Positions 1 to 64,000 of a stretch of 64,000 nt of DNA are shown piece by piece (within the stretch, counting starts at the first letter, position 1; each line of letters begins with the position of its first letter). The stretch covers positions 40,005 through 104,004 of the forward strand of contig JADZEY010000108.1 in the NCBI GenBank assembly GCA_020850315.1, given 5' to 3'. The position numbers were made by a program, and so were the translations under genes. The notes below the pieces were generated by a model, which made no database searches, had not been told where the DNA came from, and saw only the letters and a program-made list of their open reading frames with translations. The stretch comes from Armatimonadota bacterium (GTDB lineage: Bacteria > Bacteroidota > Ignavibacteria > OLB7).

Positions 1-140
1 GCGATGTGAAAGCTGGAACCTACACCACCGAATGGGATGGCTTGAATGGCGAAGGCAAACAGGTTGAGTCTGGTATCTACTACTACCAAATTCAGGCTGG
101 TGGCAAAAGCGTGACCCGCTCGATGCAGGTGCAGAAATAA
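1..140 (+). CDS. 3' end (partial) of a secreted protein with FlgD-Ig/T9SS-type C-terminal domain
   Basis: Manual translation from base 3: DVKAGTYTTEWDGLNGEGKQVESGIYYYQIQAGGKSVTRSMQVQK*. The WDGxNxxG...SGIYYY pattern is typical of FlgD-Ig sorting domains; TAA at 138-140. Confidence 0.8.
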   Translation, partial: DVKAGTYTTEWDGLNGEGKQVESGIYYYQIQAGGKSVTRSMQVQK

Positions 141-190
141 TTACTGCCCTTGTATCAAGGCTGAATATCTGGAATAACCGGTGAGCATAG

Positions 191-1480
191 ATGCGATTAG
201 CGAAGACGATAGTGGCGATGGTGATGCTTGTTGCTCTGTGCTCACCGGTTCTCCAATCCCAATCGGTACGTCCATTGACAATCTGGATTGATACAACCAC
301 AATCCACCCGTGTGGCCAGAAGAAATTTCTGCTCAAAATCTGGTCAAGCTATCAAAGCGATACGGGGCGCGTGGTTGGATTTACGAAGGAAGACAGTTTG
401 TTCTCCGTAACGCTATCGTTGCAGTGGGATCGCTCAAAGTTTGATATCAATCCTAATCCTCCGGTATCCGGCCATATTGCTGGGCGCGCATTCCGGCGTA
501 CAGTTACGAAGGATAGTAAGCAGGGAAACCTGTATATCGAATTTGGCGGAATTGATGACAACCTTCAGCTTCGCCCCTTCTTTGGCACCGATATTCCGTT
601 GCTGATGTTGGAGGCAACGGTCACTTCGCCCGATATTTTTGCAGGGCTTAACGGTTGGGCCGAAGTGCTTGGCAATTTGACAGTTGAGGCAGCAAAACCA
701 TTTGATTTGGTGGCGCGCCGAGTAGGGTTTGTGCATGTTGCACGAATTCCCCTACCACAATACACAGCTAAAGCAACTCTGCTTTCTGCGGACTTCGATA
801 CGTTACGGCAAACAACCGTAGCATTGAAGGTTGAAAATGTGAAAGATCAAGGGGTAAAAGAGATCGCCTTTACTCTACGTTCCGATACGGCATCATATCG
901 CTTTGCTGATACTGCCACACAAGGAACCATTTATGCTGAGCCAGGATGGAACATCCGGCAACTGCATATCGCTGCCGATTCAATATCTGGATTATTACAG
1001 CGTGACTCGGCGATAACTACCGACGGCACATTGCTGAACGTGGTATTGCAACGGACAAGCGATAGCAGCTTCAGCAAAGCGATCATCCTTGAAAAATTTA
1101 GTGTTGATACCGCCTCCTGCATCAGCCGGACGGATCCTGAGGATGGGGTTGTGATGGCCACGCGAATCGTAAAGCCTGACACAACCGATACAACAACGGT
1201 TGGTGTTGATGAGCAATGGAAGGAAACAACACCAACAGTGCAGATTATCCAGCACGTTGATAACGATGAGATTGTGGTGAGAACGGAAGGAATCACTGCA
1301 AGGAAAGTGATCGTTATTGACATTCTGGGGCGGCAAGTTCCAACAAAAATTCTGGCCAGCCCAGATGCTTGGACAAGAGTCGTTCGATTTGAGGAAGGAT
1401 TACAGAATGGATGTTACATCATTTCTGTGTTCGACGACTCCAAAAAAAGTGCAAACAATCAGTTCACAGTCATAAAGTAA
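191..1480 (+). CDS. T9SS cargo protein with two cohesin-like domains
   Basis: Signal peptide; two beta-sandwich segments with cohesin-like patterns (SVTLSLQWDRSKF...GNLYIEF...PLLMLEATV and VKEIAFTLRSD...GTLLNVVL); C-terminal VIDILGRQV...NGCYIISV sorting domain. Confidence 0.7.
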   Translation: MRLAKTIVAMVMLVALCSPVLQSQSVRPLTIWIDTTTIHPCGQKKFLLKIWSSYQSDTGRVVGFTKEDSLFSVTLSLQWDRSKFDINPNPPVSGHIAGRAFRRTVTKDSKQGNLYIEFGGIDDNLQLRPFFGTDIPLLMLEATVTSPDIFAGLNGWAEVLGNLTVEAAKPFDLVARRVGFVHVARIPLPQYTAKATLLSADFDTLRQTTVALKVENVKDQGVKEIAFTLRSDTASYRFADTATQGTIYAEPGWNIRQLHIAADSISGLLQRDSAITTDGTLLNVVLQRTSDSSFSKAIILEKFSVDTASCISRTDPEDGVVMATRIVKPDTTDTTTVGVDEQWKETTPTVQIIQHVDNDEIVVRTEGITARKVIVIDILGRQVPTKILASPDAWTRVVRFEEGLQNGCYIISVFDDSKKSANNQFTVIK

Positions 1481-1508
1481 CATCTCTCAAACCAAGGAGA
1501 TATGATCC

Positions 1509-4500
1509 ATGCGTAAACGTTATTGGTTAGCAGGGATGCATGCGTTGATGGTAGGAGCCTTGCTCCTGATCTGCGCAGGCCAAAGTCTTGCACAAGGACT
1601 GGGCAAAAAGCATCTTCCCACAATCACACTGCAAAAGTGGACCGGACCACCCACGGGTGTTCTGGCACGCGACACAAACTTTGTTTCCGAGCCAGGACCA
1701 GGAGAGAAACGCTTCCTTCTGCTCCCAGTCTTCATCATGAATTGCTTGGATACATCCAACGATCCAATCAATGGATATCCGGGGGAGCGTATCTATAGCT
1801 TCCGCATGAAGCTACAGTACAATAGCACCTTGCTTCGTGCAGTAGGTGTCCAAAAGCGTGGTCAATTCCCCAACGACAATGATCTTGTGGTCGCTCGTGA
1901 CTTCAACATGAGCTGGGATATTGATCAGGATGCAGACTATAAACTTGAGACAGTGGGTGGGCCATCGTCATACGGTGAGCGTATTATGGTGACCGGTAGC
2001 TCTTCTACGGCACTTCCGCTGCCACTGAAGCCGAATGCACCTCCGGGCGCAAAAGGTTGCCAATGGGGTGACACCGCTGTCTTCTTCTACGTCCTGTTTG
2101 AGGTTGTTGGCGATGCACAAGGAAGCACTGCCGGCATCAACACCGACCAGATGATTTTGACGCTTGACTCGCTCCGTTGGAATGAGTATGCTCCTGGTAA
2201 AGTGACACCTGAAATGGAGGCTCGTGGCTTCGAGAAATTCCAAGAAGGTGTGGCTCCAACACGCATTTTGGATCCAAATACTGGCGAGCCATTCATTCCG
2301 AATACCTACGGAACATCATACATCGCCATAACGCCACGTCCGCGCATTGACTTGTTGCCAACAAGCCAAGTTGCGCAGATTAATAGCGATCCATCCAACT
2401 ATGAGTTGGTCTTCCCGCTGCAAACGCAGTATGGGAACCCGAATCGCATCTTCCGTAATATCTTGATGGTGAACGGTGTGCAGGGTACTAAACTCCGCAA
2501 CATCACTGTCGAGACCGATGCACCGTGGTTGTTTATTGACTCCAACGATGTCGTCAATCCAGGTGTTGGCGGCGGTGGTGATGGTGTTGGCCGTGGTCTA
2601 TTTTTCCGCGAGATTGGATTGCAGCAGAATTTCAACGTTGTTGCTAATCCATCACTGTTGCCAACGGCTGACGGATCCGGGTATCCAACACCGGGTATCT
2701 ATATCGGCTACATCACGCTTCGTTCGGTTGACGCTTTGAACAGTGCTGTGCGCTTGCGCATTGTGCTGATTGTGAATCGCAACCCATTGGAGTCTGACCT
2801 TGACACCAGTTCAGAGCCAACAAATACCCGTGGCATTCGCTTGATGTTCCGTAATTCGGCACCAAGCCCAGACACCACTTATTTGACCTTCGGCACTGGT
2901 ATTGGCGCGTCAGATTCTTCTGACCTGTTGTTCGGTGAGGCAGAAGCCGCAACACCGGGAACTCCGAATCAATTCTACGCACGCTTCTATCCGCCGTTGC
3001 TGGGCGCAGGGTTCAATGGCTTGGTTGACACGCGTGGCTTGCCGCCAACGCCAACCAATCCAGCATTCAACTTCAAGAGTCTTGATGTTCGCGAGTACCG
3101 GGTGGACACGACCATCGTCTATTGCGTGAAGTTCAGCGCAGGCGCGCCACAGAACTATCCAGTAGTGATCGAGTACGATACCCGCGATTTCCCGCCGAAT
3201 GCCTTGCTCTATCTGCGTGATAACCTGAACGGAACCATTTTCAATTACGATATGCGCGGAACCACAAACGTGGGGCCAACCACTCGCACTATCGTGATTC
3301 GTGATCCGAACGTCACAGGATTCTGCATTGAGTACACCCTGCCAAGCGTGATCCAATTCCCAGAAGTCCGCGAACGCGGTTGGAATTTCGTTTCACTGCC
3401 AGTGGTTCCTTCCAATCCAACGTCGGGAACGGTGTTCCCGAATATCAGTTCGGGTCGTCCGCTGTTGTTCAATGGCGGTAATGGCTTCTTGCCAATGGAC
3501 ACTGTAGCACCAGGCTATGGCTACTTTGTGAAATATGGCGATGTGGTTGACCGCACAGTCTCGGGTGTAGCGGTTAAACGGATAGATCCAACCTTGCCGC
3601 TATACATTAATGTACGGTTGAACTTGGGCTGGAATACGGTTGGAGCGTTATCGGTGCCAACCTACGTTGATCAGACCTACATGACTTTCCGGCCAATTGG
3701 TTCAGGGCGTTCCCCATCCAGAATTGGAGAGGTCTATTCGTACACTCCACAACGTGGATATGTACAGACCTCACGCATTCTGCCGGGCCTTGGCTACTGG
3801 CTTAAAGTGGACGGAAGCGGCTACTACGTACTGACCGCACCGCCAAGTGAGCTGAACGGAAAGATCGAGCCAAAGATTGCCGACGACTACACAGTCCTGA
3901 ACCAGCTCCGCATCAGCGATGCTGACCAAAAGGTTAGCACGCTCTACTTCGGACGCAATGGCTCGGTGAGCAACAGCCAGTACGAACTTCCACCGGCTCC
4001 GGGTGAGTTCATGTTCGATGCCCGATTCAGCAACAATGGATTTGTCAGTGCCAGCAAGGAACTGAACGCATCGCACGTTGTGAGTTTCCAGGGTACCGAA
4101 TACCCTGTGGTTCTGTCGGTCAACAATGCTGATGCTGAATACGTTGTCACTGATGCCCTTACCGGCTACGCACTTGGCACGTTGAAGCAGGGTGAAGCCG
4201 GTGCAATCCGCATCAACAATCCATTGGTGAAATCAGTGAAGTTGACAGCGGTCGGAACAGCCAACAGCATGCTTGGAGCCGCATACCCGAACCCAGCCAC
4301 AAACAGTGCTTCGTTCGAGTTCGCAGTGCCAGCCGAGCAACAGGTGACAATCACCTTGATTGATGCTTTGGGTGTTGAGGTGAAAAGCCTGTACAACGGT
4401 GTTGCAACAGGACTGAATCGCGTAGAAATTCCTACCGAAGGCTTGGCCGCAGGTGTGTACTTCTACAAGATGACCACCAACGGACGCACCGAAACGCGCC

Positions 4501-4520
4501 AACTGGTTATCGCTAACTAA
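1509..4520 (+). CDS. Large T9SS cargo protein (cohesin-like, BACON-like, GWN repeats, CTD), 1003 aa
   Basis: Signal peptide; IYSFRMKLQYNSTLL cohesin-like motif; TDAPWL BACON-like motif; two GWN(F/T)V repeats; C-terminal AYPNPA...LIDALGVEV...AGVYFYKM CTD. Confidence 0.8.
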   Translation: MRKRYWLAGMHALMVGALLLICAGQSLAQGLGKKHLPTITLQKWTGPPTGVLARDTNFVSEPGPGEKRFLLLPVFIMNCLDTSNDPINGYPGERIYSFRMKLQYNSTLLRAVGVQKRGQFPNDNDLVVARDFNMSWDIDQDADYKLETVGGPSSYGERIMVTGSSSTALPLPLKPNAPPGAKGCQWGDTAVFFYVLFEVVGDAQGSTAGINTDQMILTLDSLRWNEYAPGKVTPEMEARGFEKFQEGVAPTRILDPNTGEPFIPNTYGTSYIAITPRPRIDLLPTSQVAQINSDPSNYELVFPLQTQYGNPNRIFRNILMVNGVQGTKLRNITVETDAPWLFIDSNDVVNPGVGGGGDGVGRGLFFREIGLQQNFNVVANPSLLPTADGSGYPTPGIYIGYITLRSVDALNSAVRLRIVLIVNRNPLESDLDTSSEPTNTRGIRLMFRNSAPSPDTTYLTFGTGIGASDSSDLLFGEAEAATPGTPNQFYARFYPPLLGAGFNGLVDTRGLPPTPTNPAFNFKSLDVREYRVDTTIVYCVKFSAGAPQNYPVVIEYDTRDFPPNALLYLRDNLNGTIFNYDMRGTTNVGPTTRTIVIRDPNVTGFCIEYTLPSVIQFPEVRERGWNFVSLPVVPSNPTSGTVFPNISSGRPLLFNGGNGFLPMDTVAPGYGYFVKYGDVVDRTVSGVAVKRIDPTLPLYINVRLNLGWNTVGALSVPTYVDQTYMTFRPIGSGRSPSRIGEVYSYTPQRGYVQTSRILPGLGYWLKVDGSGYYVLTAPPSELNGKIEPKIADDYTVLNQLRISDADQKVSTLYFGRNGSVSNSQYELPPAPGEFMFDARFSNNGFVSASKELNASHVVSFQGTEYPVVLSVNNADAEYVVTDALTGYALGTLKQGEAGAIRINNPLVKSVKLTAVGTANSMLGAAYPNPATNSASFEFAVPAEQQVTITLIDALGVEVKSLYNGVATGLNRVEIPTEGLAAGVYFYKMTTNGRTETRQLVIAN

Positions 4521-4560
4521 GCCAACGCAAGGGGATACCTTCCCCCTGCCGAGAAAACGA

Positions 4561-4596
4561 AAATGGGCAGGTTCTGCATAAAGAGCCTGCCCATTT
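4561..4596 (+). terminator. Hairpin, probable intrinsic terminator or RNA stabiliser
   Basis: AAATGGGCAGGTTCT-GCATAA-AGAGCCTGCCCATTT (one G-U pair), 40 nt after the 4520 stop. Confidence 0.55.
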
Positions 4597-4679
4597 CACG
4601 TTACTGTAACGCCCCCGACTGCCGGGTGTCCCTCCTCAGAATAATTCCAGAACAACACACACACATACGCCGACCGATA

Positions 4680-5498
4680 ATGATATACCGTGCATTGATT
4701 CCTACTACTCTTCTACTGTTGCTTGCAGCCGCCTCGCTATCGGCACAGGTCAGGATCATTGACTCGATCAATGTTCGTAGCGAAAGCTCCTCCGACCTCC
4801 CAATCTATGGTCACTTTGGTGTGGGGGAAGGGTATCATGATTGGGTGGATGGACTTGTAGATTTTGAGGTTCCCTTCTTCCCCCCTTCTGGCCTCTACAT
4901 CCTTTTTCAGCATCAGATAGATTCCGGTTCGCCAGCACAAGGGTTGTGTGTTGCCGATGTCCGTGGCATTCCCCCAACTGCACTTGAAGGGGAGGGGGAT
5001 ACCTTCTCCGTCACCTACCTGATGCGAATCCAGCGTGGAGTTGGGAGGAACATCATCTTTAACTTCCCCCGACCTTTTGCGCGCGGCATTGACTCAGTTG
5101 TTGTCACCGACCTGAACAACGTCTATTACGCTCACACCTTTACCACTGGTGTGGAGGAAGACACCTTAAAAAATGATGGCGTGAACAGCGTCTATATCAA
5201 AGCCTACTACAATATCCGCCGCTATAACTCGGCGGCGGTAGAGGAGATGCCAGGCCTTGCATCGGGAAGGTTTGCGCCAAACCCAACCAGCGGACGGTTG
5301 CGGTACAGCCAGCCGCTACCAATTGGGAGCTCCATTCAGGTGAGCAACATCCGAGGCGAGGTCGTGGAAATGCGGCAAGCTGATAGCCCTGAAACGACAA
5401 TGGAGTTATCCACTCTTCCCAGCGGAGCATACGTGCTGACCGTGCGCACGCGCGACGGAAAATTGTGGGATCGTGAGCAGATTGTGGTGGCTCGATAA
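4680..5498 (+). CDS. T9SS cargo protein of unknown function
   Basis: Start moved to ATG 4680 (MIYRALIPTTLLLLLAAASLSAQ signal peptide); C-terminal FAPNPTSG...SGAYVLTV CTD. Confidence 0.75.
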   Translation: MIYRALIPTTLLLLLAAASLSAQVRIIDSINVRSESSSDLPIYGHFGVGEGYHDWVDGLVDFEVPFFPPSGLYILFQHQIDSGSPAQGLCVADVRGIPPTALEGEGDTFSVTYLMRIQRGVGRNIIFNFPRPFARGIDSVVVTDLNNVYYAHTFTTGVEEDTLKNDGVNSVYIKAYYNIRRYNSAAVEEMPGLASGRFAPNPTSGRLRYSQPLPIGSSIQVSNIRGEVVEMRQADSPETTMELSTLPSGAYVLTVRTRDGKLWDREQIVVAR

Positions 5499-5543
5499 TC
5501 GGGCTGATGGAAGCCGCTACGCTGGCTCTGCTACAGAAAAACA

Positions 5544-5581
5544 AGCAGGGCGCAACACCTTGTATGGTGCTGCGCCCTGCT
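5544..5581. terminator. Bidirectional terminator between convergent genes
   Basis: AGCAGGGCGCAACACC-TTGTAT-GGTGCTGCGCCCTGCT, flanked by an A-run and a T-run. Confidence 0.65.
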
Positions 5582-5630
5582 GTTTTGCAATGCTCCGATT
5601 ATATGTGTAGAGCTAAAAGTGAGTATGGAG

Positions 5631-7403
5631 TTAAGAGCTCTGCCGAATCTGCAATCCCAGCACTTTCAATTGGTCATCGGCAACTGGCGAAGGGGCTTCA
5701 TCCATCAGCGATGATGCGCGCATGGTTTTGGGGAAGGCCACAACGTCGCGGATGTTGTCGGTCCCAGCAAGGATCATAATCAAGCGGTCAATCCCCGGGG
5801 CCATTCCGCCATGTGGTGGTGCGCCGTAGCGGAAGGCATCCAACAGGAAGCCAAATTTTTTCCGCGCTTCTTCCTCATCCAGCCCGATCAGTTTGAACAC
5901 CTTTGCTTGTGTGTCGCGGTCGTGAATCCGGATGCTCCCCGAGGCTACCTCATACCCGTTAATCACAAGGTCGTAGGCGTTGGCCCGCACGGCAAGCGGG
6001 TTGCTCTCCAACATATGTTCATCCTCCCGTTTGTAGGAGGTGAACGGATGATGCGCCGGAACTGGCATTCCTGTTTCTGGGTCAATGCTCTCGAACATCG
6101 GGAAGTCAACGATGTAGAGAAGGTCGTCAATGTGCTTCGGGATCATCTTCTGGCGGCGGGCAACCTCCAGCCTCAGCGCGCCGCAGACGGTGTGGGCTGT
6201 GTTCCAAGCGTCGGCCACAATCAGCAGCATATCGCCGGCGGCGGCTCCCATCCGTTCTTTCAAGGCGGCTTTGTGGGTCTGGTTCAGGAACTTCGCCGCG
6301 CTCCCCTCCATATCGTCGTCTGTCACCTTCAACCACACCAGCCCTTTTGCTCCGTAGCGTTTTGCGTGTTCGGTTAGCTCATCAATCTGCTTGCGGCTGT
6401 AGCTTGCCCCGCCAACAACATTGATTCCCGTGATGGAGCCGTTGCTATCCAACGCGCTGCGGAACACAGCAAACTCAGTATCGGCCAGCAGGTCGTTCAG
6501 TTCCTGAAGTTCCAGCCCAAACCGTGTGTCAGGCTTGTCGCTGCCGAATCGGGTCATTGCTTCACGGTAGGTCATGCGGCGTAGCGGAAGCTGAAGCTCG
6601 GTCCCTTTCACTTCTTTCCACAATCGGGTAAGGTATCCTTCCACCATCTGCAGCACATCCTCCTGCTCCACAAAGGACATCTCCAAATCAAGCTGGGTGA
6701 ACTCTGGCTGGCGGTCGGCGCGAAGGTCTTCATCGCGCATACATTTGGCGATTTGCATGTAGCGGTCGAACCCGGCCACCATCAGCAGCTGCTTGTAGAT
6801 TTGTGGCGATTGCGGCAAGGCATAGACGCTTCCCGGATGAACCCGGCTGGGAACAATGTAATCGCGCGCGCCTTCCGGTGTGGAGCGTACCAGCATCGGC
6901 GTTTCAATCTCCACAAACCCATGCTCGGAAAAGTAGTGGTGGGTTACTTGATAGACCTGATTGCGCAGCCGCATAATCCGCTGAAGCTCGGGGTCGCGAA
7001 GATCCAGATAGCGGTATTTCAGCCGAAGCTCCTCGTTGATTGACTCGCGGTGGCCAATCTCGAACGGTGGAACATCGGAGCGGTTCAGGATGACCAGTTC
7101 ATCAACGTAAATCTCAATCTCGCCAGTGGGCAGATGGTGGTTTGGATTTTCGCGGCGGCGAACGTGGCCGCTAACAGCAATCACAAATTCGGATCGGAGC
7201 TCACTGGCGCGTTCCATCAGTTCCGGCAGATACTGCGGCGAAAACACAAGCTGAACAATGCCGGTGTGGTCGCGAAGGTCAATGAAAATCAATCCGCCAA
7301 GATCGCGCCGGGTGGCCACCCAGCCGTTGAATGCCACAACCGTTCCGATATGGCCAGCCGTAATTTTGCCGGCATACTGTGTGCGTGCGGGATAAGGACG
7401 CAT
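5631..7403 (-). CDS. aspS: Aspartyl-tRNA synthetase
   Basis: RRDLGGLIFIDLRD anticodon domain, TPEGARDY, PQSPQIYKQLL, RDEDLRADRQPEFTQLD and YGAPPHGG motifs, GAD insert; start moved to ATG 7403 (MRPYPARTQY). Confidence 0.97.
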   Translation of the reverse strand: MRPYPARTQYAGKITAGHIGTVVAFNGWVATRRDLGGLIFIDLRDHTGIVQLVFSPQYLPELMERASELRSEFVIAVSGHVRRRENPNHHLPTGEIEIYVDELVILNRSDVPPFEIGHRESINEELRLKYRYLDLRDPELQRIMRLRNQVYQVTHHYFSEHGFVEIETPMLVRSTPEGARDYIVPSRVHPGSVYALPQSPQIYKQLLMVAGFDRYMQIAKCMRDEDLRADRQPEFTQLDLEMSFVEQEDVLQMVEGYLTRLWKEVKGTELQLPLRRMTYREAMTRFGSDKPDTRFGLELQELNDLLADTEFAVFRSALDSNGSITGINVVGGASYSRKQIDELTEHAKRYGAKGLVWLKVTDDDMEGSAAKFLNQTHKAALKERMGAAAGDMLLIVADAWNTAHTVCGALRLEVARRQKMIPKHIDDLLYIVDFPMFESIDPETGMPVPAHHPFTSYKREDEHMLESNPLAVRANAYDLVINGYEVASGSIRIHDRDTQAKVFKLIGLDEEEARKKFGFLLDAFRYGAPPHGGMAPGIDRLIMILAGTDNIRDVVAFPKTMRASSLMDEAPSPVADDQLKVLGLQIRQSS

Positions 7404-7638
7404 AGAAGAAAAAGCAGTGTGAAGAGTTAGAAGTGTGTCCCCTGTTGGCATGGCAAACAATGCCGGCAGCAAGCCACAAACCATGATGTTGTTTGGTCGC
7501 GAAGCTACAACAGGGGCGCGACGTAGCCATCGCCAATGCGGTGTTTGTGTGTTGCTGATTACAAGAACCAGAGCCACAAAGGCTGGCCTGCACATGATTG
7601 CGCCGCCAGCCTTCATTGTTGTTCCCCACGTTCATGTT

Positions 7639-9057
7639 TTACTGGGTCACGGCTTCGGCTGGGATGTCTTCGATTGTCGCCGCTTCGGCAATCGCCAAGT
7701 AATGCTCAACATGATCCAGCACCTTTGGGCTGTAGCGGATATGCAGGTACACGTAGTCGTTATCGTACCGCTTCTCCAGCACGTCGGCATGGTTGTGCAG
7801 CCGTGCAAGCGCGTGCCATTTGGCGATTGGTGCCCGCACAATCCGCTCCACCAACGAAGCCTCAATTACTTGAGCTAAGTTGTCGCGAAGGGCCGCAATG
7901 TTGAACCCGCGCATTGCGGAGATCATCACGGCATCGGGGTATCGCTCTTTCATTTCCAGCAGCATCTCGCTCCCCTTCGGCAGCGCATCCACTTTGTTGA
8001 AAACCATGATGGTTGGAATGTCCGCTGCGTCAATATCAGCAAGGGTGGACTCCACCACAGCGATTTGCTCCATCAACGATGGCGAAGCAATATCAACCAC
8101 GTGCAGCAGAAGATCCGCCTCGCGAACTTCGGCAAGGGTGGTTCGGAAACTGGCCACCAGATGCGACGGCAGTTTGCGGATAAACCCCACCGTGTCGCTC
8201 AGCAGTGCCTTTCGATCGTTTGCAACTTCAATCTGGCGGACGGTGGTGTCCAGCGTGGCAAACAGCCGGTCTTCGGCATGGACATCGGCCCCGGAAAGCT
8301 CCCGCATCAGTGTTGATTTTCCGGCGTTGGTGTACCCCACCAGCGCAATCTTGAACATCTCGCTTCGCCCTTTGCGTTGGGTTTCGCGTTGCTGCTCAAT
8401 CTTCTCCAATTTCTCCCGCAGGTGCGAGATTCGGGTGCGGATCAGCCGCCGGTCGGTTTCAATCTGGGTTTCGCCGGGGCCTTTGGTTCCAATGCCACCA
8501 TACTGTTTGGAAAGGTGAGTCCACTGGCGGGTAAGGCGTGGCAGCATGTACTGAAGCTGGGCAAGCTCGACTTGAGTGCGGGCCTCGCTGCTACGGGCGC
8601 GTCCGGCAAAAATGTCCAGAATCAGCCCCGAGCGATCCACGATTTTCCGTTTGATGACCCGCTCAAGATTGCGTGCCTGCATCGGCGAAAGGTCGTCATC
8701 AACCACCACAAGGGTGATCCCTTCTTCCTCTACAATCTCAGCAAGTTCTTCGGCCTTTCCTTTGCCGATAAAGAATGCGCCATCTTGACGTGGCAGCCCC
8801 TGCATAATTTTCAGCACGGTATCAGCTCCGGCGGTGTCAACCAGCAGCTCTAACTCGTTCAAATGCTCCAGCGTTTGTTCGCGGCTGGTTGCGCCGTAAG
8901 CAAGCCCCACAAGGGCGGCGCGCTCGCGGGGGTTCTGGACGATGGTGTGAAGTTTCTGTTCAGTCAAATCAAGATCCTTGTGATACGTAAGAATGACATT
9001 GAACGATGCCCTGGCGGCGATTGTGGTTGGTGATGGCACATTCTGCCCAAGCATCAT
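7639..9057 (-). CDS. hflX: Ribosome-splitting GTPase HflX
   Basis: IGKGKAEE, ILDIFA, QVELAQLQY, GPGETQIETDRR, GYTNAGKST, LFATLDTT and DTVGFI motifs. The true start is probably TTG at 8967 (MTEQKLH). Confidence 0.97.
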   Translation of the reverse strand: MMLGQNVPSPTTIAARASFNVILTYHKDLDLTEQKLHTIVQNPRERAALVGLAYGATSREQTLEHLNELELLVDTAGADTVLKIMQGLPRQDGAFFIGKGKAEELAEIVEEEGITLVVVDDDLSPMQARNLERVIKRKIVDRSGLILDIFAGRARSSEARTQVELAQLQYMLPRLTRQWTHLSKQYGGIGTKGPGETQIETDRRLIRTRISHLREKLEKIEQQRETQRKGRSEMFKIALVGYTNAGKSTLMRELSGADVHAEDRLFATLDTTVRQIEVANDRKALLSDTVGFIRKLPSHLVASFRTTLAEVREADLLLHVVDIASPSLMEQIAVVESTLADIDAADIPTIMVFNKVDALPKGSEMLLEMKERYPDAVMISAMRGFNIAALRDNLAQVIEASLVERIVRAPIAKWHALARLHNHADVLEKRYDNDYVYLHIRYSPKVLDHVEHYLAIAEAATIEDIPAEAVTQ

Positions 9058-9232
9058 CGTATTGTTGGTGAACGGGGCGAAGCTACGAATCGTTTGCTAC
9101 GGCACAAACAACACCGTTGCCAGTCAAGTGTTTCCGTCGGGCATTGGTTGGAAGTAACTTGCAATCGCTTGGTGGGTTTTGGCGGTGTAGCCATTCTTGC
9201 TTCATGCCATCCACGTTTCTCCGTTTCTGGCG

Positions 9233-10120
9233 ATGCTGCCACGCATATCATCTACCATCCCAGCCTACGATCTTCCGCTTGGCGATAATCTGGATATCCC
9301 CTTCCGGTTTGTGACGCTGAACCGTAGCAGCCAAAACTACGATTTCACCGCACCACATCGGCATAATTACTACGAGGTGTTCTTTTTTGAGCAAGGGGGT
9401 GGGGAGCATGATATTGATTTTACTACGTTCCCCATCCAAGATCACTCCCTCCATTTCGTTACGCCAGGCCAAGTTCATCAGGTCCGCCGGCTGCCCGGTT
9501 CGGGGGGTGGGGTGATGTTGTTCACGGCTGATTTCTACAGCCTGAACCTTCACAACCACGACATAGTGAACACCCCTCCCTTCCTAACCGGAAACCACCC
9601 CTGCCCGGTGTTGAGCTTGGGAGATGAGACGGGGATAGAGGTGATGTTGCTGATTGGCCTGATGCGGGATGAGTTCCGTTCGTCGGCGGCCCACCGCCAG
9701 GAGGTGATTCGGAGTTATCTGAACATTGTGCTGCTGAAGGCGCAGCGGATATTTGAGCAACAAACCAACATTGCTGCCACAACGCTTGCCGCCGAAAAGC
9801 AGCTGATCCGTTCGCTACGGTTGTTGGTGGATTCCCATTTTCATGTTGTACACTCGGCTGGGGCCTACGCGCAAATGCTGAACGTGACGCTGAACCATTT
9901 AAACAGCACAACTAAGGAACTCACCGGCCACACCGTCAGCGGATTGATTCAGGAGCGGATTATGCTGGAAGCCAAGCGACTGCTGGTGCATTCCTCGCTA
10001 AGTGTGAAGGAGATTGCGTACCACCTTGGTTTTGATGATCCTTCCTACTTTACCCGATTTTTCCGGCAGCGGCAAACGCTGGCTCCGGCTGAGTTCAGGG
10101 CCGGGTTCCAGCAAGGGTGA
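9233..10120 (+). CDS. AraC family transcriptional regulator with N-terminal cupin domain
   Basis: PHRHNYYE cupin motif; C-terminal SVKEIAYHLGFDDPSYFTRFF HTH. Start uncertain (9197 or 9233). Confidence 0.92.
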   Translation: MLPRISSTIPAYDLPLGDNLDIPFRFVTLNRSSQNYDFTAPHRHNYYEVFFFEQGGGEHDIDFTTFPIQDHSLHFVTPGQVHQVRRLPGSGGGVMLFTADFYSLNLHNHDIVNTPPFLTGNHPCPVLSLGDETGIEVMLLIGLMRDEFRSSAAHRQEVIRSYLNIVLLKAQRIFEQQTNIAATTLAAEKQLIRSLRLLVDSHFHVVHSAGAYAQMLNVTLNHLNSTTKELTGHTVSGLIQERIMLEAKRLLVHSSLSVKEIAYHLGFDDPSYFTRFFRQRQTLAPAEFRAGFQQG

Positions 10121-10223
10121 AGATTCAGGGGTGTGAGCATCGGGTGATAAAATAGAGTTCCGCTCGGGAACGTCAATCCTGCTACACTCGCCAAGTTTTT
10201 TGTTCCCCAACCAAACCTATGCC

Positions 10224-10493
10224 ATGACAAAAAAAACGATTGCTTATGTTCTGATCCTGATAGCCGTTGGCATCGGGATGTACTGGTATGCTTCCGGGGC
10301 AAGCATCTACACGCTAACATCGGTTCCGGTTGAGGTGACAGATGAACTGTTCGGCACCACCGAAACTCATTGGGAAGATGGATTCCGCCCCGGGCTTGAG
10401 CTTGCCGGGCCAGCAATGGGGGGATTGATTCTGGTGGCTGGCGTACTGCTGTGGCTTGCACGGCGCGACGGTAGAGCGGCGAAACCAGAGTAG
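10224..10493 (+). CDS. Small two-TM membrane protein
   Basis: MTKKTIAYVLILIAVGIGMYW and AMGGLILVAGVLLWLA hydrophobic helices flanking a short soluble loop. Confidence 0.7.
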   Translation: MTKKTIAYVLILIAVGIGMYWYASGASIYTLTSVPVEVTDELFGTTETHWEDGFRPGLELAGPAMGGLILVAGVLLWLARRDGRAAKPE

Positions 10494-10616
10494 GGTCTTG
10501 AAAAGAAATTTGCGGTGCTGAAGTGGTGGATGATAGTGGAACATGGCACCGTATCAAGGCGTTTCGCTAGTTAGACTACAACTTTCTCCTATCGTATGTT
10601 AGGCTCTATCCGCTTA

Positions 10617-10771
10617 ACTGACCTTACGCACAACCATGCTGGATCTTGGTAATTGCGGTACTTGGGTATTCCACCGGAACACACCCTCCGCTCATGCTGA
10701 GTCCCGTCGAAGTATGAGTGGAGCCACTGAACAAGCAACTGCTCACTCTTCAAATTCTGCGTAAGGTCAGT
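10617..10771. mobile_element. 155-bp MITE, copy 1
   Basis: Perfect 14-bp TIR ACTGACCTTACGCA...TGCGTAAGGTCAGT; 5-bp direct repeat GCTTA at 10612-10616 and 10772-10776; colinear second copy at 42196-42350. Confidence 0.85.
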
Positions 10772-10786
10772 GCTTAACACACAGCT

Positions 10787-11512
10787 ATGCGCCTTAAAGA
10801 CTTCTTCCGTTGGTTTCTATGGGAAGGGATTAACCCTTTGCTTCTAAGCATTCGATCGCAGCAACAATCGTTTGATAATAATTTTGCTGGATTGAATATC
10901 GGCTGTGGTTTAGATAACCCTACAAAATGGCTTGGAATTGATGGCGGGGCATATGTCCTACTAAAAAAAATACCACGCCCATTTATTAAAGTATTCTACC
11001 GATTTACGAATAGTTCACGGAATCATTCCTTGGACTCAATGCTCGAAAAAATATATGGTAGCCATATACTCCATTATGAAATTACACGTGGCCTTCCTTT
11101 TCCCGATACTACAGTCCCAGCCATATTTTCTTCCCATTTTTTTGAACACATTACTAAAACCGAGGCACAAGCGTTAGTACAGGAATGCTACCGGGTAATG
11201 AAGCCTGGCGGCATTATTCGGATTTGTGTGCCATCGTTGGAAGAATCGGTTAAAAAAATTGAAATGGCTGTGGAGCAATATCGCTCCGGTAATATTGCCC
11301 CAATTCAGAAATTTGTGACGTACGATGTCAGTGGTTTTAATAATAACTACAGCAATCATCGGCATATGTATAATTTTCTGGAAATGAAGCAATTATTAGA
11401 GGGCGCAGGTTTCCAGAATATCACAGAATATGCTTTTGGCAAGGGAAATATTGCTAATGTTGGACAGCTAGATACCCGCGAGGGGCTGTTTGTCGAGGCC
11501 GTAAAAAAATAA
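10787..11512 (+). CDS. Class I SAM-dependent methyltransferase (Methyltransf_11-like)
   Basis: LNIGCG motif I, LPFPD...SSHFFEHI, YRVMKPGGIIRICVP; visibly AT-richer than its neighbours. Confidence 0.85.
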   Translation: MRLKDFFRWFLWEGINPLLLSIRSQQQSFDNNFAGLNIGCGLDNPTKWLGIDGGAYVLLKKIPRPFIKVFYRFTNSSRNHSLDSMLEKIYGSHILHYEITRGLPFPDTTVPAIFSSHFFEHITKTEAQALVQECYRVMKPGGIIRICVPSLEESVKKIEMAVEQYRSGNIAPIQKFVTYDVSGFNNNYSNHRHMYNFLEMKQLLEGAGFQNITEYAFGKGNIANVGQLDTREGLFVEAVKK

Positions 11513-11530
11513 CCGTGGTAATCATTCGCG

Positions 11531-12883
11531 ATGGAAACTATGCACCTATCAGTGGCATGGCTGGCAGCCTTCGTTTGCTGCCTAATGGTCATCGGTTGTG
11601 GCGGCACTACGCTGGCAACGCGCAACGTTAGCCTTAGCTACGACATGGCCACCAACACCGTGCAAGCCGCTTCAACGGAAGCCGCAAAGGCTGGCGATAT
11701 GGTTTCGTTCGAGGTGAAGAACGTGAACCCGTTTTTATACGAAGTGAGCATCAATAACCAGACGATTTCCCGCAGCACGCCGCTGCGCCGTTTGGGACGG
11801 TTCGCGCTGCCAGCGCCAGCAATCAGCGACACAGCGCGGCAATCCACACCCGTGACGGCAGATATTGCTGGGTCCACTAATCGGCTGCCAATCAATCGCT
11901 TCCGCACCAACCACACGCTGTTCCGCAACCGATTTACCACCTTTCTTGCGTTCCTCAGTTTCGATGATTATTTGCTCTCCCTGCTTCGCCAACCCTTCCC
12001 GCAGGAGGATCTGCTGAAGCGGAGCATCACCACACGGCTGAACGATCTGGTGGGAACGGGCCCACTGTATACCCGCGCCGATTTTGTCCGAAAAGGGGAT
12101 GAATTGTTCGAGGCAGTGACCAAATCATTCAACGACCTGATGAGTGAGTATCAGTTCCTTGATACCCTTGCAAAGCGGGAGCTACGCCAGCCAATGTTCG
12201 ATGCCCGCTCCACGTACGAAGTAATCTCCGGCGACAAAGGGGAATGGAGCCGGCATATTGAAGCTACTGCCGATCTCTACGAGCTTATTCAGAACACGCC
12301 GTTCACCTTCTCGTCGTTCAAAACACAGGTAGCTATTGGCGATGAAGCAATGGCGTTCCGGGTGGAAGGCAAACGCAAAGAAGAAGCGGATCAGATACCG
12401 AACGGAATCACCCAACCATTTATGCTGCAATATCAAATGCCAGTGCAAGGCGGTGGATTTCGGTTGGGGGTTGGCGCGGGATTGTTTGCCAGCAGCTTGG
12501 CCAACAACAGCTACGGGTTCCGGGATTCGTTAGGCTATCGCTTCATCGTCCAAAACCAACGTGATGTTATCAACTACGGACCCGGCGCGGTGATGCACTT
12601 CCACCACACAACATTCCCGGTTGGCGGGAACGTTGGCGTGATGCTGAACAACGCCTCACGCATCCAATACCTTGCTGGAGCCAGCCTGATGGTTGGCGAC
12701 CGCGGGCAAGTTGGCTTCAACGGCGGGCTGACGTTTGGGACTGTTGCACGCCTTGCCGCCCCCTACGTGGTGGATAAACGGCTTGATGGAAACGATGCAA
12801 AACTCACCGCAGTCCCCACGATTGACCGTCTGGAGCTTGGCTGGTACGGCGGGGTCAGCTACAACTTCAGCACTGGGAAATAA
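11531..12883 (+). CDS. Hypothetical lipoprotein, possible C-terminal beta-barrel
   Basis: Hydrophobic N-terminus with VIGC lipobox-like site; C-terminal alternating Gly/aromatic beta strands ending GGVSYNF. Confidence 0.7.
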   Translation: METMHLSVAWLAAFVCCLMVIGCGGTTLATRNVSLSYDMATNTVQAASTEAAKAGDMVSFEVKNVNPFLYEVSINNQTISRSTPLRRLGRFALPAPAISDTARQSTPVTADIAGSTNRLPINRFRTNHTLFRNRFTTFLAFLSFDDYLLSLLRQPFPQEDLLKRSITTRLNDLVGTGPLYTRADFVRKGDELFEAVTKSFNDLMSEYQFLDTLAKRELRQPMFDARSTYEVISGDKGEWSRHIEATADLYELIQNTPFTFSSFKTQVAIGDEAMAFRVEGKRKEEADQIPNGITQPFMLQYQMPVQGGGFRLGVGAGLFASSLANNSYGFRDSLGYRFIVQNQRDVINYGPGAVMHFHHTTFPVGGNVGVMLNNASRIQYLAGASLMVGDRGQVGFNGGLTFGTVARLAAPYVVDKRLDGNDAKLTAVPTIDRLELGWYGGVSYNFSTGK

Positions 12884-13004
12884 TTCAGGCGAATCTGGAT
12901 GCCGTTTGTTGTGCGTAGATATGGCCGGCACAGCTTGTGCCGGGGCAGCATCGGCGGCACTAACCCGCTGGCTGCTGCGTCAACCAGAACACAATACCGA
13001 TACC

Positions 13005-13709
13005 ATGATCCAGAACGTTTTGCTTCCGCTGATGGCCATATTGCTTCTGGGCTGCGCGCCCAGCAATGCCAGCAATGAAGCATCCATCCAAACCATCCGA
13101 ACCGTAACAACCACAATGAACGACCAGAACGGTAATCCCACCACACCAACCGAGCAAACCCTTGACACTGTAACGTTTGGGTCGGGGTGTTTCTGGTGTG
13201 TTGAGGCGGTGTTCCAACAGCTTGATGGCGTTATCTCCGTCACCAGTGGCTACAGCGGTGGGGATGTTACTAACCCAACCTACAAGCAGGTCTGCGACGG
13301 AACCACCGGCCACGCCGAAGTTTGCCAGATTATCTACGACCCCCAGAAAATCAGCTTCAAGGATCTATTGGAGGTTTTCTGGTCCACCCACGACCCCACA
13401 ACCTTGAACCGCCAGGGAAACGACGTTGGAACGCAGTACCGTTCGGCAATCTTCTATCACAGCGATCAGCAGAAACAGCTGGCCGAAGAGTACAAGAAAA
13501 AGCTGGATGAATCCGGCGCGTTCAAGTCGCCAATCGTGACGGAGATCACACCGTTCGGCAAATTCTACGCTGCCGAGAATTACCACCAGGATTACTACAA
13601 CCTGAACGGCAGTCAACCCTACTGCAACTTCGTTATCAAGCCGAAAGTGGAGAAGTTCAGAAAGGTGTTTGGGGAGAAGCTGAAGAAGGAGAACGCGACG
13701 GCTCCGTAA
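13005..13709 (+). CDS. msrA: Peptide-methionine (S)-S-oxide reductase with lipoprotein signal
   Basis: GSGCFWCVEAVF, GTTGHAEV, QGNDVGTQYRS, AENYHQDYY; start moved to ATG 13005 (LLLGC lipobox). Confidence 0.95.
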   Translation: MIQNVLLPLMAILLLGCAPSNASNEASIQTIRTVTTTMNDQNGNPTTPTEQTLDTVTFGSGCFWCVEAVFQQLDGVISVTSGYSGGDVTNPTYKQVCDGTTGHAEVCQIIYDPQKISFKDLLEVFWSTHDPTTLNRQGNDVGTQYRSAIFYHSDQQKQLAEEYKKKLDESGAFKSPIVTEITPFGKFYAAENYHQDYYNLNGSQPYCNFVIKPKVEKFRKVFGEKLKKENATAP

Positions 13710-13755
13710 TCCCAGCATCGGCAAACGGGCATCGGCAAAACCGCCATTGCAGAAG

Positions 13756-14262
13756 CTATGTTCCCCCAGCATCGGTAAGTTGTTCAACAATTTCCTGGTG
13801 TTGGGGGAATTTTTTTATCAACTCACTTCGCGTTCCCATCTCAAAATCTTGGAAATCAAAGCCGGGTGCCACGGTGCATCCCACCAGTGTGAAGCTATCG
13901 GGCCGATTGAGGTTTGCGCCAAACCAACACCCCGCCGGAATCACCGCCTGCAATTGCTCACCGTTCCCGATAGCATCACCAAGCCGTATCGCCTCGTATT
14001 TTCCCGACGCAAACAACAGATGCAGCGTCAGCGATGACCCCGCATAGAAATGCCAAACCTCATCGGCGCAAAGCCGGTGCAGCCGCGAAATCTGGTTGCC
14101 ACGCAGCAAGAAGTAGATGGCCGTTGAAGCTGCCCGCTGGCCGGTGTACCGGCTGGATGTTGGGCTTACAGTTTCTGCGGATCGGTAGGTTTCGCGGAAG
14201 TACCCTCCTTCGGGATGTGCGGTAAGTTGCAGGTGGGCAATCCAATCTTCGGCAGTGGTCAT
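13756..14262 (-). CDS. Cupin domain protein (DUF985/Cupin_5)
   Basis: HPEGGYFRETYRS, STAIYFLL, DEVWHFYAG and CTVAPGFDF motifs; start ATG 14262. Confidence 0.9.
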   Translation of the reverse strand: MTTAEDWIAHLQLTAHPEGGYFRETYRSAETVSPTSSRYTGQRAASTAIYFLLRGNQISRLHRLCADEVWHFYAGSSLTLHLLFASGKYEAIRLGDAIGNGEQLQAVIPAGCWFGANLNRPDSFTLVGCTVAPGFDFQDFEMGTRSELIKKFPQHQEIVEQLTDAGGT

Positions 14263-14317
14263 GGTGCGGTATCTGTTGATTGTTCTTTCCCAAACGACGC
14301 TCTGCAACTAAGCAATC

Positions 14318-15889
14318 ATGCCACAAGAACGCAAGCCGCAATTCGCAACCGACTCAGGAATTATCATTCCCCCCTACCAAACTGGGCCTGCCGGCACCGA
14401 ACCGCAGGAAGCCCCGGGTGAGTATCCGTTCACTCGCGGGGTCTATCCCACCATGTACCGTTCGCGGCTTTGGACCATGCGGATGTACGCGGGGTTCGGC
14501 ACTGCCGAGGAATCGAACCAGCGGTATCGCTACTTGCTCTCGCAAGGGGTGACGGGGCTGTCGGTTGCGTTCGATTTACCAACCCAAATCGGCTACGATT
14601 CCGATCACACGCTGGCCGAAGGTGAGGTGGGAAAAGTTGGCGTGGCGATTGATTCGCTGGCCGACATCGAGACGTTGTTCGACGGAATCGAACTGCAGAG
14701 CGTCTCCACCTCCATGACCATCAACTCCACTGCCAGCATCCTGCTTGCGTTCTACGTGGCACTGGCAAAACGGCAGGGCGCGGACTTAGCCAAGCTGAGC
14801 GGCACAGTGCAGAACGACATCCTGAAGGAGTACGCAGCGCGCGGAACCTACATCTATCCCCCCGGCCCCTCGATGCGGCTGATTACCGACATGTTCGCGT
14901 GGTGCTCGCGGGAGTTGCCAAGCTGGAACACCATCTCCATCAGCGGCTACCACATCCGCGAGGCCGGCTCCACTGCTGTGCAGGAGGTTGCGTTCACCCT
15001 TGCGAACGCCGTTGCTTACACCCAAGCCGCGGTTGATGCTGGGTTGGATGTTGACCAATTTGCGTCGCGGCTCAGTTTCTTTTTCAACATCCACAACAAT
15101 TTCTTCGAGGAGGTTGCCAAGCTGCGCGCAGCCCGCAGAATGTGGGCACGGATAATGAAGGAGCGGTTCAAGGCAAAGGACCCCCGAAGCATGATGCTCC
15201 GGTTCCACTCGCAAACCGCAGGCTCCACACTAACGGCGCAGCAGGTGGAGAGCAACATCGTGCGGGTGGCATTGCAAGCCGCGGCATCGGTGCTTGGCGG
15301 AACGCAATCGCTGCACACCAACGGCTTTGATGAAGCATTGGGATTGCCGACCGAGAACGCCGCACGCCTTGCGCTGCGGACCCAGCAGGTAATCGGCTAC
15401 GAATCGGGGATGGCTGATTCGGTGGATCCGCTGGCAGGAAGCTATCTGGTGGAATATCTGACCGACCAAGTGGAGCAAAAAGCAACCGAGTACATGGAGC
15501 GAATCGAGGGACTTGGCGGAGCCGTGCAGGCGATTGAGGCAGGATTTATTCAGAACGAGATTGCACGATCGGCCTACGAAGCGCAGTTGCGGGTGGAGCG
15601 TGGGGAAGACGTGGTTGTTGGGGTGAATAAATTTCAGATGGAGGAGCCACCATTTACCGACATTTTACACGTTGACGACGCACTGCGAACAAAACAGATG
15701 GAGCGGTTGCAGCGGATGAAATCATCGCGCAATGCTGCCGATGTCGAGTTGGGATTATCGGCAATTCGCCAATCGGCTACCGACGGAGAAAACCTGATGC
15801 CGAAAATCCTTGCCGCTGTAGAAGCCTACGCCACCCTCGGCGAAATTTCCGACACCTTGCGGAAGGTTTGGGGAGAGTATGAGGAGTAG
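14318..15889 (+). CDS. Methylmalonyl-CoA mutase large (substrate-binding) subunit, no B12-binding domain
   Basis: [65 protein letters not shown]. Confidence 0.93.
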
Positions 15890-16029
15890 GAAATAGGAGG
15901 TGAGAAATAGGAAACAAAGGTCCTATTGCCAATGAATTTCCAACTGTTTTGTTGGTGTTTTTTGATTCCTTGCATGGTTGTGCTGGATAACGTTAGTGAA
16001 CATGCCCTACATAAGTATCATTCACATAA

Positions 16030-16070
16030 AAACGAACCGAGGCATTACCCAGTAATGCCTCGGTTCGTTT
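16030..16070. terminator. Bidirectional terminator
   Basis: Perfect 19-bp stem AAACGAACCGAGGCATTAC-CCA-GTAATGCCTCGGTTCGTTT between convergent genes. Confidence 0.8.
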
Positions 16071-16114
16071 AGTTGCTCAGTCGTTATTGATGAGCTGTCG
16101 AAGGGACGATGACC

Positions 16115-16954
16115 TTACATCCCTGCTTCCAGTTCCGGGAAAATTGTTGATTGCTCCTTGATGACGTTCAGCAGGTATCCGGCGCAGCTTGAATGGACTG
16201 GCGTGTGTGCATCGCTGGTTCCGGCTGCATCGCCAATGGTGAACACCGTTACTTTGTGGTGGCTTAGGCGGAAATCAAGCAGTGCGGTCTGAAGGTCGCG
16301 TCCGGCATCGGCAAGCGCGGCAAGTTCTGGTAGTTCGGAGCGGTGGGATCCTAAATAACGATAGGCATCAACCCCGGTTTTGCTGGTTCCTTCCTCGGTT
16401 AACCGTAGCATCAGCGTGCGGAGGTTGTTGCTGCGTGCTTGGTCGTAGATGGCCTGCAGCTCCTGCTGGTACCGCGCCATGAAGTTCACGAACGTTTCGC
16501 CTGCTTGGGCGGCAACAACTTCCCAGTGGAATTGCTCCTTTGCGGAATCATCAGCCGAGGGGACCTGGCGGATTCCCAGAAGAATCTCCATCACCCGGAA
16601 CTGCGACGACTGGAACCCGCTTGCCGGGCGAAGCGCGTCGCGGAATTCGGCATATCCATTCTGGGTCATGGTCATTAACGGGTCGAACCCGGCGTGGGCG
16701 GTGCGGAGTATCACCCCCACACGCTTCAGCAACACAATCCCCTGCTGGATATTTCCCGACTCCAAGGCCGCAATGGCACCTCGTAGCTCGTAGATAGCCA
16801 GCCGGAACCACAGCTCGAAGGTTTGGTGAACCATAATGAACAGCGGTTCATCGTGGGCGGTGGTGCGTGGGGATTGCAGCGAAAGAAGCTGGTCTAGTTG
16901 AATGTAGTCCCAGTAGGTTACGCCGGATGTTGGAGCCGTTTCGGTGTTGCTCAT
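16115..16954 (-). CDS. kynA: Tryptophan 2,3-dioxygenase family heme protein
   Basis: YWDYIQLDQLL, HDEPLFIMVHQTFELW, FRDALRPASGFQS, and a proximal His in FRLSHH; the C-terminal loop is divergent. Confidence 0.85.
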   Translation of the reverse strand: MSNTETAPTSGVTYWDYIQLDQLLSLQSPRTTAHDEPLFIMVHQTFELWFRLAIYELRGAIAALESGNIQQGIVLLKRVGVILRTAHAGFDPLMTMTQNGYAEFRDALRPASGFQSSQFRVMEILLGIRQVPSADDSAKEQFHWEVVAAQAGETFVNFMARYQQELQAIYDQARSNNLRTLMLRLTEEGTSKTGVDAYRYLGSHRSELPELAALADAGRDLQTALLDFRLSHHKVTVFTIGDAAGTSDAHTPVHSSCAGYLLNVIKEQSTIFPELEAGM

Positions 16955-17090
16955 GCTTGTTGTTTGCTGGAATTGGTGATTGTTGCAGAGTTATCGTGGC
17001 CTTGCAGCGCGATCAACATCGGTGATTTTCCCGAGAAGATTGGGCTTGACAAGGATTTTTTTACGGAGAAGAGAAGTTATTGCTTGCAAA

Positions 17091-17108
17091 ACAACATGAA
17101 GATGTTGT
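17091..17108. promoter_or_regulatory. 7-4-7 palindrome, candidate operator
   Basis: ACAACAT-GAAG-ATGTTGT in the kynA/actA divergent region, abutting TAATCTTG (17108-17115), a one-mismatch match to the TAnnTTTG promoter element. Confidence 0.4.
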
Positions 17109-17336
17109 AATCTTGCGCCCCATTCCTACCATCATCAGCGGCAGAGGGCGGGCAACCGCTAAGTTAGGGGCTGATGATCTCAAAAACATGACCTGCGTCA
17201 GGATTCAGAATAACCAGCCTTTGTATAATCGCCCCCGCTAAAAAGCGGGGTGGTTGGTCATTGATCTTGAGCAGGAGAATCTCTGGCTCTGTTCGGTGTT
17301 CAGAACCGTCGCAATCAACAACTGCATGTAGGCACG

Positions 17337-17999
17337 ATGTCGCAGATCTTCCATCGCAGCAGCAACATGATGGCCCGGCTTTCTATCCTTGTCGTGGGTG
17401 GAATAGCTATCGGCGCAGTGTTCTTCCTGTTCGCGTACAACCGTTCGGACTACTTCACAAACGTCCACGTTGCTCGTGAACAACCGGTCCCATTCAGCCA
17501 TGCCCGCCACGTGGGGCAGAACGGCATTGATTGCCGCTACTGCCACACATCGGTCACGGAATCGAACTTCGCTGGGATCCCTCCTACCGAAACCTGCATG
17601 ACCTGCCACTCGCAGGTGCTTCCCGATGCCCCAATGCTTGAGCCGGTTCGCACCAGCTTCCGCAGCGGTAAGCCGTTGGAGTGGACTCGGGTGCATGATC
17701 TTCCCGACTTCGTGTACTTCAACCACAGCATCCACGTTGCCAAAGGGGTCGGCTGCGCGACCTGCCACGGCCAGGTTGATAAGATGCCGTTGCTGTGGAA
17801 AACCAACACCCTTCAGATGGATTGGTGCTTGAACTGCCACCGCAACCCAGAGCAATATCTGCGCCCACGCGAACACGTTTTCGACATGAATTGGAAACTG
17901 CCCGCAGGCGAAGACCAAATTGAAATGGGGAAAAAGTTGGTGAAAGAGTACAATGTGAACGTGCATCAACTGACCAACTGCTCCATCTGCCACCGATAA
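17337..17999 (+). CDS. actA: Alternative complex III subunit A, pentaheme cytochrome c
   Basis: N-terminal TM; five CxxCH motifs (CRYCH, CMTCH, CATCH, CLNCH, CSICH); PDFVYFNHSIH. Confidence 0.93.
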   Translation: MSQIFHRSSNMMARLSILVVGGIAIGAVFFLFAYNRSDYFTNVHVAREQPVPFSHARHVGQNGIDCRYCHTSVTESNFAGIPPTETCMTCHSQVLPDAPMLEPVRTSFRSGKPLEWTRVHDLPDFVYFNHSIHVAKGVGCATCHGQVDKMPLLWKTNTLQMDWCLNCHRNPEQYLRPREHVFDMNWKLPAGEDQIEMGKKLVKEYNVNVHQLTNCSICHR

Positions 18000-18077
18000 C
18001 TGAAGACCGGTTCAACGCATCACAACGGAATTAACCCTGCTGATGCTGACCACGCAAATTTCCAGCAACACCAGCCC

Positions 18078-21000
18078 ATGAGCGCCGAACATAACCACGA
18101 GTTCAACGGACTCTCCTTGCCGGTCCTTAATGCCGGAGATCAGATGCCAGCGGCAGATGACCACACGGACGACCACACGGCTGTCGGGAAAAAATCTACG
18201 GTTGACCTTGCCGAAATCCGCGAGAAACTGACGAAACATCGCGGCCCACAGTATTGGAAAAGCCTTGAACAATTAGCCGACACCAAGGAATTCCAAGAGC
18301 ACATCAAGTATGAGTTCCCGTCCGGCGCGGACCAGATGCTGGATCCCGTTACCCGCCGTAGCTTCCTGAAAGTGATGGGAGCCTCGGTCGCGTTGGCAGG
18401 GGTTAGTGCCTGCTTTAAGCAGCCGGATGAGAAGATTGTTCCGTTTGTGAAAGCACCGGAGCAAGTCGTCCCAGGCAAGCCGCTTTACTACGCTACCGCG
18501 CTGACCGTTGGCGGATACGCCACTGGCGTTTTGGTGGAAAGCCATCTTGGCCGCCCAACAAAAGTTGAGGGCAATCCGGATCACCCAGCCAGCTTGGGGG
18601 CCACCGATGCCTTCACCCAGGCGGAAATTCTTCGGATGTACGATCCAGACCGCTCGCAAGCGGTGATGAACCGTGGTGAAATCTCCACCTGGAAATCATT
18701 CACCGATGAATTTTCGGCGAAACTGGGAATCCAGAAAGCAAAAGGGGGCGCGGGGCTGCGCATCCTGAGCGAAACCACTGCATCGCCAACGTTGGGCCAG
18801 CAGATAAGCCAACTGATGGCTCAGTATCCGCAAGCCAAGTGGATTCAGTATGATGCCGCCGGCCAGCACAACACCCGCGCTGGGCTACGCGCCGCGCTGG
18901 GGCGTGATGCCGCCGCCAACTACAGTTTCGGCAAAGCAAAAGTTATCCTTTCGTTAGATGGAGACTTCTTAGCTGCGATGCCAGGAAGCGTCCGCTACGC
19001 CCGCCATTTTGCCAACGGCCGCCGCGTCCGCAAGCCGGGCGACCCAATGAACCGCTTGTACGTTGCCGAAAGCTCGCCAACACTGACCGGTGCAAAAGCT
19101 GACCACCGCGTGGCTATACTGGCTAGCGAAATTGAAAGCGTTGCACGGATTATCGCAAGCAAACTTGGCGTTGCCGGTGCCGGAGCAACCAACGGGAAAC
19201 CGGAATGGCAGAAGTGGATTGACGCAGTGGTGAAAGATCTGCAGGCCAATCGCGGATCCAGCATTGTGATTGCTGGCGAATCGCAACCGGCGGCTGTCCA
19301 TGTGGTTGCCCACGCCATGAATCAGGCATTGGGGAACGTTGGAACTACCGTCAATTACATCGAGCCTGTCGAAAACGTCCAGGGCGACCAGCTTGCTGCG
19401 CTACGCCAACTTGCTGCCGATATGGAAGCTGGCAACGTTGGGGTTTTAGTGATGATCGGTGGCAACCCTGTGTATGATGCCCCTGCCGACCTTGACTTCG
19501 CCAAAAAGCTGGAGAAGGTTGGGCTACGGGTTCATCTGGGGTTATACCAGGATGAGACCTCGTGGCTATCGCACTGGCATTTGCCGATGTCGCACGCGTT
19601 GGAATCATGGGGTGATGCTTGCGCCTTCGACGGAACCATCACGATTGTCCAACCGCTGATTGCGCCGCTGTACGACTCCAAGTCAACTCATGAGCTGCTG
19701 GCAATCATGATGGATGCCAGCCCCAACGGCTACGAAATCGTCCGCAACTACTGGAAAGAACGGCTGATTGGGGACTTCGAGAAAAGCTGGCAAATGGTGC
19801 TGAACGATGGCTTGGTGAAACCAGATATGATGAAACTGGCCGCCGCACCAGCCGCTGCGCCAGCTGCATCGGGAGCACCCGCACCCGCGACGGCTGACAC
19901 CGCAGTTGCTGCCGCAAATCCTGCGCCGGCCGTCCCCACGCCAACCGCCGCTGCGCCAGCACCAACAACAATTTCTGGGAACGGGCCAGTACAGATTCCT
20001 CCGCCAACTCCGTATCCGGCGGCTGGGATGGAGCTGAATTTCCGGCCCGACCCCAACATCCGCGACGGCCAGTATGCAAACAATGGCTGGTTGCAGGAGC
20101 TTCCAAAACCGCTAAGCCTGCTGACGTGGGACAATGCCGTGCTGATCAGCCCAAAAACTGCCGAGGAGCAGGGACTGAAAAGCTTTGACGTTGTTGACCT
20201 GGCCTACCAGGGGCGGCTTGTTACCGGTCCCGTGTGGGTGCTGCCCGGTCATCCCGATAAAAGCGTGACGGTGTACTTGGGCTATGGCCGCGAGCGCGCT
20301 GGGCGTGTTGGAACCAACCAGGGATTCAATGCCTACAAGCTGCGTACCTCCAATGCTCCATGGTTTGGGCTTGGGTTGGAGTTGCGGAAGACGGGTGAGT
20401 TCTACCAGTTAGTGACCACGCAGGATCACGCCAGCATCGAAGGGCGGAATATGTACCGCTACGGAACCAGCGACCAGTTCCAGAAGCAGCCCGATTTTGT
20501 GAAGGAGATGGAGCACGTCAAGGATCCAATCTCACTTTACACACCATATGAGTACCGAGGCTATGCTTGGGGAATGGCGATTGATCTTACCGCCTGCATC
20601 GGCTGCAACGTCTGCACGATAGCCTGCCAAGCCGAAAACAACATTCCAGTGGTTGGAAAGGATCAAGTGTTCATGGGGCGCGAGATGCACTGGATTCGTG
20701 TAGATCGCTACTACGAAGGAGGGCTGGATAACCCGATGGTTCACTACCAGCCTGTGCCATGTATGCAGTGCGAGCGTGCCTCGTGCGAGGTGGTGTGTCC
20801 TGTGGGGGCCACCGTCCACAGCGACGAAGGGCTGAACGACATGGTGTATAATCGCTGCGTCGGCACCAAGTATTGCTCCAACAACTGCCCATACAAAGTT
20901 CGCCGCTTTAACTTCTTCCAATACTCCGACGAAAAGACTCCAGTGGTGAAATTGGGGCGCAATCCAGACGTGACGGTGCGGAACCGAGGCGTGATGGAGA

Positions 21001-21299
21001 AGTGTACCTACTGCGTGCAGCGGATTAACCATGCCCGTATTGATGCTAAGCGTGAAGGGCGCGAAATCTACGACGGTGAGATCAAGACCGCGTGCGAAAT
21101 CGCTTGCCCAACGGGTGCTATCACCTTCGGTAATCTGAACGACCCAAAAAGTCGGGTGGTTGAGGCTAAGAAATCGAAGCTGAACTACCGAATGCTGGAA
21201 GAATTAAACACCGAGCCACGCACCAGTTATCTGGCAAGCATCCGTAACCCGAATCCTGAACTGGCCGAGCCTGTGAAGACCGAGAACAGCCATGCTTAA
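18078..21299 (+). CDS. actB: Alternative complex III subunit B (molybdopterin-oxidoreductase-like domain fused to Fe-S domain)
   Basis: QYWKSLEQL, TAT motif TRRSFLK, GRPTKVEGNPDHP; Fe-S motifs CIGCNVCTIAC, CMQCERASCEVVCP, CVGTKYCSNNCPY, EKCTYC...CEIACP. Confidence 0.95.
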   Translation: MSAEHNHEFNGLSLPVLNAGDQMPAADDHTDDHTAVGKKSTVDLAEIREKLTKHRGPQYWKSLEQLADTKEFQEHIKYEFPSGADQMLDPVTRRSFLKVMGASVALAGVSACFKQPDEKIVPFVKAPEQVVPGKPLYYATALTVGGYATGVLVESHLGRPTKVEGNPDHPASLGATDAFTQAEILRMYDPDRSQAVMNRGEISTWKSFTDEFSAKLGIQKAKGGAGLRILSETTASPTLGQQISQLMAQYPQAKWIQYDAAGQHNTRAGLRAALGRDAAANYSFGKAKVILSLDGDFLAAMPGSVRYARHFANGRRVRKPGDPMNRLYVAESSPTLTGAKADHRVAILASEIESVARIIASKLGVAGAGATNGKPEWQKWIDAVVKDLQANRGSSIVIAGESQPAAVHVVAHAMNQALGNVGTTVNYIEPVENVQGDQLAALRQLAADMEAGNVGVLVMIGGNPVYDAPADLDFAKKLEKVGLRVHLGLYQDETSWLSHWHLPMSHALESWGDACAFDGTITIVQPLIAPLYDSKSTHELLAIMMDASPNGYEIVRNYWKERLIGDFEKSWQMVLNDGLVKPDMMKLAAAPAAAPAASGAPAPATADTAVAAANPAPAVPTPTAAAPAPTTISGNGPVQIPPPTPYPAAGMELNFRPDPNIRDGQYANNGWLQELPKPLSLLTWDNAVLISPKTAEEQGLKSFDVVDLAYQGRLVTGPVWVLPGHPDKSVTVYLGYGRERAGRVGTNQGFNAYKLRTSNAPWFGLGLELRKTGEFYQLVTTQDHASIEGRNMYRYGTSDQFQKQPDFVKEMEHVKDPISLYTPYEYRGYAWGMAIDLTACIGCNVCTIACQAENNIPVVGKDQVFMGREMHWIRVDRYYEGGLDNPMVHYQPVPCMQCERASCEVVCPVGATVHSDEGLNDMVYNRCVGTKYCSNNCPYKVRRFNFFQYSDEKTPVVKLGRNPDVTVRNRGVMEKCTYCVQRINHARIDAKREGREIYDGEIKTACEIACPTGAITFGNLNDPKSRVVEAKKSKLNYRMLEELNTEPRTSYLASIRNPNPELAEPVKTENSHA

Positions 21300-22743
21300 C
21301 GATACCCAGACAGAACCAACAACACTGCCGACGCAACGGGGCGCACAGCTTGTGACGGTCAACGAAGTCCCCGCTACGCTGGATCAAACCAACTTCCCTG
21401 TTTTAGGGAAGGGGGCAAAGGACTTCGAGTCCGTCACCGAAAAGATCAGCGGCTTAGTGCTCCGTAAAGGGGTCACCAAAGGCTGGGTTGTCGGTTTCGG
21501 CATCGCCTTCATGTTGCTGATGCTTTTCCTGTATGCAGTCACCGTGCTGTTTGTGGATGGTATCGGTATCTGGGGTATCAACGTCCCTGTTGCTTGGGGC
21601 TTCGATATTGTCAACTTCGTTTGGTGGATCGGTATCGGCCACGCCGGTACGCTGATCTCAGCCATCCTTCTGCTGCTGCGCCAAGATTGGCGAACCTCTA
21701 TCAACCGCTTTGCTGAGGCAATGACGCTGTTCGCAGTGGCTTGCGCGGGGATGTTCCCAATCCTTCACTTAGGCCGCCCGCAGTTGTTCTACTGGTTGCT
21801 CCCCTACTATCCGAACACTATGGCGTTGCTGCCGCAGTTCCGTTCGCCGCTGTTGTGGGACGTGTTTGCGGTTTCCACCTACGGCACGGTGTCGCTGCTG
21901 TTCTGGTTCGTTGGGCTTATTCCTGATCTTGCTTCGCTGCGCGACCGCGCAACCACACGGGGGAAGCAGATGATCTACGGCGCGTTGTCGTTGGGGTGGC
22001 GTGGTTCGGCGATTCACTGGAAGCGATACACCACCATCTACATGATCCTTGCTGGATTATCAACGCCGTTGGTGTTGTCGGTTCACACGGTGGTTAGCTT
22101 TGACTTTGCCGTGTCGCAGATTCCTGGCTGGCACGCCACGATCTTCCCGCCGTACTTCGTTGCTGGTGCAATTTTCAGCGGGTTTGCAATGGTGCTGACG
22201 CTGGGCATCCCGCTTCGGAAATACTACGGGTTGGAAGATTACATCACCCCACGCCACCTGAACAACATGGCAAAGGTGATGCTGGCCACAGGGTTAATTG
22301 TGGTCTATGGCTACTCGCAAGAAGCGTTCATGGGATGGTACAGCGGGGCGGAATATGAGAAGTACATGATCTGGAACCGGATGACCGGCCCCTACGCCCC
22401 GGCCTATTGGGCATTGATCTTCTGCAACGGCGTGGTTCCGCAGCTTCTTTGGATGCGGAAATTCCGAACCCACACGGTCTGGCTGTGGTGCATCTCCATC
22501 GTCGTGAATGTTGGTATGTGGCTGGAGCGTTACGTGATTATCGCTATCAGTCTTCACCGCGATTTTGTCCCCTCCGCTTGGGGCTACTACAACCCAACGT
22601 TCTTCGACTGGGCAACGTACATCGGGACTATGGGCTTGTTCCTAACGCTCTTCTTCCTGTTCATTCGATTCCTGCCGGTGATTGCTGTTTCGGAAGTGCG
22701 CGAGCTTGTTCACATCGAGCACGCCAAGCACGGGCATCACTAA
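21292..22743 (+). CDS. actC: Alternative complex III subunit C (NrfD/PsrC-like)
   Basis: WWIGIGHAGTLISA, INRFAEAMT, HLGRP, SPLLWDVFAV, SVHTVVSFDFA, GWHATIFPPYF. Confidence 0.95.
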   Translation: MLNDTQTEPTTLPTQRGAQLVTVNEVPATLDQTNFPVLGKGAKDFESVTEKISGLVLRKGVTKGWVVGFGIAFMLLMLFLYAVTVLFVDGIGIWGINVPVAWGFDIVNFVWWIGIGHAGTLISAILLLLRQDWRTSINRFAEAMTLFAVACAGMFPILHLGRPQLFYWLLPYYPNTMALLPQFRSPLLWDVFAVSTYGTVSLLFWFVGLIPDLASLRDRATTRGKQMIYGALSLGWRGSAIHWKRYTTIYMILAGLSTPLVLSVHTVVSFDFAVSQIPGWHATIFPPYFVAGAIFSGFAMVLTLGIPLRKYYGLEDYITPRHLNNMAKVMLATGLIVVYGYSQEAFMGWYSGAEYEKYMIWNRMTGPYAPAYWALIFCNGVVPQLLWMRKFRTHTVWLWCISIVVNVGMWLERYVIIAISLHRDFVPSAWGYYNPTFFDWATYIGTMGLFLTLFFLFIRFLPVIAVSEVRELVHIEHAKHGHH

Positions 22744-22842
22744 CACACCCGCCAACGCAGAAGATGGCACAGCAATGGGGTAAGAGGGGAAGAAGCAATG
22801 CAAGACTTACTGACAGACAGATAACTGACTACTGAATTCATC

Positions 22843-23385
22843 ATGGAGCCAGCAACACAACCCCCGATCTACGGGCTGATGGCGGAGTTCGCTACCGGCG
22901 AAGCGTTGCTTGATGCGACGCAGCGGGCAAGCAACGCGGGATACCGCCAGATGGATGCTTACTCACCCGTTCCGGTGGAAGGAATCGCCGAGGCTATCGG
23001 GTTCAAAACCAAGCTACCCTGGGGGGTCTTCTGCGGGGGATTAACCGGCGCAGTGTTCGGGATGGGGTTGCAGTATTGGGCCTCGGTGATTTACTACCCG
23101 ATGAACATCGGCGGGCGGCCCATGTTTAGCATCCCATCGTTTATCCCTGTTACCTTCGAAACGACAGTGCTCTTCTCGGCACTGACGGCGGTGTTCGGAA
23201 TGATTATTCTGAATAAACTTCCAACCCCCTACCATCCGGTCTTTAACGTGCAAGGCTTCGACCGCGCCAGCACCGATCGCTACTTTCTTGCAATCGAGGC
23301 AACCGACCCGAAGTTCAACCGCCAACGGACGTGGGAATTTTTGGAATCCTTGAAGCCAGAAAACCTTGCGGAGGTGCCCCACTAA
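22843..23385 (+). CDS. actD: Alternative complex III subunit D (DUF3341)
   Basis: YGLMAEF, DAYSPVPVEG, IGGRP...FIPVTFE, two TMs; operon position. Confidence 0.9.
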   Translation: MEPATQPPIYGLMAEFATGEALLDATQRASNAGYRQMDAYSPVPVEGIAEAIGFKTKLPWGVFCGGLTGAVFGMGLQYWASVIYYPMNIGGRPMFSIPSFIPVTFETTVLFSALTAVFGMIILNKLPTPYHPVFNVQGFDRASTDRYFLAIEATDPKFNRQRTWEFLESLKPENLAEVPH

Positions 23386-24023
23386 TGAACGCAACCATGC
23401 GACACCTTCTACCACTTCTGTTGCTGGCCGTGATTGCTACAGGCTGCCAGGAGATGTACGACCAGCCAAAAGTGAAGCCACTGGCAAAAAGCGATTTCTT
23501 CAGCGATGGATTTGGCGCACGCCAGCCAATCGCCGGAACCGTTGCACGCGGCCACATGAAGTTAGATGACCAACTCTACACCGGAAAAGCCCCAGCCGGC
23601 GCGGCAAAGCCTGCTGGCGATAGTGGCGCGTCGGCGGTCCCTTCTCAATGGGCAACCAGTGATCTGTCATGGACCTTCCCGATGCCTGTCACCCGCGAAG
23701 TGCTGGCGCGTGGCCACGAACAGTTCAATGTGTTCTGCTCACCCTGCCACGGCAAATTGGGGGATGGAAAAGGGATGATTGTTCAGCGCGGTTTTAAGGC
23801 CCCCCCCTCCTTCCACGACGAACGGTTGCGGACTGCCCCGCCGGGATATGTGTTCAGCGTTATCACCAACGGCTTTGGGGTGATGTACAGCTACGCATCG
23901 CGCGTGCCGGTGAACGATCGTTGGGCAATCGCTGCCTACATCAAGGCATTGCAACTCAGCCAAAACATGGATGCCTCCCAATTGACCCCCCAACAGCGGG
24001 GGGGACTGGAGGGAAAGAAGTAA
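23385..24023 (+). CDS. actE: Alternative complex III subunit E, monoheme cytochrome c lipoprotein
   Basis: ATG overlaps the actD stop; ATGC lipobox, EMYDQPK, CSPCH, MYSYA, DRWAIAAYI. Confidence 0.9.
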   Translation: MNATMRHLLPLLLLAVIATGCQEMYDQPKVKPLAKSDFFSDGFGARQPIAGTVARGHMKLDDQLYTGKAPAGAAKPAGDSGASAVPSQWATSDLSWTFPMPVTREVLARGHEQFNVFCSPCHGKLGDGKGMIVQRGFKAPPSFHDERLRTAPPGYVFSVITNGFGVMYSYASRVPVNDRWAIAAYIKALQLSQNMDASQLTPQQRGGLEGKK

Positions 24024-24024
24024 T

Positions 24025-25287
24025 ATGGCCCGTAATTTCAACACAATAGTCAACGACGAGAACGTTCAACCCAAAATCAGCGGCTTGCAGAAAAAAGCAA
24101 TCGCTGTGGCTGTGGTTGGGGTTGCTTTGCTGGTGGTTGGTGCGATTTCCGATTCCGACCAATTCTACCGCTCCTACTTGTTGGGCTACATCTACTGGGT
24201 GATTGTTTCGATTGGAATGTTCTCCCTGTACGCCTTGCACAACGTCGTCTCGGGCGCGTGGGGTTTCACCATTCGTCGCTTTCTTGAAGCCGGTGTGCGA
24301 ACGCTGCCGCTGATGCTGGTGCTGTTTGTGCCGATCATTTTTGGTATGCACACCTTGTACGAGTGGACGCACACGGATGTGGTGGCGAAGGATCATATCC
24401 TTCACCAAAAAGCCCCCTACCTGAACGAAACGTTCTTCATCATTCGCTTGGTGTTTTACTTCGTGTTGTGGTCTGGGTTGGGCTTCTACCTGATGAAGCT
24501 GAACCGCCAGATTGAGGAGAACCGCGACCCAAGCAAACTTGGGCGAATTCAAAAATTGAGCGCGGTGACGTTGCTGCTGATTATCCTGAGCGGAACGTTT
24601 GCCGCTGTGGATTGGATGATGTCGCTAGAACCACACTGGTTCAGCACCATTTACGGCATCTTGTTTGTTAGCGGTGGCGCGCTTTCGGGGCTGGCAGTCA
24701 CCATCTGGTTGTTGGTGAAATTCCGTGGAAACCGCCCACTCAGTGATTTCCTTGTTCCCCGCATCTTCCATGACATGGGAACCCTGCTGTTCACCCTGAC
24801 GATGTTCTGGGCCTACATTTCTTTCTCGCAATTCATCATCATCTGGTCCGGCAACGTGGCCGAAGAAACGCCGTGGTATGCCGTGCGCATGGCCAATGAA
24901 TGGGGGACAATCGGCTGGGGGTTGGTCTTCCTGCACTTTGCGTTACCCTGGGCAATCTTGCTATCGAAGAAAGCCAAACGGAATCCGCAAATCCTAAGTG
25001 CTGTGGCTATCTGGATGTTAGCCATGCGGTTCATGGATCTGTACTGGTTGATTGCCCCGGCACACCTTCGCTCAACGTTTAGCTTCCATTGGTTGGATAT
25101 TGCTGCACCGCTGGCCGTTGGCGGAATCTGGATGGCCTACTACTGCCAACAGCTGCAAGGAAAAACATTAATGACCGTGTGGGATCCCCGGTTGCAGGAC
25201 GCATGGCATCGTATTGGAAATGCCGACGCTGCCGACAGCGCATACTTTGGCGACTCACCAACCGTAAAGGAGGGAATCCATGGCTGA
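24025..25287 (+). CDS. actF: Alternative complex III subunit F
   Basis: Multi-TM ActC paralogue; DWMMSLEPHWFSTIYG, FWAYISFSQFIIIWSGN. Confidence 0.9.
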   Translation: MARNFNTIVNDENVQPKISGLQKKAIAVAVVGVALLVVGAISDSDQFYRSYLLGYIYWVIVSIGMFSLYALHNVVSGAWGFTIRRFLEAGVRTLPLMLVLFVPIIFGMHTLYEWTHTDVVAKDHILHQKAPYLNETFFIIRLVFYFVLWSGLGFYLMKLNRQIEENRDPSKLGRIQKLSAVTLLLIILSGTFAAVDWMMSLEPHWFSTIYGILFVSGGALSGLAVTIWLLVKFRGNRPLSDFLVPRIFHDMGTLLFTLTMFWAYISFSQFIIIWSGNVAEETPWYAVRMANEWGTIGWGLVFLHFALPWAILLSKKAKRNPQILSAVAIWMLAMRFMDLYWLIAPAHLRSTFSFHWLDIAAPLAVGGIWMAYYCQQLQGKTLMTVWDPRLQDAWHRIGNADAADSAYFGDSPTVKEGIHG

Positions 25288-25729
25288 TCATCACAAACAC
25301 TCTACGCCGGAACGCCTCTATGAGTCGTCCGACATTGAGGTGAAACCGGTTGCCAAGTATATGGCAATTCTCTTTGCGGGTATCCTTGTCGTGATGGTGT
25401 TGATGTGGGGGATGATGGAGTTTCTGGAGATGCGTGCAGCAAAAGCCGATGTGGCCCGCACGCCGGTGTACGACACCGCCCGTGCCATGACCGAACCACG
25501 CCTGCAATCGCACCCTGTGGCCGATCTGAAGGCAATGCACAGCCACGAAGACTCCTTGCTGAACAGCTACAGTTGGGTAGATAAAGGAACCAACAAAGTC
25601 CGTGTTCCGATTGACGTGGCTATCGAACAGATTGCCACGCAGGGGCTTCCTTCGGTTCCGGTTGATAGCGCTGCGGCGGCAAAACGTCGCGCAACATATC
25701 AACCTGGGGAGAGCAACGGAGGGCGGTAA
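25280..25729 (+). CDS. Single-TM ACIII accessory subunit (ActG-like)
   Basis: YESSDI, one TM, PRLQ...P, VRVPIDVAI; overlaps actF and lies before SCO. Confidence 0.65.
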   Translation: MADHHKHSTPERLYESSDIEVKPVAKYMAILFAGILVVMVLMWGMMEFLEMRAAKADVARTPVYDTARAMTEPRLQSHPVADLKAMHSHEDSLLNSYSWVDKGTNKVRVPIDVAIEQIATQGLPSVPVDSAAAAKRRATYQPGESNGGR

Positions 25730-25795
25730 GTATATCGGCACAAACTGGACAGATGCTCTGTTCAGATAAGCTATTTCAGATACGATGGTGATACC

Positions 25796-26662
25796 ATGAA
25801 GACGATGTCACGCATAGCGGTTCTTTGGCTGTTGCTGGTGGTTGGTGCCGGATGTGCTATTGCACAAGGCTCGCCACCACAGCCGGGGAATAAATATGCC
25901 AAGCAAGTCAGCATTGATCAACGCTTGGGCGCGCAGGTTCGCCCCGATCTCACGTTCCGTGATGAGAGTGGCAAATCGGTGGCATTGGGGGAGTATCTGG
26001 GGAAACGTCCGGTGATCCTTACGCTGGTCTATTACCAATGCCCAATGCTCTGCACGCAGGTGCTGAACGGGTTGGTGAAATCGCTAAAGGTGATGAAGGA
26101 AGAGCCAGGGGTGGATTTTGACTTGCTGACAATCAGCATTGATCCAAAAGAAACGCCTGCATTGGCAACCGAGAAAAAAGGTGCGTATCTGACCGAATAT
26201 GAACGTGCCGGAGCCGCAGCAAATTGGCATTTCTTGACGGGAGATGAGGCTGCAATCCGCAGCGTTGCCGACTCGGTCGGGTTTCGCTACCTGTACGACT
26301 CAGCTTCAGGCCAATACGCACACGCTGCGGGGATAATGGTGCTAACGCCCGCTGGGAAAGTTGCTGGCTACCAGTACACTGTGGAGTTCGCACCAAACGA
26401 ATTACAGCGAACCCTTGCCGATGCTGCAAAGGAGAAAATCGGCAAGCCGATCCAGCCATTGATCTGGCTTTGTTTCGAGTACGATCCCTTGACCGCCAAG
26501 TACGGTTTCTCGATACGGAAAGCCTTGCAAAGCGGCTCGATTTTGATGGCAATCGGGGTAGCAACAATGGTTGTGATCCTGAAGCGCCGCGAGCGTAAAA
26601 CAAGAATAGACGACCCAGCATTGCTACGGGCAATGAAAGCCGGGTCAACGATGAAAAACTGA
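25796..26662 (+). CDS. SCO1/SenC copper chaperone
   Basis: YYQCPMLC CxxxC, conserved His (YAHAAG), WHFLTG. Confidence 0.92.
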   Translation: MKTMSRIAVLWLLLVVGAGCAIAQGSPPQPGNKYAKQVSIDQRLGAQVRPDLTFRDESGKSVALGEYLGKRPVILTLVYYQCPMLCTQVLNGLVKSLKVMKEEPGVDFDLLTISIDPKETPALATEKKGAYLTEYERAGAAANWHFLTGDEAAIRSVADSVGFRYLYDSASGQYAHAAGIMVLTPAGKVAGYQYTVEFAPNELQRTLADAAKEKIGKPIQPLIWLCFEYDPLTAKYGFSIRKALQSGSILMAIGVATMVVILKRRERKTRIDDPALLRAMKAGSTMKN

Positions 26663-26752
26663 TAGGGAGTTGAGGCGGAGGCTGGGGAGACGCGCTGAAC
26701 GCCGAATAAGGATTTCCTTCTTGCAACTGACAACTGACTAATACACCAAATT

Positions 26753-27709
26753 ATGCTGTGGGAACTTCCCTTAATGCCGCAACAGGCATCCACGATTGCT
26801 CATAAAGTGGACGCGCTCTACCTGTTCCTCTGGGGGATGACGGCGTTTTTTACCCTGCTGATCTTCGCGCTCATTCTTTTCTTCGCTGTGAAATACAAGC
26901 GGGGAAAAGTTGCCGACCGAAGCAATCCTCCCGACACCGACCATAAATTGGAAGCGGTCTGGATTGTTGTGCCGCTGGCAATCTCATTGATGATCTTCGG
27001 CTGGGCAACCGCGATCTTCTTCGAGCAGGTTCGTCCGCCGGCCGATGCTGTGGAGTACTTCGCCACCGGAAAGCAGTGGATGTGGAAGTTCCAAAGCCCG
27101 GAAGGAAAACGTGAGGTGAACGAGCTGCATGTCCCAAAAGGGCGGAACATTAAAGTGACCGCCACCAGCGAGGACGTTTTGCACGACCTCTTCTTCCCCG
27201 CTTTCCGCACCAAAGCCGACGTGCTTCCGGGGCGGTACACCAACGTTTGGTTCAACGCCACAAAGGCCGGAACCTACCATATCTTCTGCGCCGAATACTG
27301 CGGAATGCAGCATTCGCTGATGATCGGGAAAGTGATTGTGATGGAGCCAAACGATTATGAGCGTTGGCTTGCCAGTGCCAGCAGTGGAACCGCAGGACAA
27401 GCCGCAGCTGCCGGTGATGAAACGCCCGCACAGGCAGGGGAGCGAGTTTTTACACAGCACGGCTGCCAGACCTGCCACCAGGGTTCTTCTGGCGCGCTTG
27501 GCCCGGCACTGGCCGGGGTTCCTGGATCGGAAGTGGAGCTGCAAAGCGGCGAAAAAGTGAAAGCTGATGATGACTACCTGCGGGAATCAATCCTGAACTC
27601 ATCGGCAAAAATTGTGAAGGGCTATCAGGCGGTGATGCCGAACTTCAAAGGGCAGATTTCGGAGGAGGATGTGATGAGCCTTATCGCCTATATCAAGGCA
27701 CAGAAATGA
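26753..27709 (+). CDS. ctaC: Cytochrome c oxidase subunit II with fused cytochrome c (caa3 type)
   Basis: KQWMW, DVLHD, CAEYCGMQHSLM CuA motif, C-terminal CQTCH. Confidence 0.95.
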   Translation: MLWELPLMPQQASTIAHKVDALYLFLWGMTAFFTLLIFALILFFAVKYKRGKVADRSNPPDTDHKLEAVWIVVPLAISLMIFGWATAIFFEQVRPPADAVEYFATGKQWMWKFQSPEGKREVNELHVPKGRNIKVTATSEDVLHDLFFPAFRTKADVLPGRYTNVWFNATKAGTYHIFCAEYCGMQHSLMIGKVIVMEPNDYERWLASASSGTAGQAAAAGDETPAQAGERVFTQHGCQTCHQGSSGALGPALAGVPGSEVELQSGEKVKADDDYLRESILNSSAKIVKGYQAVMPNFKGQISEEDVMSLIAYIKAQK

Positions 27710-27755
27710 AGTGGCGCAACCGCACAGAACTGACACCAACTGGTAAGTGATAACC

Positions 27756-29456
27756 ATGGAAACGGCAAGCACAATATCAACCACAACAGCCCCGACCACA
27801 ATGCCCGGTGCGGCCAACGGTGTTTTTGAAATGCCCAAGGTAACGTATCTGAACGCCCAGGAAGGCATTAAGTCATGGTTGCTTACTGGCGATCACAAGC
27901 GGATTGCCATCCTCTATCTGATCTCCATCTCGATCTTCTTCGCCCTGGGTGGTGTCTTCGCTTCCCTTATTCGGATTGAGCTTCTAACGCCCGGCCCGGA
28001 ATTGGATGCCGAGATGTACAACCGCGCTTTTACCGCGCACGGCATCGTGATGGTCTTCATGTTCCTGATCCCCGCAATCCCTGCGGTGCTTGGGAACTTC
28101 CTGCTGCCGATTATGATTGGCGCACGTGACCTTGCGTTCCCGAAAGTCAACCTGCTAAGCTGGTATTTGTACATGATCGGTGGCTTGCTGACCCTGACCG
28201 CAATGCTGATGGGGGGCGTTGACACCGGTTGGACATTCTACACACCGTACAGCACCACCTACTCGCAATCGTACGTCTTCCTGACAGGGTTGGGGATTTT
28301 TATCATGGGGTTTAGCTCCATCACAACGGGCTTGAACTTTGTGATCACCACCCACAAGATGCGTGCCCCCGGAATGACGTGGTCGCGGCTGCCGCTGTTC
28401 GTTTGGTCCCAGTATGCCACCAGCTTGGTGATGTTGCTTGGCACTCCGGTGATTGCCATCACCGTGGTGCTGCTGGCCGCCGAGCGGGTGTTTGGCGTGG
28501 GCATCTTTAACCCCAATTTGGGTGGCGATCCTGTTCTGTTCCAGCACTTATTCTGGTTCTACAGCCATCCGGCAGTGTACATCATGATCCTTCCGGCAAT
28601 GGGTGTTATCAGCGAACTGATCGCGGCGTTCTCGCGGCGGCGGGTGTTTGGTTACTCGTTCGTGGCGTTCAGCAGTTTGGCCATCGCCATCTTTGGATTC
28701 CTTGTTTGGGGCCACCACCTGTTCGTTAGCGGCCAGTCGGCGTATGCTGGCATCATCTTCTCGTTGCTGAGCTTTATTGTGGCCATCCCCTCGGCAGTGA
28801 AAGTGTTCAACTGGACAACAACGCTCTACAAAGGCTCCATCAGCTACGAAACCCCGATGCTTTATGCGTTGGCGTTTATCGGGCTGTTTGCAATCGGCGG
28901 GCTTACCGGCCTGTTCTGCGCCGCGCTGGGGTTGGATGTTCACATCACTGATACCTACTTCATTATTGCCCACTTCCACTACGTGATGGTCGGTTCCACA
29001 GTGATTGCTTACTTGGGTGGAATCCACTACTGGTGGCCCAAAATGACAGGGCGAAGCTACCCCGAATTCTGGGGAAAACTCTCGGCAATGCTGATTTACG
29101 TTGGCTTCAACCTCACATTCTTCCCGCAATTCATCCTTGGCTACTTGGGGATGCCGCGCCGCTATCACGTCTATCCGCCTGAGTACCAGGTGCTGAATAT
29201 CCTCTCAACCGCAGGGGCTTCCGTGCTGGCTGTTGGGTTTTTAATGCCGGTGTTCTATCTGCTCTGGTCGCTGAAATATGGCCCGATTGCTGGGCCAAAT
29301 CCCTGGGGAGCAAAAGGGTTGGAATGGGAAACGGCATCGCCGCCGCCAACCTTCAATTTCGATGCAACACCGATTGTCACCCAGGAAGCCTACGCTTACG
29401 ATGCCGAGGCTGACGAAGCAGCCTACCAGGCCGCACTGCAACAAGATAAACGCTAA
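27756..29456 (+). CDS. ctaD: Cytochrome c oxidase subunit I, family A2
   Basis: [28 protein letters not shown] (YS motif, type A2), VWGHH, AHFHY, GMPRRY. Confidence 0.97.
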
Positions 29457-29483
29457 AAACACGCTAAAAAGGAGAAATAGAAC

Positions 29484-30149
29484 GTGGCGCACAGTCATAG
29501 CCATCCCCACGGGCTGGCTCACCAGTTCGATGATCTGAACCAGCAGCACGAATCTGCTTCGCTGGGAATGTGGGCGTTCTTGGTCACCGAAGTGATGTTC
29601 TTCGGCGGCTTGTTCTTAGCCTACACCTTCCTCCGCTGGAAACATCACGACGCAGTGGTGGCAGCCAGCGGCCACCTTGATTGGATACTTGGCGGCGTGA
29701 ATACCGGCGTGCTGCTGATTAGCTCGCTAACAATGGCCATGGCCGTTCATGCGGCCCAAGAAGGAAAGCGGAAGGCAACGGTGAACTTCCTGATCCTCAC
29801 CATGATACTTGGTGCGGTCTTCCTTGGGGTGAAAGCCTTTGAATACTCACACAAGTGGCACGATGGACTCTTCCCAGGGTTCAATTTCCACTGGACTGAA
29901 AACCCAGCTTATGCTGGCGGAGCCGAGATGTTCCTGTTCCTCTACTTCGTGATGACAGGGCTTCACGGGCTTCATATGGTGGTGGGGATTGGTTTGGTGG
30001 CATGGATTATCAAGCGGGCAAACCGGGGGGATTTCACGCCAGAGTACAACATCCCGGTGGAGATCACTGGCTTGTACTGGCACTTTGTGGATATCGTCTG
30101 GATCTTCCTCTATCCGCTGCTCTACCTGATTCAGCCGCCCCATCACTGA
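29484..30149 (+). CDS. ctaE: Cytochrome c oxidase subunit III
   Basis: GMWAFLVTEVMFF, TGLHGLH, GLYWHFVDIVW; GTG start. Confidence 0.95.
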   Translation: MAHSHSHPHGLAHQFDDLNQQHESASLGMWAFLVTEVMFFGGLFLAYTFLRWKHHDAVVAASGHLDWILGGVNTGVLLISSLTMAMAVHAAQEGKRKATVNFLILTMILGAVFLGVKAFEYSHKWHDGLFPGFNFHWTENPAYAGGAEMFLFLYFVMTGLHGLHMVVGIGLVAWIIKRANRGDFTPEYNIPVEITGLYWHFVDIVWIFLYPLLYLIQPPHH

Positions 30150-30263
30150 TGCGCGGCACGCTGCGCACAAACGGAGTTGCTTCCAGATTGAGGTTCCCCC
30201 GATACCAAGAAGACGCGAACAATACCGAAGAAACTTTATCACGCTGAACCGAGAGAGACCGCT

Positions 30264-30581
30264 ATGTCCGGCCATATTGTACCCAAAAAAACCTACTACA
30301 CCATCTTCCTACTGCTGATGGTTCTGCTGGCTGTCACGGTGCTGATTGCCTACTTGGATCTGGATCATGCAACAGGGATTGGGGGACTGAATATCATCGT
30401 CGCACTTTCCATTGCCTTCACCAAAATGATGTTGGTGGTACTCTATTTCATGCACATGAAATGGAGCAGCAAACTGACGTGGGTTTTTGGCGGGGCCAGC
30501 ATCTTGTGGCTGGCAATTATGCTGGTTATCACCCTTGCCGATTACTTCAGCCGTGGCTGGGTGATGTTTACCAATCGGTAG
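30264..30581 (+). CDS. ctaF: Cytochrome c oxidase subunit IV
   Basis: Three TMs, KMMLVVLYFMHMKW motif. Confidence 0.9.
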   Translation: MSGHIVPKKTYYTIFLLLMVLLAVTVLIAYLDLDHATGIGGLNIIVALSIAFTKMMLVVLYFMHMKWSSKLTWVFGGASILWLAIMLVITLADYFSRGWVMFTNR

Positions 30582-30632
30582 GCTTCTCCTCCACACACAC
30601 TCTCTCCCTTTTTCTCTCTCAATAAATAATCA

Positions 30633-30671
30633 AAACCGCCTTGCTGAAAATTCTCTTCAGCAAGGCGGTTT
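30633..30671. terminator. Bidirectional terminator
   Basis: AAACCGCCTTGCTGAA-AATTCTC-TTCAGCAAGGCGGTTT followed by an AT-rich tail. Confidence 0.8.
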
Positions 30672-30694
30672 ATTTATTCCGGAAATGAAATCCC

Positions 30695-33454
30695 TCACCG
30701 GAACGAATACGATAACCGCCCCAACACTAACCGCCCGATTGGCGCGGCCCCCACAAACTCGCTGTGGCGTTGGCTGAATGGGCTTTCGTCGCTCCCTTCA
30801 ACAAAGGTCAGAAGGTTTTGTGCTGTTAGCGTGGCCTTCAATCCTTCCACCCAGGGGAGCTCATAATCAATGTTTAGATCCATCACGGAATATCCCGGAA
30901 CCCTCCCCAAATAGACACCGCTGTTCACCTCGAATCCATCCACATGGCGGAAGAGCGAGCGGATGCTGAACCCAAGCTCGGGGTTGCGGTATTCGGCACC
31001 AACCGAGAATTTGAATTTCGGTGCGTTCAACGATAAATCGGCCACACCATCAAGGTTGCGGAAGAAATTTTTATCCACGTAGGAAACGCTTCCGTTCAAG
31101 GCCAACCCTTCGGCCACGCCAACTTGCAATCCCAGATCGTAGCCGTACACGGTGATGTTCCCATAATTGCGGTAGGTGAGATAGACCGCCGTGGGGTCGT
31201 TTACCTCGGTTGGAGTAACCGTCCCGACCGGAACGCCACGCAGAACGGTATCCCCAAGAATGCCGGACACTTGCGGAGCAAAGGAGGCCGCCAGCAGCTT
31301 CGCTTGCGCCTCAGGAAGTCCTCCGCCAACAAACACCTGTGTCAAGTAACCTTCCAGCGATTGCCGCTCCAGAAACACCGTTGGCGTAATCACTTGCAGC
31401 GGGCCAACAAAATCGGTGTAGTTGGATCGGTACAGATCCAAGTTGATGGCCACGCGGTCGGCCAGAACACCGTTGTAGCCAAGCTCGATGGTGGAGGTAA
31501 GCGTTGGCTTGGTGGGTATTCGGTTGGCAATGCTTTTGGGGTCGAAACTGACAAACGTTCCGTTGGCTGGGTTCACTGCCCGAAGCTCCGTTTTGACCGC
31601 CCCGGCTGGCGGTGCCGGAATCTGGCGGATCACCGACTGCACAGCAGTGTCGGGAAAATTGGCAACCAACACTTGCTTCAGCCCTTCCCAAATCGCACCA
31701 ACATCGGTCGAGGATAGCCCCTTCGAGGGGTCGGCAAGGAATGAGTGCATGATCGGGTTTCCCGCTGCATCAAAAGCAAAATTGTACCCCGATTGCGGGA
31801 CCCCGGCTGCACGCACATTGAACAACTGGGTGCGTGCGGCGATGATGTCCAGAAAAAGCTCGCTGGTGCTGGGCGAGGAATAGGCTTGGTTGTAGGTGAA
31901 CCGGAAGGTCTGGTCTTTCAGCGGAGTGAACACCAACGCTGCACGAGGTGAGATGACGGGATCATCCAAACGGCTGTGTTTGTCGAATCGCCCGGCAACG
32001 GTCAAATCCAACATCTCCGGTATCAGTTTGGTTTCCGATTGCAGGTAGATGCCGAACTCGGTGATGTTGTCATCCCCCTCGTTCCGTCCGTTCACGGTTG
32101 AATCAGTAATTGGGTTCGTGAGTTGCAGGTCGGCTCCGTAGGTAAGCCGCTGGATGTCGGCAATTTGGTAGGAGTGTTGCAGCTGTGTCACGAACAGGGT
32201 GGAACGGTCAACGATTGGCGCGCCAGTGCGAAGCAGATACGATTCGCCGGCATCGCTTTGGTTCAGGAATGATTGGAAGAACAGGTCTTTGTACAATGCC
32301 CGTAATTGGTAGTAGCTGTATCGCCAGTTTTTGGCTTGGGCTGCCCCGATGCCGGTCACGTCGGTGTTGTTGATTGCTTGGTTCAGTCCGGCTGCAAAAA
32401 TCAGTGTGAGGTCATCAATCGGCATGTAATCCAGCCGAAGCTCGCCGCCAATCCGTTCGATGGTGCTGTCGCGAAGTCCAATTTTCAACGTGTCGGGGTT
32501 CACTCCACGGTTGTTGGTGTCGGCAAGGAACAGGGCGCGTGCGGATGCTTCGGCGGTGTCGGTGTATCCCCAATCCTCCCCCCGCATGTATTGCCCAGAA
32601 ATTTTGTAGCCGAAATTATCCCCCAACGTCCCCGCATGGCGCAGCGTCCCCTGGAACACGCTCCGCTCGCCAGCAGTGAGTGAGATGGAGGTCCCGGCAG
32701 AAGAGAACGGAGAGCGGGTGATGGTGTGGAACACTCCGTTTGCGGCGTTGGGGCCGTACAGTGCCGATGCCGGACCACGGATGATCTCAAGCTGCTGGAT
32801 GTCGTCGTTGACAAGGGGAATAAAGTTGTAGGTGTTTGCCCGAAGCGACGGAACCCCAGCAATGCGGTTGTCGGTCAGCACCGTCAGCGCGCCGCTGAAT
32901 GCGTTATTGAACCCGCGAAGCACGGTGTTGCTTTGCACCAGCCCCGACTGCACGATGTCCACCCCGGGAACCCCTTTGATATGCTCGATAGAGGTCAGCG
33001 ATGGCCGTTCCTGAATCTGCCTCGCCCCCACCACTGAGACCGATGCCGGAGCCGATGTCGCTTTCTCCGGACGGCGCGATGCCGAGACCACTACCTCATT
33101 GTTGCTGATGGTTTTCTGCGCCAGCGCGGCGTTCAGCAATGTTGCCTCCCCAGGCTTCACCTCCACCTCCTGCTGGAATGCTGCGTAGCTGAGAAACGTG
33201 ATGACCGCGTTGTACTTCCCTGCCGTCACCGACTTCACGGTGAAGTAGCCGTCGGGGCCGCTGATGGCTCCGATTTGGCGCGCCCCCACCCCATCGCTTC
33301 TGGAAAGGCGAATGGTTGCGCCGGAAAGCGGCTTCCCCGACTCAGCATCGGTGACGCGCCCCGTAAGCGAGCCAGTTTGCGCGGCAATTTCAGCGCAGCA
33401 AAGAAGCGCGAACAGGAAGGAAAGAATGAGCGCATGGCGAACTGGAGACTTCAT
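30695..33454 (-). CDS. TonB-dependent receptor with N-terminal carboxypeptidase-regulatory-like domain
   Basis: Start ATG 33454 (MKSPVRH); NEVVVSASRR, plug LEIIRGPASALYGPNA, C-terminal LSYSFR. Confidence 0.93.
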   Translation of the reverse strand: MKSPVRHALILSFLFALLCCAEIAAQTGSLTGRVTDAESGKPLSGATIRLSRSDGVGARQIGAISGPDGYFTVKSVTAGKYNAVITFLSYAAFQQEVEVKPGEATLLNAALAQKTISNNEVVVSASRRPEKATSAPASVSVVGARQIQERPSLTSIEHIKGVPGVDIVQSGLVQSNTVLRGFNNAFSGALTVLTDNRIAGVPSLRANTYNFIPLVNDDIQQLEIIRGPASALYGPNAANGVFHTITRSPFSSAGTSISLTAGERSVFQGTLRHAGTLGDNFGYKISGQYMRGEDWGYTDTAEASARALFLADTNNRGVNPDTLKIGLRDSTIERIGGELRLDYMPIDDLTLIFAAGLNQAINNTDVTGIGAAQAKNWRYSYYQLRALYKDLFFQSFLNQSDAGESYLLRTGAPIVDRSTLFVTQLQHSYQIADIQRLTYGADLQLTNPITDSTVNGRNEGDDNITEFGIYLQSETKLIPEMLDLTVAGRFDKHSRLDDPVISPRAALVFTPLKDQTFRFTYNQAYSSPSTSELFLDIIAARTQLFNVRAAGVPQSGYNFAFDAAGNPIMHSFLADPSKGLSSTDVGAIWEGLKQVLVANFPDTAVQSVIRQIPAPPAGAVKTELRAVNPANGTFVSFDPKSIANRIPTKPTLTSTIELGYNGVLADRVAINLDLYRSNYTDFVGPLQVITPTVFLERQSLEGYLTQVFVGGGLPEAQAKLLAASFAPQVSGILGDTVLRGVPVGTVTPTEVNDPTAVYLTYRNYGNITVYGYDLGLQVGVAEGLALNGSVSYVDKNFFRNLDGVADLSLNAPKFKFSVGAEYRNPELGFSIRSLFRHVDGFEVNSGVYLGRVPGYSVMDLNIDYELPWVEGLKATLTAQNLLTFVEGSDESPFSQRHSEFVGAAPIGRLVLGRLSYSFR

Positions 33455-33669
33455 GCAGAACCCCCTACTGATTACGTGATGGTTGGTGTTAGTAAAGCGT
33501 TCCCGGAAGGGATAGATATGATGACGTGAACGAAGAAACCGCTGCGGCAAACCATCGGCGATATCTACTGTTGAACGTAATTTATGGACATGGAAGAATC
33601 CCCGCGCCAGTGGCAGAAAATAACAACCCATGTGATGCAGCAATCCACCACTATTTTCCTCACTTTTTG

Positions 33670-34761
33670 ATGAAGATTCTGTTTGATGTCACCCCACTGA
33701 TGCGCCAGGGATTAACTGGGGTTGGGGTCTATGCCGCAAACCTGTTGCAGGGGTTGTTGCAGTATCAGGACGTTCACCTGCGTCCCGTCTGGAAAGCCAG
33801 CCGATTCCGGCAACGCCGATTGCTGCGCCACCACGTTCAGCTTCGGACCTCACCCTATCTTCCACTCATTTCTGATGTAAACATTCGCGGGTATGATCTA
33901 TTTCACGGTCCCGATTTTAAGATTCCCCGGCAAGGGCGATTTAAGAAGGTTGTCACCGTGCATGATTTGGGGGTCTATCAACACGGTTTGCTGGACGAAC
34001 GGTTTGCTGCCGAAGGGCAGGTGAAGCTGGAGACGATGCTCTTCGGCTGCCGTCCTGATAGAATAATCACCGTTTCCAAGTTCACCCGGAACGCGCTGGT
34101 TGAGCGGTTCCCGCAGCTTGAAGCGATCACACACGCAATTCCGTTGGGGGTGAACCCGTTGCTGTTCCCTGCCGATCAGAACCTCACTCTGGAGGCTTCT
34201 TCTTTCACCCCTTCTGCGCCGCCGTATCTGCTGTTTGTTGGGGCTGTTGAACGGCGAAAGAACCTTCGCAACATCATCAAAGCAATGGAGTTGTTGATAG
34301 ATCGTGGGGAGAATCTTGAGCTGAAAATTGTTGGTGGCGATGGATATGGTGCCCAGGAGATCAACCAACAGATTCGGGAATCGCGGCATGGGGGGCGAAT
34401 CGTTCGGAGCGGTTTTGTGAGCAGCAGAGATCTGTCGGAACTCTATCAGGGCGCGGTGGGATTCCTCTATCCATCACTCTATGAAGGCTTCGGTTTGCCG
34501 ATCCTTGAAGCAATGTCCGCAGGATGCCCGGTGATTACCAGCAACTGCGGCGCGATGCTGGAGGTCAGCGGCAACGCCGCGCTTCATGCCGACCCCACCA
34601 GCCCCGAATCAATCGCCGCACAAATAACGATGCTGTTGCAACAAAGCGGCCTGCGGGAAACGCTGGTAAGTGCCGGGAAAGCCCACGCCGCTTGCTTCGG
34701 GTGGGACCGGTGCGTTGCCGAGACGGTGAAGGTTTATCAGGAGGCGATGAGGAATACATAG
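33670..34761 (+). CDS. Glycosyltransferase family 4
   Basis: MKILFDV..TGVGVY, VGAVERRKNL, YPSLYEGFGLPILEAMSAGCPVI. Confidence 0.93.
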   Translation: MKILFDVTPLMRQGLTGVGVYAANLLQGLLQYQDVHLRPVWKASRFRQRRLLRHHVQLRTSPYLPLISDVNIRGYDLFHGPDFKIPRQGRFKKVVTVHDLGVYQHGLLDERFAAEGQVKLETMLFGCRPDRIITVSKFTRNALVERFPQLEAITHAIPLGVNPLLFPADQNLTLEASSFTPSAPPYLLFVGAVERRKNLRNIIKAMELLIDRGENLELKIVGGDGYGAQEINQQIRESRHGGRIVRSGFVSSRDLSELYQGAVGFLYPSLYEGFGLPILEAMSAGCPVITSNCGAMLEVSGNAALHADPTSPESIAAQITMLLQQSGLRETLVSAGKAHAACFGWDRCVAETVKVYQEAMRNT

Positions 34762-34794
34762 AACTTGGAAGGAGGCTCACTTCCAAGTTCTATG
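34757..34794. terminator. Hairpin between convergent genes
   Basis: CATAGAACTTGGAAG-GAGGCTCA-CTTCCAAGTTCTATG, perfect 15-bp stem. Confidence 0.65.
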
Positions 34795-34814
34795 ATCGCT
34801 CATCTCTGAAGTAT

Positions 34815-35399
34815 TTATCCTCTTGACCGCTCAACCAGAACCATCATCATCAGGCCCATCAGCGAGCGGAGTTCTTCTTCGGGGGGCATCTCGGTCAACT
34901 GCTCGATGTTGAATTTCCCTTCAAAGAATGCTGGTTGTTTTTTGATTCGGATCAACTCCGTGCCATTGGTGCTGCAAAGGATGTAGGAAGGATGGAAGAG
35001 ATAGCCGGTGAACATCCCCACGATTGGAAGTTCACCCAGAAAGGCATCGAAGAATTTTGCCCACGGGTTTTCTTCCTTGATATTCATCACCTCGGCAGTG
35101 CCGTCGTTGATTTTGTAGGATGCCTTCCAGAGCGATTTGCGCCCTTCGCGTTGGATGAATCCAATCGGCGTTCCATCGGCATTGCGGAAGTGATATTTGG
35201 CGGACCAATCGAAGACGCGGTCGGCATTGATTTTGTAGAGTGGTTCGGTCATTGCTTCGTCGGCAAATACCGTCACGTCCTCTTTCAGCTTAAAGGCTTT
35301 TTGTTTTACGAAGCAGATCAGTGTCCCGTCCGCATCGGTGACGCGCATCTTCTGCGATAGCGCGACCACCTTGAACGAGAGTTGCAGTGGATACTTCAT
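34815..35399 (-). CDS. Hypothetical protein, LURP-one/scramblase-like
   Basis: VKQKAFKLKEDVTVF...FDWSAKYHF...GRKSLWKASY pattern. Confidence 0.7.
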   Translation of the reverse strand: MKYPLQLSFKVVALSQKMRVTDADGTLICFVKQKAFKLKEDVTVFADEAMTEPLYKINADRVFDWSAKYHFRNADGTPIGFIQREGRKSLWKASYKINDGTAEVMNIKEENPWAKFFDAFLGELPIVGMFTGYLFHPSYILCSTNGTELIRIKKQPAFFEGKFNIEQLTEMPPEEELRSLMGLMMMVLVERSRG

Positions 35400-35555
35400 T
35401 GTGATGTTGTTGTGTGTGTTCCCTTCCCGCGAAACTGGCGGCCAAAATACAACAGGGAAGCCATTGCCGGTTCTTCTTTTGTCGCACCAGTTCCACGCTG
35501 AGCAATACCCACACTAATGACTCGGGTGAAATGAGATTGCGAACATCCATCTTCC

Positions 35556-35780
35556 GCCCTGAAGGGGCAGCATACGTCAGCCCAGGGCAACGCCCTGGGA
35601 ACACAGTTCCCCCACGACCTCAACGCCCTGAAGGGGCAATTCAACACGCCGTTGTAGCCCATGTTCATCACATGGTGGTGGTGGTGATATTGTTGTGCCG
35701 CCCTTTCAGGGCTTGGGATATTGTTGGTTTGGGCAACCCAGGGCGTTGCCCTGGGCTATGGTAGCCTGCCCCGTTGGGGC
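35556..35780. repeat. Nested inverted REP/BIME-like palindrome cluster
   Basis: GCCCTGAAGGGGC (35556, 35625) and inverted variants (35700, 35768); AGCCCAGGGCAACGCCCTGGG (35579-35599) and its exact reverse complement (35737-35757). Confidence 0.75.
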
Positions 35781-35966
35781 GTGGAGAGTGATGGTGTTGC
35801 CGTTGCTGTGGGCATCCCGATTCTGTCGGGGCCAAGCGCATCCATCAGGCACGACTCAATAGAGCATCTCGCAATCTCAATGCACCCGAGTATATCTACC
35901 AGGCACAGTGATAGTGTTAATGGTGAAACAAGGCATGGCACCGGAAGGTGTACTCCCAAGTGCAAG

Positions 35967-36004
35967 AAGGATGGGATGGTTTGCGTCTTGTGTGCTTCCC
36001 GTTC
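35967..36004 (+). repeat. 38-bp direct repeat, copy 1
   Basis: AAGGATGGGATGGTTTGCGTCTTGTGTGCTTCCCGTTC; 35/38 identical to 36629-36666. Confidence 0.8.
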
Positions 36005-36130
36005 CCGACATCCAACGCTGTCGCAACGCCGCTACGTCCGCAGGGTTGTCTATGCCGACGCGATTGAGATTTAACAAGAGAGTGTTCAACGCACCCTACA
36101 CCTTATTGATAGTATGGAGGTATCGGCGAT

Positions 36131-36601
36131 ATGCAGATTGCACGTTCTTCTACCCTTGTTCTCAGGGGGTATTCTCCAAATCTTGCTCTTCCCCTTGTAA
36201 GGATGTGGCGAACCTCGTTCGAACAGGCAGTGGGGGTGGTGGACCCTCATTCCCTTGAAGAACAACTTGAGTATCTGCGGACGGCTCTGCTCCCCCGCTA
36301 TCAGGTGCAGATAGTGGTGGACACCGCCTCCGGTAATGTTGTGGGCTTCATCGCTGCCAACAGCGAAATCGTTGCGCAGTTGTACGTTCACCCTGAGTAC
36401 CAACGGAAAGGGATTGGATCGTGGCTTATCAATGTTGCCAAAGAGCAATCCAACGGACGGCTGCGGTTGTTCACGTTCAAGGTCAACGCCAAAGCCCAAC
36501 AATTCTACCAGCGCCATGGTTTTAAGGTGGTTGGAGAAGGGTTTGAAGAGATGTGGCAGTTGGAAAATTTGGAGTATGAATGGGTGAGAGAGCCTGAGTA
36601 G
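36131..36601 (+). CDS. GNAT family N-acetyltransferase
   Basis: QLYVHPEYQRKGIG acetyl-CoA motif A, NAKAQQFYQRHGF. Confidence 0.9.
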   Translation: MQIARSSTLVLRGYSPNLALPLVRMWRTSFEQAVGVVDPHSLEEQLEYLRTALLPRYQVQIVVDTASGNVVGFIAANSEIVAQLYVHPEYQRKGIGSWLINVAKEQSNGRLRLFTFKVNAKAQQFYQRHGFKVVGEGFEEMWQLENLEYEWVREPE

Positions 36602-36628
36602 GAGAGACCGAATCAGAGACAGAAGCAA

Positions 36629-36666
36629 AAGGATGGGATGGTTTGTGTCTTGTATGGTTCCCGTTC
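36629..36666 (+). repeat. 38-bp direct repeat, copy 2
   Basis: AAGGATGGGATGGTTTGTGTCTTGTATGGTTCCCGTTC. Confidence 0.8.
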
Positions 36667-36728
36667 TCTCTGCATTTTCTCCGCCGATTCTTCCTGCTTC
36701 TTCCACTCCATTGTTTGCACAACATACC

Positions 36729-39500
36729 ATGAACTATCTCTACGCTCTGTTGATGTTGATGATGCTGGAAGCATCATTCCTTGCTGCACAAACGCCCTCC
36801 ATCTACACGATTCATCCTCGGCCAAAATTTGCGTTCCCTGTTGATGGGATCTTTGCGTTACACCAACGCCCCTCCATTGTTCAGTTCGGTGACGATGCCA
36901 CAACGGTTGCCACTGTTGCTTGGCTTCAACAGGAATTACGCAAACGGTGGGGAGATACGCTGGTGGTGATTACGCCAGAACGCTTTCAAGATAATCCCAC
37001 AACCCCAGCGGTGTTGTTGGGGAAGCTGATCCCTGCCCATCGCCTTCTTTGGAATGCAGCCATCGACACGGGAAGATTCCATGAGGGACCTACGGTTGAA
37101 GGCTATCTGCTTCATGTTCGGCCAACACAGATCATTGTTGGCGGGTCTGATGACCCCGGGTTACGGTATGGCGTTGCCACGTTGCTGCAACTGTTGGATG
37201 ATAGAACCGCTTCGTTCAGTTGCGGCAGTGTGTGGGATAAACCCGATTACCCCATCCGGTGGGTTTTCAGCACCCACAACCTTCGGGGGAATGGAGCAAT
37301 CACAACGCTAACCAGCATTCTGGATACGATGGCGGCCTACAAGCTGAACGGAATCCAGCAGAACGATTTCAAATACGCAATCCTTGACCAACAGCCAGAT
37401 TTCTACTTCGATAGCGTTGCACGGTTCAGGGCCCTTACCGCTGCACGTGGGATTGATGTTATCCCAGGGGTAGCGGGCATTGGGTGGTCCAGCGGTTTGC
37501 TGTTCCACGCGCCCAATATTGCCGAGGGGTTTCCGGCAAACGCCCGCTATGTGATGGATGCCGACACCGCGCGCTTGATCGCTGACGATAGAGTGGCAAT
37601 CCCCAATGGTGGATTCGAAAACACCGACGCAAAAGGGAAGCTAACGGGGTGGGGATTCTACGACGGACAGTCCAACGACACCAACGTGGCGATTGATAAC
37701 GCTATCTACCACGGCGGAGCGCAAAGCGTCCGTTGCAGCAACTTCCGCACTGGCGACCAAGCCCAAAGCGGCAACTGCCGTTTCTACCGCAACGTTGATT
37801 GCCAACCCTACCGCCATTATTTGATGACCGCATGGGTCCGTACCGAAAACCTGAGCTGCGATGAGGTTCGGTTGCTGGCGATTGGAAGCGACGGCAACAA
37901 CCGCACGCGCACGCTGACCTTCACCGCGTTCGGACTGCCGGCAACAACAAACGGTTGGCGCAAAATTGAGGTGGCGTTCAACACTCTAGAGTTCGATCAT
38001 GTTGGGCTGTACATCGGTGTTTGGGGTGGGCGTTCCGGCACGGTTTGGTTCGATGATTTCCAGATTAGCGACGGCGGGCTAACCAACGTGCTGCGGCGCG
38101 CTGGTGCGCCGCTCTGGATTGGCAACGCCAGCACCGGGAAAGCATATGTGGAAGGGATTGATGTTGCGCCAATCCACGACGCTGTGATGGAGGCAAACCA
38201 CGGCGAGTACGGCCCATATCGCCCCGCCCCAACCGTGCGGCGGATTGCAACCGGAGCAATGCACAATGGCGACACAGTGGAGATCAGGTTTCATCACCCT
38301 TTAACCACTGTTGGCAACGAAGATGGGAGCGGCTCGGTGATGGTCTGCGTGTCGGAAGATTCGCTGTACGCGCTTCTGCGCGACCAAATCACGCGGGTGA
38401 GCAACCTCTATTCCCCCGCTAATTTCTTCATGGGGCATGATGAAATCCGTTCGCTTGGGCGCGATTCGGCGTGCCTGCGTCGCGGACTTTCCGCCGCCGA
38501 TTTGTTGGCCGATAACGTCAATCGCTGCGTCCAGATTATTAGTGCTGTTCGCCCGGCAGCCAGAACGTTTGTCTGGAGCGATATGTTCGACTCGCTTCAC
38601 AACGCCCATGCTGATTACTACCTGATAAATGGCGACCTGAGCGGAGTGTGGGGGAAACTTCCGAAGGGAACTACTATCGTGAATTGGAATGGAGGGGAGC
38701 GGGAGAAGAGCCTTCAGTTCTTCCAGAAATTACGGTTCCAGCAAGTGGTCGCACCGTACTACGACACCCGCAACACCACGAACATTCGTGCTTGGCGGCT
38801 GGCAATCGAAGGGAAGCAGCAGGTTGATGGAATGATGTACACCACGTGGGCGGAAGATTACTCCATGCTCCGTCAGTTTGCCTACTACGCTTGGGGTGCT
38901 GGGCCGTATATCGTCCACAAGCCAGTAACGGTTAGCCCCGATTCCCTTCCCAAGCCAACCGACACGATTACCTTCACTGCCCAGATTTTCCCTGATCCGT
39001 ATGATCCCTCCGATAGGATTGATACGGCGTGGGTGCAGTGGTATAGTGGCGCAGGAGGGTTGCCTTTTGGGAGGGCAATTCCATTAACCCCCAAGGGCAA
39101 TAACGAATGGAGTAACAACTTTGATGACCTTGCAGAAACCAAGGGGAATTTCATATACCAAATTTTTGCGCGCAATCGCCAGGGAATTGAGCGCGTTACT
39201 CCACGATTGATCGTCAATCAGGGAGTAAGTGGTGTTGAAGCGCGCTCTTTGGTTCCGCTTCGGTTGCGGCTACACCCCAACCCCGCAACCGATGGGGTAA
39301 CCGCACAATTCACCGCACTGTCTGGCGGGTGGAGATTGGAGGTGGTAGATCTGCTGGGGAATGTGACTTGGGAAAAAATTGGGGAAGAAGGCGAGGGGCA
39401 AACCACGATCCCAGTTCATCAATTTGCACCAGGCGCGTACCGGTGTGTGCTTACTACTCAGCAGGGGAGAACATCCCACGGAATGGTGGTGATGCGGTAG
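36729..39500 (+). CDS. GH20-like glycoside hydrolase with inserted CBM4/9-like module and T9SS CTD
   Basis: Start ATG 36729; EGYLLHV...GLRYGVATLLQL and DKPDYPIRW (GH20 domain 2); MGHDEIR catalytic DE pair; IPNGGFE...LTGW CBM-like; LHPNPA...GAYRCVL CTD. Confidence 0.75.
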   Translation: MNYLYALLMLMMLEASFLAAQTPSIYTIHPRPKFAFPVDGIFALHQRPSIVQFGDDATTVATVAWLQQELRKRWGDTLVVITPERFQDNPTTPAVLLGKLIPAHRLLWNAAIDTGRFHEGPTVEGYLLHVRPTQIIVGGSDDPGLRYGVATLLQLLDDRTASFSCGSVWDKPDYPIRWVFSTHNLRGNGAITTLTSILDTMAAYKLNGIQQNDFKYAILDQQPDFYFDSVARFRALTAARGIDVIPGVAGIGWSSGLLFHAPNIAEGFPANARYVMDADTARLIADDRVAIPNGGFENTDAKGKLTGWGFYDGQSNDTNVAIDNAIYHGGAQSVRCSNFRTGDQAQSGNCRFYRNVDCQPYRHYLMTAWVRTENLSCDEVRLLAIGSDGNNRTRTLTFTAFGLPATTNGWRKIEVAFNTLEFDHVGLYIGVWGGRSGTVWFDDFQISDGGLTNVLRRAGAPLWIGNASTGKAYVEGIDVAPIHDAVMEANHGEYGPYRPAPTVRRIATGAMHNGDTVEIRFHHPLTTVGNEDGSGSVMVCVSEDSLYALLRDQITRVSNLYSPANFFMGHDEIRSLGRDSACLRRGLSAADLLADNVNRCVQIISAVRPAARTFVWSDMFDSLHNAHADYYLINGDLSGVWGKLPKGTTIVNWNGGEREKSLQFFQKLRFQQVVAPYYDTRNTTNIRAWRLAIEGKQQVDGMMYTTWAEDYSMLRQFAYYAWGAGPYIVHKPVTVSPDSLPKPTDTITFTAQIFPDPYDPSDRIDTAWVQWYSGAGGLPFGRAIPLTPKGNNEWSNNFDDLAETKGNFIYQIFARNRQGIERVTPRLIVNQGVSGVEARSLVPLRLRLHPNPATDGVTAQFTALSGGWRLEVVDLLGNVTWEKIGEEGEGQTTIPVHQFAPGAYRCVLTTQQGRTSHGMVVMR

Positions 39501-39528
39501 TGTGCCGCGTCACGCTGATCAAAAAACT

Positions 39529-39562
39529 TGGGGAGCCTCTCCTGATGTGGAAAGGCTCCCCA
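39529..39562. terminator. Hairpin between convergent genes
   Basis: TGGGGAGCCT...AGGCTCCCCA. Confidence 0.55.
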
Positions 39563-39593
39563 TGGTGTATTCGATTCGCTTGTTGTTGGCGGC

Positions 39594-42011
39594 TTAGTGT
39601 GCCACTGTCATCTTGGTTGCGCTTACTCCATCGGCGGTGCGGAGCGTGACGACGTACATCCCGGAGGCCGTGCCTGCAAGATCAATCACCACGCTGTTTG
39701 CGCCGGCAACGGTGCTGATGGTTTGCTGCGTCACCACGCGGCCATCCAAGCTCAGCACGGTGATGTCGGCCTTGCTGCCGTTGGCCGCAAAGCTGATGCG
39801 TGCATCGCCCGTTACTGGATTTGGCATCACAGCAAGGGCCGCGGTGTTTGCCATTCCGGTTTCCACTCCGCTTGTTCCGCTCTGCTTCATATCCACTGCC
39901 GGAAGCTCGGCAACCTTCCCATCTTCCACGCTCACTTCCACGTTCTTTGCTCCATAGCCCACGCGGCTGATTGTCAGTTGCAAGGTTCCGTTTGGCAGGC
40001 CGCTTAGTTCGAACTCACCATTTTGGTTGGTGTAGGCTGCGCCCACTGGTTCCCCCTCTGCGGTTTTTGCCGTCACCAATGCGCCAGCGATTGGCTTGGC
40101 TCCGCCCAACTCAGCTCCATGCTTCACGGTGCGTCCGTTCCCTTCGGCCACTGTTCCGCGAATCCGTCCGGTTCCGTTCTTTTGGGCGTAGGTCAGCAAG
40201 GTGATTGTGCGGCCCGATGTGTTGGTGTTCTCATCCACGCTGATCTGGGTTGCATCACGCCAATCGGCCACGGCATCGGCACCTTCCTTGTAGTAACCGG
40301 GCAAGTACCGGAGCACTGTGTCGTTGCTGCTGCGGTAGTAGCTGTATGCCATCAGCACATACTCCCCTGCACTCAGGTCGCTAAGGGTGTAGTTTCCGGT
40401 TGCGGAATCAGTTTCGATAGTGCGGGTGCTCCAGTAGTTCATGGCGTTGTTGCTGGCGGTGATGCGGTACGCCACCACTGTTGCTTGCAACCCACTGCCG
40501 TCGCGGTTCTGCACCGTGCCACTGATGCTGTTGTTCAGCGGGGTGCGTTTTGGCAGCGCAAAGTTGATGGTGCGGTTGGCCGTAAGCGTCATCTGGGTGG
40601 CTTGGGTTGGGTCGCTGGTGTTGTCGAAGTAGATCGGAATCCAGCGGTCATCTTCCTGCAAACGCCCGCTCATTGCGGCTGCGCGCAGGGCCCAGTTGTA
40701 GCGGTCGGAAAGTTGGCCGAAGCTGTAGGTTGCTGCGGTCGTCCCCTGCTGCATTGCATAGTTGGTATAAACCAATGGATTACGGGCAGCTTGGTCCGGG
40801 GGAAGCTCGCGGTCGTAGCCAATGGCGGTGACAATGCCACTCAGCGGGTCGCCAGTTTCCAGATCGGTAACGGTTCCGCTGATGCTGAAGTAGCGTGCCG
40901 GTGCGCGCTTCTTCACTTCCATGCTCACGTTTAATGTCTCGGCGCAGGCAATGGTGATCTGTTGTGCGGCATCGCGGCTGTAGGCATTGTTGTACCACTC
41001 GGTCACGATGTTGCCATTACCATTGTTGTTGCTGGCACCCTGAACCGATAGCACGTAGGTCCCAGCATCGGCAACGAACTCATAGAAGCCCTGCGTGGTA
41101 AGCCTGTGGGTGGCGACCTGACGATACAGACCGCTCCCCACAACCTCTTCCAACGTCACAGCGACGTTCGTATCCAACGCTCCGCCTTGCTCATCGCTGA
41201 TGATTCCGGAAATAATCGCTGGGTTCTGGCAGGCGCGGATGCTGATTGTTAAGTAGCAGAACGCTTGCACCGATGGGTCATCCAGCAAATATGCCTCGAT
41301 ACCTAAGTGAGCTTGGCCGTAGGTTCCCTTTGCGGTTGGTGTCCAGGAAATGATGCCTGTTTCGGGGTCAATCGTGGCATTCACTGCATCGCCTAAGGTG
41401 TCGGGGGTGTTGGCTCCGCCCGAGGCGTAGGTAATCCGGTAGCGAACGGTTCCGCCATTGCTTGCCGTGGCGTTGATGTCGTAGCTGAAGGCTTGGCCCA
41501 CGATTGCTTGCGCACCAATCTGGTAGCCATTGCTGATGGTGATAGTTGGCGGTGCCGGGCGTGCATGGGCGAATGCTCGGTTGCTGGATGCACTTATCGC
41601 ACCGTTCGCGCCGTAGGCAACAACGTAGTAGGTGTAGTAGCCTTCTTCCACTTGGTCAGTGTGGCGGAAAAATCCGCCGTTGGGGCTTGCGCTGTCGCTG
41701 GCATCGGCGTAGGCCACGGTGGCCACCAATGCAAAGTCTAACCCGCCGGGGGTGTTGCTGGAATCCATCCCTTCGGCTCGGTAGATTTTGAACCCGTCGG
41801 GCAACGCGCTCATGCCCCCTTGGTTTTGCCGGAACCAGCTCCAGCTTAGGTAAACGCTGTAGCCACTGTTTGCTTGGCTCACTTCTGCCGAAAGTCGCTG
41901 CGGCGCGCTGAAGGGGGATTGCGCAAGCACTGTTGTGCCGGCCACCACCATCAGTGCCATCAACGCCAACGCACGCTGCCAGAGTGTTCTGCTGTTGGTA
42001 CGCATCATCAT
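39594..42011 (-). CDS. T9SS cargo protein with FN3-like, cadherin/He_PIG-like and repeated carboxypeptidase-regulatory-like domains
   Basis: Signal peptide; GFKIYR...YYVVAY (FN3-like); IDPETGIISWTP; repeated ISGTV...G.Y modules; VMPNPV...SGMYVVTL CTD. Confidence 0.85.
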   Translation of the reverse strand: MMMRTNSRTLWQRALALMALMVVAGTTVLAQSPFSAPQRLSAEVSQANSGYSVYLSWSWFRQNQGGMSALPDGFKIYRAEGMDSSNTPGGLDFALVATVAYADASDSASPNGGFFRHTDQVEEGYYTYYVVAYGANGAISASSNRAFAHARPAPPTITISNGYQIGAQAIVGQAFSYDINATASNGGTVRYRITYASGGANTPDTLGDAVNATIDPETGIISWTPTAKGTYGQAHLGIEAYLLDDPSVQAFCYLTISIRACQNPAIISGIISDEQGGALDTNVAVTLEEVVGSGLYRQVATHRLTTQGFYEFVADAGTYVLSVQGASNNNGNGNIVTEWYNNAYSRDAAQQITIACAETLNVSMEVKKRAPARYFSISGTVTDLETGDPLSGIVTAIGYDRELPPDQAARNPLVYTNYAMQQGTTAATYSFGQLSDRYNWALRAAAMSGRLQEDDRWIPIYFDNTSDPTQATQMTLTANRTINFALPKRTPLNNSISGTVQNRDGSGLQATVVAYRITASNNAMNYWSTRTIETDSATGNYTLSDLSAGEYVLMAYSYYRSSNDTVLRYLPGYYKEGADAVADWRDATQISVDENTNTSGRTITLLTYAQKNGTGRIRGTVAEGNGRTVKHGAELGGAKPIAGALVTAKTAEGEPVGAAYTNQNGEFELSGLPNGTLQLTISRVGYGAKNVEVSVEDGKVAELPAVDMKQSGTSGVETGMANTAALAVMPNPVTGDARISFAANGSKADITVLSLDGRVVTQQTISTVAGANSVVIDLAGTASGMYVVTLRTADGVSATKMTVAH

Positions 42012-42195
42012 TGCTCCATCTGAAGGTTAAGTATGTGAAGTTTATCAATCGGGAGTTTGTTGTCGGTTGTTAGGAGAGGAAGAATGGGCCGGGTTGATAG
42101 ATATTCGCCGTGCCAAAGGCCTGCAGTGCCGTGTGACCCGATCGATTGTGATTAGGCACTGCAAGCCTTGGCGGGCGAATCTCTCTCTCTTATTG

Positions 42196-42350
42196 ACTCA
42201 CCTTACGCGGAATCATGCTGGAGCTTGTTGATTGCAGTATCTGGGTGTTCCATCTGACAACACCCTCCGCTCATGCTGAGCCCCGTCGAAGTATGAGTGG
42301 AGCCACTGAACGGCCAACTGTTCACTATCCAAATTCTGCGTAAGGTGAGT
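42196..42350. mobile_element. 155-bp MITE, copy 2
   Basis: TIR ACTCACCTTACGCG...TGCGTAAGGTGAGT; 5-bp direct repeat TATTG at 42191-42195 and 42351-42355; gap-free alignment to copy 1 with about 23 mismatches (hand count). Confidence 0.85.
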
Positions 42351-42356
42351 TATTGA

Positions 42357-43133
42357 TTATTGCGGTTTTGCTGGCTGTTTCAAATCAATGTTGATCCCAA
42401 CATTGATGGAATCCGGCTTTGCTATTGCAGGTAGAGGGTTGGCCGAGGACGCATCCGTTGCCACCGCTGCGGAGTTTGCTGTCGCCGCTTGATGGCTCCC
42501 GTCATGCCCCCGTGCTTCTTTCTGCTTGGCTATGTTCCCAGCCGAGCGGTTTGTTGTTGTGGTTGCTGGCGTGGGTGCGTTGCGCACAGCATTGCCCACC
42601 GTGTTGCTGGCTTCGCCTGGTTGGGTGATTGCCGCGCCTGCGGGCGCAGTTGTGGCGTGCGGTTGGGTAGCACGTTCCGCTCCCCCATTGCGTTGTTGCG
42701 TGGTTGGTGGCGGGGTGGTTTGCACTGTTGCTGGTGCGGTGTCGGCGGGGATATTTTCGGTGCTTCCCCAGGGTTGCAGCATCACGGTTCCAATCGCAAT
42801 AATGCCCACGATGATTGCGGTGACGGATGGATGCGCAGCCACCGCACCAAGCACCCGCTCTACCATCATCCCCCCTTGCGTTGCCGCAGGCTCCATCACC
42901 GGTGCCGGCGATGAAGTCAGTGTGGCGGCAACCCGATTGCGGAGCGCGGCGTGGCCTGCGGTCAAGCCATCGCGATCTTTCCGCACCGCTGTTTCCACCA
43001 GTCGGTGGGCCTTCAATTCTTGACGCAGTTCCGGGTTCACAGCTGCGTTGATAAAGAAGGCTTCCTCCTCGGCTTGGGTCATCTGGCCGTTCATGTAGCG
43101 TTCTATCAGTCTATCTCTATCGGCGCGGATCAT
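42357..43133 (-). CDS. Putative anti-sigma factor
   Basis: ATG overlaps the ECF stop (ATGA); LIERYMNGQMT.AEE anti-sigma-like N-terminus, one TM, disordered P/T/A-rich tail. Confidence 0.7.
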   Translation of the reverse strand: MIRADRDRLIERYMNGQMTQAEEEAFFINAAVNPELRQELKAHRLVETAVRKDRDGLTAGHAALRNRVAATLTSSPAPVMEPAATQGGMMVERVLGAVAAHPSVTAIIVGIIAIGTVMLQPWGSTENIPADTAPATVQTTPPPTTQQRNGGAERATQPHATTAPAGAAITQPGEASNTVGNAVRNAPTPATTTTNRSAGNIAKQKEARGHDGSHQAATANSAAVATDASSANPLPAIAKPDSINVGINIDLKQPAKPQ

Positions 43134-43822
43134 TGTTCTTCCTCCTGAATCCCTTCGGTTGAGCCGTTTGGTTCGTTGCTGCGATTGTTGTTGTTCATCC
43201 AAGCGTCATCTATCTCAATCATTGCGGCCACCAGCCGCGCAAGCTGTGCCCGTGCCCGCCATGCTCGCGTCCGCACTGCCCCGACTTGTTCCCCCAGCAT
43301 CTCGGCAATCTCCTCGAAGCTGTAGCCGCTGTAGGCATGAAGGATCAGAACCTCACGTTGCTGGATTGGCAATCGGGGAAGCGCTTGCACCACAAGCTCC
43401 TCATGCTGGCTCATCTCACGGATGGAGGTGGTTGGATGTCGGCTTTCCGGAATCGCCTCCAGAGAAGCATGAGCCTTTGCGTCGCGGATGTTGTTTAAGC
43501 AAAGGTTGCGGGCGATTCGGTACAGCAGCGGTAGCAGTGGGGCTTGCTGCTCGGTTCCGCGAAGTCGTATCACCCGTTCCCAGATGTCGTGAACTAAATC
43601 TTCGGCGCGCTCGTGGTCGTTCACGAACTTCATGCAGTACAGGTACAGGCGGTGGGTGTGGCGGTCGAACATCTGCATGAATGCGGAATCATCCCCCCGC
43701 AAAAACCGCTGAAACAGCAACTGATCCTCGTTCGGTTCGGTTGTGGTGCTGGCCACCGCCACACTGCTATGATGGGCAGCAGGGCGTTTTTTAAGCATGA
43801 TATCGTTCGGCTGTTCGGTCAT
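43130..43822 (-). CDS. ECF RNA polymerase sigma factor
   Basis: Region 2 AEDLVHDIW...LYRIARNLCLN; region 4 LPIQQREVLIL...SFEEIAEML...VRTRAWRAR. Confidence 0.93.
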   Translation of the reverse strand: MTEQPNDIMLKKRPAAHHSSVAVASTTTEPNEDQLLFQRFLRGDDSAFMQMFDRHTHRLYLYCMKFVNDHERAEDLVHDIWERVIRLRGTEQQAPLLPLLYRIARNLCLNNIRDAKAHASLEAIPESRHPTTSIREMSQHEELVVQALPRLPIQQREVLILHAYSGYSFEEIAEMLGEQVGAVRTRAWRARAQLARLVAAMIEIDDAWMNNNNRSNEPNGSTEGIQEEEQ

Positions 43823-43934
43823 GGTTCAATGCTTCTTGAAGGGGATAACACAACTGATTGGGAAACATCACACAGGAAGGAAGCAGCCGAATTTTTTTGT
43901 GTGGTGGGGATGAAGCATCTTCAAAGGGTGAGTA

Positions 43935-43950
43935 ACTGACCTTACGCACA
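43935..43950. mobile_element. Solo MITE terminal inverted repeat (remnant)
   Basis: ACTGACCTTACGCACA is identical to the first 16 nt of MITE copy 1; no matching body or partner end follows. Confidence 0.5.
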
Positions 43951-44063
43951 CGCCGTCTCCTTACCCCGTGAGTCGCCGTCAACCCAGCATTCGGTTAGCG
44001 TTGCGTTTGCTGCTCAGTTCCGCGAAGGCGTATCACCGGTTCTCAGGTGTTGTGAATCGGCAG

Positions 44064-45245
44064 CTACTGCGTGGGCGTTGGGGAAGGGGTGTTTCGAACA
44101 ATCCAAAGCAGGGTGAAGCTCAGAATAGAGGTTGTTGTAGCGGTAATCAACAACGGCGTGGTGCCGTCAACGATTGTCCAGATTGCGCCTGTCCATCCGC
44201 TGGCAACCATGGCTGCAATGCTAGTAAGTGCGGTCTGCAAGCCAATGGCCAAACCACGCCGCTCGTTCGGGACAAGATCACTAATCCACGCTTTGCTTAC
44301 CCCTTCGGTCATGGCTGCGTACAGGCCATACAGACCGAACATCACCCAAATCATTTCGTGGTTGGTGAACAGTGCGAAGCCGCAATACACGAAGGCGAAG
44401 ATGAGCATTCCGGCCACCATTGTTTTGCCGCGCCCTATCCGATCGGACAACCGCCCTGCGGGATACGCTGCTAACGCAAATACTGCATTGTAGCCAATGT
44501 ACCCACCAATGGCAGCAACATCGCTGAAGCCAAGCTGGCGCGAGCGGATAATCAAGAACACATCGCTGGAATTGACCAACGCAAACCCAGTGAGCAGTAG
44601 TAGCAGCCGCCGATACGGAACAGGGGCTTCGCGCCAGAACCGAAGCGACTCCGCTACTCCCGGTTTTTTCACAGCGGGGGTGAACGGGGCTTCCTTCACC
44701 AGCAGGGTCATTCCGGCAGCAGCAACCGCCGGGATTGCGGCCAGCAGAAATAGGGTAGAGTAATCGCCGGGATGGAGGGAGAGATAGAGTAAGGCAATCA
44801 CGGGGCCAAGTGCTGCGCCGGCAGTATCCATTCCACGATGCAGCCCAAACGCAGCTCCGCGATTGTCGGGGGTGGTGTGCCCGGCTATCAGCGCGTCGCG
44901 CGGTGCGGTGCGTATCCCCTTGCCAATCCGGTCCAGAACGCGCGCGCCCAACACACCACCCACCGATGCCGATAGCGCAGGAATCGGCTTGCTAATGGCC
45001 GCAAGCCCGTAGCCCAACGCGACAAATGGGCGGCGTTTGCCGGCCGCATCGCTCAGCATCCCAAAGTATCCTTTCCCCAGCCCTGCGATTGCTTCGGCTA
45101 TCCCTTCAATCACTCCTAACCACGCCATGGATGCACCAAGAGTTGTGGTCAGGAAAATGGGGGCAATTGGATAGAGCATCTCGCTGGCCATATCCATGAA
45201 CAGCGAAACCAAACCCAGAAGAAGAACCGCACGCGGAAGTCGCAT
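44064..45245 (-). CDS. MFS transporter
   Basis: Start ATG 45245; LGLVSLFMDMASEM, GMLSDAAGKRR, GRLSDRIGRGK motif A; about 12 TMs. Confidence 0.92.
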   Translation of the reverse strand: MRLPRAVLLLGLVSLFMDMASEMLYPIAPIFLTTTLGASMAWLGVIEGIAEAIAGLGKGYFGMLSDAAGKRRPFVALGYGLAAISKPIPALSASVGGVLGARVLDRIGKGIRTAPRDALIAGHTTPDNRGAAFGLHRGMDTAGAALGPVIALLYLSLHPGDYSTLFLLAAIPAVAAAGMTLLVKEAPFTPAVKKPGVAESLRFWREAPVPYRRLLLLLTGFALVNSSDVFLIIRSRQLGFSDVAAIGGYIGYNAVFALAAYPAGRLSDRIGRGKTMVAGMLIFAFVYCGFALFTNHEMIWVMFGLYGLYAAMTEGVSKAWISDLVPNERRGLAIGLQTALTSIAAMVASGWTGAIWTIVDGTTPLLITATTTSILSFTLLWIVRNTPSPTPTQ

Positions 45246-45257
45246 GGAAACCAATGT

Positions 45258-45302
45258 GTTGGCTGCGTTGATGTTGGCTGTGTTGATGTTGGCTACGTTG
45301 AG
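45258..45302. repeat. 15-bp tandem repeat x3
   Basis: GTTGGCTGCGTTGAT / GTTGGCTGTGTTGAT / GTTGGCTACGTTGAG. Confidence 0.7.
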
Positions 45303-45310
45303 ATCAACGC

Positions 45311-47254
45311 TTACTCCACTATCACCGTCGCCACTTTCTGCTCTGCATCGGTGGTAAACAGAACGAACCACTGGCCCGCTGCAAGCCCTGCGGTTTCGAT
45401 AGTGCAGCGATGCGGCCCGGCTGTCCAGCTGCCATCGGGGATTATGGTGCGGGTTGCGCCAGCTGCGTCAACAATCACCAGCTTCCCCCGTGCGGGGGAT
45501 TGCAGCGTGAAGCTCACCGTAACCGTGCTGCTTGCTGGGTTTGGAAATACCTCCATCCCATGCTCCACCACCTTGCTTGCCGGATTGCTTTCAACACCCG
45601 AGGCCAGCATCCGCCCGGGGATACTCAGAACCGATGGAGTTTCCGCATGGTGGCCGATACGTATCTGGGCGATCAGCGTATCCCCGGCTTGGTACAGCGG
45701 GCCGCCGGTGTTCGGGTTCAGGTCGTAGCGGGGGAAGTTGCTTCCGGTAAGAACGATCCGAAGTTGATGCCCTTTCAGGAACGTTGTGGCAAGATTCTGC
45801 AGCTGAATAGTCACCGGATAAAATTGCCCCGGCTGAATGGCCGATGTATCCGCCGGGCGATAGCCATCGCGGAAACGCATCCGCCGAATGGTCTGCGCCA
45901 GCAGCACCGAGCGCCCGTCGGGATAAACATCCGTCAGCCGAAGTGAGAGATCGGTATCGGTGCGGTCGGCAGCCACGTAGGCTTGCAGCGTGATGGCACC
46001 TGTCACCTCCAGATCGCCCCCAAGCACCGGAGTGGTGAACGTTATCGCGTCGGCTCTGGACTCCACTGGGCGTTGGTCTTGTGGTCCTTTTAGGGCATCC
46101 ACCGTTGGCAACACCAGCCGCCCCCCGCCTATCGTCGGCGATGGGTCGCGTGGGTTGTAGGGGAAGGTTGAGCTTGCGATAACTGTGTCGTTGCTGCCGG
46201 GAACATCGGGGCGAAGTGTCCTGTCCATGTGAAGGTACAGCCGCACGGTGTCGGCAGCTTGGGCCACCGCTCCCCAGCTTTCGGCGGTGTGCCATTTGTT
46301 CTCCCCCATTTGGTAATAACTGACATTCGGGGTGGCTGTTTGGCCATTTTCGATGCCGCGCAAGTAGTGGTCAAAAAAACGTAGCGCGGCGGGGCCGGCA
46401 ACATCGGTAGCGTTCGGCGGGAAGGTGAGTATCCCTTGTGTGGCTTTATCAACTCCATCGTGCGTCCATGGCCCCATAATCAGCCGATGAGCGTTGCGGA
46501 CTGTGAGCGCGCCACGCTGGCGCAGATCGGAAAACGCCCGCATGATGTCATCGGGGAAATGATCGAACCAACCGCTGATAAGAAGCATTGGCACCGTGAA
46601 GGAATCGGGTTCATCGCTGGCGCGTTCGGCAGCCATCCATGTTAGATCATTGGTTGGGTGTGCCAGCACCAGTGCAGTTGGCGTAAATCCCAACGCCTGC
46701 AACGTCTCCGAATGCTCTTTCCGATAGACCCCGCCCTCGTAGTAATCGCCATACTTTGTCTTGAAATCTTTCACCAGTGGCACGGCACACACCAAGTGCG
46801 GAGGGTGATGCTTTGCCGTCATAAACTGAATAGCCCCCAATGCCGACAGCCCCCATGTTCCCACCTTGCCGTTGCACCACGGTTGCGTTGCAATCCACTC
46901 CACAGCATCGTAGCCATCAAGCCCGCGATCGTAACCAGTAACCGCCGCATCCTTGCTGCCATAAAAGCCACGCCAATCTACCGTGACGTAGTTGTAGTGC
47001 GCGCTGTCGTAGGGAAACGATGTCCCCCCAGCCTGCGAGGGGATAGAGAGCGAAAGCCGATAGAAATTTTTGTTGTACGGCGTTTGAATCAGGATAACTG
47101 GTTTGGCTGTTGTGAGATTGTTGGCGTACAGGTCCGCGGCCAACATCTTCCCATCGCGGGTTGGGACTTGAATGGGGGTGTAAGGGCGTTCAGGTTGTGC
47201 AGCCAAGAAGGCCGCAGGAAGGAGCAACAGGAAGGCTAAGAGTAAGCTGTTCAT
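45311..47254 (-). CDS. CocE/NonD family serine hydrolase with T9SS CTD
   Basis: TRDGKMLAADLY, QTPY, DWRGFYGS, WGLSALG nucleophile elbow, MGPWTH, PepX-like C-terminal domain, VFPNPA CTD. Confidence 0.92.
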   Translation of the reverse strand: MNSLLLAFLLLLPAAFLAAQPERPYTPIQVPTRDGKMLAADLYANNLTTAKPVILIQTPYNKNFYRLSLSIPSQAGGTSFPYDSAHYNYVTVDWRGFYGSKDAAVTGYDRGLDGYDAVEWIATQPWCNGKVGTWGLSALGAIQFMTAKHHPPHLVCAVPLVKDFKTKYGDYYEGGVYRKEHSETLQALGFTPTALVLAHPTNDLTWMAAERASDEPDSFTVPMLLISGWFDHFPDDIMRAFSDLRQRGALTVRNAHRLIMGPWTHDGVDKATQGILTFPPNATDVAGPAALRFFDHYLRGIENGQTATPNVSYYQMGENKWHTAESWGAVAQAADTVRLYLHMDRTLRPDVPGSNDTVIASSTFPYNPRDPSPTIGGGRLVLPTVDALKGPQDQRPVESRADAITFTTPVLGGDLEVTGAITLQAYVAADRTDTDLSLRLTDVYPDGRSVLLAQTIRRMRFRDGYRPADTSAIQPGQFYPVTIQLQNLATTFLKGHQLRIVLTGSNFPRYDLNPNTGGPLYQAGDTLIAQIRIGHHAETPSVLSIPGRMLASGVESNPASKVVEHGMEVFPNPASSTVTVSFTLQSPARGKLVIVDAAGATRTIIPDGSWTAGPHRCTIETAGLAAGQWFVLFTTDAEQKVATVIVE

Positions 47255-47298
47255 CGTGTCACCGTGGTTGTTTAGGCTTGATGGAAGTAGCTACTGGG

Positions 47299-47306
47299 CA
47301 AAAGTA
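47299..47306 (-). promoter_or_regulatory. TAnnTTTG-type (-7) promoter element for the CocE gene
   Basis: Minus-strand TACTTTTG(CC), 45 nt upstream of the ATG; exact match to the Bacteroidota sigmaA -7 consensus. Confidence 0.45.
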
Positions 47307-47417
47307 GAAAGAAGATGGAGACAGCGGGGTAAGGCTGCGTTCCCTCCAAAAAATTCTTTTCTACTGCTGGTGATTGATGCTTTTACTTGGTAGCTCCGAT
47401 GCGATTTGGCAGTATAT

Positions 47418-47450
47418 TGTAGGCCGATTGTTAGGCCAATGTTAGGCCAA
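47418..47450. repeat. 11-bp tandem repeat x3 in a divergent promoter region
   Basis: TGTAGGCCGAT TGTTAGGCCAA TGTTAGGCCAA. Confidence 0.65.
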
Positions 47451-47510
47451 GCATAGTTGGCAAGTCTTGGTTCCCCTGTGTGTTCCATCGTTCGCACACT
47501 GAAAGTTCTC

Positions 47511-47531
47511 CTCTCTCTCTCTCTCTCTCTC
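47511..47531. repeat. (CT)10 microsatellite
   Basis: Uninterrupted CT run 100 nt upstream of ATG 47632. Confidence 0.85.
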
Positions 47532-47631
47532 GTAATTCTGGCATAAACACGTTACGGCATACGCGCTGCATCGGTGCAGCGTGTGGATGCCACACTTTCA
47601 CTGAATAGATTCCGTAGGAGGAAGCCCCCTC

Positions 47632-50600
47632 ATGAGCAAGCGCTACCGCTATTTGCTTGGTGTACTGGCCGCTCTGCTGCTGCCATGCACCACGTTGTTT
47701 GCAACAATGAAAGATTACTCATTCGCATCGGGCACGGGTACCGATACCGATATGAGTAAAGGAACCACGATCCTGAAATCTGGGAGCAGTGGTACGTCGT
47801 CGGCAGTAACCGATATCGGTTTCAAATTCGAGCTGGATGGAGTTGTGTACTCACAGTTTTCTGCGAACGCCAACGGTGCGTTGGGTTTGGGGAAATCGGG
47901 CGTGACTTCGGCAAGCGATGAGATTTTTGAGAAAGCCAGCACCTACCCATTGATTGCTCCCTTCTGGGATGGTGGAACGCTGGTCAACACCGGTGTTACC
48001 TACCTGCTGTCGGGCGCACCGGGAAAATATGTTCTGACGGTGCAGTGGGAACTACGCCCAAACGGAGTCCTCACGAAGGCCGATATGATTCGGTACCAAG
48101 TTCGCCTGTACGAAACCACCAATCGGATTGAATTCTACTTCGCTTCGATGAATATGAAGCAGAATCCATCAACCGCTGCACGTGTTGGCATTGCAACCTC
48201 CAACACCAATTTCCTGAGCGTGTACTTCGATAAAGGGGGAAGCCCAGCGTTGGATTACTCGTCGTCGCAGAAGGTGGATATTTCAAGCAATTCCATCAGC
48301 AACGGCACATCCTACACCTTCGACCCCACATACTGCGGAACTGTAGTCACCGGCGACGTTGCCCAGGGGGGAACCAGTGGAATGAAAAGCGGCGATGCCT
48401 TGTTCACAGCAATCAGCCTACCGCGCGGGGTTTCCAAAACATACTATCCGTTCGAGATTCGCACGGCAGCCAAGTGCTCGCAAACCACTTTCACGTTCAC
48501 CGTCACCGGAGCCAGTGCTTCCGACTACGTGATTTCGCCATCATCGGTGGTGCTTGCCCCGGGCAGTGGTATTTCGCCAGGGGTCATCTTCACACCAGGT
48601 TGCGTCGGTGCACGGTCGGCCACGCTGACAGTGAAAGGGACCAACGGCTTCAATGCCACCTACGCACTCAGTGCCACAGGGCTTTCCCGCATCAATTGGA
48701 CTGGGAACGTTGCCAGCGGCGGCGTGTCGCCGTTGAATGATGGTTCAAAACTTCTTGTAGGCCAGGGGACTCCGTACGGGACTACCCTGACGTTCGCCCC
48801 GTTCACTATCGGGAACATTGGAACAACAGTTGGTGCAAAATCTGCTGTTGTCACCTACACATTGAACGATCCTACTGGGCAATACCAACTGAACACCACT
48901 TCCGTCGCGCTGGGGAACAACGCCGCCCACACTCCGGTTATCACCTTTAAGCCAAATGGCTTTGGTGTGCAGACCGCGCAGCTAACGGTGAATGCCGATT
49001 GCGAAATCCGCACCTTCACCTTGAACGCGACTTCAACCGGTGCCGGCGGTGAGTTCCGCATCAATGGCCAAGTGATCAACGAGAAGTCAGATCTGTTCGT
49101 GAAAACGTTCGAGTGTTCTGGCGAGACGGTTACCTCCTTGGAGGTGACGGTAAGCAGCTTGGGGAACGACCCATTGGTGCTGAACGGAATGGAGTTCTTC
49201 CAGATGGATTCGCTGTACGGGCAAGGAAAACCAGCAAACCCGTTGCAGCGCAACCCGCAAGGTGCGCCAATTGCCATGCTTGATTATTTCGTCAGCGATG
49301 CGCCTGGCGTTGCTCCGGCTTTGAACAATACTTCAATGGCGTTCCCAATCGTTCTGAATCCTGGCGAGTCGCGGGTGTTCTATCTCAATTTTGTTCCGCA
49401 GCGTCCCGGCAAGCGGTTGTCGCGTGCGTTCATTGCAACCAATGCTGTGAACTTCGTCGGGAAGTCAACGGCAAACATCACCACAAATGGACTGCTAACG
49501 GTTGATCTGTTCGGTAAAGGGATTGGATCTTGGTTGGCCGCCGATGAGGAAGGAAAACCGCTAGACCCTGTGGGGTTTGGCAGCACAATGGTTGGGAAGT
49601 GGCGCGACACCACGCTCACCATCGCCAACGCTGGCGTGTGCGATCTGCGTATCGCCCGCACTGCTTTCCGTATTGCCAGCGGCGACACTCGCGACTTTAC
49701 GATTATTGATGGCCTTACCGGGGCCACGCTTGATGCCAATGGGGAGAAATACGTGCTGGCTCCGGGCGAATCGGCAACACTTACTGTGCGTTTCACCCCT
49801 TCCCGTTCCGGAATGCGCCGTGCCACGATCATGGTGCAATCCAACGATTCCACACTGGGCATTCCTGGCCTGATTGAAGGGGGCGCGTTCTACTGGGATC
49901 TGAAAGGAACAGGAGCGGTGGGGATTGAGGTTCGCGACCTTGCGCTATCGCCCGCAATTATTGATGGTCCGGCCACCGAGCTACCAACCGGAACGGTGAT
50001 GCTTGAGAACACCAGCACCGAGTTCTTGGTTGTCACCGATGTGGCAATACTTGGAGCCGATGCTGCCGAGTTCGGGATGAACCCATCGGCATCATGGCCA
50101 GCGGTTCCATTCCAGATGATGCCGGGGGAGATACGGAACCTTTCGGTGGTTCATACGCCAGCAACCGGAAGCACCCCCGGGCCGCGCTCGGCACAGCTGC
50201 AAGCAACCACAGCAAGCGGCGATCTTATCACCGCTAACCTAACCGGCGAAGCTGCAACGCGCCAGCTATCGGTTGGGTCGGCAACGTTGTTCGATAACGC
50301 CTCGGTGCCGGTTGGCAAATCGGTTCGGGGAAGCCTGATGATAACCAACATGGGAACCAGTCCGGTGAAACTTGGAACCACAACAATCACTGGGCCAACC
50401 GCCACCGACTATACCTTGGGGCGATTGCCACGCACGTTGTTAGCACCAGGGCAAACAGAGCGATTGGAGGTAACCTACCGTCCTTTGAACAAAGGCACCA
50501 GCAACGCAACGCTCACCATCAACAACAATGGAACCGAAGGAGCACTAACCGTGCAGCTTGGCGGAACGGCAACCACCATTGCCCCATTGCTGGAAAACCC

Positions 50601-50904
50601 TGCAACCGGAACCAGTGGGGTGGATGCTTCTGCAGTACTGACGGATGTGGCCTTGTGGCAAAGCACCCCCAACCCCGCTCGCGACGCTGTGGAAATCCAC
50701 TACCGCACCGCAGCAGCTGGCCCAGTGGTGATGAAGCTGTATGATGCCAGCGGGCGCGAAACGGTGACGATTGAGCAAGGCCAGCGCGATGCCGGCCAGC
50801 ATGTTGCGCAATTCTCTGTCAGCAACCTTCCTAATGGCCTCTATCGCTACACTCTATCAACCAACGGCCAAACTTTGACCGGCATGATGAGTGTGGTGAA
50901 GTAG
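47632..50904 (+). CDS. T9SS cargo adhesin-like protein with about 6 ASH/choice-of-anchor-D Ig domains
   Basis: Repeated L.PG.S....V.F.P...G.R.A.L.V motifs; NIDO-like N-terminus (LIAPFWD...YQVRLYE); QSTPNPA...GLYRYTL CTD. Confidence 0.88.
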   Translation: MSKRYRYLLGVLAALLLPCTTLFATMKDYSFASGTGTDTDMSKGTTILKSGSSGTSSAVTDIGFKFELDGVVYSQFSANANGALGLGKSGVTSASDEIFEKASTYPLIAPFWDGGTLVNTGVTYLLSGAPGKYVLTVQWELRPNGVLTKADMIRYQVRLYETTNRIEFYFASMNMKQNPSTAARVGIATSNTNFLSVYFDKGGSPALDYSSSQKVDISSNSISNGTSYTFDPTYCGTVVTGDVAQGGTSGMKSGDALFTAISLPRGVSKTYYPFEIRTAAKCSQTTFTFTVTGASASDYVISPSSVVLAPGSGISPGVIFTPGCVGARSATLTVKGTNGFNATYALSATGLSRINWTGNVASGGVSPLNDGSKLLVGQGTPYGTTLTFAPFTIGNIGTTVGAKSAVVTYTLNDPTGQYQLNTTSVALGNNAAHTPVITFKPNGFGVQTAQLTVNADCEIRTFTLNATSTGAGGEFRINGQVINEKSDLFVKTFECSGETVTSLEVTVSSLGNDPLVLNGMEFFQMDSLYGQGKPANPLQRNPQGAPIAMLDYFVSDAPGVAPALNNTSMAFPIVLNPGESRVFYLNFVPQRPGKRLSRAFIATNAVNFVGKSTANITTNGLLTVDLFGKGIGSWLAADEEGKPLDPVGFGSTMVGKWRDTTLTIANAGVCDLRIARTAFRIASGDTRDFTIIDGLTGATLDANGEKYVLAPGESATLTVRFTPSRSGMRRATIMVQSNDSTLGIPGLIEGGAFYWDLKGTGAVGIEVRDLALSPAIIDGPATELPTGTVMLENTSTEFLVVTDVAILGADAAEFGMNPSASWPAVPFQMMPGEIRNLSVVHTPATGSTPGPRSAQLQATTASGDLITANLTGEAATRQLSVGSATLFDNASVPVGKSVRGSLMITNMGTSPVKLGTTTITGPTATDYTLGRLPRTLLAPGQTERLEVTYRPLNKGTSNATLTINNNGTEGALTVQLGGTATTIAPLLENPATGTSGVDASAVLTDVALWQSTPNPARDAVEIHYRTAAAGPVVMKLYDASGRETVTIEQGQRDAGQHVAQFSVSNLPNGLYRYTLSTNGQTLTGMMSVVK

Positions 50905-50937
50905 GGGAAGCCGAACAATCCATCCGCATAACATTTA

Positions 50938-50966
50938 GAGGGAAGAGAAGCCATTTCTCTTCCCTC
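50938..50966 (+). terminator. Intrinsic terminator
   Basis: GAGGGAAGAGAA-GCCAT-TTCTCTTCCCTC followed by TTTGCTTT. Confidence 0.7.
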
Positions 50967-51074
50967 TTTGCTTTGTTGCCTTCCCCTGTTGCGATTTCTT
51001 CGGCAACTGCTGCTGGTGTTCTCTTCCCTCCTTCGTATCATTGCCATAACCTTCCAACTTTACACGGTGTTTCC

Positions 51075-51863
51075 ATGCGCATCTTCTACGGCTTCGCATT
51101 GTTGCTATCTGGCTACACTGGCAACGCCCAGGTGGTGATTAACGAGTTCATGTCCCATCCTGAAGACCCAAAGAATGAATGGGTGGAACTGTACAACCCT
51201 ACCGACTCAGCAATACCCCTGCATGGCTGGGCAATCAAAGATGCGTCGAAGAAAACCAAAGGGAGTTTATCGGGCAGCGTTCCGGCTAGGGGCTATCTGG
51301 TTGTGGCCCGCGATTCGGAATTGCTGTTGGATTTCTACTCCGATCTACAATCGGATTGTGTGATTGAAGCAACCTTGTCGCTTAACCATATCGGGGTGAA
51401 TGGGGGCGATAGTATCATCCTTTCCAAAGCGGATGGATCAACCGCCGATGCTTTGTATTACCAGAACAAATGGGGGCCAGAAAAAGGGCGGTCGCTAGAG
51501 CGGAAGCGGGCCGATATGCCAGCAAGCGATTCGGCCAACTGGCGGCCATCAACCGATGCCGACAGCGCAACACCATGCCGCCCCAACAGCACTCTGTCCG
51601 GACTGCAGCTCGGTATTCCTTCCCCCTCTCACTGGGTAGTCCGCTACGACCGTAGCAATCGAACAATACATACTTCCTGGATACTGGGTGATCTTCCCCT
51701 TGCAATCACTACTTTTACGATGGCTGGCCAACAGGAGACCACGGTGACACCAACGATTGAAAGCCATGAGGCAGCCCTTCCCGTAACTGCGCCAGGGCCA
51801 CGCATTGTGGTGGCACGATGGGCCAGCGGGCAGCAGCAATCCGAACGAGTCTTATGCTACTAA
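51075..51863 (+). CDS. Lamin-tail-domain (LTD) secreted protein with a degenerate CTD-like tail
   Basis: Start ATG 51075; VVINEFM...EWVELYNP...GRSLER...STPC pattern. Confidence 0.85.
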   Translation: MRIFYGFALLLSGYTGNAQVVINEFMSHPEDPKNEWVELYNPTDSAIPLHGWAIKDASKKTKGSLSGSVPARGYLVVARDSELLLDFYSDLQSDCVIEATLSLNHIGVNGGDSIILSKADGSTADALYYQNKWGPEKGRSLERKRADMPASDSANWRPSTDADSATPCRPNSTLSGLQLGIPSPSHWVVRYDRSNRTIHTSWILGDLPLAITTFTMAGQQETTVTPTIESHEAALPVTAPGPRIVVARWASGQQQSERVLCY

Positions 51864-51876
51864 AACAACATCAATC

Positions 51877-52395
51877 ATGATTAAAACTTCCTCACTTCCC
51901 CAGCAACGGATTCTTGACGTAGATACACACCTTACCGAAGATTGCTGGCAGCACGAGCGGCCATCGGCACTGGTGGTGGCGTGCAGCGACGGACGGTTGC
52001 AGCAAAACTTGGATGACTTCCTGCATAACGCGCTTGGGATTATTGATTACGATCGGCTTTATACCCCCGGCGGCGGCGGTGCGTTGGCCATTAGTGGCTC
52101 CGAACTTCTGCGCAGCGATGCCTACCGCCACGAGTGCCAATTCCTGATGAAAGCACACCAAATCACCGACATCTACTTCATGTTCCATGGCCCGTCGGAG
52201 GATGGGCCCGATGAGTCGCTGTGTGCCGATTACCGCCGCAAGTTCCCCAATGCCACTGCCGAGCAAGTCAGGAAGCAACAACAGCTTGATGCCCAGGAGC
52301 TTCAGACCGTTGATTGGGGGATTCCGGTGCGTATCCACGCTTACCGCTGCGAAGTCCGCCACGACGACCGCGTGCAGTTTGTGCGGCTGCTATAA
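51877..52395 (+). CDS. Hypothetical protein, beta-carbonic-anhydrase-like
   Basis: ACSDGR (CxDxR), PGG, and H...C(ADY) with expanded spacing; start ATG 51877. Confidence 0.55.
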   Translation: MIKTSSLPQQRILDVDTHLTEDCWQHERPSALVVACSDGRLQQNLDDFLHNALGIIDYDRLYTPGGGGALAISGSELLRSDAYRHECQFLMKAHQITDIYFMFHGPSEDGPDESLCADYRRKFPNATAEQVRKQQQLDAQELQTVDWGIPVRIHAYRCEVRHDDRVQFVRLL

Positions 52396-52535
52396 ACCGA
52401 TTTCTATTTTGGGGCTGGCTTTCTTTTTTCTGCTTGATTGCTGAAGCTGATCGCGGAAGAAGCATTGCGCCATCTCCACACGCCGACCGAAACATCTAAC
52501 CAACGTCATCACATATCCGAAACGGAGAACCGACC

Positions 52536-54056
52536 ATGCCGGAAGCAGAACAACCAACAACACCACAACCGCCAGCATCCACAATCGCCAACACACCCGA
52601 ATCAGCCGACCGCCTTGTTGTCACCCAACACAGCATAACAATCAATGGCCAGCTGGTCAGCTACACCGTAACTGCCGGGACGTTGGTGCTGAAAGATGAA
52701 GTGGAAGAAGAAAAAAAGGAGGGACAAACACCAAGCTGTGAGAAAGCAAAGGCGGCGGTCTTTTTTATTGCCTACACCCGCAACGACGTTCCCGATGCAG
52801 CATCGCGTCCAGTGACTTTTTCGTTCAACGGTGGGCCGGGGTCATCTTCGGTGTGGCTGCATCTTGGGGTTTTGGGTCCACGGCGTGTGGTGCTTGATTC
52901 CGATGGCCGCCCGCTTCCCCCACCATACCGCCTAACCGACAACGAGTACTCCTTGCTTGATTGTAGCGACCTTGTGTTCATTGATCCCGTCAGCACCGGA
53001 TACAGCCGCCCAATGCCGGGGGAAAAATCGCGTGAGTTCCACGGGTTCAAACGGGACATTGAGTCGGTGGGGGATTTTATCCGGCTGTACATTACCCGCT
53101 ACCAGCGGTGGGGCTCGCCAAAGTTTTTGGCGGGGGAAAGCTACGGGACAATCCGGGCGGCTGGGCTTGCTGGGTATCTTCAAGAACGGTACGGCATGTA
53201 TCTGAACGGATTGATGCTGATCTCCTCCGTGCTTGATTTCCAGACCGTTTCCTTTGGTCCGCCGAACGATCTCCCCTATCTGCTGTTTCTGCCGACCTAT
53301 GCCGCAACGGCATGGTATCATGGTAAGTTGAACGATGACCTTCAGGGCCGCCCGTTGGATGATCTGTTGCGTGAGGTTGAGGGGTTCGCTATTGGGGAGT
53401 ACGCGCTGGCCTTGCTACGCGGGGCAACGCTGAACCCCGATGAGCAGGGAGCCATTGCTGCCCAAGTTGCTCGCTACACTGGGCTCAGTCAAGAGTATGT
53501 TCGCCGAAGCAACCTGCGAATTGACATCCTCCGGTTTGCAAAGGAGCTGATGCGGGCCGAAGGGCGCACTGTGGGAAGGCTGGACAGCCGGTTCACCGGC
53601 ATGGATCGCGACGGCGTGGGGGAACGTTTTGAATACGACCCCAGCATGGCCGACACCACCGGCCCATTTACCGCAACCATGAACGATTATGTTCGGCGCG
53701 AGCTTGGGTTCCAGAGCGATCTTCCGTATGAAATACTCAACCCAAAAGTCTGGCCCTGGAACTACTCCGATTTTGAGAACCGCTACGTTGCTACAGCCGA
53801 AACTTTACGGCGTTCCATGACAATCAATCCCTACCTGAAGGTATTTGTGGCAAGCGGCTACTACGATCTTGGAACCCCCCATTTTGCAGCCGACTACACC
53901 TTCCACCATTTGGGGCTGAACCCAGCATTGCAGGGGAACATCACCATGAAGTACTACGAGGCCGGGCACATGATGTATATCCACCAGCCCTCGCTTGTGG
54001 CAATGAAGCAAGACCTTGCAAAATTTGTGCAAGCAGGCATTGGCGGGGGCAGCTAA
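52536..54056 (+). CDS. Peptidase S10 (serine carboxypeptidase)
   Basis: FNGGPGSSS, FIDPVSTGYS, GESYG, GYYDLGTP, YEAGHMMY catalytic triad motifs. Confidence 0.93.
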   Translation: MPEAEQPTTPQPPASTIANTPESADRLVVTQHSITINGQLVSYTVTAGTLVLKDEVEEEKKEGQTPSCEKAKAAVFFIAYTRNDVPDAASRPVTFSFNGGPGSSSVWLHLGVLGPRRVVLDSDGRPLPPPYRLTDNEYSLLDCSDLVFIDPVSTGYSRPMPGEKSREFHGFKRDIESVGDFIRLYITRYQRWGSPKFLAGESYGTIRAAGLAGYLQERYGMYLNGLMLISSVLDFQTVSFGPPNDLPYLLFLPTYAATAWYHGKLNDDLQGRPLDDLLREVEGFAIGEYALALLRGATLNPDEQGAIAAQVARYTGLSQEYVRRSNLRIDILRFAKELMRAEGRTVGRLDSRFTGMDRDGVGERFEYDPSMADTTGPFTATMNDYVRRELGFQSDLPYEILNPKVWPWNYSDFENRYVATAETLRRSMTINPYLKVFVASGYYDLGTPHFAADYTFHHLGLNPALQGNITMKYYEAGHMMYIHQPSLVAMKQDLAKFVQAGIGGGS

Positions 54057-54083
54057 CGAGCTAACAAAACATCTGGTTCATGC

Positions 54084-54124
54084 AAAAAAAAGCCGGGGTG
54101 ATAGTATGCCACTATCACCCCGGC
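54084..54124 (-). terminator. Intrinsic terminator for the histone-like gene
   Basis: GCCGGGGTGATAGT-ATGCC-ACTATCACCCCGGC with an A8 run on + (U-tract on -). Confidence 0.8.
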
Positions 54125-54174
54125 GGCGTTATCTGCCGAAGATGGTTTCCCATCAGCGTTGCAGCCGATAGGGA

Positions 54175-55257
54175 TTACTTCTTCTTTGCAGCAGGCTTTG
54201 CAGCTGGTTTGGTTGTCACCTTCGCAGCAGGCTTTGCAGCGGATTTTGCTGCTGGTGCAGCCTTTGCCGGAGCAGCAGCCTTTTTCGCAGGTGCGGCCTT
54301 TGCTGGCGCAGCTTTCTTCGCCGGAGCAGCCTTTGCTGGAGCAGCTTTTGCCGGAGCAGCCTTTGCTGGAGCAGCTTTTGCCGGAGCAGCCTTTGCTGGA
54401 GCAGCTTTTGCCGGAGCAGCTTTTGCTGGAGCAGTTTTTGCTGGAGCAGTTTTTGCCGGCGCAGCCTTCTTCGCAGGTGCGGCTTTTGCTGGAGCGGCAG
54501 CCTTCTTCGCCGGAGCAGCTTTTGCTGGCGCAGCCTTTGCTGGCGCGGCAGCTTTCTTCGCAGGTGCGGTCTTTGCCGGAGCAGCCTTCTTGGTTGTTGC
54601 AGGAGCAGCTTTTGCTGGAGCGGCAGCTTTCTTCGCAGGTGCAGCCTTTGCCGGAGCGGCTTTTGCCGGAGCAGCTTTTGCCGGAGCAGCCTTCTTGGTT
54701 GTTGCAGCGGCAGCTTTTGCGTCCATTGCTACTGACTTAATATCAGTGCGGCGAGCCGATGCGCTGCCTTTTTTTGCAGCGGCTTTCTTTGCCGGAGCAG
54801 CAGCCTTCTTCACAGGTGCAGCCTTTGCTGAAGCAGCCTTTGCCGGAGCGGCTTTCTTCGCAGGAGCAGCAGCTTTCTTCGCAGGTGCGGCCTTTGCTGG
54901 CGCAGCCTTTGCCGGAGCAGCCTTTGCTGGAGCGGCTTTTGCTGGAGCAGCCTTTGCTGGGGCAGCCTTTGCCGGAGCAGCTTTCTTCGCAGGTGCAGCC
55001 TTTGCTGGGGCAGCCTTTGCCGGAGCAGCAGCTTTCTTCGCAGGTGCAGCCTTTGCTGGGGCAGCCTTTGCCGGAGCAGCAGTTTTTTTGGCAGGTGCAG
55101 CTTTAGCAGGTGCAGCCTTTGCTGGCGCAGCAGCTTTGGCAGGTGCAGCGGCTTTCTTTGCCGGAGCAGCAGGCTTGGCTGCGGCTTTGGTGGCTGCTGG
55201 TTTTGCAGCAGCCGTGGAAGCAGCGGGCTTTGCCGCAGCTTTCTTAGTTGTGGCCAT
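54175..55257 (-). CDS. Histone H1-like Ala/Lys/Pro repeat protein (AlgP/Hc2-like), 360 aa
   Basis: [10 protein letters not shown] start with upstream GGAG; dozens of [11 protein letters not shown] repeats; own terminator. Confidence 0.85.
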
Positions 55258-55415
55258 AATGGTCTCCAGAAAAATGGTTATGAATCCCTTGCTTGATTGC
55301 GCCAACGGCCTTGGGCCAATCAAGCCCTATCTGCTAGTAGCTTATGGCAGGTGAGCTTCTGCGTTGCAGCAAAAGATCAATAGCACAAGCTGTTATAGCC
55401 TTGAAAAAAATGGGG

Positions 55416-56192
55416 TTATTGATCTGCGGCTTCTGTTGTTTTCCATTCATCATACAGCTGCCGCAGAAGCTGGACATCTTCCCATGTGGAGCGTTTCCAC
55501 TGTGGGTTGCGAAGCAGTGCCGCTGGGTGATAGGTCACCACCATCGTGATACCGAAATAGTCATGAACGCTGCCACGCAGTTCCTTCATCGTGGCTTTCC
55601 GATTAAGCAACGAACATGCCGCAGTTAGCCCCACGGCCAAGATGAATTTTGGTTTGATTAGGTCAAGCTGCTTGTACAGGTATGGGATGCACTGCACAAC
55701 CTCAGCCAGTTCCGGTCTTCGGTTCCCCGGTGGGCGGCTTTTGATGATGTTGGCAATGTAAACGTCATCGCGCCCCAAGTTGATAGCTGCCAGAATTTTG
55801 GTTAGCAGTTGCCCCGCCGCCCCAACAAACGGTTCGCCGGAAGCATCTTCATCGGCTCCAGGTGCTTCCCCAATCACAACGATATCGGCGTGTGGGTTGC
55901 CGGTGCCGAACACCAGTTTGTTCCGTGTTTTGCCAAGCGGGCATTTCTGGCATCCGGAAATCATCTGCTGCATTACGTCTAACGATTGGGCGTTCACCCA
56001 ATCTTCATTCACCAACGCAAGGTGTTCGGCAAACCGTGACCCTGCTGTATTGGCAGGTTTGGTAGGGTCCTGGGATCGTTCTTGCGCCGCCGCCGCACGC
56101 CTCGTTTTTTTTTCCTGAATGATAGCACCAAACAGCGCGTCCTGCTGCGTAGCAAACTGGCGTACTTCTTCTTTCAGCGATTGCTGCTTCAT
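55416..56192 (-). CDS. Uracil-DNA glycosylase family 4
   Basis: CQKCPL, VIGEAPG, PFVGAAGQLL, NIIKSRPP, TYHPAALLR. Confidence 0.93.
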   Translation of the reverse strand: MKQQSLKEEVRQFATQQDALFGAIIQEKKTRRAAAAQERSQDPTKPANTAGSRFAEHLALVNEDWVNAQSLDVMQQMISGCQKCPLGKTRNKLVFGTGNPHADIVVIGEAPGADEDASGEPFVGAAGQLLTKILAAINLGRDDVYIANIIKSRPPGNRRPELAEVVQCIPYLYKQLDLIKPKFILAVGLTAACSLLNRKATMKELRGSVHDYFGITMVVTYHPAALLRNPQWKRSTWEDVQLLRQLYDEWKTTEAADQ

Positions 56193-57430
56193 GGGGTGAA
56201 TGTCTGGGGGATAGTGCGTGTGGATAGCAGTTGTGTGGCTGCATCAAGGATTGCGGCGGCGCACTCCCGTTTGGTAATCATCGGCAATGGCTGTTCGGTT
56301 CCATGCCCCACAATCGTGATTCGGTTGGTATCGGCCCCGAACCCTGCATTGGCTTCTGTTGCTGGGTTAGCAATCACCAGATCGCAGTTCTTTTCCATCA
56401 GCTTGGCTTGCGCCGATTCTATCAGCCCTTCCGTCTCCAACGCAAAACCGATCAACACTTGTTCGGCACGTTTCCGTTCCCCAACCCCCCGCAGAATATC
56501 GCGCGTGGGGCGCAGCTGAATCAGCATTTCTGCCTCGGTCATTTGCCGGCGTTTCAGTTTCTGTTGTGCGGTGTGTGTTGGGGTGAAATCGGCAACGGCA
56601 GCTGCGGCGATAATGATGTCGGCTTCATCGCTACAGGCATCAACCGCTGCGGCCATTTGTTCGGCAGTCATAACGTGCACAACATCCACGCCCGTTGGTT
56701 GTGGTAGCGATGTTGGGCCGCTAATCAACGTCACCCGCGCACCACGGTCGCGTGCTTCTTCGGCCAGCGCGTAGCCCATTTTCCCGGATGAATGATTGGC
56801 GATAAAACGGACTGGATCAATCGGTTCGTGGGTGGGGCCGGCAGTGATAAGTACCCGCCGGGATTGCAGCGAAGCAGACCGCGCAAAGTATGCAGCAAGA
56901 TGATCGGCAATCTGGATAGGCTCGGCCATTCTGCCGGGCCCAATTAGTCCGCTTGCAAGCTCCCCTTCCCCAACAGGAATCACCTCGGCACCGAATGAGC
57001 GCAAGGTCTCAAGGTTGCGCGCAAGCGCGGGGTAGCGGTACATATCGGTATCCATCGCTGGGGCAACAAACAGCTTGCCGCGTAGTGCAGTTGCAATCAC
57101 TGTCAGTGCGTTGTCGCTGATCCCTGCGGCCAATTTGGCAATCGTGGAAGCGGTGGCGGGTGCAATCACCATGGCATCGGCCCATAGCCCCCAATCAATA
57201 TGCCACGAACCGCTTGCGGGCTCATCGCCTGGTGCTGGAAACATGTTGAGCGCGACGGGATACTTGGCAAGGGAGGCAAAGGTGAGTGGGGCGATGAAGT
57301 GAGAGGCGGCGGGGGTCATCGCGACCCTGATAGTAGTGCCGCGTCCAACCAGTTCTCGCGCAAGAATTGCTGCTTTGTATGCTGCGATGCTGCCGGTTAC
57401 CCCGATGATGATGTTCTTGCCGATCAGTGC
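56189..57430 (-). CDS. coaBC: Bifunctional phosphopantothenoylcysteine decarboxylase/synthetase
   Basis: Frame extends 5' of the ORF call: ALIGKNIIIGVTGSIAAYKA; APATA, PAMDTDM, GRMAEP, TAGPTHEPIDPVRFI, AAAVADF, GFALET. No ATG/GTG/TTG in frame at the N-terminus. Confidence 0.93.
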   Translation of the reverse strand, partial: ALIGKNIIIGVTGSIAAYKAAILARELVGRGTTIRVAMTPAASHFIAPLTFASLAKYPVALNMFPAPGDEPASGSWHIDWGLWADAMVIAPATASTIAKLAAGISDNALTVIATALRGKLFVAPAMDTDMYRYPALARNLETLRSFGAEVIPVGEGELASGLIGPGRMAEPIQIADHLAAYFARSASLQSRRVLITAGPTHEPIDPVRFIANHSSGKMGYALAEEARDRGARVTLISGPTSLPQPTGVDVVHVMTAEQMAAAVDACSDEADIIIAAAAVADFTPTHTAQQKLKRRQMTEAEMLIQLRPTRDILRGVGERKRAEQVLIGFALETEGLIESAQAKLMEKNCDLVIANPATEANAGFGADTNRITIVGHGTEQPLPMITKRECAAAILDAATQLLSTRTIPQTFTP

Positions 57431-57623
57431 TTTAACCTCATGGTATGAACGAATTGGCGCGAAGATATGAAAAGAGAAAACGTGTTCGTATGGTTGCTCT
57501 TGCTACGAGTGTAATTTTTTTGAACTGCCTACCGAAGAAGGCCACATCATCAACCATCTTTTCTGCTATCGAAGCGCACCGTGGTGGGCGGGATAGCACG
57601 ATGTCTGCCAACTGAAAAACAGC

Positions 57624-57661
57624 GAGCGGAAGCAGCAACCAAGTGGCTGCTGCTTCCGCTC
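57624..57661 (-). terminator. Intrinsic terminator
   Basis: GAGCGGAAGCAGCAACC-AAGT-GGCTGCTGCTTCCGCTC with an A-run on the + side. Confidence 0.7.
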
Positions 57662-57725
57662 TGCTACCAGAGAGAGAAGCTTTCACGGAGATGTTCTACT
57701 GCTGCTCTCTTTCTACTTCGTGGGC

Positions 57726-58232
57726 TTAGTGAACAACGATTGTTAGCGTGGCGGTGTTGTTCGATTCCACCGATTCGGCCACGGCATTTGGATCATCGGC
57801 ATTGAAGGTGAACGTGTTGGGGCCAAGGCTTAGTTCAACGTCGCTGCTTACAACACCGACCCCTCCGGCCGATAGCGAAAGCGTTGATGGAGAGAGAGGA
57901 AAACTTGGCGACATGGAGTTGGTGAACGGCCCGCTGCTATTGGCAACGCAGAGTACTTCCCAGCGAAGCTGAAAGATGTACTTCCCGCCCGATTCCCCTT
58001 TTGCTTCCGAGCGATCAACGTGGATGGTTGTGCCGGGGCGGCCATTGCGTGCGTAGTTGTCGCGCCCCATCACATACACTTTGCGCACCAAGATGTCTGG
58101 CTTCAGTGCTGGCAGTTTTACTTCGGGGCGGCTGATCTCAGTGGTGGTTTGTGCTGTTGCTGCTGTGCCCAGTGTAAGGGTTGCTGCAAGAATCATCAGC
58201 CCGTGTTTCATCAGGTTCTTTATCGTGTTCAT
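57726..58232 (-). CDS. Secreted CARDB-like domain protein
   Basis: Signal peptide; KPDILV; ADDPNAVAESVESNN CARDB-type C-terminal motif. Confidence 0.7.
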   Translation of the reverse strand: MNTIKNLMKHGLMILAATLTLGTAATAQTTTEISRPEVKLPALKPDILVRKVYVMGRDNYARNGRPGTTIHVDRSEAKGESGGKYIFQLRWEVLCVANSSGPFTNSMSPSFPLSPSTLSLSAGGVGVVSSDVELSLGPNTFTFNADDPNAVAESVESNNTATLTIVVH

Positions 58233-58446
58233 TGATTTGTTCCTTGTTCAGTGTTGTTGTGTTGTTTGCTGGTGGTTGGCTACATCGGGGGAACTGTTGT
58301 TGTTCCCCCGATGCCGCTTCAGTGGCGAGATTGCGCTCCTCCTCCGATACGCAGTTCGCCGTGATTACTCTTCCCCTCTCTCCCTCTGCTGTGCTTTGTC
58401 TGCTTGTGTTCGTGTGGTGGTTTCCTGTGCCTCTCTTTCCGTCAGG

Positions 58447-58917
58447 TTACGGCACAACGCTTAGTGTGAAATCGCAGCGGTTGTTTCCTTCGTTGATTTC
58501 GGCAATGGCTGCTCCGCTATCCAGAATAATGGTGATGGTATGGATTCCTGCTGTTGCGTAAATCTTTGCTTTGATTGGAACCATTGCGCCTGCCGGAACC
58601 ATGATGGATCCTGGGGTCACGGGTGCTGGCGCGCCATCAATCAAAATCTGATTGACGAACACTGCGGTGTTGATTGCCCCCGTGTTCCGCACGTTCACGT
58701 TTACTGTGTAGCCGTAGCGTGGTGGGCCAGCAAGCATTCCGTCGGCATCGGCAATGCGCATATTTACGTCGGTTCCGCATCCAACCGTGCGCAGCGATGC
58801 CGGCACCCCCGCGATTGATACTCTGCCAAAGTTGATTTCCGGTTGAGCGTATGCTGTGGCCGCAAGGATTACCGTTGCTACCAAGGCCATTGCCAGCGTT
58901 GTCATGATCTTCTTCAT
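58447..58917 (-). CDS. Secreted CARDB-like domain protein
   Basis: Signal peptide; VNVRNTG; LDSGAAIAEINEGNN motif. Confidence 0.72.
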   Translation of the reverse strand: MKKIMTTLAMALVATVILAATAYAQPEINFGRVSIAGVPASLRTVGCGTDVNMRIADADGMLAGPPRYGYTVNVNVRNTGAINTAVFVNQILIDGAPAPVTPGSIMVPAGAMVPIKAKIYATAGIHTITIILDSGAAIAEINEGNNRCDFTLSVVP

Positions 58918-59138
58918 TGCTCTTCTCCTGTTCGTACTGTTGATGTTGGTTAGTTGTTGTGCTTGCTTTCGCCCCTCCTATTCCCCGCGCTCTTGTTGCA
59001 ATTCACAATGCAAACTTGCACCCGTGCGGCAGGGGATTGCCAGCCCAGTTGTGGCAACGGCAGAAACAAACAAGGGAACGGCGCAACACGCAAAGGGAAC
59101 GGCGATGCGAACCGGAGAAATGGAGTGAGATCAATAAA

Positions 59139-59175
59139 AAAAGCCGGATGAAGCACAATGCTTCATCCGGCTTTT
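59139..59175. terminator. Intrinsic terminator
   Basis: AAAAGCCGGATGAAGCA-CAA-TGCTTCATCCGGCTTTT. Confidence 0.8.
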
Positions 59176-59205
59176 AATGTGGCTTTCGTAGGGCCTTCTA
59201 TCGGG

Positions 59206-59835
59206 TCAGTATTTCACCGAGCAACCGTAGGGCTGCGTAATGCCGACGCTAACCGGCTGGCCGCTCATGGATTCGTCCAATGCTTGGCCAACGTAGTTGG
59301 TGGCGTTGGGAACATCCTCAGGGTCTGCCGAGCGGATGTTATCAATGGCCCCTTGATAGATGACGGTTTGATCTGGGGCAACAACAAACATGTGGGGGGT
59401 GGTGCGTGCGCCGTACATCTTCCCGACGGCCCCGTCTTCATCAATCAACACTGCTGTTGGCGATGCCCCTTTTTCTGCCATTTGTGCAAGCGCTTGCTCC
59501 GGTGTTGAGTGGCCTTGCTTCCCCGGTGCCGATGAGATAATCGAAAGCCATATCACCCCTTTGTCGGTGTACTTCTTCTGAAGGCTTTGCATATTCTTGC
59601 TGTTGTAGTGCTTCTGCACAAATGGGCAGCCGTGGTTTAGCCATTCAATCACCACATACTTGCCAGCATAATCGCTCAGTTTGTGGGGTTGCCCTTCTGC
59701 ATCAACAAGGGTGAAATCTTGAGCTTTGGGAGCTGGGTTTTCGGGCAAACCACTGGCCCAAAGATTGGCCAACGGAAACAGAATTGTGGCACACAACGCC
59801 AGTGCCAACAATGGGAGAAACGTGCGTTTGTTCAT
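59206..59835 (-). CDS. Exported thioredoxin-fold redoxin (AhpC/TSA-like)
   Basis: APKAQDFTL, EWLNHGCPFV, YGARTTPH, YQGAID, YGCSVKY. Confidence 0.88.
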   Translation of the reverse strand: MNKRTFLPLLALALCATILFPLANLWASGLPENPAPKAQDFTLVDAEGQPHKLSDYAGKYVVIEWLNHGCPFVQKHYNSKNMQSLQKKYTDKGVIWLSIISSAPGKQGHSTPEQALAQMAEKGASPTAVLIDEDGAVGKMYGARTTPHMFVVAPDQTVIYQGAIDNIRSADPEDVPNATNYVGQALDESMSGQPVSVGITQPYGCSVKY

Positions 59836-59971
59836 GGTTGTTTAGGAGCGGTTTTGGGAAACGTTTATGAGTGAATCAGGTGTGCCGCAGCCCAATGGCG
59901 GCACGCTTGAAGATGTTGCTGGATTGGCTTGCCGCCAGCTCATCATAGTGCTACGGCAACGCCCTGCTTGC

Positions 59972-60784
59972 TTACTCCACCGCTGGCAGCGGCAGATCAA
60001 GTTCGATTGCGCGGTGCTTGCCAATCACCAACACACCCCGCAACCGGGTGGCATCTTTGTTGGGGAATGGTGAGGCCGGAAGCATCAGCACAAGGCCGTT
60101 GCCATCGGGGGTTGCCGATTGCTGGCCGGAGTGATCTATCACCCCTTCCTCGGCGGCAAAAAACCATGCGTTCTCGGTATCAGTTTGGATAGGAACAAGA
60201 AGCTGAAGCCCCTGCGAAGTCCGTTGTACGCTGGCTCCGCTAATCGTTTCGGTGCTTGCCGGAACCAGTGCTGCGCTTTCTTGGAACTGCTGGCTCCACT
60301 CCGTTTCACTGCTGGCATCGGCCACCGGAATCGCCAACTCCAACTTCCCTTTTCCGGGGATGCAAACATCTTGGCAAGCAAGCAGTTCCACCGTTGCCCC
60401 AATCGTTAGCGTTGGTGTGGTGATGGTTGCTGGCGGGGTGAGCGTTGCCATCAACAGCACCTGGCCCTCGTAGCCGTAGCAGACCTCGGGGGGATCGCCA
60501 AATAGGTGAGGTTGCGGCCATTCAAGATTGCTGATGGTGCATCCTTCGGGGAGCATCCAATCAACAGCGGTGGCCAAGCCTGCATCCCCCGGGTTTTTCC
60601 AGTAGATGTGCCAGCTTGAATCCATTTGCAGCCGCACGGCAATGCGAAGCGGTTGCCCCGGTTGCACCGCCGTTTGTTGGGCAACAATCTGGGCATCAAT
60701 ATGCTTTGCAATCCGCGTCACCTTCCCCGCCGCAAGCAATGAACCGGGAAGAAGAATCAGAAGCAGAAGAATAAGCAGGCGCAT
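59972..60784 (-). CDS. DsbD N-terminal (alpha) domain protein, stand-alone
   Basis: Start ATG 60784; WHIYWKNPGDAG, YGYEG, CQDVC CxxxC; no TM or thioredoxin domain. Confidence 0.85.
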   Translation of the reverse strand: MRLLILLLLILLPGSLLAAGKVTRIAKHIDAQIVAQQTAVQPGQPLRIAVRLQMDSSWHIYWKNPGDAGLATAVDWMLPEGCTISNLEWPQPHLFGDPPEVCYGYEGQVLLMATLTPPATITTPTLTIGATVELLACQDVCIPGKGKLELAIPVADASSETEWSQQFQESAALVPASTETISGASVQRTSQGLQLLVPIQTDTENAWFFAAEEGVIDHSGQQSATPDGNGLVLMLPASPFPNKDATRLRGVLVIGKHRAIELDLPLPAVE

Positions 60785-60901
60785 GGTCTGTTGTGAAGTA
60801 AATGAATGGTATAAACAGGCAGCATGGTGACGAACCGCGCCAGCCGGAAAGTGTAGTGATCGCACCGCCGTTTTCTCACTCTCTTTCTCCCTCTGTCCCA
60901 T

Positions 60902-61816
60902 TTATCCCCCCAAGCATTTATACAGCCACCATTGTGGGGCCACCGGTTGCAGCATCACGTAGTTCTGGCTTGAGATGTTCGGCAAGGCCAGCGGCGTGTT
61001 GGCGTGCAGGTATCCGTAAGAACTTCGCCCCACACTCCCCCCCACAAACAGCAGCACCCCGGGGTGTGTGCTGTCGCGCTCAATTTTCTGGATTCCAACC
61101 TGCTCGCGAAGCTCCTGAACAGCAGTGCGGCTTAGGCGGTACATGGTCAGTTCTTGCGGGGTGATGTCGTCGTCAAGTTCGCGGTACTCGTCAATCTTGC
61201 TGAAGTCAAAATCGCGTAGGATGAAGCTGCCCCACTGCTGGCTTTTGGCAAGCCGCTGGGCAACGGTGGATGCTGCGGCAAGGTGGTCGCGCAGAAGCTC
61301 GGCAAGGACGCGATCGGGAAGAAGCAACCGAAGAAGATCATCGCGCAGAATGCGGTCGTAATCGGAACGGACATCGAACGTGCGGATGGATTCCTCAATC
61401 TGGTGTCGCTGGGCAAGCGTGGGGAATCGGGCCATCACTTCAATCTTCCAGATGGAGTCGCAGATGCAGGTGAAGTAGATGTTTTCCGCCCCCTCCCACG
61501 ACTCCACTGTCACCCATGCAGCCACCCGTATCACCCCGTTCTCCGATGGCAAATGGAGTATCGAATCAATCGTCATCCGCGCATCGTGATAGACGGCCCC
61601 TTTGAACCGAACCGGGCTGGTTCGCGCCAGCGTTCCGGCAAGCCGTGGGCGGAACGCGGAACGGTTGATGCTATCAAGGGGGGAAGCAGTTTGGGTGATG
61701 AAAACGTTCAGAAGTTCCTGCAACGAAGCAGTTGGCGGAAGCTCCTGGGCGCACGCTACGGAAGCACCACAGCCCAGGAGAAGGGTCAGCAAAAAATGAA
61801 AATAAAAACGTTGCAC
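60902..61816 (-). CDS. Hypothetical secreted protein
   Basis: Long ORF; signal-peptide-like stretch after a GTG at 61816; no motif recognised. Confidence 0.6.
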   Translation of the reverse strand: MQRFYFHFLLTLLLGCGASVACAQELPPTASLQELLNVFITQTASPLDSINRSAFRPRLAGTLARTSPVRFKGAVYHDARMTIDSILHLPSENGVIRVAAWVTVESWEGAENIYFTCICDSIWKIEVMARFPTLAQRHQIEESIRTFDVRSDYDRILRDDLLRLLLPDRVLAELLRDHLAAASTVAQRLAKSQQWGSFILRDFDFSKIDEYRELDDDITPQELTMYRLSRTAVQELREQVGIQKIERDSTHPGVLLFVGGSVGRSSYGYLHANTPLALPNISSQNYVMLQPVAPQWWLYKCLGG

Positions 61817-61952
61817 AGGTTGTATGTTTGTCCCCTGCAGGAAGGGTATTCGTGTCGGTAATCGGCATTGCTTCAGCTGCCTTGCACCCAAGCAAGATAC
61901 AACCGCTTCGGTTGGAAGCACCTTCTTCTGGATACTGTTGCTTTCCTAAAAA

Positions 61953-62387
61953 ATGATTCAGAACTCCACCAAACTGCAAGGGGCCGCCAAGCTATTTAGT
62001 AGCCTGCTGCGGGCTGCACTACTTGCGCCGCTGGTGGCTGCAACAGTGTTTGTGCTGGCCTGGTACAGCCACAATCCGCTTGGTGGCGTTGGCGAATCCT
62101 TGGGTCTATTTGGGGCAATGTTCTTGGTGATGCTGGCCATTACGGTGGTGCTGACGTTAGCGCTGTTGTTATCGGGGGAGATAGTGCGCCGTGTTATCCC
62201 TTCAATGGCCATTCACACGGTGTGGCGCGCATTGCTGTTTGGGGTTGTCGGGGGGGCGATTGCTGGGGGTGTGCTTGCGCTGCTGCTTCAGTGGCTGCAT
62301 TCGGGAAGTGAGGTTTTCAGTGTGGCAATGGTAAGCTGCATCGTTGGGGGGATTGTAACGGGGTTGACCGCCGAAGCGGCACTGTAA
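61953..62387 (+). CDS. Hypothetical membrane protein (about 4 TM)
   Basis: Four hydrophobic Gly/Leu/Val-rich segments. Confidence 0.6.
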   Translation: MIQNSTKLQGAAKLFSSLLRAALLAPLVAATVFVLAWYSHNPLGGVGESLGLFGAMFLVMLAITVVLTLALLLSGEIVRRVIPSMAIHTVWRALLFGVVGGAIAGGVLALLLQWLHSGSEVFSVAMVSCIVGGIVTGLTAEAAL

Positions 62388-62641
62388 TCGTATTCCAATC
62401 GCAAAAAATCACCCTACCAACTCACCCAGTTGGATGAACTGTGGCCAGCACAGCCAGTGTAGATTGCATCCGTTGCTGGCGATGGCCGCCGCGGACAAAA
62501 CTATTCGGTGGCAAAACCATTCGGTGACAAAACCCGTACCGACGTAGGCGAGAAAACGGAGAGTGCCTCGTTTGCAAATAATTCCGTAAATCGTAAAGCC
62601 TGTTCCGTAACTAAATCCTTAACACGGAGAAAATCAACCTA

Positions 62642-63427
62642 ATGAACCGAATCAACACAACCGCACGCATTGCCATGGCAATGCTGGCCGCAGGACTAAC
62701 CTTTGGAGTAGTTGGCTGCGGCGACGACACAACCGAGCCAACCTCGTTGGCAAAAACAATCATGGGCGACACCGCCGATGTTGGTAACGGCAAAGCAATG
62801 TCGTGGCTGAAATTGGACGATGCTGGCAAGCCAACCTCCATCGGCATCACATTCACCGAGGCGGCACTGGACAGCCTTCCAACCAACCCGTTCCCACCAA
62901 CGGAGTGGGTGCTGACGCTTCCTACCGAGGCATCGGTCACGGCCTACAACCACATCGGGCTTGATTGGAATGCGCAGGGGCATGAACCAATGAGCATTTA
63001 CACGATTCCGCATTTCGACATGCACTTCTACCAGATTACCACAGCCGAGCGTGCAGCAATCACCCCAGCCGATAGCCTTACCGGGTACATCCAGCCGGGT
63101 GCCGACTACATTGCCAAGGATTACATCCTGCCACCGGGCATTGTTCCAGGAATGGGGTTCCATGCTGTTGACAGCACCGCCCACGAACTTCATGGCCACA
63201 CCTTCGACAAAACATTCATCTACGGCTACTTCAAAGGGAACATGATTTTTGGCGAGCCGATGATCACCCGGGCTTACTTGCTGACAAAACCAGATTTCTC
63301 CGAAACCCTGAAAGTGCCAGCAAAATATCCAGTCACCGGTAAGTACTACGCCACCAAGTACAGCATCAAGTACGATGCTGCCAAGAAGGAGTACAACGTC
63401 TCCCTTGATGGCCTGACGATGCGGTAA
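62642..63427 (+). CDS. DUF5602-like lipoprotein
   Basis: VVGC lipobox; GLDWNAQGHEP, PHFDMHFY, MGFH, EPMIT His-rich motifs. Confidence 0.8.
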   Translation: MNRINTTARIAMAMLAAGLTFGVVGCGDDTTEPTSLAKTIMGDTADVGNGKAMSWLKLDDAGKPTSIGITFTEAALDSLPTNPFPPTEWVLTLPTEASVTAYNHIGLDWNAQGHEPMSIYTIPHFDMHFYQITTAERAAITPADSLTGYIQPGADYIAKDYILPPGIVPGMGFHAVDSTAHELHGHTFDKTFIYGYFKGNMIFGEPMITRAYLLTKPDFSETLKVPAKYPVTGKYYATKYSIKYDAAKKEYNVSLDGLTMR

Positions 63428-63460
63428 TCCCACAGCACAAAGCAGCAGATACCATTCGCC

Positions 63461-63503
63461 AACAGCGGCGCACCACGCTCGGTGCGCCGCTGTTTTTTTT
63501 TTT
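63461..63503 (+). terminator. Intrinsic terminator
   Basis: AACAGCGGCGCACC-ACGCTC-GGTGCGCCGCTGTT plus a long T-tract. Confidence 0.88.
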
Positions 63504-63799
63504 CACTTATCGAATATTGCCACAGAAGAAACAACGCAAAACCTCTGCCTCTTGCCCCCCTCTCCGCCAACTACTATCGCTTTTTCCCTACTCGCCATGC
63601 GGAGAGGGGCTGGGGGTGAGGTCTCCGGCAACGGGGTGCACCGCTGAGTACTTCCTGCGTAGTTAATGAGTACCCCGCTCCCCTTTGGTTGCTGGTAAGT
63701 TTGTTCCCGTAACTACTGCTTCGGCAAACGGCATGGTGCGCACAGCCAACCGAACCAGCAAGCAAGAACAGACAATCAAACAGAGAGTGCGAGGAACAG

Positions 63800-64000
63800 A
63801 TGCAAACCAGACAAACGGCGGTGGCTGTGTTGGCAACCTTGCTGATGATGGGATTGCTATCCACCGGAATCACCACCAACCACTTGCACGCCCAGACGAT
63901 TGCTTGGGATGTGATGGGTGCCGGCGGCGGGATCGGCGACCGCAACGGAACCCAAGCGATCTCGGCAACCGTTGGGCAACCAATCGTTGGGCCAACCGTT
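63800..64000 (+). CDS. 5' end (partial) of a secreted protein
   Basis: MQTRQTAVAVLATLLMMGLLSTGITTNHLHAQTIAWDVMGAGGG...SATVGQP; runs off the window. Confidence 0.7.
   Translation, partial: MQTRQTAVAVLATLLMMGLLSTGITTNHLHAQTIAWDVMGAGGGIGDRNGTQAISATVGQPIVGPTV

Follow-up and report, generated by a model that had tools for sequence, protein, structure and literature searches.

A recently active MITE family with a hairpin core in a Chlorobiota-like genome from activated sludge

Correia elements of Neisseria and RUP elements of Streptococcus pneumoniae are bacterial MITEs, the former of which duplicate TA at the site of insertion. TIMEs derive from Tn3-type inverted repeats, which are about 38 nt long and start with GGGG. 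A MITE of Porphyromonas gingivalis, BrickBuilt, contains a 23-nt tandem minisatellite and possesses bidirectional promoter activity (PMC4596501). Tagged REPs are palindromes of 20-40 nt that have a stem of 8-9 bp, a loop of 4-5 nt and, as a tag, unpaired GTAG or CGTC at one of their ends; in Anabaena variabilis and Halothiobacillus neapolitanus, REPs enclosed by longer palindromic shells have been described (PMC3733652). Here we describe a 155-nt element, two copies and one remnant of which were found in a 64,000-nt stretch of DNA; this whole stretch will be referred to as the window, and all positions are those of the window unless another locus is named. The elements constitute a recently active MITE family, in which every defining feature of a MITE was found except an identified parent insertion sequence (IS).

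Anatomy and genomic setting of the 155-nt element

The first-pass annotation had placed here a 155-nt element with perfect 14-nt terminal inverted repeats (TIRs), flanked by GCTTA and ending 15 nt before an ATG, and had mentioned a second copy of the same length at 42196-42350. The sequence and coordinates of the former are as described; the latter is 85% identical to it without any indel, and was found to have its own flanking repeat (TATTG/TATTG), which had gone unmentioned. The features of the two copies (A and B), the remnant and the adjoining gene are as follows.

10612-10616, no strand: left target-site duplication (TSD) of copy A, GCTTA; a single GCTTA in related strains
10617-10771, plus strand: MITE copy A, 155 nt; missing from related-strain contigs
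10617-10630, plus strand: left TIR of copy A, ACTGACCTTACGCA, 14 nt
10636-10764, plus strand: 42-codon open reading frame (ORF) in copy A, judged non-coding
10684-10732, plus strand: core module in copy A; hairpin at 10686-10723, then CCACTGAAC
10758-10771, plus strand: right TIR of copy A, TGCGTAAGGTCAGT, exact reverse complement of the left TIR
10772-10776, no strand: right TSD of copy A, GCTTA
10787-11512, plus strand: methyltransferase gene, its ATG 15 nt past the end of copy A
42191-42195, no strand: left TSD of copy B, TATTG
42196-42350, plus strand: MITE copy B, 155 nt, with TIRs ACTCACCTTACGC and GCGTAAGGTGAGT; core module at 42263-42311
42351-42355, no strand: right TSD of copy B, TATTG
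43935-43950, plus strand: solo left end ACTGACCTTACGCACA, 16 nt, remnant of a third copy

The inverted repeat at the ends of both copies reads ACTSACCTTACGC(A). By repeat finder, the arms of the two copies reach 17-18 nt at 94% identity; those of copy A (10617-10633 and 10755-10771) match over 17 nt at 94%, the outer 14 positions being perfect. The TIR pattern occurs six times in the window against an expectation of 1.67, and none of 100 shuffles reached six matches. Between the ends of copy A, the arm CTCCGCTCATGCT (10686-10698), the loop GAGTCCCGTCGA of 12 nt (10699-10710) and the arm AGTATGAGTGGAG (10711-10723) make up a hairpin with a stem of 13 pairs, two of them G-T. The stable hairpin that copy A places 15 nt 5' of the methyltransferase start codon has an energy of about -58 kcal/mol. 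Folding of the two copies, when compared with that of shuffled sequences, gave z-scores of -4.9 and -6.8, and these scores, together with the excess of the TIR pattern, argue that the anatomy is more than a product of chance. Relative to copy A, both arms of copy B carry a G-to-C change at TIR position 4. This was considered as a compensatory change (G...C in copy A, C...G in copy B) and rejected, since a copy in another locus (L085, below) mixes both forms and an AT-rich family with the same ends is mismatched at position 7.

The element is short (155 nt with a perfect 14-nt TIR, the limit for MITEs being about 600 bp), and has no transposase coding capacity. The first-pass annotation had stated that it contains no ORF, which is to be corrected in that a 42-codon frame (10636-10764) is open in both copies; this frame is not a gene, since copies A and B differ in it by 13 non-synonymous and only 2 synonymous codons, with the differences spread evenly over the codon positions. 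The L085 copy no longer has the start codon of the frame, and a profile/protein search with the frame against 5.8 billion proteins returned a single match, which was another copy of the element (in locus L130). The frame was also considered as a parent transposase of which the N-terminus had been fused to the C-terminus, an idea that was dropped because there was no codon-level constraint and the profile search matched nothing other than that element copy. The same annotation had suggested that the element may supply promoter or terminator signals; this was not borne out, as neither a promoter of the sigma-70 type nor a Bacteroidota-type -7 motif (TAnnTTTG) nor an intrinsic terminator is present in the element. 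An Rfam search of the element gave nothing at gathering score and, up to E = 10, only one chance lncRNA fragment.

Copy A lies between the ORF of a small membrane protein (10200-10493, plus strand) and the methyltransferase gene, its insertion target being 11-15 nt upstream of the methyltransferase ATG, and is co-oriented with its neighbors; copy B is flanked on either side by a minus-strand gene and is antisense to both. RNA contigs from metatranscriptomes of a strain with an empty site span from upstream of the copy A target into the methyltransferase gene, from which it follows that copy A was probably inserted within a transcribed leader, the RNA having been seen for the empty allele only. 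All 46 of the larger window ORFs that were scanned are ordinary chromosomal genes, such as those of AspRS, HflX, alternative complex III, cytochrome oxidase and several T9SS-tailed proteins. Homologs of a neighboring ECF sigma factor are named as belonging to Chlorobi/Chlorobiota bacterium, Candidatus Kapaibacterium and Ignavibacteriae, and the window DNA was found in wastewater and activated-sludge metagenomes.

Some features elsewhere in the window are recorded here in their own right. The sole Rfam match at gathering score in the window is an Acido-Lenti-1 RNA at 35555-35599 on the minus strand (39.6 bits against a threshold of 37, full model), which thus sits in a Chlorobiota-like genome, outside the phyla that gave this family its name. 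Just downstream, a 38-nt direct repeat (35967-36004 and 36629-36666, 92% identical, 662 nt apart) flanks a 156-aa ORF at 36131-36601, the counterpart of which in the closest strain (L112) matches GNAT acetyltransferase families. The ORF at 54080-55354 (424 aa, no Pfam match) contains a degenerate tandem array of 15-nt period at 54180-55190, with about 50 units (TGCTGGAGCAGCCTT), and represents either a repeat protein of low complexity, rich in Ala and Gly, or the antisense of such a protein. Lastly, strains differ next to a T9SS-tailed protein, as seen on comparing L106-L109 (10245-11791) with L100-L105 (10264-11995): some have an N6/N4 DNA methyltransferase with a BglII-like endonuclease, i.e., a restriction-modification pair, others a LOR-domain protein with a glycosyltransferase, and the window and the closest strain a GH20 protein.

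Empty sites and further copies

Contigs from Logan, ENA and JGI that belong to a strain about 97% identical to the window have the copy A site empty, with one GCTTA (...CTATCTGCTTAACACACAGCTATG...); the aligned empty-site contigs read ...GGCTCTATCTGCTTAACACACAGCTATG... where the window has GCTTA, the element and GCTTA again. A 15.3-kb contig from a sludge metagenome joins position 10610 to 10771, thus skipping 160 nt, which is the 155 nt of the element plus 5 nt, and the same skip was seen in four metatranscriptome assemblies. The comparison of occupied and empty sites at copy A therefore reveals the fixed-length TSD that is characteristic of MITEs. Copy B is missing in the 97% strain (163-nt skip), and likewise at 12 syntenic loci from strains that are more distant. 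Since the bases at its target vary among strains (TTATTG in the window, TTG or TTCTGTG in others), these empty sites prove the absence of the element, not the exact sequence that preceded insertion, and the 5-bp duplication of copy B is read from the window alone. Repeats of 5 bp flank seven further insertions besides copy A. The empty sites in strains of about 97% identity place the insertion of both copies after a very recent strain split; judged by these sequence comparisons, copies A and B are recent insertions that duplicated 5 bp of their targets. As both are recent and yet have diverged by 15%, several diverged source copies must have been moving at once, as is to be expected if only the ends matter for mobility.

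The element is also present in multiple dispersed copies: in addition to the two copies and one remnant within 64 kb, more were found in loci L085, L130 and L112. Sequencing depth over copy A, relative to its flanks, was 9-17x at the right end, 1-3x at the left end and 80-130x over the central 50-70 nt in metagenomes holding the organism, a rough measure because contig depth may mix organisms. In each of four metagenomes, the homology of 8-11 other contigs breaks off precisely at the right end of copy B (42350-42352), and in three of these metagenomes that of four contigs does so at its left end (42196); these exact losses of homology confirm the element boundaries independently. The window-type copy of L085 (GC 58%) occupies 1650-1803 of that locus and is flanked by AAGTC and TAGTC. 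That of L130, retrieved by the protein-space search with the 42-codon ORF, occupies 716-870 and is near copy B in the alignment; it forms part of a longer unit (716-925, flanked by TACTC and TACTA) that adds a tail and a 28-nt 'mini' consisting of the two ends only. The flanks of both loci, which match at 4 of 5 positions, belong to abutting insertions. Overall, the reading of the first-pass annotation, namely a non-autonomous element defined by TIRs and a TSD, gained support from two of the three checks proposed with it: from these further copies and junctions, and from the empty orthologous sites, which at copy A have a single 5-bp target.

At the site of the solo end (43935), the closest strain (L112) continues into a full copy, the left half of which was seen (ACTGACCTTACGCAAAACCATGCTGGAGCTTGGTGATTGCAGTG... 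as far as the hairpin), and at least 300 nt of extra DNA precede the point at which homology resumes (43984). The solo end of the window is thus a deletion remnant of a third copy; a degenerate copy around it was sought, and no alignment extended past the 16 nt. The bases that precede the solo end, TTCAAAGGGTGAGT-A, look as though a further copy had decayed there, leaving its right end. The L112 sequence past the core, which is WD40-like coding DNA, was set aside as probably belonging to a chimeric short-read contig. It is to be noted that the interval between the ECF sigma factor and MFS genes (43950-44063) has undergone a strain-specific rearrangement, as seen against L112 and L132, and that the MFS protein is called with 393 aa in the closest strain, compared with an ORF of 435 aa with a GTG start in the window.

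The ends and the hairpin core in other contexts

The 21-nt right end, CAAATTCTGCGTAAGGTSAGT, proved to be common to elements in other metagenomes, a metagenome scan with this sequence having returned 12 loci. An element at 1809-2016 of L085 abuts the window-type copy there and has the same ends, a different interior and TAGTC on both sides. Nine loci (L077-L084 and L087, JGI contigs with a GC content of 33-39%) contain a 114-nt element with the termini ACTCACSTTACGCAAAAGT ... CAAATTCTGCGTAAGGTGAGT, the interior of which is unrelated, AT-rich and furnished with CGAAGC-type palindromes; it was found at three independent sites, with the TSDs TACTA, TAATA and TACTT. A right end, TACTC and a left end follow one another in a metatranscriptome contig. 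In all, the 14-nt inverted repeat can be written as ACTSACSTTACGCA, and close strains differ in having or lacking the 155-nt unit that it bounds as a whole; the insertion target is 5 bp, mostly TAnTn-like, A/T-rich and intergenic, and new copies are often located right beside the end of an old one, where the same 5-bp target was reused. The recurrence of the same ends and the 5-bp duplication around differing interiors indicates that the ends act as a mobile chassis. The right-end match of L081, which falls inside a coding region, and most viral matches look like chance and were discarded. 'Mini' elements of 28-31 nt, in which a left end is joined to a right end, were seen at L085 (1989-2016), L130 (898-925) and L088 (about 4820-4850); those of L085 and L130 are preceded by a conserved tail, GAC(T/C)AATGACCCTCTTTGCAACTG, and the minis may be products of internal deletion or footprints.

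The hairpin core has a distribution of its own. When 185,579 species genomes were scanned with the loop and 3' arm, 74 loci were obtained, of which 69 (about 80 exact matches) came from one genome, that of Chlorobiota MAG-306 (JAEUSP01), and the window resembles these loci only over approximately 10684-10732 (about 100 repeats matched). The REP-like nature that the first-pass annotation had ascribed to the hairpin is thereby substantiated to the extent that it is a high-copy palindromic module in this genome. The module is about 50 nt long, with the 13-bp stem, the loop GAGYCCCGTCGA and then CCACYGAAC, and over 85 copies it is conserved as CaCCGAAC, some 6 nt, CCYCCGCTCATGCTGAGCCCCGTCGAAGTATGAGCGGAG and CCACCGAAC. 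Window-type ends were found at none of the module loci of MAG-306, and one relic of a window-type left half is present in this genome (L028). A second MITE-like family of MAG-306, with GGCTCATCTCAAGTTAGTGTGCAA ends, a length of 138-273 nt and A-rich flanks (L004, L034, L057, L068 and L074), carries the module as well; it was found inside all six paired elements with these ends. The module also adjoins heptamer arrays in MAG-306. Conversely, three metagenomes contain a coreless variant of the shell, in which 77 nt are replaced by 13 nt. With respect to genes, the module shows no orientation bias in MAG-306 (13 co-oriented, 11 anti-oriented, 18 convergent and 16 divergent), which argues against a strand-specific RNA role. 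The possibility that CCACYGAAC on both sides of the hairpin represents a target duplication was rejected, since these bases do not vary among the copies and are lacking in the coreless variant.

The remaining five loci of the scan are single matches in Dehalococcoidia and Methylomirabilota MAGs, which have the same loop with partly different stems and were selected by the exact search pattern. Such hairpins may belong to a much wider palindrome family, a suggestion to be read with that exact-pattern selection in mind. In L001, L012, L021 and L060, all from these two groups, the loop is CTGAGCCC(C)GTCGAAG, and L021 has two of them, inverted and 47 nt apart. MAG-306 itself is packed with mosaic repeats, in which heptamer arrays (GAATGYC, AATGACY/ACTGACC and GAAGAGT) are interleaved with the hairpin core, a CGCGCCCCCCTGCTTCGCTCTGGCGAGCTTCGCGTCCCCCC...GGGGGG module and a GTCATCGCGAGGAGCG...GACGTGGCGATC module; the ACTGACC heptamer is the tip of the window TIR too.

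Mode of movement and comparison with known systems

No transposase domain was detected among the 46 window ORFs scanned, and an autonomous partner, with a gene between these same ends, as envisaged in the first-pass annotation, was encountered neither in the window nor in some 1 Mb of fetched loci, among them those of MAG-306 and those around right-end matches, nor in viral contigs or plasmids (by BLAST). A string search of a paper library with the element sequences gave no match. Since no transposase was found, the class of the enzyme can be deduced only from the signature of TIRs and TSD. The reading that we favor, with a probability of roughly 0.85, is that the 155-nt element is a MITE on the ends of which a transposase acts, the hairpin being cargo. 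The enzyme would be encoded elsewhere in the genome, would most likely be of the DDE type, and would bind both 14-nt ends and make cuts staggered by 5 bp. It would move any DNA that lies between the two ends, which would explain why the same ends surround unrelated interiors, and the interior hairpin module would be the cargo of the window family.

It could be argued that the central hairpin, and not the 155-nt unit, is what moves: it would be a REP/BIME-like unit mobilized by a RAYT or an IS200/IS605-type tyrosine transposase, and the outer repeat would be its palindromic target. The hairpin is indeed far commoner than the shell (80-130x versus 1-17x flank depth), it occurs in unrelated contexts in MAG-306, a shell variant without the core exists, and for Anabaena variabilis REP dimers enclosed by longer palindromes have been reported (PMC3733652). 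However, what is polymorphic at both window sites is the whole 155 nt, together with the 5-bp duplication, rather than the hairpin alone, and the same ends move other interiors; moreover, Y1 transposition makes no target duplication, no Y1 or RAYT domain was detected among the window ORFs scanned, and in the coreless variant 77 nt are replaced by 13 unrelated nt, a difference that a clean insertion of the hairpin would not produce. Tyrosine transposition, which we thus regard as an improbable origin of the window feature because it fails to explain it, may nevertheless hold true for the spread of the hairpin itself.

Two other explanations appear to us to be still less probable. That the copies are structured small-RNA genes or cis-regulatory RNA elements, which were duplicated rather than transposed, would fit the strong predicted folds (z = -4.9 and -6.8), the two G-T pairs of the stem, which would become G-U in plus-strand RNA, and the abundance of the core sequence in metatranscriptome contigs. 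Such a role is hard to reconcile with the opposite orientations of copies A and B relative to their neighboring genes, and with the core of MAG-306, which is oriented without bias; Rfam has no match for such an RNA, the ratio of RNA to flank depth is not above that of DNA, and a precise presence or absence with target duplication is the signature of a transposon, so that we consider this explanation very unlikely. An equally slim chance is accorded to the view that copies A and B are no longer mobile, having been left behind by a segmental duplication or, as solo ends, by the decay of a full-length IS. The failure to find a transposase and the reduction of one window copy to 16 nt would agree with decay, but copies A and B have unrelated flanks, strains of about 97% identity have neither site occupied, the 15% divergence between the copies implies that several sources were active at once, and many further element junctions exist in the same metagenomes.

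Thus, the 155-nt unit is best regarded as a MITE with the hairpin as its cargo. A broader scheme, which we offer as a tentative and rather doubtful extension, is that ACTSACSTTACGCA ends are the sites of an undescribed transposase lineage, ranging from low-GC genomes to Chlorobiota (55-58% GC), and would form a chassis in which palindromic modules were repeatedly swapped; the hairpin with loop CTGAGCCCGTCGAAG would be separately mobile, making the whole a nested, two-tier parasite.

The locus offers a clean, datable case of ongoing MITE transposition in an uncultured, Kapaibacteria-like Chlorobiota population of activated sludge. Because public metagenomes contain occupied alleles side by side with empty ones, the element can be used as a strain marker, and its ends and 5-bp target define a probe for the responsible transposase. 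The position of copy A, 15 nt upstream of the methyltransferase start, constitutes a natural test of the effect of the insertion on expression. As the element spawns spurious small ORFs, annotators should mask it.

Among the systems named at the outset, Correia and RUP elements are similar to the window element in having a length of 100-200 nt, TIRs, a TSD, no transposase, intergenic locations, a long-hairpin fold and many diverged copies. They differ in that the end sequences are unrelated, the TSD is 5 bp here in contrast to the TA of Correia, and no parent IS was found here; furthermore, Correia ends carry described promoter elements, whereas none were found in the window element. A 5-bp, A/T-rich target duplication is shared with the Tn3-derived TIMEs, and a 10-mer of some copies, ACTCACGTTA, presumably occurs in the inner part of the 38-bp Tn3 inverted repeat as well. 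However, the ends of our element are 14 nt long and start with ACT, unlike the TIME ends of about 38 nt that start with GGGG, and it is therefore not a TIME; the TSD and empty sites fix the terminus at ACTSACC, which excludes Tn3-type ends, and the likeness of the 10-mer is treated as coincidence. The TGACCAA unit of heptamer arrays is the reverse complement of TTGGTCA, the STRR2 member of the cyanobacterial STRR heptamers. As in STRR/Nezha-type repeats, elements are interleaved with heptamer arrays (ACTGACC/AATGACC) in MAG-306, L085 and L130, whereas the window copies are free of such arrays, and we regard this relation as a lead only.

With respect to REP and BIME sequences, the window core is likewise a high-copy extragenic palindrome, and the arrangement of a hairpin within TIRs resembles that of nested REPs. 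The core is nonetheless not a tagged REP, since stem, loop and tag all differ: its stem measures 13 bp, its loop of 12 nt has CGTC within it, and it is flanked by CCACYGAAC; the whole window element, in addition, has a TSD, which REPs lack. The closest analogs are the nested REPs of Anabaena (PMC3733652) and BrickBuilt (PMC4596501). BrickBuilt is, like the present family, a MITE of the Bacteroidota lineage with invariably intergenic locations, in which small inverted-repeat ends enclose a separate repeat module, although the window element has a single palindromic hairpin and no promoter motifs, and there is no sequence similarity between the two. Overall, the elements described here represent a family that is new but belongs to an ordinary kind, and its only non-routine aspect is a hairpin that is shared by MITEs with different ends.

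Follow-up and report, generated by a model that had tools for sequence, protein, structure and literature searches.

Two short repeats with inverted ends lie in the window analysed here, a stretch of 64,000 nucleotides that corresponds to positions 40005-104004 of contig C108 in an assembly of 4.24 Mb and 138 contigs (the source genome, G000). A first-pass annotation took them for two copies of one MITE. In the second (copy 2), position 4 of the left terminal inverted repeat (TIR) and its partner base in the right TIR are both changed relative to the first (copy 1), so that the two ends stay complementary. The question raised by this locus is whether such a matched change reflects selection on the two ends, and on the hairpin between them, or has another origin. 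It was addressed by comparison of the source genome with congeners (G001, G002 and G003, of which G002 is the sister species) and with members of sister genera (G010, G011 and G019).

The two copies, their surroundings and their age

Both copies are 155 nt long (Table 1) and 85.2% identical in an ungapped alignment, and they are flanked by different target-site duplications, TATTG for copy 2 and GCTTA for copy 1, as the first-pass annotation had described (about 85% identity). The TIRs of copy 2 are ACTCACCTTACGC and GCGTAAGGTGAGT (outermost letters ACTCACC...GGTGAGT), which form an inverted repeat that is perfect over 13 nt and matched at 13/14 positions, with G opposite T at position 14. Those of copy 1, ACTGACCTTACGCA and TGCGTAAGGTCAGT (ACTGACC...GGTCAGT), form a perfect inverted repeat over 14 nt. 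The exchange at position 4, G to C on the left and C to G on the right, is indeed seen, the left/right pair being C/G in copy 2 and G/C in copy 1. The description of the central hairpin as nearly invariant also holds for the pair, which differs by one loop base over element positions 69-108. The nearest paralogue of copy 2 lies at C119:274-428 of the source genome and is 97% identical (young subfamily); the paralogues of copy 1 in the assembly do not exceed 86%. The two copies therefore come from different source lineages.

Copy 2 has a coding capacity of at most about 50 aa and lies in a spacer of 345 nt between two genes. Its end is 6 nt from the stop codon (42357-42359) of a minus-strand ORF, the distance reported earlier; the ORF is called anti-sigma only on account of its position, which is downstream of an ECF sigma gene, and of its single membrane helix. 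A promoter-like match on the minus strand (TTGAAA-16-AATAAT, 42383-42356), which is a match to the consensus only in a host phylum whose promoters may differ, stops just upstream of copy 2, and no terminator-like site is present at copy 2. In metatranscriptome contigs the neighbouring genes are thinly covered, and the depth of the repeat is roughly that of about 100 copies summed at background, which gives no indication of specific expression.

Table 1. Features of the window and tandem hairpin arrays elsewhere in the source genome (window coordinates unless a contig is named).
Feature	Position	Strand	Remarks
MITE copy 1 (element 10617-10771) with GCTTA duplications	10612..10776	+	155 nt, G variant at both ends
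805-aa secreted protein gene, T9SS C-terminal sorting domain	39594..42011	-	Por_Secre_tail, CarboxypepD_reg; downstream of insertion
Left target-site duplication TATTG	42191..42195	.	G002: single site copy, no element
MITE copy 2, subfamily A1	42196..42350	+	155 nt
Left TIR ACTCACCTTACGCG	42196..42209	+	C variant at position 4
Hairpin module CCTCCGCTCAT-loop-ATGAGTGGAGCC, short-loop form	42264..42304	+	element positions 69-108
Right TIR TGCGTAAGGTGAGT	42337..42350	+	end of copy 2
Right target-site duplication TATTG	42351..42355	.	read from sequence
Presumed anti-sigma factor ORF, 281 aa	42357..43202	-	one membrane helix, no Pfam match; upstream of insertion
ECF-type sigma-70 factor gene	43130..43822	-	Pfam Sigma70_r2, Sigma70_r4_2
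Tandem hairpin arrays	G000 C88:15250-16096, C8:5230-5900, C127:11590-12190

Three further observations concern this neighbourhood. A long hairpin, GCCAAAGGCCTGCAGTGCC...GGCACTGCAAGCCTTGGC, at 42100-42176 between copy 2 and the start of the 805-aa gene is almost unchanged in the sister species, unlike the remaining spacer, and may serve in the regulation or processing of the sigma/anti-sigma/cargo unit. In G001 the orthologous spacer between the anti-sigma-like and secreted-protein genes (locus L070, C1:1740698-1741105) carries another element, an IS with a 152-aa DDE_Tnp_1 ORF and about 7 copies, which means that the same spacer was hit independently by two kinds of mobile element. Between the ECF sigma and MFS transporter genes, at 43926-43948, stands a tail-to-head junction in which GGGTGAGT, a degenerate right end, is followed by a single A and by ACTGACCTTACGCA, a solo left end of the same MITE superfamily; no partner end is found nearby.

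The age of the insertions was examined by a search for empty sites. The sister species has both loci, with flanks that are 75-85% identical, and has an element at neither; its site at copy 1 reads CCGCTTAACAC, with a single GCTTA, and is a precise empty site. Many metagenomes from wastewater and activated sludge contain near-identical DNA. Contigs of run X1 match the flanks at 100% identity and are broken at the element. The copy 2 locus is spanned, in runs X5, X9 and X11, which belong to three other studies, by one contig with 97-98% identical flanks that joins 42189 to 42353; at the copy 1 locus, one contig of a 97% identical strain in runs X9 and X11 joins 10610 to 10771. This second empty allele skips exactly 160 nt, that is, the element and one copy of the duplication. 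At copy 2, 163 nt (42190-42352) rather than 160 nt are skipped, and the deficit of 3 nt could be a small indel in a run of TTATTGATTATTG or the footprint of an imprecise excision. The direction of the change among strains, gain or loss, is therefore not proven for copy 2; its absence from the sister species makes insertion after speciation certain either way. Since both copies are missing from the sister species and from a 97-98% identical strain, both insertions are recent and polymorphic within the species. The independent insertion of copy 2 and its membership of a mobile family, which had been proposed at the outset, are borne out by these empty sites and by the fixed 5-bp duplication.

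A MITE family with the ends of an IS701-type insertion sequence

A profile search of the source genome returned 218 matches to the copy 2 element. With one mismatch or none, the 13-14-nt end ACTSACCTTACGC(A) was counted 201 times in the genome, compared with 9 in a shuffled genome, and a second count of the 14-nt end ACTSACCTTACGCA gave 96 forward and 96 reverse occurrences (192) versus 0-1 for the control pattern. The same end was found 7, 6 and 0 times in the three congeners and 0-6 times in the other 17 genomes of the taxonomic family. The roughly 190 ends amount to about 95 elements in the source genome. Elements of 116-448 nt have common ends and at least four unrelated interiors. A perfect 5-bp direct repeat lies outside the ends in 26/70 nearest inverted end pairs, compared with 0-1 in offset controls and 0 for other lengths. 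When non-adjacent pairs were allowed, 35 elements (116-448 nt) with perfect 5-bp duplications were obtained.

The symmetrised consensus of the targets is T/TASTA/A, and GACTA accounts for 10/35 of the perfect duplications. This target is supplied by abundant (TGACTAA/TGACCAA)n heptamer arrays, which is why many copies abut such arrays. Copy 2 is a non-autonomous DNA transposon (MITE): it is small and non-coding, and it has the common TIRs, the fixed-length duplication, the empty sites and the ends of an autonomous IS. The family is new and recently mobile and is derived from an insertion sequence of the ISAba11 group of the IS701 family, and a literature search for MITEs in Chlorobi or Ignavibacteria found no report.

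The likely parent was traced by scanning the 21 genomes of the taxonomic family for the 14-nt end and looking for inverted pairs at IS distance. In G019, C314:6-1106 is an element of 1101 bp with perfect ACTGACCTTACGCA ends and one ORF of 352 aa, the stop codon of which lies inside the right end. Contig C4 of G011 holds a copy of 1032 bp, and C1:788071-789252 of G010 is an element of 1182 bp with ACTCACCTTACGC, the C variant, at both ends. The G019 transposase scores 291.9 bits on the NCBIfam model NF049921 (IS701 family; cut-off 250) and also matches Pfam DDE_5 (E = 9e-14). Its nearest plasmid-borne relatives are about 45% identical; they include 118 Acinetobacter records, as well as one gene annotated 'group ISAba11 transposase'.

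The MITE ends are identical at 14/14 positions to those of the ISs of G019, G011 and G010. On the right, the identity with the G019 IS extends to 22/23 nt when the 9 nt that precede the TIR are included, TCAAATTCT(T)GCGTAAGGTSAGT, and on the left the MITE end equals that of the G010 IS over 17 nt. The flanks of the autonomous ISs, TATTA/TATCA and TACTA/TATTA (4/5 matching), fit the target consensus of the MITE. The hairpin of the MITE is absent from the G019 IS.

The source genome itself retains a trace of such an element. By tblastn, only a remnant of an IS701-type transposase was found (C9:2961-3369). It comprises the degenerate end GCTGACCTCACGCA, the initial ~37 codons and a stretch that is 62% identical over residues 112-208; part of the interior is deleted, and a right end is lacking. 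In another strain, the locus of the remnant shows unrelated sequence and a contig break. This decayed remnant indicates that the lineage once had the IS. An intact IS701-type transposase is absent from the assembly; the source of the recent transposition may have escaped assembly or binning, or may have been lost already. A Pfam DDE_Tnp_1 search of the genome gave no match and missed the C9 remnant too.

Other routes to a parent within the source genome led elsewhere. Inverted ends 0.7-4 kb apart were chance pairs only, and self-BLAST for long repeats returned repetitive surface-protein genes and a 375-nt repeat family, with no IS-like repeat. ORFs running off contig ends, considered as transposases, proved to be paralogous surface proteins. 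A Pfam rve search gave one match, an IS3-family element in C36 with ends TGGTCCCC..., which was rejected as a partner of the MITE because its ends are different. This element (C36:130-1402, ends TGGTCCCCAAAACCTGGACAGG), with orfA/orfB and an A8G slippery run, is the only intact-looking IS in the assembly and is unrelated to the MITE.

Published work places ISAba11 in the IS701 family (PMC9771954), gives its length in A. baumannii ATCC 19606 as 1101 bp (PMC7760358) and describes the 'characteristic 5-bp direct repeats' that it makes (PMC7885321). Similarly, the autonomous relatives identified in the sister genera are single-ORF ISs, of 1101-1182 bp (1101 bp being also the length of ISAba11 itself), and their transposase passes the NCBIfam IS701 model. 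As for ISAba11, the duplications of the MITEs are exact and 5 bp long, and the autonomous relatives are flanked by near-duplicate AT-rich 5-mers. The differences are that the transposase is only about 45% identical to plasmid-borne relatives, that the hosts are uncultured Chlorobiota-like bacteria rather than Acinetobacter, and that the element studied is a 155-nt non-coding derivative, the ends of which were compared with those of ISs of sister genera.

The family also has counterparts among bacterial MITEs. Like Correia/NEMIS of Neisseria, ERIC, RUP and MITEAba12 (PMC6382973), it is small and non-coding, has TIRs and a fixed-length duplication, occurs in many intergenic copies, has the ends of an autonomous IS and would give a strongly folding transcript. 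It differs from them in that at least four unrelated interiors have the same ends and that an interior module occurs about 60 times without ends, while only the terminal nucleotides come from the IS (about 17 on one side and about 23 on the other).

Heptamer arrays (for example C40:40520-40617 and C133:24731-24814) accompany many of the ends. We counted 87 arrays of (GGTCAGT)n in the source genome, 24 of them directly after an end, and 69 further arrays of (RGTCATT)n that provide the favoured target T/GACTA/A. STRR-like heptamer arrays are known from heterocystous cyanobacteria. The heptamers TGACCAA/TGACTAA found here are the complement of TTGGTCA, which is STRR2. In cyanobacteria, STRR heptamer arrays, Nezha-type MITEs and small dispersed repeats (SDRs) were reportedly described by Elhai et al. 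(2008, Genome Res 18:1484). The MITEs described here likewise adjoin heptamer arrays, TGACCAA/TGACTAA included, in a different phylum, and (GGTCAGT)n repeats the last 7 nt of the transposon end, which is a difference from the cyanobacterial arrays. The STRR-like arrays look as if they had grown from, and been targeted by, MITE ends.

Independence of position 4 at the two ends

The behaviour of position 4 was examined in an alignment of 25 full-length copies (22 from the source genome and 3 from congeners). Positions 4 and 152 are C-G in 10 copies, G-C in 3, C/C in 7, G/G in 4 and C/A in 1. They are complementary in 13/25 copies and non-complementary in 12/25, and independence, calculated from the marginal frequencies, predicts 12.9. 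This is the lowest pairing among the 14 TIR positions. Over 67 end pairs of all element types, the states of the two ends are unassociated (29, 19, 13 and 6; odds ratio 0.70; p = 0.59). Among the 35 elements with perfect duplications, position 4 is matched in 16 and unmatched in 19; those with unmatched ends are genuine transposition products, since they carry perfect duplications.

These counts speak against the selection for complementarity of both ends that was proposed in the first-pass annotation. A pattern like that of the window, in which both copies are complementary with opposite variants, is shown by about 10% of random copy pairs (2 x 0.40 x 0.12, from the family frequencies). DDE transposases recognise each end as duplex DNA, so no pairing between the two ends is required. 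Matched ends are the outcome of common descent or of recognition by one protein and not of base-pair compensation, and the opposite variants of the two window copies (C/G in one, G/C in the other) are a coincidence.

The autonomous relatives have G at position 4 in G019 and G011 and C in G010, and one full-length copy of G011 has A opposite G. The dimorphism is an old one. Position 4 is matched in 3/4 autonomous IS copies, in agreement with selection on matched ends, which leaves room for some pressure of this sort in autonomous elements.

The hairpin module and other repeats

The proposal that the hairpin is conserved and under selection has two parts, and the first stands. Mean pairwise identity is 0.91 in the hairpin, versus 0.82 and 0.79 in the TIRs and 0.70 and 0.80 in the arms. 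The hairpin is also a separate module. A pattern search found 103 hairpin modules in the source genome and 1 in a shuffled genome, and 61 of the 103 are more than 150 nt from any TIR. The sister species has at least 60 hairpins, 94-98% identical, and only about one TIR-bounded element. Among 40 relatives, matches are confined to the genus, and apart from the source species the exact hairpin sequence was seen in a single species representative, 'MAG: Chlorobiota bacterium isolate new MAG-306' (JAEUSP01). Moreover, two families with the same ends, B and C (at least seven elements of 177-178 nt and several of 158-172 nt), have perfect duplications without the hairpin.

In a genome that is about 90% ORF, 84/103 modules are intergenic, and relative to flanking co-directional genes 21 are in sense and 21 in antisense orientation (crude ORF calls in both cases). 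Twelve hairpin sites of the sister species have syntenic flanks in the source genome, and 0/12 hold a hairpin there, which indicates that the sites turn over while the consensus persists. A comparison of hairpin insertions in the sister species with empty sites in the source genome showed intergenic regions too rearranged for clean unit ends.

It could be argued that selection keeps the ends complementary and the hairpin intact, with a functional folded RNA or DNA strand and a true compensatory pair at position 4. Indeed, the plus strand of copy 2 folds at -69.6 kcal/mol (z = -6.8), with an 18-bp closing stem and four hairpins; for the minus strand, which is the transcribed one, the value is -60.5 kcal/mol (z = -4.3). 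No segment is better conserved than the hairpin, and its consensus is kept at 94-98% between species whose flanks are 75-85% identical. However, within the source genome the stem pairs are nearly invariant, and the changes that keep a pair are one-sided (G-T to G-C), with no double changes, so that the covariation expected of such a structure was not observed. The loop is as conserved as the stem, and a search of copy 2 against Rfam gave no match, either at the gathering score or at E = 10. The equal numbers of sense and antisense modules, the lack of sites common to the two species and the counts at position 4 also stand against it, and we regard selection of this kind as very unlikely. The second part of the proposal is thus not sustained, given the separate spread of the module, families B and C, and the mosaic structure of the copies described below.

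Conservation of the hairpin could also result from a need for it in cis during transposition of the MITE, for instance as a site for a host or transposase cofactor, with selection at the level of the element. Conservation extends to the sequence of hairpin and loop, beyond structure, and short-loop and long-loop forms both occur in elements with duplications, as such a requirement would allow. Perfect duplications are nevertheless found in families B and C without a hairpin, the autonomous IS has none, and the 61 hairpins lie away from any end, which makes a requirement in cis extremely unlikely.

A third possibility is a REP-like hairpin spread by a RAYT (an IS200/IS605-type Y1 transposase), one copy of which was picked up by the MITE, so that conservation would reflect recognition by the enzyme. 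REP/RAYT systems and their tandem arrays were described by Bertels and Rainey (PMC3116915), and like REP/REPIN sequences the hairpins found here are short, abundant (about 100 copies) and intergenic, occur as singles and in evenly spaced arrays, and keep their consensus between species while individual sites turn over. They are not inverted doublets, however, and copy 2 has both TIRs and duplications, which REPINs lack. No Y1_Tnp gene is present in the source genome despite its hairpins, the single Y1 gene of the sister species has no hairpin within 1.5 kb, and G001 and G003 have Y1 genes and few or no hairpins. The RAYT hypothesis was rejected on these grounds, and we consider it most unlikely.

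The uniformity of the hairpin may instead be related to exchange between copies. In the youngest subfamily (10 copies, 90-97% identical), all four combinations occur in 42/66 pairs of informative sites, which comprised the loop form, TIR position 152 and ten others. Close copies are mosaics, and the four-gamete result could partly reflect recurrent mutation. With mosaic copies and about 100 hairpins, gene conversion could be sufficient to explain both the uniformity of the hairpin and the shuffling of the TIR variants.

Of about 100 hairpins, 28 have the long-loop form, with a 23-nt insert, CCTGTCCTGAGCCTGTCGAAGGG, that never changes its place in the loop (for example C98:14153 and C40:40663-40726); none of the 52 hairpins that were sampled from the sister species has it. 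The insert nearly duplicates the loop motif CTGAGCCCCGTCGAAG, and its distribution over MITE copies that are otherwise almost identical is scattered. Gene conversion may be the way in which it spreads, and its single hairpin-loop position is reminiscent of cyanobacterial SDRs in conserved hairpin contexts. Many of the hairpins belong to tandem arrays (Table 1) built of ~230-nt units, in which the hairpin core takes turns with another core, CCCTCTCCCA...TGGGAGAGGG; of these, the C127 array is bounded by one left and one right TIR as a 539-nt composite.

It is conceivable, though we hold it rather doubtful, that the hairpin module, perhaps with the 23-nt loop insert, is a self-propagating mini-element. 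Its copies number about 100 in the source genome and 60 or more in the sister species; it needs neither IS701 ends nor a RAYT, and it is carried inside several unrelated MITEs; its sites are not common to both species and its consensus is kept at 94-98%. If this were true, its spread would be driven by templated insertion or gene conversion and not by a classical transposase, and, together with the heptamer arrays derived from a transposon end, it would constitute a cyanobacteria-like nested repeat ecosystem in a Chlorobiota-like bacterium.

The window also holds a second MITE-like repeat, at 35517-35898. Its length is about 375 nt, its inverted ends, CTCGGGTGMAWTGAGATTGCGA, are ~22 nt long, and the genome has at least 15 copies of it. 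The only Rfam match of the window, Acido-Lenti-1 (35555-35599, minus strand, 39.6 bits), falls inside this repeat and has an inverted partner at 35737-35781. At this position the Acido-Lenti-1 'RNA motif' is part of a mobile repeat.

Taken together, the best explanation of copy 2, and one that we consider highly probable, is an IS701-type MITE with an independent position 4 and mosaic copies. Its parent would be a 1.1-kb IS of the ISAba11 group of the IS701 family, from which only the outer parts would derive (left side, about 17 nt; right side, about 23 nt). The interior would be unrelated DNA, including a hairpin module that appears to spread on its own in the genus. An IS701-type DDE transposase, probably the mobilising enzyme, is predicted from the sequences to bind the 14-nt ends ACTSACCTTACGCA in trans and to insert the element at T/TASTA/A-like sites, where a 5-bp staggered cut would produce the duplication. 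Copy 2 would have been inserted very recently, after its strain had diverged by ~2% from the strains that lack it. The transposase presumably tolerates both variants at position 4, a C/G dimorphism that is independent at the two ends and would be reshuffled by frequent recombination between copies; the hairpin would be homogenised by gene conversion.

These results carry a caution for the reading of such elements, because a matched change in the inverted repeats of two copies mimics RNA-style covariation, and here the census of the family contradicts it. Copy 2, which lies between a sigma/anti-sigma pair and a secreted-protein gene, may alter their coupling. For the annotation of metagenome-assembled genomes such as this one, many contig breaks and a large part of the intergenic variation are attributable to the family. 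It is a natural example of MITE spread underway: one species holds about 95 elements, its congeners have a handful, and strains from wastewater plants around the world are polymorphic for individual insertions.
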